This document shows, in pieces, positions 1 to 36,861 of a stretch of DNA of 36,861 nt. The notes below the pieces were generated by a model. It was not told the DNA's origin, made no database searches, and saw nothing but the letters and a program-made list of their open reading frames with translations. Each line of letters begins with the position of its first letter. The stretch's first letter is position 1. The stretch comes from a virus. Taxonomy: Duplodnaviria > Caudoviricetes. A program made the position numbers and the translations under genes. The stretch covers positions 1-36,861 of the IMG/VR virus record IMGVR_UViG_3300021133_000014. One strand, 5' to 3'.

Positions 1-50
1 CCATTTCGGTCGGTAGCCCCGCGTTAGGGGAGAAGAAGACACAATTTAAT

Positions 51-128
51 GACATCTTAGACCAACCGGTAGGAGTCGTCTGTCTCAGAAACAGAAATGT
101 ATGGGTTCGAATCCCTTAGATGTTACCA
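51..128 (+). tRNA. tRNA-Leu(CAG), short variable loop
   Basis: Acceptor GACATCT/AGATGTT, A73, CCA; anticodon arm TCTGT-CTCAGAA-ACAGA; T loop TTCGAAT. Confidence 0.9.
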
Positions 129-136
129 AATTTTAT

Positions 137-213
137 GGTGGTATGATGCAATTGGAAGACATTTATTACTCAAAATAATGATTTTAAGAGTTCGACTCTC
201 TTTACCACTACCA
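137..213 (+). tRNA. tRNA-Leu(CAA), short variable loop
   Basis: GGTGGTA/TACCACT, A73, CCA; TATTA-CTCAAAA-TAATG; AAGAG-TTCGACT-CTCTT. Confidence 0.9.
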
Positions 214-215
214 AT

Positions 216-689
216 TTACTTTCGTTTATTTTTTCCACGGTAAGTATTAGTTAAAGCATGACAATTTGGACACAATAATGTAAGATTTTCAATTCTATTA
301 TCGGCTCGATTTCCGTTTATATGTTCTAATTCTAAAGGAATTGACCTATCCAGCCAATTAGTTAATTCACATCTATAACATTTCAACTCAAACACCTTTT
401 CTTTAATTAATTTATTTTTAAGACAATAAGTGTGAGTATATGATGAATTTTCTATTAAAATTTTATACAATGGAATGGAATTATCTCTTTCACGATTTTT
501 ATATCCCTGACGTTTTCGTTTTGTTAGTTCCCAATGGGAAGTGTCTATATTCCACGTTAATATTCTACGTTTCATTGTAGCATAATTTCCACCGGCTTTT
601 ATAATACCTAAAAGTTCTAATAAATGCCCCATACTTTCAGATTTTTTTACGCATTCCGAAAATTGTTCTTTTTCATATTTGTGTTTCAT
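216..689 (-). CDS. HNH homing endonuclease, antisense within the tRNA array
   Basis: CYRC...LELEHINGNRADNRIENLTLLCPNCH is an HNH motif; start moved to ATG 689 (MKHKYEK), just downstream of a TATTTAT motif. Confidence 0.88.
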   Translation of the reverse strand: MKHKYEKEQFSECVKKSESMGHLLELLGIIKAGGNYATMKRRILTWNIDTSHWELTKRKRQGYKNRERDNSIPLYKILIENSSYTHTYCLKNKLIKEKVFELKCYRCELTNWLDRSIPLELEHINGNRADNRIENLTLLCPNCHALTNTYRGKNKRK

Positions 690-752
690 ATAAAATAAAT
701 ATAAATGGAACAACTTAAAATGAACTTATATTTCAGTTCTGCTTATTTATAC

Positions 753-831
753 GTCTGTGTAGCCCAACTGGAAGCATGGCAACAAACTTAAAACTTGTAA
801 AGTGTGGGTTCGAATCCCTCCACAGACACCA
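753..831 (+). tRNA. tRNA-Leu(TAA), short variable loop
   Basis: GTCTGTG/CACAGAC, A73, CCA; loop CTTAAAA; T loop TTCGAAT. Confidence 0.88.
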
Positions 832-835
832 ATTT

Positions 836-1000
836 ATGAATACAAAAGAAAACCGAATCAAACAGGAGGAAGATTATATCGCCTTTCTTGAAAAACGTTT
901 GAATAGTGAAAACTATAAGAAGAATGTTAGTGGTGAAGAATACACTAAAACCGAACAAAAGTTAAAGAAAGCTCGGTTAGTATTAAAGATTTTAAGGTAA
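836..1000 (+). CDS. small hypothetical helical protein (MNTKENRIKQEE...)
   Basis: The ORF-track 5' part overlaps tRNA-Leu; ATG at 836 is 4 nt after the CCA. Confidence 0.6.
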   Translation: MNTKENRIKQEEDYIAFLEKRLNSENYKKNVSGEEYTKTEQKLKKARLVLKILR

Positions 1001-1009
1001 TTTGTACAT

Positions 1010-1109
1010 TGAGTGATGTTCAGAAAGTATTATCCTATGCAGGGGTATGTAGGGTAAGCCTTGTTCAGGCGACAATAGAACATGGGGTAAAAATCCTCAA
1101 ACTCCACCA
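1010..1109 (+). ncRNA. degenerate tRNA-like element ending CTCCACCA
   Basis: T-arm-like TGGGG-TAAAAAT-CCTCA, partial acceptor GAGT/ACTC, CCA end; inner stem ATGTTC/GAACAT encloses two hairpins; no recognisable D or anticodon arm. Confidence 0.4.
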
Positions 1110-1113
1110 TTTA

Positions 1114-1177
1114 AAGATATCAACCGCAATCAAAATAAAATCCGCCTAATACGCAGAACTAAAAAAGATGGTATCTT
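1114..1177 (+). ncRNA. candidate small RNA closed by AAGATATCA/TGGTATCTT
   Basis: 9-bp terminal stem, A-rich interior; same design as 6127-6316. Confidence 0.35.
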
Positions 1178-1186
1178 GTTTTTAAC

Positions 1187-1260
1187 GCATCCATAAGTCA
1201 ATGGTAAGCTGGCAGGCTTTTACCCTGTTAATCTCGGTTCGATTCCGGGTGGATGCACCA
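1187..1260 (+). tRNA. tRNA-Lys(TTT)
   Basis: GCATCCA/TGGATGC, A73, CCA; GCAGG-CTTTTAC-CCTGT; T loop TTCGATT. Confidence 0.92.
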
Positions 1261-1304
1261 ATTTATATAGTAAAATCATCTTTAACTTTATATTTATATG
1301 AGCG

Positions 1305-1700
1305 ATTAAGCTAAAAGACATACTAAATGAGACATTAGAATCCGATAAAAAACGGGCATATTCTTGGCAGATGCCAAATGGAACTTTTATTCCAATCAAA
1401 TACTCACACGGTTCAGATGCTCGTAATATATTATGGCAGGCCACAAAAAATAAAAACGATTTCAATGATGCCTCAGACCATATATTAGATTTATGGAAAC
1501 TCGGTTGGCAAAGAATCACAAATTCAAATTATCTTAAAGAATTGTGCACAAACAACTCTCTCCACAAACCGAATCAATTACAGAAAAGAGAATTGATAAA
1601 TTTGGCAATTGAATTAGAGTCTAATAAAGTAACATGGGATAACGATGAAGAAGATACCGTTATTTGGTCTTCTGACGATGTTATGGAAATTAAATCTTGA
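1305..1700 (+). CDS. hypothetical protein with N-terminal IKLKDILNE motif; start uncertain
   Basis: Frame is open from 1302 (AIKLKDILNETLE...); the ATG at 1298 is one base out of frame; first in-frame ATG is 1371. Confidence 0.6.
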   Translation: MKLKDILNETLESDKKRAYSWQMPNGTFIPIKYSHGSDARNILWQATKNKNDFNDASDHILDLWKLGWQRITNSNYLKELCTNNSLHKPNQLQKRELINLAIELESNKVTWDNDEEDTVIWSSDDVMEIKS

Positions 1701-1724
1701 CTTCTCAATTCGGTAATGTATAAT
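1697..1724 (+). promoter_or_regulatory. sigma70-like promoter TTGACT-N16-TATAAT
   Basis: Near-consensus boxes; ATG 1730 follows 5 nt after the -10 box (leaderless). Confidence 0.7.
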
Positions 1725-1729
1725 TTGGG

Positions 1730-2128
1730 ATGTTTAAGTCTAGTGGAATAATTCATTATGATAAATCCGATGGAGATAGAGTTACCGTAAGTGTGGAACA
1801 ATCCATTGGAGATTATTACTATTCTCTAATTCCTAAATATTACCGAGCATTAAAACCAAGATGGAATGCCCACGTAACCGTCGTAAGCCCAATAGACCCA
1901 ATTATTAATTGGGATAAATGGGGAAATAGAGAAGGCCAAGTTGCAAATTTCGTGTACGACTATAATATTTTATATGAAAAAAATTATTGGTGGTTCAATT
2001 TATGGTCAGTTGAAATGGAAGATATTCGTAAAGAATTAGGATTGTCTATAATAAGTAGAATAACAATTCCGCCATTAGGATATTTAAAATGTTTTCATTG
2101 TACTTTGGGTAAAGGATTTAATTTATGA
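1730..2128 (+). CDS. 2H phosphoesterase family protein (paralogue 1)
   Basis: Two HxT motifs, AHVTVV and FHCTLG; 132 aa. Confidence 0.65.
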   Translation: MFKSSGIIHYDKSDGDRVTVSVEQSIGDYYYSLIPKYYRALKPRWNAHVTVVSPIDPIINWDKWGNREGQVANFVYDYNILYEKNYWWFNLWSVEMEDIRKELGLSIISRITIPPLGYLKCFHCTLGKGFNL

Positions 2129-2694
2129 ATTATACTTGTCATAGTGGTGGTTGTCCCGGTGCTGATATGTTCTGGGAAAACGAAGGCGATAAATACGGTG
2201 TTAAAACCATCGCTTATTCTTTTTATGGTCATACGCAAAAAGGTAAGAATAGAAAGATTCTAGAAAGACCGGAATTAAATGAAGGATTTGAAGCAGTATT
2301 AAGAGCTAATAAAGTTCTAAAAAAATATCCACAAGGTCAACCAACCTATATAAAAAATTTATTATCTAGGAATTGGTTTCAAATCAAGAATTCAGATGCG
2401 GTTTTCGCTATAGCGAAAAAGTTTTTATCAAAATCGACTGTGGATGGAGGAACAGGATGGGCGGTTCAAATGGCAATTGACTGTGATAAACCTACGTTTG
2501 TATTTCTTCAAGACGATATGGGAGGTTCTTGGTTTCGATATATGCCAATTGTTGGATTTGAGTGTCTTTGGGGCGAAATTCCAAAGTTGACACAAAATTT
2601 TGCCGGTATCGGAACTAGAGAATTGCAAGAGAGTGGTAAAGATGCCATCAGAACAATTTTTAAAGTAAATTTCGGATGTCAATTAACGGGGTAG
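2125..2694 (+). CDS. SLOG/YpsA-like Rossmannoid nucleotide-binding protein
   Basis: HSGGCPGAD, GGTGWAV and FAGIGTRE motifs; ATGA overlap with the 2H gene; stop codon lies inside tRNA-Asp. Confidence 0.6.
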   Translation: MNYTCHSGGCPGADMFWENEGDKYGVKTIAYSFYGHTQKGKNRKILERPELNEGFEAVLRANKVLKKYPQGQPTYIKNLLSRNWFQIKNSDAVFAIAKKFLSKSTVDGGTGWAVQMAIDCDKPTFVFLQDDMGGSWFRYMPIVGFECLWGEIPKLTQNFAGIGTRELQESGKDAIRTIFKVNFGCQLTG

Positions 2695-2764
2695 TAACTC
2701 AATTGGTTAGAGTATTCGGCTGTCGCCCGAAAAGTTGCGAGTTCGAGTCTCGTCTATCTCGCCA
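2688..2764 (+). tRNA. tRNA-Asp(GTC)
   Basis: GGGGTAG/CTATCTC, G73, CCA; TTCGG-CTGTCGC-CCGAA; T loop TTCGAGT. Confidence 0.92.
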
Positions 2765-2775
2765 TTTTTAAACGC

Positions 2776-2803
2776 TTGACATATCCACAAGATGTGTTAT
2801 TAT
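2776..2803 (+). promoter_or_regulatory. sigma70-like promoter TTGACA-N16-TATTAT
   Basis: ATG 2809 follows 5 nt after the -10 box. Confidence 0.6.
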
Positions 2804-2808
2804 ATTTT

Positions 2809-3021
2809 ATGAAGAAATGTGAAAAGTGCGATATTGAGATGACAATCGTCGAACACGGCGACCCCAAAATTGGGGATATGGGCATTTCCGTCAGAACATC
2901 CCATTATAGATGTCCCACATGTAATAGATGGGATTATTGCCCTGATGCTGCTGCTAATTTTTTAGCGCAAACAATTGATAAATCTATTTTGGATAAATTA
3001 CTGAAAAATTATAATTTATGA
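2809..3021 (+). CDS. small zinc-ribbon protein
   Basis: CEKC...CPTC; the ORF-track TTG start is the -35 box, so the start was moved to ATG 2809. Confidence 0.65.
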   Translation: MKKCEKCDIEMTIVEHGDPKIGDMGISVRTSHYRCPTCNRWDYCPDAAANFLAQTIDKSILDKLLKNYNL

Positions 3022-3260
3022 TATGTGAAATTGTAAATTCCAAATTTGAAAACGACATATATAAAAATATAGTTTATATAAACGGAATGCCTGCGTTCAT
3101 CATCAGTGATGATGGTAGTAGTAAAGAGCCAATTACACCAAATGGAATGGTAATGTATGGGAATAATGAAGATAAAATTGATGGTTGGTTAAAAAATTTC
3201 CCCAACATAGAAAAGACATTCGAGTTTGTTGGTAAATATGACCACATTTATGAAAAATAA
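3018..3260 (+). CDS. hypothetical protein
   Basis: ATGA overlap with the upstream ORF. Confidence 0.6.
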   Translation: MICEIVNSKFENDIYKNIVYINGMPAFIISDDGSSKEPITPNGMVMYGNNEDKIDGWLKNFPNIEKTFEFVGKYDHIYEK

Positions 3261-3525
3261 ATGGCCTACTTTAGAAGGTAGATTAAATCAACCATTGACA
3301 ACAGAACGTCAAGCGTTGGAACAATTACAAACTATGATGCCTCTTTCAAAACGTGGATTAAAACGTCTATTGAAATGTATCAAACTAGATGAAAAGTTAC
3401 AAGCTACTCGTAAAAAAGTTCAAGCAACAGTTGACGCACAACCAAAGTCTGTGACATTTGAAGAAGCGAAGAAACAAATAGAAAGTAAGTATGAACAAAT
3501 ATCAAAAAAGACACCTATTCCGTGA
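3250..3525 (+). CDS. hypothetical basic protein
   Basis: ATG 3250 overlaps the end of the upstream ORF; tightly packed operon. Confidence 0.55.
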   Translation: MKNKWPTLEGRLNQPLTTERQALEQLQTMMPLSKRGLKRLLKCIKLDEKLQATRKKVQATVDAQPKSVTFEEAKKQIESKYEQISKKTPIP

Positions 3526-3802
3526 AGGTGTATTTGAAAGAGACGGTCGTAAATGTAGAATGTGCAATAATAAAGAAAAATTAGATGCACATCATATTAC
3601 AGACCGCCACGAAATGCCAAATGGTGGATATGTTCTAAATAATGGTATTTCCTTGTGTCCAGATTGTCATTGGAATGCCGAACATTTTCATATTACACAT
3701 GGTAAATGGAATACAGATGGGTTTCATCCAAATGATTTATATAAAAAAATAGGTTCATCATACGAGAAAGCTAGAAAAGACAGTGAAAATTTGCCCGTTT
3801 AG
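3491..3802 (+). CDS. small HNH endonuclease
   Basis: RDGRKCRMC...LDAHHI...NGISLCPDCH; stop codon lies inside tRNA-Thr. Confidence 0.85.
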   Translation: MNKYQKRHLFREGVFERDGRKCRMCNNKEKLDAHHITDRHEMPNGGYVLNNGISLCPDCHWNAEHFHITHGKWNTDGFHPNDLYKKIGSSYEKARKDSENLPV

Positions 3803-3866
3803 TATAATGGCATTACTCTTCCCTTGTAACGAAGAAACGTCAGTTCGATTCTGACACCGGGCTCCA
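3793..3866 (+). tRNA. tRNA-Thr(TGT)
   Basis: GCCCGTT/ACCGGGC (one mismatch), T73, CCA; loop CTTGTAA; GTCAG-TTCGATT-CTGAC. Confidence 0.88.
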
Positions 3867-3889
3867 ATTTGAAAGGTAATATTACAGAA

Positions 3890-4297
3890 ATGTTTTTAGG
3901 AAAAGGAAAAATTCATTACAACGATGAAAATGGATTTAGAGTAACGGTTGAAGTTGGTCAAGATTTATCGGATTATTATTCGTTAATACCGTTATATAGA
4001 AGACCATTTAAATCAAAGTGGCCGGCTCACATCACAGTCGTAAGACCTAAATTAGAAATTCCACCAAGAATACGATATTGGGATGACTATGAAGGCGAAG
4101 AAGTTGAGTTTATGTATGACTCATACGTTCTTGAAGGAAATGGATATTTCTTTTTAAATGTGTGGTGTAAGAGATTGGAATCAATTAGAGAAGAACTTGG
4201 TATGTCAATTTATAGTAAATATACATTACCACCATCGGGTCATATAAAATGTTTTCATATGACTATTGGAAAATACGAACAGATTTTTGATTGTTAA
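3890..4297 (+). CDS. 2H phosphoesterase family protein (paralogue 2)
   Basis: AHITVV and FHMTIG; colinear with 1730-2128 (RVTVxV, DYY-SLIP, IRxELG, PPxGxxKCFHxTxGK). Confidence 0.65.
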   Translation: MFLGKGKIHYNDENGFRVTVEVGQDLSDYYSLIPLYRRPFKSKWPAHITVVRPKLEIPPRIRYWDDYEGEEVEFMYDSYVLEGNGYFFLNVWCKRLESIREELGMSIYSKYTLPPSGHIKCFHMTIGKYEQIFDC

Positions 4298-4306
4298 CAA
4301 ATATGT

Positions 4307-4399
4307 AGTTTGGTGTCGGAGTGGTTTAACGTATTGGCCTTGATAGCCATGCCGAACCCTTGATTGGGTTGGTCGAAGGTTCGAATCCTTCTCAAATTG
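4307..4399 (+). tRNA. atypical tRNA-Ser(TGA) with no encoded CCA and an extended acceptor helix
   Basis: Loop CTTGATA, long variable arm, GAAGG-TTCGAAT-CCTTC, G73 followed by CATA; 4302-4313 can pair with 4392-4403. Confidence 0.65.
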
Positions 4400-4411
4400 C
4401 ATAATTTATTA

Positions 4412-4439
4412 TTGACTATTTCATAAATGATGATATAGT
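4412..4439 (+). promoter_or_regulatory. sigma70-like promoter TTGACT-N16-TATAGT
   Basis: Ends 8 nt upstream of ATG 4448. Confidence 0.6.
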
Positions 4440-4447
4440 TATTGTCA

Positions 4448-4555
4448 ATGGAAGAAGATGATTATTATGACGCCGAAGAAGAGGAACGTCGTCAACAAGA
4501 AGCCGAATCCTACGATGGATTATTAAATGCCTGGGAAATTACAGGCTTTGATTAA
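4448..4555 (+). CDS. 35-aa highly acidic peptide MEEDDYYDAEEEERRQQEAESYDGLLNAWEITGFD
   Basis: Hand translation; below the ORF-track cutoff; has its own promoter and fills the gap before tRNA-Ser. Confidence 0.55.
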   Translation: MEEDDYYDAEEEERRQQEAESYDGLLNAWEITGFD

Positions 4556-4564
4556 AGAATTTAT

Positions 4565-4657
4565 GGTTGGGTGGCCGAGTCCGGCTGATGGCGATAGTCT
4601 TGAAAACTATAGCGGCCTAAAAAACCGCCGGGGGTTCGAATCCCTCTCCAACCGCCA
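4565..4657 (+). tRNA. tRNA-Ser(TGA)
   Basis: GGTTGGG/TCCAACC, G73, CCA; ATAGT-CTTGAAA-ACTAT; long variable arm. Confidence 0.93.
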
Positions 4658-4715
4658 ATTTAATAGTTCGAATATTTTTATTCGTATTTATTCGAACTCG
4701 TTTATATGTATATTC

Positions 4716-5240
4716 ATGAAAAATGAAATACTTAAATTACGAAGTGAGGGAAAATCCTATAATGAAATAAAATCTATTCTTGGATGCTCTAAAGGAACCA
4801 TTGCTTATCATTGTGGCGATGGACAAAAAGACAAATGTAAATTACGTGTCAAAAATTATAAAAAAACTCTTACTGGAATTTTAAAAAGAAAAAAAGATAA
4901 TTTTAGTTTTGTTAATGGAAATAGGCATTGTTTACAAAAAAGAAAATCTTTGAATTTTTCATCTAATGAATTTAAAGACAAATTAATTAATACTCCAATC
5001 TGTTATTTAAGTGGTAGAAAAATAGATTTATTACAACCTAAAACATATCAATGTGACCATATAATACCTGTTTCAAAGGGCGGGGGATGTTCTTTTGATA
5101 ATTTAGGATTAACTTGTAAAGAAGCAAATTTTGCTAAAGGTGATATGATTTTAGAAGATTTTATACAACTTTGTAAAGAAATCTTAATATATCAAGGATT
5201 TAAAGTTGAGAAAAACCTTGACATTACTAAAGATATATAA
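4716..5240 (+). CDS. HNH homing endonuclease with N-terminal helix-turn-helix
   Basis: ILKLRSEGKSYNEIKSILGCSKGTIAYH (HTH); CYLSG...DHIIPVSKGG...NLGLTCKEANFAKG; ORF-track 5' extension overlaps tRNA-Ser. Confidence 0.85.
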   Translation: MKNEILKLRSEGKSYNEIKSILGCSKGTIAYHCGDGQKDKCKLRVKNYKKTLTGILKRKKDNFSFVNGNRHCLQKRKSLNFSSNEFKDKLINTPICYLSGRKIDLLQPKTYQCDHIIPVSKGGGCSFDNLGLTCKEANFAKGDMILEDFIQLCKEILIYQGFKVEKNLDITKDI

Positions 5241-5254
5241 TAGTTATTGATTAT

Positions 5255-5346
5255 GGTTCTGTGGGTGAGATGGATTAAACCAAGAGTTTGCTAAACTCTC
5301 GCAGCCTAAAAAACTGCCACCAGTTCGAATCTGGTCGGAACCGCCA
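5255..5346 (+). tRNA. tRNA-Ser(GCT)
   Basis: GGTTCTG/CGGAACC, G73, CCA; AGAGT-TTGCTAA-ACTCT; long variable arm. Confidence 0.93.
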
Positions 5347-5356
5347 AATTTTTAAT

Positions 5357-5433
5357 CGGAATGTAGCGTAATTGGTATCGCGCCTGGTTTGGGTCCAGGA
5401 GATTTCCGGGTTCGAGTCCCGGCATTCCGACCA
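5357..5433 (+). tRNA. tRNA-Pro(TGG)
   Basis: CGGAATG/CATTCCG, A73, CCA; CCTGG-TTTGGGT-CCAGG. Confidence 0.94.
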
Positions 5434-5441
5434 CATTTAAT

Positions 5442-5519
5442 GTGCGTGTGGCTCCAGCGGCAACGGCGTCTCATTTACACTGAGATTTATCACAGGTTCG
5501 AGTCCTGTCACGCATACCA
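5442..5519 (+). tRNA. tRNA-Val(TAC)
   Basis: GTGCGTG/CACGCAT, A73, CCA; TCTCA-TTTACAC-TGAGA. Confidence 0.92.
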
Positions 5520-5524
5520 TTTAC

Positions 5525-5602
5525 GGTGTCTTAGACCAACTGGCAGGAGTCGTTCGCCTGAGAAGTGAAAATGTATGAGTTCGAATCTCATAGACACCAC
5601 CA
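5525..5602 (+). tRNA. tRNA-Leu(GAG), short variable loop
   Basis: GGTGTCT/AGACACC, A73, CCA; TTCGC-CTGAGAA-GTGAA. Confidence 0.9.
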
Positions 5603-5614
5603 AAATTTCAACGC

Positions 5615-5642
5615 TTGACATTTAATAATTTAGATGTATATT
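5615..5642 (+). promoter_or_regulatory. sigma70-like promoter TTGACA-N16-TATATT for the RNase P RNA
   Basis: Perfect -35 box; predicted start (~5648-5649) coincides with the 5' end of helix P1. Confidence 0.7.
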
Positions 5643-5647
5643 ATTGA

Positions 5648-6045
5648 TGTGACGTAAGCGACTCTACGCTGGTAATAAGTCCGTTCGAATCGGAAGTTGA
5701 TGAAACTAGGCTTGACAATGGTTCAAGATATTACCAGAGGAAATTCGCCTCTGTACAGCAGATGTTGGGAGAATGTAACGTGGGTAAAACCATAAAATAG
5801 TCGGAGGAAACTTAAAGTGAAAGACTTTAAGGGAAAACAGGTAGACAAGTAATCCAATACACGTCCGATAGTTCCTGTTCATTACATTCGTTTGTACCAC
5901 AAATTAACAGTAATCCTAAAGTTCCAAAGGCTAGTGTTGGCCGATGTAAAGGAAAGGTTGGAGCAGTTCTCTTTAACGGAGAACCAGTAGAAATACTGAG
6001 ATAAATGTAGAGATAAAACAAAACGGCGGTTACGGCTACGTCACA
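5648..6045 (+). ncRNA. rnpB: divergent bacterial-type RNase P RNA (phage-encoded)
   Basis: P1 TGTGACGTA/TACGTCACA; P2 CTCTAC/GTAGAG; P3 CTGGTAATA/TATTACCAG; CR-I GAGGAAATTCGCC pairs with CR-V ACAAAACGGCGGTTA (P4 with bulged U); P5 CTGT/ACAG; P15 TCC/GGA with GGT in L15; P18 CAGTA-GAAA-TACTG; CR-IV AGATAAAT. Confidence 0.85.
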
Positions 6046-6049
6046 AAAT

Positions 6050-6123
6050 GGGGTCATCGTCCAATGGTAAGACACGACGCTGGCAGTGTTGAAATAAGGG
6101 TTCGATTCCCTTTGGCTCCACCA
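6050..6123 (+). tRNA. tRNA-Ala(GGC)
   Basis: GGGGTCA/TGGCTCC with G3:U70, A73, CCA; loop CTGGCAG. Confidence 0.92.
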
Positions 6124-6126
6124 ATT

Positions 6127-6316
6127 TAGATACGGTAACAGCAGATAAAAATATCTAGCTAAAAAACAAGCCTAACAAGGCTCACAATCCTGTCTTTGAC
6201 AGGGGTAGCAGTGACTACTGTAAAAACGCCCAACAGAGTAAAGTTGTAAAAAGACCACTCAACAATGGATAAGTTGTAAAAATGGTCCAGGAGATAACCT
6301 TAAAATTCTGTATCTA
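6127..6316 (+). ncRNA. candidate ~190-nt multi-hairpin RNA of unknown class
   Basis: Terminal stem TAGATACGG/CTGTATCTA enclosing about 7 short hairpins with A-rich linkers; no ORF. Confidence 0.55.
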
Positions 6317-6366
6317 GTCTTCTATATTATGAGAAGATACAATTCCCTCTTGTGAGGGAGTTTATG

Positions 6367-6440
6367 GGGGCCGTGGTAAAGTGGGAATACGTTTCACTCG
6401 CAATGAAAAGGCCCGAGTTCGATTCTCGGCGGCTCCACCA
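6367..6440 (+). tRNA. tRNA-Ala(CGC)
   Basis: GGGGCCG/CGGCTCC with G3:U70, A73, CCA; TTTCA-CTCGCAA-TGAAA. Confidence 0.92.
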
Positions 6441-6530
6441 ATTTTGTAAGTTTTTATACTTATATTGTCATATTTATTATCACAAACCCCAATGGTTTGT
6501 TGAAATAACAATTAACATAAAGGAAAAAAT

Positions 6531-6704
6531 ATGAGTATCGTAATAGTAGCATCCATTGTCGGTGTTGTAACATTTATCGTCGGCGTATTGGTCGGACGTA
6601 AACACGTCGCAGTAGTCAATAAAGTAGTGGCCGATGCAGTAGTAGTGGCAACAACCGCAAAAACAGTAGTGGCAGAAGTCTCTACTGATGCAAAGAAACT
6701 TTAA
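6531..6704 (+). CDS. 57-aa single-pass membrane protein, Val-rich
   Basis: MSIVIVASIVGVVTFIVGVLVGRKH...; AAGGA Shine-Dalgarno upstream; hand translation. Confidence 0.65.
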   Translation: MSIVIVASIVGVVTFIVGVLVGRKHVAVVNKVVADAVVVATTAKTVVAEVSTDAKKL

Positions 6705-6715
6705 GTTGTCTTTAT

Positions 6716-6789
6716 TGGGGATTTGTATAATGGTATTACAGTCGGCTCTGAACCGATAGACGAAGGTTCGATTCCTTCATCCCCAGCCA
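6716..6789 (+). tRNA. tRNA-Gln(CTG)
   Basis: TGGGGAT/ATCCCCA, G73, CCA; GTCGG-CTCTGAA-CCGAT. Confidence 0.93.
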
Positions 6790-6796
6790 GTTTCAT

Positions 6797-6832
6797 AAAA
6801 CACCTTCCATTTTTGGTTGGTGTTTTCTTTTT
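6797..6832 (+). terminator. probable intrinsic terminator
   Basis: AAAACACC...GGTGTTTT stem followed by CTTTTT. Confidence 0.5.
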
Positions 6833-6879
6833 GATGTTATAATATCATTTGATATATTTATATTATAACTCACCGTTTT

Positions 6880-6973
6880 GGTTGTGTGGCTGAGTGGCTA
6901 TAAGGCACCTGATTGGAAATTAGGAGGTTCGGTGAAAGCCGGCCCGTAGGTTCGAATCCTATCACAACCGCCA
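6880..6973 (+). tRNA. tRNA-Ser(GGA)
   Basis: GGTTGTG/CACAACC, G73, CCA; loop TTGGAAA; long variable arm. Confidence 0.93.
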
Positions 6974-6977
6974 TTTT

Positions 6978-7199
6978 ATGTTTAATTGGATACGAAACTG
7001 GTTTAAAAAAGAAGAACCTGAGATAACTACCAAGTTCATCTTACCAAATGGCAAACCATTTAATATCGATTCTTTAAGAATTCAATTAGATATGGAATCA
7101 TGTCCTCTTCATACGGATTATACCGGCTCAACTCCACCAATAAATAATTGTAACATTTGTTGGGAATATCATAGCAGAAAACACCGTTGGTCTAAATAA
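6978..7199 (+). CDS. small hypothetical protein with Cys/His cluster
   Basis: CPLH...CNICWEYH; sits between two tRNAs with 4-nt gaps on each side. Confidence 0.6.
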   Translation: MFNWIRNWFKKEEPEITTKFILPNGKPFNIDSLRIQLDMESCPLHTDYTGSTPPINNCNICWEYHSRKHRWSK

Positions 7200-7203
7200 T
7201 TTT

Positions 7204-7295
7204 GGTTAGTAGGTAGATGTTGGTTCGCTACGTTAGTTTCGAAAACTAATCCGGCATTGCGTCCGGCGGGGGTTCAATTCCCTCATTAACCGCCA
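7204..7295 (+). tRNA. tRNA-Ser(CGA)
   Basis: GGTTAGT/ATTAACC, G73, CCA; TTAGT-TTCGAAA-ACTAA; long variable arm; A instead of U at position 8. Confidence 0.87.
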
Positions 7296-7308
7296 TTTTA
7301 TAATCTTC

Positions 7309-7337
7309 TTGACTTCCTTCTACAACACTGTTAGTAT
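7309..7337 (+). promoter_or_regulatory. sigma70-like promoter TTGACT-N17-TAGTAT
   Basis: GTG start at 7344 follows 6 nt after the -10 box. Confidence 0.6.
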
Positions 7338-7343
7338 TTAACT

Positions 7344-7974
7344 GTGAAACTAACAATCATAGGCGATGGTGTTTTTGGAACATTCCTCAAAGAACTTCTC
7401 AAAGACAAATTTGAAATAGGCCCTGGCTCGGAAGCATTTGGGGCCCCAAGTATTATATTAGCTGTACCTATCTCCGCCCTATCATGGTCTGGCTGCGCAG
7501 ATGTGGGATAAACACCTAATCAACGTGTGTAGTGTTCAAAAACCGTCCACGGACATCCTTCTACAATACACCGATAGAGTTACTAGTATCCATCCTCTAT
7601 TTGGAAAACGAACAACTGCCAATAAGAGAAATTCAATTCTCACACACTCGTATGCCGCCTGCAATGATACTTGGTTGTCAGAAGATACTCTTGAATCTGA
7701 TTTCTTGAATATTTGGTCAACCGTTTCAACCGTTCAAATAAACGACGGAATAGGTCAAAAATTTACTACCGATTCTCATGATGCCTTGATGGCAAAAACC
7801 CATCTTGCAGCATTAATGGCCGCCAAACAACTCAAGGTTTATACTGATAGAGTGGCAAATGTTCCTGATGAATTGATTCCTCAAAGTTTTCGTCTTATGA
7901 GAGAATTCGTAAAGACTCTTGATGATATGCCGTCCGGAACCGTCGAAAGCATCATGGCAAATCCATACTTTTAA
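7344..7974 (+). pseudogene. tyrA: prephenate dehydrogenase (TyrA-like) split by a +1 frameshift (pseudogene, programmed shift or assembly error)
   Basis: Frame 1 gives MKLTIIGDGVFG (Rossmann) ...IILAVPISA and stops at 7511; the +1 frame gives NVCSVQK, HPLFG and HDALMA, the TyrA motifs. Confidence 0.75.
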
Positions 7975-7980
7975 AATAAG

Positions 7981-8008
7981 TTGATATCTTCTACAACTCT
8001 GATAATAT
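7981..8008 (+). promoter_or_regulatory. sigma70-like promoter TTGATA-N16-TAATAT
   Basis: ATG 8015 follows 6 nt after the -10 box. Confidence 0.5.
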
Positions 8009-8014
8009 CATCAC

Positions 8015-8698
8015 ATGATTGACAAACCAAATTTGACTGACAATGAAATTCAAGAAAATTATCAAGAATTTATAAAATTTATAAGTAGCGTTTTTAAAGG
8101 CGACCGAAAGACGAAACTTCTAAAGATGTATTCTGAAAATGAGGATTCTTTGGGATTATCATTAGCTACGGCTCCGGCCGCTATGTGTGAACATTATCAT
8201 CTCTGTCATCCCGGCGGATATCTACAACACATCATGAATGTCATTAAAATGTCATTCGCCTCAAAGAAATTATTCGAAGTGGCCGGTTGTAATATAGACT
8301 TCACAGATGAACAGATGGTCTTCGCAGCGATGCATCACGATTTGGGTAAATTGGGCGACCCGGAGTTTGGTGAATACTACTACCCACAAGACCAAGATTG
8401 GAAATACAAAAAGGGCGAATTCTATAAAATGAATCCCAATCTACCTTATATGGAAGTAACCGATAGAGCCGTATTCCTTCTACAAAAATTCGGAGTTGTT
8501 TATGATTGGAAAGAATATCTCGGTATTAAATTGGCAGATGGATTGTTCAATGAAGGTACTGAAAAATATTTGAAACAATATAACCAAGACCTATATTTGA
8601 AAACGAATTTACCACGAATCATTCACAGCGCAGATTATTCTGCCTGTCGTGGCGAATATGATAAATGGTTTTTTTCTAAAAATGAAGAGAGAATTTGA
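8015..8698 (+). CDS. HD-domain phosphohydrolase, YhaM-like
   Basis: APAA...HYH...GGYLQH...HHDLGK...IHSADY. Confidence 0.8.
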   Translation: MIDKPNLTDNEIQENYQEFIKFISSVFKGDRKTKLLKMYSENEDSLGLSLATAPAAMCEHYHLCHPGGYLQHIMNVIKMSFASKKLFEVAGCNIDFTDEQMVFAAMHHDLGKLGDPEFGEYYYPQDQDWKYKKGEFYKMNPNLPYMEVTDRAVFLLQKFGVVYDWKEYLGIKLADGLFNEGTEKYLKQYNQDLYLKTNLPRIIHSADYSACRGEYDKWFFSKNEERI

Positions 8699-9030
8699 TA
8701 ATCATGCCAATAATAAATACAAATGAGGATGTATTGATGGTCAGATGTGAATGTCACTCACATGTATTAGAAGTGACCAATGATACTCTCGGCATATGTG
8801 ATGACATCGCCTCCGTTTTTTATTTTTCCATATGGAATCAATCACCAATCCCATATTGTTTTAGTGATAGGTTAAAAATGATTTGGCAGTTGATTATAGG
8901 TAAAAATCTTTCAGGTAGTGATGTTATAGTTAGTATAGAAGATGCAGAAGTTATTTCAAAGTTTCTATCTGATAAAGTAAAAACAAGTAGAATGCAGTAT
9001 AAAAACTGGAAACAAAAACATGGCAAATGA
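8695..9030 (+). CDS. hypothetical protein
   Basis: ORF in a packed operon; RCECHSH motif; start may be ATG 8704. Confidence 0.6.
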   Translation: MIIMPIINTNEDVLMVRCECHSHVLEVTNDTLGICDDIASVFYFSIWNQSPIPYCFSDRLKMIWQLIIGKNLSGSDVIVSIEDAEVISKFLSDKVKTSRMQYKNWKQKHGK

Positions 9031-9304
9031 AAAAACAAAACGGACACATTCAGACGCAGTTCCTAATCTGATGATTCCCATTAATGAATTGGTGGAACAA
9101 GAAACTTGGACTCCTGGTCAGGCATCTACACGTTACGTAGTTGTTCGTGGAGGGTTACGAGTTTCCGACAAAGATTATTCAAATCCTGACGAACAGAGAG
9201 CGCTAGATGAAAAGACGTTTTGGCAAAAAGTCGTAAAACGTTGGCCGGATGGGACGAAAGTAGAAATCGTACAATTCGATAAGAAAAAACATCGTATTTG
9301 GTAA
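9020..9304 (+). CDS. hypothetical protein
   Basis: Overlapping operon ORF. Confidence 0.65.
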   Translation: MANEKTKRTHSDAVPNLMIPINELVEQETWTPGQASTRYVVVRGGLRVSDKDYSNPDEQRALDEKTFWQKVVKRWPDGTKVEIVQFDKKKHRIW

Positions 9305-9308
9305 ATTC

Positions 9309-9629
9309 ATGAATACTACACCAAAAAGTAGAAAATCGGCAGAGATTCGAGCCGTTGTAAACTCTTCGAGTTCTTTTGAAGAAAAGAAAGCAGCCGTGAA
9401 GGAGATAATGAAATATGGGAATACTCCCATTATGTATGCTCCACATGAAGGAGCATTTAAACCGACACCAGAACCAGGACTCTCAAATCTAATTGAGAAT
9501 GCAATGACTAAACAAGAAGTTAATAATCTTCTAATAAAAGGAGAGTCTGATTATAAAAATGTTAGTCCAAAAACAGTAAGAAAATGGCGGAAGGTCGCCA
9601 GTAAAAGATTGACCGAACTTACTAACTAA
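9309..9629 (+). CDS. hypothetical basic protein
   Basis: ORF followed by a terminator. Confidence 0.65.
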   Translation: MNTTPKSRKSAEIRAVVNSSSSFEEKKAAVKEIMKYGNTPIMYAPHEGAFKPTPEPGLSNLIENAMTKQEVNNLLIKGESDYKNVSPKTVRKWRKVASKRLTELTN

Positions 9630-9651
9630 ACATTCATACAAGTTAATACGT

Positions 9652-9688
9652 AAACGTGGTAGAGAAATCTGCCACGTTTTTCTTTTTT
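9652..9688 (+). terminator. intrinsic terminator
   Basis: AAACGTGGTAGA-GAAA-TCTGCCACGTTT followed by TTCTTTTTT. Confidence 0.85.
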
Positions 9689-9722
9689 GCATTTGTTTCG
9701 TTATAGTTATGTTGAGAAAGAT

Positions 9723-10088
9723 ATGGCAGCAAAAAAGAATACAAACGATTCACCGTCTTTATATGTCCTACCGTCTGAAAATAAGGACTTGCAATCTTTT
9801 TCTCAAAAATTCAAAGTTGATATGATGGAACAAGTTGTAAACATCATTGAGTTCGCCTTAGAACATAACTTACCTCTCGTTGAAGTATTCCAATTCAAAA
9901 ATTCTGATTTTGTAATAACATTATCAGAAAAAGATTATTTGACCAATCTTGATAACATATATTCATATTATATGAAAAATGAAACATATGAACATTGTAC
10001 AAGGGTGGTTAGGTTACAAAAAACACTAAAGGAAAAGTCCACAAATACAACTACAACTGATGAAAACAAAACGCATCGACCAAACTAA
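9723..10088 (+). CDS. hypothetical protein
   Basis: Start moved to ATG 9723 (MAAKK), past the terminator. Confidence 0.7.
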   Translation: MAAKKNTNDSPSLYVLPSENKDLQSFSQKFKVDMMEQVVNIIEFALEHNLPLVEVFQFKNSDFVITLSEKDYLTNLDNIYSYYMKNETYEHCTRVVRLQKTLKEKSTNTTTTDENKTHRPN

Positions 10089-10791
10089 AGTTCAGGACAC
10101 AAGCCCGAGTATTCCACAACGTAATAAAATCAAAAATCAATTATCAATTCGCAAAAGAGAATTAAATGATAAACAAAAGCAATTCTTAGAAGTTGCTATG
10201 AATAAAGATACAAAAATAGTATTTGTATCTGGACCAGCAGGAACATCAAAGACGTATATGGCAGTATACGCGGCCCTTCAAATGTTAAATGAAAGAAGAG
10301 TTAGTGATTTGATTTACATTCGTTCTGCAGTTGAATCGTCAGAATCAAAACTCGGATTTCTACCAGGAGAAGCAGACGATAAAATGGCTCCTTATCTAGC
10401 TCCGTTAGTTGACAAGTTGATGGAATTACTACCGGTACAAGAAATTGAGGGACTTAAAAAAGAAGAAAGAATATCTTCTGTTCCTGTAGGGTTCCTAAGA
10501 GGGTTGAATTGGAATGCTAAGGTTATAATTTCTGATGAAGCTCAGAACATGACCGTGAAAGAACTATTCACATTGATAACCAGAACAGGCGAATTTAGTA
10601 AAGTATTTATATTAGGTGACGCTGACCAATCAGATATTAACGGTAAGAGTGGTTTTATAAAAATGATATCTTATTTTGATGATGAGGAATCAAGAGCTAA
10701 CGGAATCCATGTGTTTAAATTCACAGAAGATGATATAGTAAGAAGCGCTCTAGTCAAATTCATCATAAAAAAAGTCAAAAAAACTATTTAA
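10060..10791 (+). CDS. phoH: PhoH-family ATPase
   Basis: GPAGTSKT, LGFLPG, FLRG, DEAQN, TRTGE, GDADQSD, DIVRS. Confidence 0.95.
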   Translation: MKTKRIDQTKVQDTSPSIPQRNKIKNQLSIRKRELNDKQKQFLEVAMNKDTKIVFVSGPAGTSKTYMAVYAALQMLNERRVSDLIYIRSAVESSESKLGFLPGEADDKMAPYLAPLVDKLMELLPVQEIEGLKKEERISSVPVGFLRGLNWNAKVIISDEAQNMTVKELFTLITRTGEFSKVFILGDADQSDINGKSGFIKMISYFDDEESRANGIHVFKFTEDDIVRSALVKFIIKKVKKTI

Positions 10792-10808
10792 TCGTATATT
10801 TATTTGTT

Positions 10809-11888
10809 ATGAGTCAAAATAAGAGGGTGTCTGAATTATTGTCATTGGCGGCGACTGATATACAATCAAATGATGTATTCTTCGTAACTGATACAAGCCA
10901 ACGAGAATCTAAGCAATTAGAGGTGGGTCAACTTCTATTATTTGTAGAAAATAGTGGAAGTTTCCCGGCATACAAAGCCACGCTGGCAGACACCGCATCT
11001 TATATAGACTCATCTAATATACATGGAATTGTTGCAGTTGCAACAATTTCCAGTCAATCAATATCATCTAGTTACGCCGGTACAGTTATATCAGCATCTC
11101 ATGCTATACAATCCGACACAGCTAGTTATTCGGCATTTTGTGTAACTACTATGCCTAGCGCCGATACCGCATCTTTCCTGAAATATACTGGTACACCAAA
11201 TGGTACATCTTCATATTCGGTTAAAGCTAATTCGGCAGATTCATCTACTACCACGTTAAATTTGTTTTATAGTGGATTACCGAATGGAACAGCGTCATAT
11301 TCAATGAATGGAACGTCGGCATCATATTCTATTATATCAAGTAACTCAACATCAGCATCACATGCCGTATCATCCGATACATCGAATTACTCAATCAGTT
11401 CTGGAACGTCAGCGACTGCAAATTTTGCAACATTTGCCACAACTGCCGGACAATCTACAACTACCATAAACGCGGATACCGCCAGTTATATCGCATTAGG
11501 AACTCCATCACTTAGAGCATTTGCCATGGTTACGGGAAGCGATGCTAGTAATAAAGATACGGATACATTAACTATAGTTACTGGATGTAATATTAGTTCT
11601 GTGGTTTCTCTTGGTACTTTGGCAATTTATTCCGGGTCTAACCATACTCAATTCTGTTACGGCGTAACATTTTTAAATCCAATAAATACAACGAATTATA
11701 TCATCGTCGGTAATGCGTGGGAAATTGCCGGTACAAATGGAGCTGAGGTAGGTGTTGTATTTTTACCACAAACTCACTCTATGTTAAATAATAGGTCGAC
11801 TACATCGTTTACTATGTCAATACAAGGGACGTGGGATAACACGCCGAACGAACCCTGGGGAATGAATTTTCAAGTAATAGGATATTAA
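10809..11888 (+). CDS. Ser/Thr/Ala-rich tail-fibre-like virion protein
   Basis: Repeated (AD)TASY/SASHA units; fibre-type N-terminus KRVSELL...DVFFVTD. Confidence 0.55.
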   Translation: MSQNKRVSELLSLAATDIQSNDVFFVTDTSQRESKQLEVGQLLLFVENSGSFPAYKATLADTASYIDSSNIHGIVAVATISSQSISSSYAGTVISASHAIQSDTASYSAFCVTTMPSADTASFLKYTGTPNGTSSYSVKANSADSSTTTLNLFYSGLPNGTASYSMNGTSASYSIISSNSTSASHAVSSDTSNYSISSGTSATANFATFATTAGQSTTTINADTASYIALGTPSLRAFAMVTGSDASNKDTDTLTIVTGCNISSVVSLGTLAIYSGSNHTQFCYGVTFLNPINTTNYIIVGNAWEIAGTNGAEVGVVFLPQTHSMLNNRSTTSFTMSIQGTWDNTPNEPWGMNFQVIGY

Positions 11889-11890
11889 TT

Positions 11891-12835
11891 ATGTCAAATA
11901 TAAGCATACCAATAAGCGGATTAAATCCATTATTTTCTATAAGTTCTAGTGATTTTATACCATTAGTTCAGAGTTCATCATTAACCACGTATAGAACCAC
12001 ATTTACTCAAGTCGGTAATTGGATATCAGCATCTGTTGGCGCTAGTTCATCATTAGTATCAGTATCCGCATCACATTCAAATTTTAGTGACAATTCATGT
12101 TCATCGTCATTTGCGTCGACATCGTTAACTTCCAGTAATTTAATTTATCCAAATACATCGACCGCCTCATATTCGATTACATCTAGTAAATCAATATCGG
12201 CATCATTCGCACAAACTACTCCAATTCAAGTATCAGGGTCTTGGGCATCTGCCTCATTTACGTCTACATCTGCCTCATTTGCAAGTCAATCTATTACATC
12301 GAATTCGAGTATCACATCTACAAGTTCTTCGTATGCCAGTTCATCTACTCAAGCGAACTCGGCATTATTTGCAACATCGGCCACATCAGCCACATCGGCA
12401 TCGTGGGCATCTTCATCGTTGAACGCTCGTTCAGCTAGTTATGTATCTTCAGCGGTTTATGGCCCAAAATTTATAACGCCGATAATTTTTAATACTACAG
12501 TTCCGACTAATACATCTAATACGACATCATCTTCTATAGTTACGATTCAAGCATCAAGTTATCCTTGGATTGTCTCAGCATCGGCTCTTATTATGTATGC
12601 GTCCACCAGCGGCCTTGGTGGTGGAACCGGTCACGTTATAACTTCAATTAGTTCATCTAAAGCCGCTAGTTTATATTTAATAAATTCTACTCCAGCATCC
12701 GGCGACCAACATTATATCGTATCAAATCAGGCCATTTTTCCATTTGATACATCCGCGTTATCAGGAAGTTTCATAACATTATTTGATATCTGTAGAGTAG
12801 ATTATATAAATTGTTATATTATCGGATATTATTAA
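11891..12835 (+). CDS. Ser-rich tail-fibre-like virion protein
   Basis: Repeated SASFA/SASWA/SSSYA units; N-terminus similar in pattern to the previous gene. Confidence 0.55.
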   Translation: MSNISIPISGLNPLFSISSSDFIPLVQSSSLTTYRTTFTQVGNWISASVGASSSLVSVSASHSNFSDNSCSSSFASTSLTSSNLIYPNTSTASYSITSSKSISASFAQTTPIQVSGSWASASFTSTSASFASQSITSNSSITSTSSSYASSSTQANSALFATSATSATSASWASSSLNARSASYVSSAVYGPKFITPIIFNTTVPTNTSNTTSSSIVTIQASSYPWIVSASALIMYASTSGLGGGTGHVITSISSSKAASLYLINSTPASGDQHYIVSNQAIFPFDTSALSGSFITLFDICRVDYINCYIIGYY

Positions 12836-12848
12836 AAATTTATATAAA

Positions 12849-13886
12849 ATGAAAGATAAATTATTGCCGCCGTCAAAATTTCCGATGGTATTGGGAATTT
12901 CAGCATTACTAATAGCATTTTGTTCTGCATTTTTTAGTGTATATGGAATTGCAACGTTATTTGCAGGAGCATCCATATCAGCTATGGTGATGGCATCAAC
13001 TCTTGAAATAGGAAAATTAGTAGGTACTACATTCTTATATCGATATTGGTCTGAATGTACATTATTGTTAAAATCTTATTTAGTATCTGCAATTTTGATA
13101 CTAATGATTATTACATCACTAGGTATTTTCGGATATCTATCAGCAGCTTTCCAAAAATCTTCAATTGAATTCGGTGTAACTCAAGATAAAATAGTCGCCA
13201 TACAAGACCAAAAAACTTATTATCACGATAAAATCGACGCATCTAAGAAAAGAATAGATGATTTAGTAAAATTGCGCGAATCAGAAGAATCTAGGATGTC
13301 TCAGATATTAACTAATGAATATATTTCAAGAAATCCTGTACAACTAAGACAACTTCAACAACAAAACGTCGATTTGATTAGTGATACCGACAAAACTATC
13401 AAGGATGAAAATGTAAAAATACAAGATTCAATTGATGGTGTAGCTAAGATAGATGACCAAATCAATCAATTAAAACTGGGAACTGCTGGTAAAAAAGACG
13501 TTCAGACATTTAAATTTGTTGCAGATGCATTAAAATTACCACTGGACACTGTGGCCAGATGGTTTATAATTACAATTATTTTTGTCTTTGACCCATTAGC
13601 TATTTGTTTAATATTAGCATACAATGTAGCGACTTATAAAAAAGAAGACAAATCGATTAATATCATAACTCCACCAAACGAACCGACAATACCACAGATA
13701 CAAACAAACGTCGTACAACCTCCGCCAACACAGCCAGAACCACCAATCTCCACTCCATTACAATCTGCCGAGACGATTATTACTACACCCGCAGAACCAA
13801 TAATAGAAAAACTAAATGATTCCACCACCCCATCTTCAACGGATGGTATGAGTGATTTTTTTAGAAGTATGTTCAAAATTAGTTAA
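12849..13886 (+). CDS. membrane protein with central coiled coil and Pro/Thr-rich tail
   Basis: Three N-terminal hydrophobic segments, a coiled coil, then a fourth TM (IIFVFDPLAICLILA). Confidence 0.75.
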   Translation: MKDKLLPPSKFPMVLGISALLIAFCSAFFSVYGIATLFAGASISAMVMASTLEIGKLVGTTFLYRYWSECTLLLKSYLVSAILILMIITSLGIFGYLSAAFQKSSIEFGVTQDKIVAIQDQKTYYHDKIDASKKRIDDLVKLRESEESRMSQILTNEYISRNPVQLRQLQQQNVDLISDTDKTIKDENVKIQDSIDGVAKIDDQINQLKLGTAGKKDVQTFKFVADALKLPLDTVARWFIITIIFVFDPLAICLILAYNVATYKKEDKSINIITPPNEPTIPQIQTNVVQPPPTQPEPPISTPLQSAETIITTPAEPIIEKLNDSTTPSSTDGMSDFFRSMFKIS

Positions 13887-13894
13887 TTTGATAC

Positions 13895-13923
13895 TTGACA
13901 AATGGTAAGTTATGTACTAAACT
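13895..13923 (+). promoter_or_regulatory. sigma70-like promoter TTGACA-N17-TAAACT
   Basis: Intergenic, upstream of the operon that contains the sigma factor. Confidence 0.55.
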
Positions 13924-13998
13924 TAGAAAGTTAAAATTTTTGAGCATTTGGTTAATTACTAAACTATATATGTCACGATTACTTAAGCGTAATCTACG

Positions 13999-14133
13999 AT
14001 GAATCAAACAGATATAAATAATATAGTAGAGTTGTTAAACAAAGCCATAAAAAGAAATGATTGGGATTCAGTCAACGATGCTCTTGAATACGTTCAAGAA
14101 TTTCAAGACGAACCCCATTACGAAGAAGAATAA
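13999..14133 (+). CDS. 44-aa acidic peptide (MNQTDINNIVELLNKAIKRNDWD...)
   Basis: Hand translation; ends 5 nt before the next ATG; preferred over ORF-track 14057..14242. Confidence 0.55.
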   Translation: MNQTDINNIVELLNKAIKRNDWDSVNDALEYVQEFQDEPHYEEE

Positions 14134-14138
14134 GCATT

Positions 14139-14429
14139 ATGCTAGTTTTTTTAGTTATATTATTATCGGTATTGTTAACAGTATCTATCGTCGCCAACGT
14201 CCTCTTCTGGAGAGCAGGCGAACGACAGTTAGTGATAAATGAAATTTATTCTAATTGGATATCCGACTGGCGAACCCAAGTATTTAAGATTTGGGCTCAT
14301 ATGAAATTGCTTGATGACAAGCAAATGTTCGAGAAGGATGATGACGTTGGTGTAGTTTTCCAAGACATGATGCTCCTTATAAAGAGTCTCAACGATAGGA
14401 CAGAAGAAACCACAGAAGAAGGAGAATAA
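14139..14429 (+). CDS. small membrane-anchored protein
   Basis: N-terminal TM helix; FEKDDDVGVVF. Confidence 0.7.
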   Translation: MLVFLVILLSVLLTVSIVANVLFWRAGERQLVINEIYSNWISDWRTQVFKIWAHMKLLDDKQMFEKDDDVGVVFQDMMLLIKSLNDRTEETTEEGE

Positions 14430-14436
14430 GTTTTCT

Positions 14437-15381
14437 ATGAAAAAGAAAAAAGTCCTAAAGAATCATCGTGTACAGAAATCTAAAGTTGTTATTAAAAAAC
14501 AAAAAAAGACCGTACCTAAGGTTGTAAGAAAATATACCAAGAAGGTAAAATCTCCTACACAAACAACAGAGTCACCAATCTCTTTGACAGTCGTACCCCC
14601 TATTGCGACTCCAATTCTTACTACTGTTGCCGTTCCGATAACATTACCAAAGAAACGTGGTAGAAAAAGTAAAGGCGGAACCTCTCCAGATAGAATGTAT
14701 TTTACACAAGAGACAGAAGATAATATTATAAAATACAATGCATCGGAGGATATCCAATATAGAGAGGATATTTACAATACAAAAATTAAATATCCATTTG
14801 AAAAATTGGTGGAAAACATCTTTAATACCTTTAAATTCAGTTATTTTGAGACAAGTCCATTAGATGCTCAGAGAGAAACCGTATCTCATTTAGTATCTAA
14901 CATACACAAATTTGAAGCCGGTAAAGGTAAAGCATTTGCATATTTCTCCATTATTGCAAAACATTATTTAATAGCATTGAATAATTCTAACTATAAAAGA
15001 CGTAATCAACACGTTGAAATAGGCGAAGAACACGACGAACACACCGTTCAGTTACAGACCGAAGACACCCATTATAAAGACGCGGAAATGCGTGAATTTA
15101 TCAATTTAATGATAAAATTTTGGGAAAATAATGTGAATAAGATATTCACAAAACAACGAGATTTGGATATTGCCAACGCCGTTATTGAGTTATTTCGTTC
15201 GTCTGAGAGGATAGACGCTTTTAATAAAAAGGCTCTGTATTTGTATATTAGAGAAATTTCTACATGTAAGACCCAACAAATAACGAAAGTCATCAATAAG
15301 ATGAAACAATATCAGAATAATATCTCCCGTTCTTATATAAATCGTGGGTCTATAAATACTGAAAATTACATTAAGGTCTAA
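14437..15381 (+). CDS. phage sigma factor, T4 gp55-like (late transcription), with basic N-terminal extension
   Basis: MYFTQETE...KLVENI...HKFEAGKGKAFAYFSIIAK resembles sigma region 2 of gp55-type factors. Confidence 0.65.
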   Translation: MKKKKVLKNHRVQKSKVVIKKQKKTVPKVVRKYTKKVKSPTQTTESPISLTVVPPIATPILTTVAVPITLPKKRGRKSKGGTSPDRMYFTQETEDNIIKYNASEDIQYREDIYNTKIKYPFEKLVENIFNTFKFSYFETSPLDAQRETVSHLVSNIHKFEAGKGKAFAYFSIIAKHYLIALNNSNYKRRNQHVEIGEEHDEHTVQLQTEDTHYKDAEMREFINLMIKFWENNVNKIFTKQRDLDIANAVIELFRSSERIDAFNKKALYLYIREISTCKTQQITKVINKMKQYQNNISRSYINRGSINTENYIKV

Positions 15382-15412
15382 TAAACATTCATATGGTTCT
15401 ATTTATAGACGT

Positions 15413-15790
15413 ATGGATATTGATTTAGACTTATATAATGGCAAATCTTTCAAGGATTTGTGTAAAGATATCGTGACTAATCAATCTGCTCGTAAAACGC
15501 AGATTGAAGTCATGATATCCGATTTACGTCCCATGATTAAAACCATCAATGACGCCATGCAAGTATTCCCTCTGATTAAACAATACATTGATGCTGGCAT
15601 TTCCAACGATGAACATCTCGTAAAATTAGCTCAAATATGTCAGAGAATTATGTCGGCGCAGGCTTCATCGGAAGCCGGTGGAGGTTCGTTGGGTCTTAGT
15701 GAAGAAGAAAAGAAAGAACTAATGGCCAGTATCAATAATATAGCTGACGGAACTCCTATAACCGTGACTAAGATATCTAAAGACAAATAA
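15413..15790 (+). CDS. hypothetical helical protein
   Basis: First gene after a TATTTAT motif, heading the baseplate operon. Confidence 0.7.
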   Translation: MDIDLDLYNGKSFKDLCKDIVTNQSARKTQIEVMISDLRPMIKTINDAMQVFPLIKQYIDAGISNDEHLVKLAQICQRIMSAQASSEAGGGSLGLSEEEKKELMASINNIADGTPITVTKISKDK

Positions 15791-15794
15791 TTAT

Positions 15795-17417
15795 ATGTCA
15801 TATTGGAATAAACCATCTAGTACATCGTCTCCAATCTTAGATGTAACATCATTATCAAATAGACTTAGTAAAAATAGGTCTACTTCGTCGGATGAATTTT
15901 ATGAAATAGAACCAGCCATAGTTCTCGATATTATATTAGATAAAACCCACCCATATTTTACCAACGGTAGATTTAAGTTAAATCCAGACCAATGGCCGGT
16001 AAGCATTAATGGGAAACAACCAGATAAAGATGACCCAGATTATACTTGGATTGGTAGAGTATTGGTAAGACTCGTTTATAGTCAGATGAATGTAGAGAAA
16101 GAAGATTTAATTTGGGCGATGCCATTAGACTCAAATACGTCAGAATATCCAATATTAAATGAGACTGTGGGTGTTGTTTTTTATCTTGGTCAGTATTACT
16201 ATACAAAAAAAATAAACACATTTAATACACCAAATGCAAATGCAGATTTCAACTCTGAAATTTCTGCGGGTGGATTTAGGGATTCTAAAAATTCGATAGT
16301 ACAGGGAAATCGTGAATTAGTTTTAAAAACCACAGACCCAAAAGTCCCATATGTCGGCCCACTATCAAAATTAAATTCATTAGGTAGTATCGGATATTCA
16401 GGGGCATTAGGAAGATATTTCACTTATAATCCTAGAATTCGTTCAATTAAAAGACGAGAAGGTGACTTAGTATTTGAAAGTAGATTCGGACAATCTATTA
16501 GATTTGCGTCTTATGACGATAATAGAGATAATGACAAAGGATATAATTCAGATTTCGTAGGATATACCGACTATAAAGGAAGTGGCGTAATAAATCCATC
16601 TTCTAAAAAAGAAGCTGGTGGCGGAAATCCAATGATTATTATACGTAACCGCCAAAGACCGTTAGATAAGAGTAATGTCGATGAAAAGAACGTAGGTGGT
16701 TATATGTTAGAAGATGTTAATAATGATGGGTCATCCATCCACATAACATCAGGCGTAACGTTGAGTGGGTATAAGACTACGTGTTATAAGTCAATGTTTG
16801 GTGTCGGAGAAGAACAATCGACATTCGAGCCGCCAGGAGCCACGACGTTTGTATATCCAAAACTTACAGGGGACCAGATAGTAATTAATAGCGATAGAAT
16901 AGTCATTTCATCAAAAAAGAATGAAATGTTCCATTATTCTAAACGAAGAATGGCATTTGTTACTGATGACGAGTATACTATAGACGCCCATAATCAAATT
17001 GTTATTACAACAAATAATAAAACGGTATTGAATTCCCCGGCTATTTATTTAGGAGAGTATAATCAAACGGCCGAACCCGTTTTGTTAGGTCAAACGACTG
17101 TGAATTGGTTGTATGATATGTGTAACTGGATGTTGGAACATACTCATCTATATAAACATACACATCCTGATGCGCAGGGCGGGGATGTTGGCAATCCTAA
17201 TCCGATACAAACACAAACAACCGTACAATATATGAAATTACAAATATTGAGAGATACGCTTAAATCGCTTATGAGTAGAAGAGTATTCGTGGTTGGTGGC
17301 GGGTTCGCTCCAGGACAAAATGGAAAAAATATTTCTGGAGGAAAACCTCCGATATCAATCTCGACGTCATCGGGGGATGGAGTTCCCGGAGGATGGTCGG
17401 GAGTTAATCATAAATAA
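15795..17417 (+). CDS. baseplate central spike/hub protein (gp5/gpV-like)
   Basis: EGDLVFESRFGQSIRF, a beta-repeat region and a C-terminal HTH...HTH (HxH metal site); upstream of gp25/gp6 genes. Confidence 0.6.
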   Translation: MSYWNKPSSTSSPILDVTSLSNRLSKNRSTSSDEFYEIEPAIVLDIILDKTHPYFTNGRFKLNPDQWPVSINGKQPDKDDPDYTWIGRVLVRLVYSQMNVEKEDLIWAMPLDSNTSEYPILNETVGVVFYLGQYYYTKKINTFNTPNANADFNSEISAGGFRDSKNSIVQGNRELVLKTTDPKVPYVGPLSKLNSLGSIGYSGALGRYFTYNPRIRSIKRREGDLVFESRFGQSIRFASYDDNRDNDKGYNSDFVGYTDYKGSGVINPSSKKEAGGGNPMIIIRNRQRPLDKSNVDEKNVGGYMLEDVNNDGSSIHITSGVTLSGYKTTCYKSMFGVGEEQSTFEPPGATTFVYPKLTGDQIVINSDRIVISSKKNEMFHYSKRRMAFVTDDEYTIDAHNQIVITTNNKTVLNSPAIYLGEYNQTAEPVLLGQTTVNWLYDMCNWMLEHTHLYKHTHPDAQGGDVGNPNPIQTQTTVQYMKLQILRDTLKSLMSRRVFVVGGGFAPGQNGKNISGGKPPISISTSSGDGVPGGWSGVNHK

Positions 17418-17429
17418 ACACATACATAT

Positions 17430-17984
17430 ATGAAAATAGACGAACTAAAAAAAGCGATAAGAGGATTGGTCAGAGAAGAAGTACGAAAAGCTGTGGCCGA
17501 AGAAGTAAGTAAAGTTATGGGTAAGGTATTAGTTGAAATGGTCAAGGAAATAAAATCCAATGACGCCCAGAGACTCACCGAAGGTGTAGAGGAAGAAATT
17601 CCAGAGATAATACACACTAAAAATCCAAAATATAACTCGGTATTAGCCGAAACGGCCCGACATTCAAAACCTCTACAGAGAACTAGAGATTTAACTTCTG
17701 GATTGGCTGAATTAATGGATGGTGGATTTGACCGAATTGGACAAAATGAGAATGTTGGGATAGAAACTCAAGAACCCGCAACGAATCTAGGTTTCTTGAA
17801 ACAAATGGTTAATAGTTCTCCAGTTCCACAACAACAATCGGTATTAGATTCTGGGGCAGAAATTCCAGACGTTTTAAAGGGTGTATTTAAGAAGGATTTT
17901 AGAGCAGTTATGCGAAAAATGGACGAACAGAAAAGAGGTGGTGGTGGTGGATTTATAAATCCAGGAACAATTATGGGCGGATAA
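17430..17984 (+). CDS. hypothetical protein, possibly virion-associated
   Basis: ORF within the structural operon. Confidence 0.7.
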   Translation: MKIDELKKAIRGLVREEVRKAVAEEVSKVMGKVLVEMVKEIKSNDAQRLTEGVEEEIPEIIHTKNPKYNSVLAETARHSKPLQRTRDLTSGLAELMDGGFDRIGQNENVGIETQEPATNLGFLKQMVNSSPVPQQQSVLDSGAEIPDVLKGVFKKDFRAVMRKMDEQKRGGGGGFINPGTIMGG

Positions 17985-17985
17985 T

Positions 17986-18420
17986 ATGGCAACAAACATC
18001 ATAAACCCCACGACGGCTAAACCGATAGGTCTTACTATACCAATTCAAGATGGTAATAGTGGGTTTTTTAATCAATCCTTTGATACTCTTACACAAGTAA
18101 AGACTAATATTATCAATTTATTGAATACTCGTCAAGGTGAAAGACGATTTCAACCGACATTTGGAACCAGACTTTGGAATTTGGTGTTCGAACAAAACGT
18201 AGATACGTTGAAAGACCAGGCCATTAATATAGTAAATGAAGACATATTAACGTGGATACCAAACGTGACCGTTGTAGATATAACAGCAAACCTACTAACA
18301 ACTGACCAAATAAGTTCAAACAGGGATATTTATATGTTACAGATTGCTGTGACGTTTACGGTCAATTTGACAAAACAAACTGATACGGTATTAGTCACAA
18401 TCAATAATACGACATTGTAA
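17986..18420 (+). CDS. baseplate wedge protein, gp25/GPW-like
   Basis: NIINLLNTRQGERRFQPTFGTRLWNLVFE. Confidence 0.9.
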   Translation: MATNIINPTTAKPIGLTIPIQDGNSGFFNQSFDTLTQVKTNIINLLNTRQGERRFQPTFGTRLWNLVFEQNVDTLKDQAINIVNEDILTWIPNVTVVDITANLLTTDQISSNRDIYMLQIAVTFTVNLTKQTDTVLVTINNTTL

Positions 18421-18421
18421 T

Positions 18422-20410
18422 ATGGCCACCACAACACAAAAATCATTTAAACCGGGTAGTAAAGAGGTAAAATATCTTAACAAAGATTTTTCATCGTTCC
18501 GAGATAATTTAATCAATTTTGCTAAATATTACTATCCTAATACTTATGCGGATTTCACGGATGCTGCCCCCGGCATGATGTTTATTGACATGGCATCGTA
18601 TGTAGGCGACGTTTTATCATATTATACCGACTATACGTTCAAAGAAGGTCTTTTTTACAATACAACCGAAAGAAAGAACATAATAGCCTTGGCAAAATAT
18701 TTAGGTTATACTACATCACCAGCCAAAGGAGCAGTCGGCGAGGTAGATTTATTTCAAATTTGTCCATCCACTACCGATAATAATGGAAATTATATACCAG
18801 ATAACAATTACGCATTAAGCATTCAAGAGAATATGCAGGTGTCTAATAATGTAGGAGCATCGTTTTTGACATCTACATCAGTTGACTTCTCAGTAAATAC
18901 AAGTTTATCTCCACTAACGTCATCTGTATATCAAAGAGATTCTACCGGAGTTCCTACATTCTTTTTATTACAAAAATCTGCTAATGTTCGTTCTGGAAGA
19001 ACAGTCACAAAGACATTTACGGTCAGTACAATACAACCATATTTAAATCTTTATTTGAATGAAACTAATGTTTTAGAAATACTAAATGTTACCGACGCAG
19101 ATAATAATATATGGTATGAAGTGGATTTCTTGGCTCAGGAAATGGTGTTATCTGACGTTCCTAATACGGATTCATTTGAAGGAAGTTTATCACAATACCA
19201 AGGTTATGTACCATATATTTTAGATTATTTAAAAACTTCGAGACGATTTACAAAAAATGTGGATGAGAATAACATGACATTTTTACAATTTGGCGCAGGA
19301 ACTGACGGATTCGCAGATGAAATAATAAATCTAAGTTCACAACAAGTCGGAGTCGGATTATCTAATATAAACAATTTAAATTTATCATTAGACCCGTCAA
19401 ATTTTCTTAAAAATGACACGTATGGATTGGCTCCACAAAATACAACTCTAACAGTCACTTATACAATAGGAGGTGGAATACAGTCCAATTCTCCATCTAA
19501 TTCTGTGATTAACGTTGATTCTATAAATATTAATAACACCGTAGACGGGCTTACTCCTGAACAAGTTAATCTATTGAATACAGTTAAAACGTCGTTGAGA
19601 GTGAACAATTCCATCGCCACAGTCGGCGGCGCAGGACCTGAGAGTAATGATAATATACGTCAAAATGCTATAGCAGCATTCGCCGCTCAAAATCGAGTCG
19701 TCACTCAAGACGATTATTTGGCAAGAATATATGCATTGCCTGCTAAATACGGTTCGGTTGCCAAGGCCCAAATAATCACATATAACAGTTTAACCGTGAA
19801 TCAAAATCAAATTTTAACAGGAACTATAGATTCTAATAACACGGCGACTGTGAATAACAACAACACTCAAAATTATTTTAGAAATATTGCATACGACGGA
19901 AGTAATCCATTTGCCGTAAACTTGTATGTTCTATCATATGATGAAAATCAAAATCTAACCCAAGTTAATGAAGCGTTAACATCCAATTTATTAACTTATT
20001 TGAAACGTTACAGAATGTTAACGGATGGTATAAATATTATAGACGGATATATAATTAATATAGGAGTTAATTTTTCTATAACAACGTTTAAGGGGTATAA
20101 TAAAAAAGACGTATTATCAAATGTTATATCAACCATTAAAAATTTCTTTGACATTAGTCGGTGGGAATTTTCACAGGCAATCAATCTTAATAGTTTAAGA
20201 TTGGAGATGGCCAACATTGAAGGTGTACAGACAATTGCATCATTAAATATTGTAAATCTAACTCCATTAACGACCAACGGAGGAAATTATTCTTCCGTTG
20301 AATATGATATAAAAGCATCAACTCAGAATGATGTAATTTATCCATCATTGGACCCATCAATGTTTGAAATCAAATATCCGAATAGTGATATACGAGGAAC
20401 TGTATTGTAA
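18422..20410 (+). CDS. baseplate wedge protein, gp6/baseplate-J-like
   Basis: KDFSSFRDNL, DMASYVGDVLSYY, GGAGPES...IRQNA...QNRVVTQDDY. Confidence 0.88.
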   Translation: MATTTQKSFKPGSKEVKYLNKDFSSFRDNLINFAKYYYPNTYADFTDAAPGMMFIDMASYVGDVLSYYTDYTFKEGLFYNTTERKNIIALAKYLGYTTSPAKGAVGEVDLFQICPSTTDNNGNYIPDNNYALSIQENMQVSNNVGASFLTSTSVDFSVNTSLSPLTSSVYQRDSTGVPTFFLLQKSANVRSGRTVTKTFTVSTIQPYLNLYLNETNVLEILNVTDADNNIWYEVDFLAQEMVLSDVPNTDSFEGSLSQYQGYVPYILDYLKTSRRFTKNVDENNMTFLQFGAGTDGFADEIINLSSQQVGVGLSNINNLNLSLDPSNFLKNDTYGLAPQNTTLTVTYTIGGGIQSNSPSNSVINVDSININNTVDGLTPEQVNLLNTVKTSLRVNNSIATVGGAGPESNDNIRQNAIAAFAAQNRVVTQDDYLARIYALPAKYGSVAKAQIITYNSLTVNQNQILTGTIDSNNTATVNNNNTQNYFRNIAYDGSNPFAVNLYVLSYDENQNLTQVNEALTSNLLTYLKRYRMLTDGINIIDGYIINIGVNFSITTFKGYNKKDVLSNVISTIKNFFDISRWEFSQAINLNSLRLEMANIEGVQTIASLNIVNLTPLTTNGGNYSSVEYDIKASTQNDVIYPSLDPSMFEIKYPNSDIRGTVL

Positions 20411-20411
20411 T

Positions 20412-22721
20412 ATGCATCATTTTATTTATCCATCTCAAGACACGTTTATAACCAACACAATCGGCTATGCCAGTAGTAGCTTTGGTCTAGATGAGATTTT
20501 ACGAGTTGGTACGAAAGTCACAACAGTAAATCGTATATTACCGACTCGTACAGCAGAAGTGTCCGCATCGGCTCCTATATGTGTATCTGGGTTTTCCGGT
20601 TCAATTATTAACGCATCTATATCAAATGTGACATCATCAGTTGCAATTGGAACAATATCCAGCAGCATGTCCACGATTTATACATCGTATTTTACAGGAG
20701 ACGTCGATGGTTCTACTGTATATGGATTTAGTGGTAGTATGAGCGGCAGTATCACCGGCAGCGTATCCGGCATATTATTAGCATCTTATGTGGATTATTT
20801 CAATGGTTCTGTGGCCGGATTTTCAGGAAAAATTCTTACAGGAAATTTAGTCGGTGAAGATATATTAAACCAACAAAATACGGTCATAGAGAATTTGATA
20901 TATGTTAATAGGGCTCTGATTCAATTTGATTTAAACCAAATTTCAGAATCTATAGTAAAGGGAGATATATCAAATCCACAATTTTCATTAAAATTGAATG
21001 TAGCTAGAGAAGAAGAATTGCCTATCAAATATTCGATTTATGCATATCCTATACTACAAAGTTGGGTAATGGGTACTGGTTATGTATCCGACGGCGGCTC
21101 TTTAGATGGAGCTAGTTGGATTTACAGAGATACAACCAACCAATTAAATTGGGATGTAACAGGCTCTTCATATGATACATCATCGGTCGCATCGCAACAG
21201 TTCAATTATCAGGTCGGAGATGTTTACATGGATGTTACTAACATAGTAAATGGTTGGATTTATAGCGGGTCTCAAAACAATGGATTTTTAATTGTAAGTA
21301 GTGACGAGTTTTCTACCACAGGGTCAGGTATGGGACTTTATTTCTTTAGTAAAGATACTAATACGATTTACGAACCTAGATTAGATGTATCTTGGAATGA
21401 TGATTTTTCCTGGTCGACCGGAAGTATAACAACATCCAGCGCAAACATAACATCAGTTGACGCGGGTTTGATGGGCATAGTTTCAAATAATAGTGTGATA
21501 AACGGCGCATTATATGGTGGATTTACAGGAGTTTCTAGTATGATACAGTCATCTAGTATTTCTTATAGTTTTGATATTCAAACGTCTACCACATCATCCA
21601 CTACGACTGTCTATGCCAGTGGAATAATGGCGGCGATGGGAGTGAATGGATTAATACTAAGTATGTCAATCGTCGGAAATTTTTCGGGGTCTATTAGTAG
21701 TTCAATCGCCACGGTAATAAAAACATGTCAATCTTGTACACCTCAGTTTAATGCTGGATTTAATTATTCAGGTGGACAGAATCAAACTCAGTATGAAGGA
21801 CACGATATATACGGTTGGGGTCACGCATTTAATGAATTTAATCAATATGATTGGACTAGTGACCACGTATATCAACAAGAATTTGGACCAGGATTTTCTG
21901 GGTCAAATTGCGACCCATCGTATCAAGTAACATCGTCATTTTTAATGGGAACCTTAGAATCTGGTATATTTAGTGGAAGTACATTTACGTCCAGTTTGAT
22001 TAATGGGTATATACTTGGATACGGAAATCTAGTCGGCAGTTGGAATCAATATATGATTAATGGTACTAACATTAACGCATCATATCCATTTATTCCAATG
22101 TATCCATCCGCTATAATGGTAGGGTTCACAGGAAGTTATGTTAATGGTCAGGCATTTGGAGGAATTACACACTTATCATCTAGTTATGGAGTTAATAATT
22201 ATGGTATTTTTGATGGAGTGTTCACTTCAGGACCTCTGATGGGTATTAGTATCCACGCTCCATTTTCTGGTAGTATATTAAGTTCTAGTTATTTCTATAC
22301 CGGAAGTTTAAATTTAATATCATCTAGTTTAACTCCAATTGACACCAAAAAACCATTTACAGCAGTAATTCAAAATATGCCTACAACGATTAATGCAGGC
22401 GATATAATTAAAATAAACGTGTTCGCTCGTCAGGAATTTCCAATTAAGAATTTCAACCGACAAACACAATTCACGCAGTTTTTGACCCCACAATACTTAC
22501 CATCATCATCATATTATGAAATTAAAGATAACGAAACCGAAGAAATAATACTTGGGTTTGATAATTATACCAGGATAAGTTGTGATTCGACGGGAAATTA
22601 TTTCCTATTAGACACCACAGGCTACCCACAGGAAAGGTATTTTAGACTTTTAATCAGAGTTGAGGATAATGGAACTATATATACCTTTGATAAGGATAAC
22701 ATATTTAAGATTGTGAGATAA
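20412..22721 (+). CDS. virion structural protein with DNRLRE-like beta domain and Gly/Ser-rich inserts
   Basis: YPSQDTFI...RALIQFDL...SWVMGTG...NNGFLI...FFSKDT...PRLDVSW; start moved to ATG 20412. Confidence 0.6.
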   Translation: MHHFIYPSQDTFITNTIGYASSSFGLDEILRVGTKVTTVNRILPTRTAEVSASAPICVSGFSGSIINASISNVTSSVAIGTISSSMSTIYTSYFTGDVDGSTVYGFSGSMSGSITGSVSGILLASYVDYFNGSVAGFSGKILTGNLVGEDILNQQNTVIENLIYVNRALIQFDLNQISESIVKGDISNPQFSLKLNVAREEELPIKYSIYAYPILQSWVMGTGYVSDGGSLDGASWIYRDTTNQLNWDVTGSSYDTSSVASQQFNYQVGDVYMDVTNIVNGWIYSGSQNNGFLIVSSDEFSTTGSGMGLYFFSKDTNTIYEPRLDVSWNDDFSWSTGSITTSSANITSVDAGLMGIVSNNSVINGALYGGFTGVSSMIQSSSISYSFDIQTSTTSSTTTVYASGIMAAMGVNGLILSMSIVGNFSGSISSSIATVIKTCQSCTPQFNAGFNYSGGQNQTQYEGHDIYGWGHAFNEFNQYDWTSDHVYQQEFGPGFSGSNCDPSYQVTSSFLMGTLESGIFSGSTFTSSLINGYILGYGNLVGSWNQYMINGTNINASYPFIPMYPSAIMVGFTGSYVNGQAFGGITHLSSSYGVNNYGIFDGVFTSGPLMGISIHAPFSGSILSSSYFYTGSLNLISSSLTPIDTKKPFTAVIQNMPTTINAGDIIKINVFARQEFPIKNFNRQTQFTQFLTPQYLPSSSYYEIKDNETEEIILGFDNYTRISCDSTGNYFLLDTTGYPQERYFRLLIRVEDNGTIYTFDKDNIFKIVR

Positions 22722-22722
22722 A

Positions 22723-23199
22723 ATGACAGATTTTAGTCAACAAATAACAGATTTTATAAATTATGGTACGTACAACTATATATTCGACGTTGTAGGTAAC
22801 GAAATTTTAAATCCATCATCATCTGTATTTCAGCAGGTTTACTTCTCATTGCCATTAGGAAATTATAATTATAATAATTCTAAAGTATTGTCATTTTACG
22901 ATTCAACATTTACGGAGTTTATTCCAATTAAAGTCACCGGTTCTGTGGTCACATTTCCACAAGCGGCAATAGACCAAATAAATGAAATAACAAATCAAAA
23001 TAATCAATTACAAGGACAGCTACAGTCATTAATTTCTATCAGTGAAATGGATACTGGGTCGGCTGACATACAATCAATTAAAAATATAATTATAGGTCTT
23101 AGAATTCAATTGGGTCAAGGTTCGACGACGAATGACTTCTCAAATTCCTATCCGTACCTACCAATACCAATAGAATTACAATCATCACCATTAGGTTAA
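22723..23199 (+). CDS. hypothetical virion protein with short coiled coil
   Basis: Position in the structural operon. Confidence 0.65.
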   Translation: MTDFSQQITDFINYGTYNYIFDVVGNEILNPSSSVFQQVYFSLPLGNYNYNNSKVLSFYDSTFTEFIPIKVTGSVVTFPQAAIDQINEITNQNNQLQGQLQSLISISEMDTGSADIQSIKNIIIGLRIQLGQGSTTNDFSNSYPYLPIPIELQSSPLG

Positions 23200-23203
23200 A
23201 AAT

Positions 23204-26200
23204 ATGTCATTACCATACGCAGTATTAGGAGAATATACAGGAAGCATCCAATCAGGGTCATTTCTTAGTGAAGCTGATACGGCATTGTTTTATGTATCTC
23301 AGAGTTCTGATATATGGTTTGGCCTCTCCCCAAATGATGTAATAGAGGTTAGTGCGTTTTCTACCGTAGACCAGACTTTACAAAATTATGGTATTCTTTA
23401 TCAAGATAAAACATTTCAAACGGTTACTTTAACTTATTTGGATAATTTAAATACCCCAAACAGTTACTCATACAATCAATTAGTAAATCCATTTACCGTT
23501 TATAAAAATCAATCGATTTTATTACAACCCGCAGACGATTTAAGTAATATAGGAATTGTAGATGGGAATTATTCATTATCTTATAATTTTGTAAGAGAGA
23601 TGGCCGGTAATATTTCGTCGTCGCTTACAATTAAAGACATTTCAACATCCCGTACTGAAATTAAGTTGATACCTTCCAATGGAAGTGGCGATGTACAATA
23701 TAACTCGTTCTGTGTAAAGAAATTTCCTATACGTGACGTGGCTTCTGTGTTATTATCAATATACAAAAATATTCAATATGATACCATCTACAGAACTATG
23801 AGTTCATTAGACCGATATTCTACCGGAATATCTTTTCTAAAATTTGCATTCTTTTTACCTGATGACGGTTCGGTTGTAACATTCTTAAAAAATCTTTATG
23901 AAGATTATGTAAAATATACGTCGGTTATAAACAATAACCAACAGTCAATTATTACAAGGATTCAAGGAATAAAAACATATCAGACCAACTTTTTATTACA
24001 GAACTATGAACAAATTGCAGATTTTGATGGTATTAGAGATAAATATGTATCATTTGTAAATGCAAGATTGACCGAACGATTCAGTCAATTTGTAAATTCT
24101 AACGAACAGGGAAAATTGGAGGCTATACAATTTTGTTATGACTTCTTTGTTGGTTATTTTTATGATATAGCAGTATCTCCGTTAAAAAATAGTTATGAAA
24201 CTAAATATTTTGGGTATTTTAAAAACGTTTTAAATTTTGGAAATAATAAATATTTTTCAATATTAAATTCGGATTATATAGATGAAAGAATATCAGCATC
24301 AGACCCACTGACATTGGTTATAAAATTATCGGCGGAATTACCGTCTGATATATCCATCAAGGATTCTTGTTGGATTTCTAATTATGGTATGGTTCCGTAT
24401 GTATTTACTGCAATTCTTCAAAATCCAGTCAAATATCAGACCATAAAAATCTCATCTGCAAATTTTGGAGCTTCTCAGAATTTAATAAATGTAGAAAATT
24501 CAAATAAGACGTATTCCTCTAACGATTTATCGTACACTCCAACCACATCCGATTCAATTCAAATAAATAAAAATATGGTGGAATTGAACACGGATTATTC
24601 CGACTATTCAAATTTTATTGTATTTTCTTCCGTTAAAAGCCGACTTGATATTTTTAAGAAGAAAATTATCCAATGGACGGTGTTGAATGATTCTCTTGTA
24701 GAATTAAATAACAGATATAATTCATCATTATCATCATCCACACCATATCAATATTATTTTAAAGAACAGTCCACCATAACTACACAAATAAGTGACATAG
24801 TAAATTCATTTGATGGATATGATTCTTATCTTTTTAATAGTGGAAATTACAAATATTCAACAGCATCAGGCTCCTTTTATAATCCCAATTATGTTTATGA
24901 CGCCGATGTAGTAGCCTCCAATTATGATTCAACCAATAGAGATAGTCTACTGGCAAACGTTCCACAATATATTACGGACGATTCAAATAATATAGATTAT
25001 TTGACATTTTTGAATATGGCGGGACATCATTTTGATAATATCTACACATACATCTCTGCCATGCCAGTTGAGAGACAAGTTAAAAATGAATTAACATCCA
25101 GTGTTCCTATAAATACATTAAAAGAAATGTTGTATTCATTCGGTTGGAATGTTGATGATATTATAGGTTCGTTGGATATCGATGAAGTATATCTTAATAG
25201 TATGGATTCGGCATCCTATGATGCCTTATCAGGACAAGAAAGATTACAAACCATTTGGAACCGCATTCTTGTAAATTTGCCTGGAATTTATAAAACCAAA
25301 GGAACTTTAGAGTGTGTAAATTATTTAATGACGTGTTATGGTTTACCGTCCTCAATGATTACGGTTAGGGAATATGGTGGAACTGATTACTCGGATAATA
25401 CTACACCTACTTACACGTTAGATGAGAAGACTTATATGTTAAAATTCTCAGACGTAAACGATTACGTTGAAGGGCCTATACCATATTCCACACAAACAGT
25501 TGAATTGAAATTTTCAGTTAATACTGACGCGGATTATTCAGATTATAAATATATACCATTATTTACTAGTATTCCATACCCATATTCTAGCTCAGCGAAT
25601 TTCAATTGGACGGTTGGGTTTTATAAAGTTCCTGGACAATACACAGGAAAACTGATGGTTCAATTTGGTTCTGGTTCTACCGGAGCTTCAATTACCAGTA
25701 GTACATTACCTATATTCAATGGAGACATTTTCAGTGTGATGGTCAGACGTAATGATTCATTTTCACAATTCGAGCCTACTACCGGTTCAAATTTAGTCCC
25801 ATTAGAGTATGATTTAACCGTTCAAAGAAATGAAAATGGACGAAAAATTTTCTATTCGACGTCGAGTGTAATATTATACGAAACTGATAATTCCGTGTTT
25901 TCTCAGTGGGGTAGATTCAGACTATCCAATGGAAATTTTGAAGGTACTTTGGATAAATTATCTATATGGGACATAGCTCTGGATGATAAAGATTTTGAAG
26001 AACATGTCAACGACTTGAATTCGTATGGTTATAGCGGTTCGGCGGCATATCAAAATCTGTGGATAAGATTAAATTGGGATTATCCACAAAATATGAATGC
26101 AAATGGCGGTAAAGTGTGGGTCAATAATGAATCGGCATATTACAATATTCCAAACTATTATACCGACGCATCTCTGACGACAAAAAACCCGACATTATAT

Positions 26201-28087
26201 TCAGCATCTTTAAACATAATAAACAACCGTTGGTTGTCATATTATCCAACGGGGTCGGTGGATATTATAGCTTACAACTTCCCACAAGTAATAGGTAACG
26301 CATTCTCCGCATCGTGGGTTGGCGCCCCTACATGTCAGTGGATTTCTCAATCGGTATATCCATATCAATTTGATGAACTAACATATCAACAAGATATTGA
26401 TGCCTCGAAGTTTGGGCCAAATAAATATAAAAATAATAAAATTCGTAAAATAACTTACGATTTGGATTCTAGATTAGATGCATTTAACAGGTCTACCAAT
26501 GAACCTACAATCACAGTTTCAGGGGAATCTAATCAATTAGGATTTTTTATTGACCCACAAGATTCTAAAAATAAAGACATTTTAAGATACGTCGGCAATA
26601 ATGGTATAATGAATATGATTGGCGACCCATCCAATCTATATAGCGACCGATACTACGACCTGAGAAATAAAAATTCCGAATATAATTCCAATGGAAATAA
26701 GAAAACATATTTCAATGAATTATTGACAGTTTATAAATTTTATTTTGATAAATCAATTTTTCAAGCTATAAAGAATGTATTGCCTGCTAGGGCCAATTCT
26801 TATACGGGAGTGATAATAGAACCGACAGTTCTAGAAAGACCTAAATATCAAAATAGACCAATAACATCTAGTGTATGTGTATCATACCAAAATCCCGGCG
26901 TCATAAACAATATTTATAACTTCGATTCTGGTCTTTTATGGGCCAATTTTAATACGGATTTTTCATCGGTAAATACAGGTCAAAATTCAAGTTCCCTACA
27001 ATTATCAATGTTGAATTCGTTGCCACCAAATTATCAGAATACAATTGATATAAAATATATCGGAAACCCTGTTCGTAATTGGCCGGCAAATTTCAACGAC
27101 GGATATTATAATGATTGTATGGACAATATTCAGAGAGGATTTTATCCTGATTTTGAATTGTTGCCTAGATTATGGGAAACATCATCAACCGGTCCATTGC
27201 CACTCAACTATACAAAACCTATAATCGGGTCGGTGACATATAACAACGATGTTAATAGTGATGGTAGATTAGTAATAGGTCCAGACCACGGAGTAAATTA
27301 TCCAACGAAATTCTTTTCTGGGTCAAATAGAGGCAATCACCAAACCATTTACTACATGATGAAACTTTGGAACAAATATCATTATTACTCTAAAGCCGGA
27401 AACTATTGTCATTCGGAAAATCCATTAGACAATACACAGTCATCCGCCTCGGTTTATTTATATAAATATGTTATTATTGATGAACATTATATGAGAAATC
27501 TTGTATATTTTACAGATTTAGTTTATTTACCAATATACGATTCATCCAGTCTATCTTATACCTATGATGGCGTAGACAATTCATTTTTACATAAAGTAAA
27601 TACATTCTTGAATACTCCTGACCAAACGGTCAGTAATATCAGCACATCATATTCTAACCCTATTCCTATACCAGGATTGACTCCGATTAATTTGAATTTC
27701 TTAGACGACGGTCAATATTTTGAATTGGTTAAAAGTTATCCCAAAAATCACTATACTCACAAATCCCAACAATTTTCGAAATCCAAATTCGGAACATATA
27801 ATATGGGAATTTTTACAAAAGGTAAAAATACGATGTCCACGACAGTAAACTCAGACGGTATTAATGACGGAACGAGTCCGGTAACACAATTGAATACCAG
27901 TAACATAAAAATTATAAATACGTCGCCTGTGATTCAAAATATACCATCGCCAACTAGCGGTCAAGTCACTAACAGTAGTTCTACTGTTAAATCGCCGACA
28001 GTCACGACTATACAAAATAGCATAAATCAGTCACAAATACTTTTAAATCAAATAAAATCAAGTAATATAAGTAAAGTTAAAAAGTAA
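23204..28087 (+). CDS. large baseplate/tail structural protein (1627 aa) with LamG-like region
   Basis: GHHFDNIYTYI and NLPGIYKTKGT (baseplate wedge-like); FEGTLDKLSIWDIAL (LamG-like). Confidence 0.6.
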   Translation: MSLPYAVLGEYTGSIQSGSFLSEADTALFYVSQSSDIWFGLSPNDVIEVSAFSTVDQTLQNYGILYQDKTFQTVTLTYLDNLNTPNSYSYNQLVNPFTVYKNQSILLQPADDLSNIGIVDGNYSLSYNFVREMAGNISSSLTIKDISTSRTEIKLIPSNGSGDVQYNSFCVKKFPIRDVASVLLSIYKNIQYDTIYRTMSSLDRYSTGISFLKFAFFLPDDGSVVTFLKNLYEDYVKYTSVINNNQQSIITRIQGIKTYQTNFLLQNYEQIADFDGIRDKYVSFVNARLTERFSQFVNSNEQGKLEAIQFCYDFFVGYFYDIAVSPLKNSYETKYFGYFKNVLNFGNNKYFSILNSDYIDERISASDPLTLVIKLSAELPSDISIKDSCWISNYGMVPYVFTAILQNPVKYQTIKISSANFGASQNLINVENSNKTYSSNDLSYTPTTSDSIQINKNMVELNTDYSDYSNFIVFSSVKSRLDIFKKKIIQWTVLNDSLVELNNRYNSSLSSSTPYQYYFKEQSTITTQISDIVNSFDGYDSYLFNSGNYKYSTASGSFYNPNYVYDADVVASNYDSTNRDSLLANVPQYITDDSNNIDYLTFLNMAGHHFDNIYTYISAMPVERQVKNELTSSVPINTLKEMLYSFGWNVDDIIGSLDIDEVYLNSMDSASYDALSGQERLQTIWNRILVNLPGIYKTKGTLECVNYLMTCYGLPSSMITVREYGGTDYSDNTTPTYTLDEKTYMLKFSDVNDYVEGPIPYSTQTVELKFSVNTDADYSDYKYIPLFTSIPYPYSSSANFNWTVGFYKVPGQYTGKLMVQFGSGSTGASITSSTLPIFNGDIFSVMVRRNDSFSQFEPTTGSNLVPLEYDLTVQRNENGRKIFYSTSSVILYETDNSVFSQWGRFRLSNGNFEGTLDKLSIWDIALDDKDFEEHVNDLNSYGYSGSAAYQNLWIRLNWDYPQNMNANGGKVWVNNESAYYNIPNYYTDASLTTKNPTLYSASLNIINNRWLSYYPTGSVDIIAYNFPQVIGNAFSASWVGAPTCQWISQSVYPYQFDELTYQQDIDASKFGPNKYKNNKIRKITYDLDSRLDAFNRSTNEPTITVSGESNQLGFFIDPQDSKNKDILRYVGNNGIMNMIGDPSNLYSDRYYDLRNKNSEYNSNGNKKTYFNELLTVYKFYFDKSIFQAIKNVLPARANSYTGVIIEPTVLERPKYQNRPITSSVCVSYQNPGVINNIYNFDSGLLWANFNTDFSSVNTGQNSSSLQLSMLNSLPPNYQNTIDIKYIGNPVRNWPANFNDGYYNDCMDNIQRGFYPDFELLPRLWETSSTGPLPLNYTKPIIGSVTYNNDVNSDGRLVIGPDHGVNYPTKFFSGSNRGNHQTIYYMMKLWNKYHYYSKAGNYCHSENPLDNTQSSASVYLYKYVIIDEHYMRNLVYFTDLVYLPIYDSSSLSYTYDGVDNSFLHKVNTFLNTPDQTVSNISTSYSNPIPIPGLTPINLNFLDDGQYFELVKSYPKNHYTHKSQQFSKSKFGTYNMGIFTKGKNTMSTTVNSDGINDGTSPVTQLNTSNIKIINTSPVIQNIPSPTSGQVTNSSSTVKSPTVTTIQNSINQSQILLNQIKSSNISKVKK

Positions 28088-28142
28088 AAAACATAGGAAA
28101 AACATATTTATAGGAATACTTATACAGAAGAGAGATACTCAT

Positions 28143-28784
28143 ATGGCATATATAGACAATCAAACAATTACAGTGGACGCGATTCTCACCAAAAAGGGAC
28201 GTGAACTTTTGGCTCAGAATGGAAATCTTAACATCACATCATTCTCAGTAGCCGATGATGAAATCGATTATACGCTTTATCAACCAAATCATCCAAATGG
28301 TAGCGCATTCTATGACATTGCCATAAGAAATACGCCTGTATTTGAGCCGGTGTCCGACGAAACTCAGGTGATGAAATATAAATTAGTCAGTCTGAATCAA
28401 GGAGTTACCTCGATTCCTGTCATTAGCATCGCACAAGATAAAATTTCAGTACCAAGTAATTATACTGGAGATATTATCATAGCGCCGTCGACTAATCCAG
28501 CATATAATCTAACATTGGGTTATACGGCGATTCTTGGTAATAAAAATGTTGGAGTATTAATCGTAGACCAAGCGAATTCGATAAACTCAGTTTCTAGTAC
28601 AATTCCAACATTCGCCGGTGATATAAACACAACAAGCGCACAAGTCGTCGTAGGTCAGAAATTCCGATTTCTCCCAAATAGCAGTTTAGGTAAGACTACC
28701 TCGACTTCACTTACAATCGTCGGTAACGAATCCGGCGGCAGTTTAAGTATCGAAGTGACTGTGACGGTTCCAACAACTGCATAA
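28143..28784 (+). CDS. virion structural protein
   Basis: VDAILTKKGRELLA...ITSFSVADDEIDY N-terminus, typical of phage baseplate/fibre-attachment proteins. Confidence 0.6.
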   Translation: MAYIDNQTITVDAILTKKGRELLAQNGNLNITSFSVADDEIDYTLYQPNHPNGSAFYDIAIRNTPVFEPVSDETQVMKYKLVSLNQGVTSIPVISIAQDKISVPSNYTGDIIIAPSTNPAYNLTLGYTAILGNKNVGVLIVDQANSINSVSSTIPTFAGDINTTSAQVVVGQKFRFLPNSSLGKTTSTSLTIVGNESGGSLSIEVTVTVPTTA

Positions 28785-28797
28785 TAAGGTATAACAT

Positions 28798-29988
28798 ATG
28801 ATATTTAATCAATTCGACCCTACGGATATAGTGTCAGGCAGAACCAGTCGCATAGCGAGTGGATTCTGGCCAAATGGAGTTACGTTTGCAAGTCAAAGTA
28901 AATTTCTAGACAATTTTTATGAATTAACACAATCATCTATAACTCCATCACCGTCTTATGGAGCGTCTATCTATGATGTCCGTAGAACTATGTATTATGT
29001 TGATGTCTTTCCTGATTCTACTACTCACACTAATAACGACCCATATTTTTCAGTAGCATATGGAAATTTTTATGGAGATTCTGGTAGTGGTTCATTTGAT
29101 TTGGATACCGGAAGTATATTAGCATTCTCTCCAAAGGCGATATATACCCAATACCAAAATATGTTAATAGGAGGAACGGATGCATCGGGAATATTTCAAT
29201 TTGCGTCAGGCAGTTCTACAAATCCACAAGGAATAGCGGGAACTGATATTTTCATTATTAACTTTTCATCATATAAAATGAAAGATAAAGTGGACGAAGG
29301 TATTTTTGAAATTACTTTATCCGGGTCTAAGGGGTCTTTGACGGTTAGAGACGATTCTCCATTTCTTTCTCAGACGTCTACTGTATACAATTTGATTTCT
29401 GGTTCTATTAATGATGCTACGACTACTTTACCACCATACCAAGGTATAGGATTGTTGTATCCAAATGATGGCATCGCCATATTTAACGCACAGGTAGTAG
29501 ACTGGTTAATTGGATTAAGTAGTGGTATGTCAGGTTCCGTTGTAGCCAATACGTCAATACCACCATGTCCGGCAAATTATAGTACAGCTAGTATTTCCGG
29601 CATCGCTATTCCAGGACAATCTACGTTAACACCGACGACTGTGAATCATAAGGTATTTAATTTCGCCATTCAAAACGCGGTCAATAGTACATTCAAAGTA
29701 CGTAAAAGTGAATATGTCCCATCCCAACATTACTTTGTGAGAGTAAAAAACCGAGATTTTAATTATTCCAATAATCCAACGTATGTATATGACGGAACCG
29801 ACGGAAATCCAAATCATACAAAAGGTACAATTTATAATCAAGATTTTATTACAAATCCGACCACATACATTACCACTGTAGGTTTGTATAATGACAATAA
29901 TGAATTGATTGCCGTTGCCAAATTAAGTAGACCAGCATTAAAAACATTTGATAATGAGCTTCTTATTAAGGTGAGATTGGATTTCTAA
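28798..29988 (+). CDS. virion structural protein
   Basis: C-terminal YITTVGLYNDNNELIAVAKLSRP...VRLDF domain. Confidence 0.65.
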   Translation: MIFNQFDPTDIVSGRTSRIASGFWPNGVTFASQSKFLDNFYELTQSSITPSPSYGASIYDVRRTMYYVDVFPDSTTHTNNDPYFSVAYGNFYGDSGSGSFDLDTGSILAFSPKAIYTQYQNMLIGGTDASGIFQFASGSSTNPQGIAGTDIFIINFSSYKMKDKVDEGIFEITLSGSKGSLTVRDDSPFLSQTSTVYNLISGSINDATTTLPPYQGIGLLYPNDGIAIFNAQVVDWLIGLSSGMSGSVVANTSIPPCPANYSTASISGIAIPGQSTLTPTTVNHKVFNFAIQNAVNSTFKVRKSEYVPSQHYFVRVKNRDFNYSNNPTYVYDGTDGNPNHTKGTIYNQDFITNPTTYITTVGLYNDNNELIAVAKLSRPALKTFDNELLIKVRLDF

Positions 29989-30005
29989 TAAAATGAAATT
30001 CTATC

Positions 30006-30665
30006 ATGATAAAATCACTGAAACGAAATCAAATACTTCTAACCCCATTTGTAGCGACTAAACAGTGGAATATAAGTAATACGAGTAATGAGAGTCTCAT
30101 TATACTTGAATCCACAGGCTCTAATGATGGGTTGCCTGTGGCCTTGACGTTCATAGATTACACAGAATCATCATCATACGTAAATTCAAATTGTGATATA
30201 GCATTGGAACAACAAGATAGCGATGTGATAGACTCGGTATCTGGATTAAAAGTCGTAGGAATATTTTATCCTGATACAGAGCCTCAAAATTTCGATGGGA
30301 CTTACAAACGGTCAATTTACGCTCAAGTAAAGACTATGTTTTATAATAGTTATGTGGACCCTACTAAAATTTGGGGTATTGAAAATATAGATTTTGAATT
30401 GTCAAAAACAAAAAGACATCTATCGGACCAGTTCCAACTTATTAATATACCAAGGAATGTATTTGGAGATGTAATTAATAAAAATACGGTGGTAATGTAT
30501 GATACTACACAAGATAATGATTATGTTATAACCGATGATGGGTCTGGGAATCTATTAGCAGGAACTAATTTGTTTTCACGACAACAAGAAATCGGCGAAT
30601 CTAAAAATTATTTTGTAACAGGTAGTTCTAGTTATTGTAATTCTTACGTTTCATCTAGTTTTTAA
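30006..30665 (+). CDS. virion structural protein
   Basis: INIPRNVFGDVI...ITDDGSGNL; operon context. Confidence 0.6.
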   Translation: MIKSLKRNQILLTPFVATKQWNISNTSNESLIILESTGSNDGLPVALTFIDYTESSSYVNSNCDIALEQQDSDVIDSVSGLKVVGIFYPDTEPQNFDGTYKRSIYAQVKTMFYNSYVDPTKIWGIENIDFELSKTKRHLSDQFQLINIPRNVFGDVINKNTVVMYDTTQDNDYVITDDGSGNLLAGTNLFSRQQEIGESKNYFVTGSSSYCNSYVSSSF

Positions 30666-30696
30666 TTACATAATATAATTTTCTACTTATACGAAT

Positions 30697-33369
30697 ATGA
30701 TTGCAAAAATATCTAATCAAAATTTCGGCTGGTCTGTTGCCTGTGACGGTAATTGGGCCGCCGTAGGCAATCCAAATCCATTTAGATTTAATGTATTATC
30801 AGCCAGTTGTATTAGAACCGGTTCGGTAGAAGTTTATAAATATAACATCAATGAAGATGCACATGATGTTAAATCTATAATATATAGACCTAGAACATCA
30901 ACTATGTTGATATCAACCGAATTCAAAAATTCCGGCGCAACGGGACCAGATAATTATTTACATACAGAATACACGGGTTCTATACCGTATACCGCAGATA
31001 GAGATTTATCAATCGAATTAGGTGGTAATTATTTTACACCGGTGGAAGATGGGTATGGAGTGGCTGTAGATATTAAAGATACACTACTAGCAGTAGGCAA
31101 CCCATATAATACCGATAATTTGAACGTTGGTATGTCATCGACATATTATTCCGGTTCTGGTTATGTAGATTTATACGATTTATCTATATTAAATATCGAC
31201 CCATATGCAACTAGAGTTTCTCCTACTATAATCGGGTCCAGTTCTATAGGCGGTTACATTTATGTATTAACTAATGTTCCGGCATTACAAAATTTTACAT
31301 ATGTAATTTTACAAAGTATGGATTCAACTCCAAATGCACCTTGGGTCAATGTATCAATACAATCGACGTCTAATAATGGCGGAATAGTAAATTTACAAAC
31401 GCATTATACTCCAACTCAATATGCAGCTTTATCATCTAGAGTAATAGGTGTGATTGGAACGGACCCATACATCGCAACTATAAATAATCCAAATATTAAC
31501 GTATCACAATCATTCGGATATTCACTTTCTATAAATAACGAGTGGCTAGCCGTTGGTTCTCCACTGGAATCTGGAAGTAGGGGGTCGGTTTTCATGTTTA
31601 GAAAACAAAATAATGATAATACCAATTGGTCATTTATTCAAACGTTGCCATTACCTACTGAAATAACAATCGGAGATAATTTCGGTTCTGATGTAGAGAT
31701 GAATAAAGCGTCATCGTCATTTAGTTGGAGTATGGTAGTTGGTAGTTCTAAACCGAATAATTCTAGGGCATATGTCTACGAATTTAACGGAACACACTGG
31801 ACTAATACATTCAAACTACATCCGGATAGCAGTTCCATATATCCTTTGCCATTTTATCCAGTTACGCCTATCGTTTATAATTATCCTAATACCGCCGATT
31901 CATTTGGTCATTCAGTTTCTATGTTCGGTAATAGTGTTATGGTCGGCGCACCAACGGATAGAATCGTATATGAATATTCCGGCTCGTCAATGTATAAACA
32001 AGGAGCGGTGTATTTTTTTGAACGATGTGTTAATCAAAATTATGGATATTATTTAGCTAGAAAATCATATGGCAATGAAAACATAATGGAAGATAATTTA
32101 TTAGGTCAATCAGTCAGCATTTTCAATAATTATGCAATTGCGGGAGTTCCTAAAACGAACGCATTATCAACTTCTATTTGTTATTTACGAGGGTCTTTAT
32201 CTCAAGAACATTACTGTGCGGAGTTTGACTCTCCGGCATTATGTGGACAATTCGTTCTATATAATAAATCGACAGGTTCAATACCGGATACTACCAATAT
32301 AGATTGGGATGTGACAAATGTATATCAAGTTAAAAAACGATTTTTATCTCCACATAGAACGTATGGATGGGATTGTTGTATATCAAGTCAATTTATTATA
32401 ATAGGTTCTCCGATGTTGATATCGGGGTCAGTCGTTGATATGGATATTAATCCTGAATATTCTACAGGAAGTATAGGCGATTTAAATGGTAAATCGTATA
32501 TTTATAATCTTGGAAATCTAAGAGAAAATCTTTACGTAGGAAATGTATTCTATCGTAACGGTAAAATTGTAATTATGACTTCCGGTTCTAATTTCGATGG
32601 ATTACAATTGAATGAAACATCATCAGGAGAGTATAAATATGATATTAATTTCACCTCGGCGCAGACTATTCTAGAAAAACAAATTATATGTCCTATAGAA
32701 CCAGGGGAATTTAACGTTAGTACAAATCCGTCGTCGATTGTATTACCCAATGCTAATTTTGATATTAATAATAATGGTAAATTTGATTTCCAAGACGCAG
32801 ATGTATTATTACGATACATGGCTTATAAAAGTACGGAACCATCAGGAAAACCAAATACCGATTGGACATCATCTATAATTGATACAACGACAGATGAAGA
32901 AACGTCGGTATATAATATGTATTCCTCATCTTGGACTGGAACGGATTCACTATTCTCTTCCAGTTATTCTGATATAAATAATACAATGTATGGTAATCTG
33001 GATTTCAACGGTGACAATAAAATTAATACGAATGATATGAATATTTTATGGAAATATTTTATTTATAGACTTACTCAACAGAATTACATGTCGTATATAA
33101 CTCCTAGCTCTAATAAGAAGTATTTGAGTGATATCATAGATTATATGAATTCTCAGACCCTCCGTGGACGTCCGCCTATGATTAATCAAAATTTTCTTGA
33201 TTACTCTACACTTACTAAACAAGACCCGACAGGCTCATATCTGGCGCCTACGGCAACCTCAATAGGCCTTTATAGTGGATTAGATTTAGTGGCAATTGCA
33301 AAATTGGGGTCGCCTATAAAGATTACACCCGACTTTCCAATTAATTTCGTGGTGAAAATGGATTTCTAA
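30697..33369 (+). CDS. virion protein with FG-GAP-type beta-propeller repeats and paired dockerin/EF-hand-like loops
   Basis: FGWSVA, FGYSLS...AVGSP, FGHSVS...VGAP; DINNNGKFDFQD and DFNGDNKINTND; C-terminal domain shared with 28798..29988. Confidence 0.7.
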   Translation: MIAKISNQNFGWSVACDGNWAAVGNPNPFRFNVLSASCIRTGSVEVYKYNINEDAHDVKSIIYRPRTSTMLISTEFKNSGATGPDNYLHTEYTGSIPYTADRDLSIELGGNYFTPVEDGYGVAVDIKDTLLAVGNPYNTDNLNVGMSSTYYSGSGYVDLYDLSILNIDPYATRVSPTIIGSSSIGGYIYVLTNVPALQNFTYVILQSMDSTPNAPWVNVSIQSTSNNGGIVNLQTHYTPTQYAALSSRVIGVIGTDPYIATINNPNINVSQSFGYSLSINNEWLAVGSPLESGSRGSVFMFRKQNNDNTNWSFIQTLPLPTEITIGDNFGSDVEMNKASSSFSWSMVVGSSKPNNSRAYVYEFNGTHWTNTFKLHPDSSSIYPLPFYPVTPIVYNYPNTADSFGHSVSMFGNSVMVGAPTDRIVYEYSGSSMYKQGAVYFFERCVNQNYGYYLARKSYGNENIMEDNLLGQSVSIFNNYAIAGVPKTNALSTSICYLRGSLSQEHYCAEFDSPALCGQFVLYNKSTGSIPDTTNIDWDVTNVYQVKKRFLSPHRTYGWDCCISSQFIIIGSPMLISGSVVDMDINPEYSTGSIGDLNGKSYIYNLGNLRENLYVGNVFYRNGKIVIMTSGSNFDGLQLNETSSGEYKYDINFTSAQTILEKQIICPIEPGEFNVSTNPSSIVLPNANFDINNNGKFDFQDADVLLRYMAYKSTEPSGKPNTDWTSSIIDTTTDEETSVYNMYSSSWTGTDSLFSSSYSDINNTMYGNLDFNGDNKINTNDMNILWKYFIYRLTQQNYMSYITPSSNKKYLSDIIDYMNSQTLRGRPPMINQNFLDYSTLTKQDPTGSYLAPTATSIGLYSGLDLVAIAKLGSPIKITPDFPINFVVKMDF

Positions 33370-33399
33370 CTATATTTATAATTAAAGGAATAACACATT

Positions 33400-33663
33400 A
33401 TGCCAACACCAATTCAAAGACCGTCAATAACAACCGACCTAGCATCCAGATACGAGACTCAAAAAGTCGGTGGCGCATTCGACGCACGCAATATCATAGA
33501 AAAGGGTGTTGATTCAATCGCCGCAAGTTATCAGGGAGCCACATTTCAGACCGCAAATGGATTCTCAACAGAAGCCCAACAAGGTCAATCTGATTTTAAA
33601 AATGACGGTCTTGGGTTGTCGTCATACGTTAAAGGATTAGATACAAGACCTTATAAAAAGTAA
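33400..33663 (+). CDS. hypothetical protein
   Basis: TATTTAT motif and AAGGA upstream. Confidence 0.7.
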   Translation: MPTPIQRPSITTDLASRYETQKVGGAFDARNIIEKGVDSIAASYQGATFQTANGFSTEAQQGQSDFKNDGLGLSSYVKGLDTRPYKK

Positions 33664-33673
33664 TTAAACTTAT

Positions 33674-33719
33674 AAAAGACTTCTTATGGACTATGTATAA
33701 TTGTCGTAAGGAGTTTTTT
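33674..33719 (+). promoter_or_regulatory. hairpin sequestering the ruvC Shine-Dalgarno, with a promoter-like box in its loop
   Basis: AAAAGACTTCTTATGGAC pairs with GTCGTAAGGAGTTTTTT; loop TATGTATAATT. Confidence 0.6.
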
Positions 33720-33720
33720 T

Positions 33721-34236
33721 ATGTCCAAAAATATGATTCTAGGTATCGATGCATCCACTTCAACTGTAGGATGGGCATTTTCACAAAGCGGTTCAGTCAT
33801 AGATGCCGGATTTCTTAATATTTCAAAGATTGAAACTAATAAACAAAAGGGGTTGTTTGTTATAGATTTTCTTTCTAAACACACATTGATAGAATCAGTC
33901 GACCACGCAAATCTAGAAGCCGCATTATCCGGCTTCGGTGGAGGATTGACCTCTCAGCAGACTATCATAACCCTATCAAGATGGAATGCTGTGTTTGAAT
34001 ATATGATGGGTGAGAGTTTTAAATTTCCATTAATTTTATGTAATGTTAATACTATGAGAAAAAAGGTATTCGGCAAAGCCAGAATCAAGGGCATAAAACC
34101 AAAAGAGTATGTTAAACAACAAATTCCATTGGTGGCATCAAACATAACAAAATTTGAAAAATTAAACCGTGACGGTAATTGGGATGCTCATAACAGCGAT
34201 ATGTACGACGCTTGTGTTTGTGCGCTTTTTGGGTGA
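33721..34236 (+). CDS. ruvC: RuvC-like Holliday junction resolvase
   Basis: ILGIDASTSTVGW, NLEAAL, DMYDA: RNase H-fold acidic residues. Confidence 0.8.
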   Translation: MSKNMILGIDASTSTVGWAFSQSGSVIDAGFLNISKIETNKQKGLFVIDFLSKHTLIESVDHANLEAALSGFGGGLTSQQTIITLSRWNAVFEYMMGESFKFPLILCNVNTMRKKVFGKARIKGIKPKEYVKQQIPLVASNITKFEKLNRDGNWDAHNSDMYDACVCALFG

Positions 34237-34252
34237 TTCCTGTTATAATAAA

Positions 34253-34281
34253 TTGACTCGGTTGTGTTTATGGATTAGTAT
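34253..34281 (+). promoter_or_regulatory. sigma70-like promoter TTGACT-N17-TAGTAT
   Basis: Ends 8 nt upstream of the primase ATG. Confidence 0.55.
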
Positions 34282-34289
34282 TTGCCAAA

Positions 34290-35216
34290 ATGCTAAAAGA
34301 GTCACAATTATTCTCTCTTCTTGATAAAGTCTTAAATCAGACCTCATATATCCGAAAAGGAGAAGAGGCGGTTTATCAATGTCCATTTTGTTCACATCAT
34401 AAAAAGAAATTAGAAGTAAATATTAGAACCCAAGAGTGGCATTGTTGGATTTGTAATTCCGCCGGTAAATCAATTCGTTCTCTTTTTTATAAATTAAAAG
34501 CTAAAGATTGTCATTTTGAAGAATTATATAAAATTGTAGGTCAACACTGGTCCAAACCAGAAAACGATGTCAGACCGGTAAATCTATGTTTTCCTGATGA
34601 ATTTATACCACTATGGACGCCTACGTCGTCGTTTGGCTATGGTCATGCTATGTCATATCTGGAAGACCGTAATGTAACTATGGATGATATCATTCGATAT
34701 AATATCGGGTATTGTGACAACGGCATATACGAGAATCGAGTAATGATTCCATCATTTGATAAGAACGGTGACATAAATTTCTTTGCCGCTAGAGCATATG
34801 ATTCAAGTTATCAGAAATACATGTTGCCGCCGTGGTCTAAGGATATAATAGGATTTGAATTATTTTTGAATTGGGATGAACCGATAACATTAGTAGAAGG
34901 ACCGTTTGATGCAATAGCAGTGAAAAACAACGTGATACCTTTATTTGGAACTGTTATGCCATTCGCACTAAAATTGGCTATAGTTTTAAACAAAGTAAAA
35001 CGAGTGAACATCGTTTTGGATAACGATGCGTTAAAACAATCCATCGACATATTCGACCGAATTGAAGATTTACAAGTAAATAAAATCGACATTCATTTAA
35101 TAGAATTAGGAAAAAAAGACCCATCAGTATTAGGGTTTGAAGCTATTAATGAATTAATTTATAATTCAAGTCCGTTTGACTTTTGTGATATAATAAAAGC
35201 CAGACTTAACATGTAA
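34290..35216 (+). CDS. DNA primase (zinc finger plus TOPRIM)
   Basis: CPFC...WHCWIC; RVMIPS; LVEGPFDAI; LDND; KDPS. Confidence 0.9.
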   Translation: MLKESQLFSLLDKVLNQTSYIRKGEEAVYQCPFCSHHKKKLEVNIRTQEWHCWICNSAGKSIRSLFYKLKAKDCHFEELYKIVGQHWSKPENDVRPVNLCFPDEFIPLWTPTSSFGYGHAMSYLEDRNVTMDDIIRYNIGYCDNGIYENRVMIPSFDKNGDINFFAARAYDSSYQKYMLPPWSKDIIGFELFLNWDEPITLVEGPFDAIAVKNNVIPLFGTVMPFALKLAIVLNKVKRVNIVLDNDALKQSIDIFDRIEDLQVNKIDIHLIELGKKDPSVLGFEAINELIYNSSPFDFCDIIKARLNM

Positions 35217-35229
35217 CCTATCATAATTT

Positions 35230-36861
35230 ATGGCAATAACTCAGCTTCAATCCAATCTAAAATTTAGTCACATAATTCACGTTGCAGATATTCACATTCG
35301 ATTAACTCGCCGCCACGATGAATATAAGACGGTATTCCACAAATTTTTTGAGGACGTTTACAATTCACCAAAAACCACGGCAATTTTCATTCTAGGAGAT
35401 GTTGTAAATAGTAAATTGGATTTGAGTCCTGAATGTGTTGATTTGGCCGCTGAGTTTTTGAGAGAGGCAGCTAATCTTAGACCTACCATTTTAATCGCCG
35501 GCAACCATGATACGAATTTAACCAATAGACATAGAATGGATAGTTTGAGTCCTATAGTAACCGCTTTGAACCATCCAAATTTATTTTATCTTAAAACGTC
35601 CGGATTATTTAGTATTGGTAATATTTGTATAAATAATTATAGTGTGTTCGATTCTACAGACAAATATTTAAAGGGCATTGATATTCCTGAGATATATAGA
35701 AATAAATATGAATACTTTATTGCCACATATCACGGTCAAGTAGATGGTACGGTCACTGACCTCGGATTTAAACTCATAAATCCTCTCGTAAAGGTTAATA
35801 TGTTCGATAATCATGATATGGCCTTATTGGGAGATATTCATAAAATCCAAGATTTACAATCATGTGATGAACAATTGGGAAATCCTATCATCCATTACTG
35901 CGGTTCGATGATTCAACAAAAACACGATGAGCCGTTGAATGGTCACGGTTACTCATTTTGGAACCTATCAAGAAAAGAATGTTCTCATATAGAAATACCG
36001 AATGATTATGGATTTTTTAGTGTATTAGTTAAACATGGGAAAATACTCACCAACACCACAAACATTCCAAAGAAGGCTAGAATTCGTATTCAACATGATG
36101 ATTGTACACCATCCGAAATAAAGGCGGCAGTTGTTTATGTAAAAGGATTAACCGACGTCGTTGAAGTATCTTATCAAAAATTGGATACTACAAAGTCTCT
36201 TACGAGGATACCATCAGCTAACGGAAATATCGTTTTAGGTGACATTAATGATAAGGATTATCAGACCACACTCATTACAGATTACTTGAAAACGAAGTTA
36301 AACGTGATTGACCAAACCACAATCGATGGAGTGATTAAGATAAATAATGATGTAAATAACGTGGTCAAAAAGGATGAATTCGCAAGGAACATTCGTTGGA
36401 TTCCTATCAAATTTGAGTGGGAAAATATGTTTTCTTATGCTGAAGGGAATGTTATAGACTTCACAAAAACGAAGGATTTGGTTGGTTTATTTGCGTCTAA
36501 TACCTCCGGAAAATCAAGTATTTTCTCCGCTTTAACGTTCTGTTTGTTCGACAAATGTGAACGTGCGTCCAGCGCTAAAAACATAATGAACGACAAAAAA
36601 GCGACGTTTAGTTGTAAATTTGAGTTCGAATTGGACGGTAAAAGATACTTCATAAAACGTGATGCTAAGACCGATAAGAAGGGTAAAGCTAAGGTCGATG
36701 TCAAGTTTTGGAAGATTGAAAACGGAGAAGAAATTGACCTAAATGGCGAACAAAGACGCAATACAAATGAGGTAATTAGGGAGTATTTAGGGTCATATGA
36801 TGATTTCGTATTGACCTCTTTAAGCGTTCAAAATGGTAAAAACAATGCATCAATCATCGAT
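35230..36861 (+). CDS. fused SbcD/Mre11 nuclease and SbcC/Rad50 ATPase (partial, runs off the window)
   Basis: Hand translation without a stop: ADIH, LGD, GNHD, YHG, LGDIH, YCGS, then FEWENMFSY and Walker A FASNTSGKSS near 36490; absent from the ORF track because it has no stop in the window. Confidence 0.9.
   Translation, partial: MAITQLQSNLKFSHIIHVADIHIRLTRRHDEYKTVFHKFFEDVYNSPKTTAIFILGDVVNSKLDLSPECVDLAAEFLREAANLRPTILIAGNHDTNLTNRHRMDSLSPIVTALNHPNLFYLKTSGLFSIGNICINNYSVFDSTDKYLKGIDIPEIYRNKYEYFIATYHGQVDGTVTDLGFKLINPLVKVNMFDNHDMALLGDIHKIQDLQSCDEQLGNPIIHYCGSMIQQKHDEPLNGHGYSFWNLSRKECSHIEIPNDYGFFSVLVKHGKILTNTTNIPKKARIRIQHDDCTPSEIKAAVVYVKGLTDVVEVSYQKLDTTKSLTRIPSANGNIVLGDINDKDYQTTLITDYLKTKLNVIDQTTIDGVIKINNDVNNVVKKDEFARNIRWIPIKFEWENMFSYAEGNVIDFTKTKDLVGLFASNTSGKSSIFSALTFCLFDKCERASSAKNIMNDKKATFSCKFEFELDGKRYFIKRDAKTDKKGKAKVDVKFWKIENGEEIDLNGEQRRNTNEVIREYLGSYDDFVLTSLSVQNGKNNASIID

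Follow-up and report, generated by a model that had tools for sequence, protein, structure and literature searches.

RNase P RNA is commonly treated as a cellular gene, and its bacterial type B form (RF00011) is defined by P5.1 and P10.1 and by the lack of P6, P16, and P17. The closest described relatives of the locus reported here are reduced or diverged cellular RNAs. In the accessible sections of PMC4919922 and PMC12974513, the minimal P RNA of Pyrobaculum and the Thermoproteaceae (type P or T; Lai et al. 2010) retains the catalytic domain and has lost nearly all of the specificity domain, CR-II and CR-III included; it is archaeal and chromosomal, whereas the phage family combines a bacterial P18, P6, and L15 GGU with exchangeable inserts. 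Diverged CPR RNase P RNAs also lack specificity-domain helices and were overlooked at standard model thresholds, but they are cellular, and about two-thirds of them, in the part of PMC8172020 available, are without the CCA-binding motif that the phage family keeps. Theta ribozymes of gut phages, as presented in the available portion of PMC10879173, are likewise phage-encoded catalytic RNAs beside phage tRNAs with a proposed role in tRNA maturation; they are, however, HDV-like self-cleavers at tRNA 3′ ends with an unrelated fold, and that portion reports no phage RNase P.

No description of a phage or viral RNase P RNA was found in the full-text literature, a search that left most subscription journals outside its reach. 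The accessible text of PMC8172020, PMC10879173, and bioRxiv 2025.10.30.685624 speaks of RNase P solely as an enzyme of cells or as a tool. Within the sections at hand, the words “phage” and “virus” are absent from PMC7191817 and “RNase P” from PMC10690425, whose table of 10,006 candidate RNAs could hold fragments of the family or of the module described below.

The window, the whole 36,861-nt stretch of DNA analyzed, is a 36.9-kb piece of a large tailed phage (completeness estimate 10%) with genes for baseplate wedge, primase, RuvC-like, and PhoH proteins; one related phage is a complete record of 365 kb. A PhoH search assigned no host. Within a tRNA array on this window lies a 398-nt RNA gene that, judged by sequence comparison, is a conserved RNase P RNA carried by phages; it is of a new, reduced type and has a slot for exchangeable contents. 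A sequence-only reading had proposed a phage RNase P RNA here. Homology, selection on the fold, and phage context uphold that proposal, but the RNA is a catalytic domain with a P7-P10-P11 stub and not a full-length molecule. Its parts are as follows.

51..7295, + strand: tRNA array of 17 genes, 16/17 with encoded CCA
5615..5642, + strand: match to a sigma-70-type promoter (spacer 16 nt), lying 5 nt 5′ of P1 (pattern scan)
5648..6045, + strand: RNase P RNA gene, 398 nt (fold; family profile E = 2.7e-44)
5648-5656/6037-6045, plus 5658-5659/6035-6036, + strand: P1, fully paired, closing the gene
5662-5667/6007-6012, + strand: P2, 100% paired, with two-sided changes in 6/6 pairs across 26 relatives
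5669..5737 (stem 5669-5677/5729-5737), + strand: P3 with a multi-hairpin insert particular to this lineage; relatives differ in P3 length
5737..5750, + strand: CR-I and the P4 5′ strand, the bulged U69 equivalent being 5745
5751-5754/5907-5910, + strand: P5
5756-5760/5935-5939, + strand: P6 pseudoknot, 5 bp
5761-5763/5903-5905, + strand: P7, with no P8 or P9 after it
5766-5768/5897-5899, + strand: P10/P11-like stack
5771-5778/5882-5889, + strand: helix closing the variable slot
5772..5888, + strand: 117-nt variable slot in the place of the specificity domain (8-163 nt among relatives)
5889..5896, + strand: P11 bulge, with U where 97% of relatives have A
5911-5913, + strand: J5/15 (J5/15 to P15 region, 5911..5964)
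5914-5916/5960-5962, + strand: P15
5922-5925/5951-5954, + strand: P16
5929-5931/5940-5942, + strand: P17
5956-5958, + strand: L15 with the CCA-pairing GGU (sequence motif)
5966-5971/5979-5984, + strand: extra hairpin before P18, missing from the shortest relatives
5985-5989/5994-5998, + strand: P18 with GAAA cap, missing from the shortest relatives (the pair of hairpins spans 5966..5998)
5999..6007, + strand: CR-IV (J18/2), same sequence in 42/74 cores
6018..6032, + strand: CR-V and the P4 3′ strand (6024-6031)
6050..6123, + strand: tRNA-Ala(GGC), 4 nt 3′ of the RNase P RNA gene

The sequence-only reading had placed P1, P2, P3, and P5 where they are listed, and all four pair fully there; the CR-I-type and CR-V-type motifs, J5/15, P15 with its CCA-binding GGU, the GAAA-capped P18, and the 4-nt gap to tRNA-Ala were also located as it described them. 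P6, P7, P10/11, P16, P17, and the hairpin before P18 are present and went undescribed, and the non-canonical specificity domain was overlooked. Checked against fetched rnpB, its comparison of P4 with E. coli is right about three swapped pairs, one U·G pair, and the retained bulged U69 but leaves out a mismatch: at the final P4 position, E. coli has G74-C353 but the window (5750/6024) and the relative L318 have U·C. In the window, 7/8 P4 pairs form. Inserts in P3 and in the slot that takes the usual place of the specificity domain account for the length of 398 nt. The RNA folds with z = −2.77, and 0/100 shuffles were equally stable.

Like E. coli M1 RNA (rnpB, RF00010), the phage RNA has P1-P7 and P15-P18 in the same order and pairing, with the P4/P6 pseudoknots, and it shares CR-I, CR-IV, CR-V, J5/15, the L15 GGU, and a GNRA-capped P18. 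Unlike M1, it is phage-encoded, is without P8, P9, P12-P14, CR-II, and CR-III, has U68·G358 for a G-C pair, and carries a short P7, an extra hairpin before P18, and a variable slot past P11. Features of RNase P RNA of any type are in place (P4 with CR-I, CR-V, and the bulged U; P1, P2, P3, P5, and CR-IV), except for the CR-II/CR-III double T-loop: the slot holds no shared motif, and loose CR-II-like and CR-III-like patterns occur in only 2/75 cores each. For type A, the P6 pseudoknot with P16/P17 and the L15 GGU are present while P8, P9, P12, P13, and P14 are absent; type B does not fit, as P6, P16, and P17 are all there. Going by these features, the RNA is built like, and descended from, a type A RNase P RNA.

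The sequence-only reading had proposed a covariance-model (cmsearch) check, and this fails for the window copy, which has no match to the Rfam RNase P models, RF00010 and RF00011 included, at gathering score or at E ≤ 10. The best family member against RF00010 is a copy in the cultured phage DLP6 (54.7 bits, E = 5.4e-14), below the gathering cut-off of 100 bits; L182 reaches 47.1 bits (E = 3.5e-10) against RF00373, also below cut-off, and three of the five members scanned (L320, L099, and L132) had no RNase P match among the best 150 of 160 rows. Profiles of canonical P RNA sequences found nothing significant in the family (best match E = 0.014). The family searches themselves relied on HMMER profiles and on a sequence-only model. 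The family profile built from 26 relatives recovers the window (E = 2.7e-44) and the DLP6 copy (E = 1.5e-18), both outside its training set, and does not find E. coli rnpB; the family model matches nothing on the E. coli chromosome. Because direct profile searches are insignificant, homology to RNase P RNA is transitive and structural.

Canonical RF00010-type RNAs also occur in viral contigs: 8/11 loci scanned pass the gathering score (L007, L021, L034, L049, L070, L081, L085, and L086), and the canonical or near-canonical set, which includes L050 and L073, lies on contigs with 3-28 tRNAs in the DNA examined. These RNAs likewise sit mostly inside tRNA arrays, but they are full-length canonical matches and form a separate lineage, of which the family model reaches only L050 (E = 0.0024).

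Relatives of the phage RNA were collected by two routes. With the neighboring protein as bait, 24 loci from related phages were recovered: 13 carry the full RNA before tRNA-Ala, two are edge-cut and hold the 3′ part, one starts at the P1 tail, and eight stop short. A 5′ motif pattern matched at least 118 viral stretches (by estimate ∼150) as well as 103 from metagenomes. We examined 227 matches, and the 116 that satisfied a CR-V/P4 filter contain 75 distinct cores, each 152-360 nt long, which make up the family in viral and metagenome contigs; this number is a lower bound. More general CR-I/IV/V patterns hit 61 and 24 viral stretches (the first set mostly chance) and yielded no member beyond identical copies, and a blastn search with the window RNA as query gave only chance matches among GenBank phages. 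One member reached through a short blastn match is the unannotated copy of ∼245 nt in the cultured Stenotrophomonas phage DLP6 (L407 502-750, KU682439.2, at about 105,774-106,022 of the record), just upstream of tRNA-Arg; “RNase P” and “ribonuclease” are absent from the accessible text of the DLP6 paper. The family is tied to tRNA genes, with a same-strand tRNA in 43/47 family loci of ≥ 2 kb vs 3/60 pattern matches that failed the filter, and a tRNA within 30 nt of CR-V in 19/75.

This distribution bears on whether the RNA is a misassembled or newly captured host rnpB, an explanation that a universal host gene invites and that is by now largely refuted and extremely improbable. The stretch 5648-6045 recurs unchanged in two IMG/VR contigs (L001 and L002), and a metagenome contig (L260) has the same core; the stretch is thus not a chimera, a concern raised in the sequence-only reading. 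The gene is syntenic before tRNA-Ala in the 13 full and two edge-cut loci among the 24 related phage loci, and in 185,579 prokaryote genomes a CR-V partner was seen, by eye, in 0/14 pattern matches.

The sequence-only reading had taken the exchanged P4 pairs as a sign of selection on the fold, and across the family this holds: every helix checked covaries, the P4 and P6 pseudoknots included. Since CR-I and U69 were in the search pattern and P4 pairing served as a filter, conservation there is partly built in. For P4 the 3′ strand was therefore relocated by anchors only, in 21 distinct sequence types with four free positions; 77/84 cells are Watson-Crick, against a null mean of 35.8 and maximum of 55, and 0/20,000 shuffles reach 77. 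One sequence type pairs 0/4 and is probably a mis-anchored match. A structure drawn from L320 was also scored on an alignment of 26 of the 75 members (short ones with a clear P1, the window excluded). In these 26 relatives, 93% of cells are paired vs 73% when shuffled and 35-47% when slid, 40/53 pairs show changes on both sides, and P6 is 91% paired with 3/4 pairs covarying. Residues outside the search pattern are conserved too: J5/15 YAA in 72/73 cores where it was located, L15 GGU-P15-GC in 68/74 by pattern (with GGU invariant in 26/26 aligned), and CR-IV in 72/74 cores.

The promoter named in the sequence-only reading is matched at 5615-5642, yet the scan alone is unenriched (36 sites vs 30.4 ± 5.5 expected). 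Among relatives, a promoter with a 16-nt spacer precedes 24/72 (shuffles 0.25%), compared with four for a 17-nt and two for an 18-nt spacer, and a word that we take to be boxA-like precedes 27/72 vs 0.07% of shuffles.

Where the specificity domain would be expected, P7 runs directly into the P10/P11 stub, and P8, P9, and the double T-loop are missing. Beyond the P11 bulge, the slot spans 8-163 nt in the 74 cores parsed, and its contents vary independently of the core, differing on identical cores and recurring on distant ones. L096, L097, and L239 share the same core, yet their inserts measure 119, 15, and 72 nt, and in 29/2701 pairs the cores are ≥ 93% identical with inserts unrelated or very unequal. 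Conversely, the window and L096 agree better in the insert than in the core (core 0.73, insert 0.84; medians 0.745 and 0.39), as do L190/L258 (core 0.69, insert 0.82) and L212/L268 (core 0.78, insert 0.97). Some slot inserts (L184, L257, and L313) can be translated as short open frames; two of these contain Cys-X-X-Cys pairs, and those of L184 and L257 are Cys-rich. Long structured inserts also occur in P3 (window 5678-5728; L227, L318, and L262) and in the P18 region (L302, L127, L293, L244, and L312), so there may be three variable sites.

In the window, the slot holds a compact pseudoknotted module.

5797..5881, + strand: pseudoknotted module, ∼85 nt (covariation, recurrence)
5800-5805/5864-5869, + strand: Pb, crossing Pd
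5811-5817/5825-5831, + strand: T-loop-type hairpin Pc, loop invariant in 5/5 copies
5832-5834/5853-5855, + strand: Pe, which never varies
5836-5841/5874-5879, + strand: Pd, crossing Pb

The module is found in four P RNAs (window, L096, L160, and L146) and in L357/L371, where it takes the position of the anticodon arm in a gene whose tRNA acceptor stem, D arm, and T arm are retained. The evidence for it comprises five sequences in total. In four of them, 96.5% of cells are paired vs 78.7% when shuffled, and 12/22 pairs change on both sides, including 4/6 in each of the crossing helices Pb and Pd; the linkers are conserved, and the Pc loop is, in our labeling, T-loop-like. A model from four copies found the fifth, in the L146 slot, without having been trained on it (41.7 bits, E = 1.7e-7; 352 kb searched). 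Against 4227 Rfam models, the module in the window and in L357 gave chance-level matches only, and the last module scan picked out 35 stretches with no additional copy among them. On a tree of cores without inserts, the presence of the module in its four P RNA carriers requires four changes, which well-supported branches make unavoidable; the scatter could also reflect one old gain and many losses.

The tRNA-shaped carrier (L357 555-724, − strand) and L408 (G005) also have a hairpin in the D loop, and ARAGORN, with introns allowed, calls no tRNA in the tRNA-shaped gene. Identities as a group I or II intron, hammerhead, twister, pistol, or cobalamin RNA were considered for the module and dropped, Rfam giving no support. 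The L359 group (10/15 module-pattern matches) was set aside because its layout differs; presumably, from its motifs, it is a group I intron. L359-L371, except L361, L364, L365, L368, and L371, represent a conserved structured element in large viral contigs.

The position of the module raises the alternative that it is a replacement specificity domain, gripping the tRNA elbow by its T-loop-type hairpin or another part and so improving binding. It occupies the exact place of the double T-loop, its T-loop-like loop is invariant in all five copies, and the window copy has a weakened P11 bulge. Set against this are the identical cores that carry 15-nt and 72-nt inserts instead, the 70/74 cores without a module, the presence of the module in a tRNA-like body on a record (86% complete) with no family P RNA match, and the fact that only one T-loop-like element is evident. 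We regard a replacement domain as quite unlikely. A passenger, dispensable for cleavage, is the more probable status of the module, since insert-poor twins of its carriers exist. As a first guess it would be a decoy for a host protein, an idea whose sole basis is its rapid turnover.

Taken together, we consider it probable that the family is a working catalytic-domain RNase P RNA, likely acting with host RnpA on phage tRNAs, with a slot that likely holds a passenger module. The RNA would be transcribed from its own promoter onward into tRNA-Ala; RNase P RNA and tRNA-Ala(GGC) are likely co-transcribed, and no terminator-like site was found between them. Given such a transcript, cleavage by RNase P at 6050, probably in trans, would at the same time liberate the 3′ end of the RNA itself. 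The pre-tRNA would be held by CCA-L15 pairing, the P11 bulge, J5/15, and J18/2, with no elbow contact, and the 5′ leaders of phage tRNAs, of which the array tRNAs are likely substrates, would be cut with host RnpA as protein partner. As the sequence-only reading had noted for the window, no RnpA-like ORF is evident: RnpA was found in 0/4 related phage records (two complete), Pfam and PHROG scans of 38 and 25 ORFs found no RnpA or tRNA-processing enzyme, and a HARP-type protein appeared in 0/5 records searched. Use of host RnpA is inferred from the lack of RnpA and HARP-type genes in these records.

The accessible sections of PMC13254310 describe as substrate contacts L15 GG-U/CCA pairing, a J18/2 leader contact, the bulged U, bulged adenines, and an elbow stack, and the family retains all of these but the elbow stack. 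In the available part of PMC4919922, the C-domain by itself is reported to cleave pre-tRNA, though at a lower rate and with weaker affinity. The same part of that source states that most archaeal P RNAs are inactive without proteins, which lends something to the idea that the phage RNA is catalytically silent and serves as a stable scaffold or as a sponge drawing host RnpA from host rnpB. The loss of the specificity domain and P8 contacts points the same way, as does a slot that accepts almost anything, small Cys-rich reading frames included. This account is nonetheless unlikely: the CCA-pairing GGU, J5/15, and J18/2 are conserved, elements that touch substrate and do not serve to stabilize a scaffold, and the family is tied to tRNA arrays.

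A functional family with a decaying window copy would account for the U74·C353 mismatch, for the A-to-U change in the P11 bulge, which hits one substrate contact described in the accessible text of PMC13254310, and for an end branch of 0.11 vs a median of 0.036. We judge decay very unlikely. The window departs from only 3/73 conserved columns: one departure is at a bulge A, and the other two compensate each other as a pair. At least three departures occur in 22/74 rows; its remaining helices pair fully, the promoter is intact, and L318 has the same mismatch. These departures lie within the range seen across the family, yet some doubt over the activity of the window copy remains.

A catalytic domain kept under selection without the elbow-reading domain would be a natural test of minimal RNase P in a bacterial cell. 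The family resembles the intermediate (catalytic domain plus P7/P10/P11) of the 2026 accretion model, as set out in the available portion of PMC12974513; in the phage this state most likely arose by loss. Pairs with the same core and different inserts (L096, L097, and L239), together with the DLP6 copy, which belongs to a cultured phage, open this question to direct testing. Modules would move by recombination between conserved flanks, with the stable fold as carrier, and the exchangeable slot suggests a route by which phages spread structured RNAs as well as a ready scaffold for expressing RNA cargo. More tentatively, and with the odds somewhat against it, phages may run a plug-in system, swapping self-folding modules between genomes in stable RNA bodies (the RNase P catalytic domain and a tRNA-shaped chassis), with the module as a new functional RNA class, for example a host-defense decoy or a small ribozyme, riding on a working viral RNase P.

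The tRNA array has further features of its own. A second tRNA-Ser(TGA) call at 4307-4400 scores low (38.2 bits), lacks CCA, and is possibly a pseudo-tRNA. Three HNH-type endonuclease genes lie within the array (216-713, − strand; 3491-3802, + strand; 4527-5240, + strand), the last beginning within a tRNA-Ser as called (4565-4657). Several array tRNAs decode codons rare in the phage's own genes (ORFs 10060-35216), such as Leu CTC (6) and CTG (19) vs TTA (238), and 12/12 long ORFs in that region terminate in TAA.

Between tRNA-Ala(GGC) and tRNA-Ala(CGC) lies a second unannotated structured RNA (6126-6316, + strand), for which an Rfam scan gave no notable match. It consists of a closing stem and several hairpins with A-rich linkers (folding z = −3.63), and GGA in several loops recalls, in our view, CsrB/RsmZ-type sponges. 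The RNA is conserved in seven related loci, with changes on both sides in 8/26 pairs, and one hairpin unit is doubled in the window and in L107.
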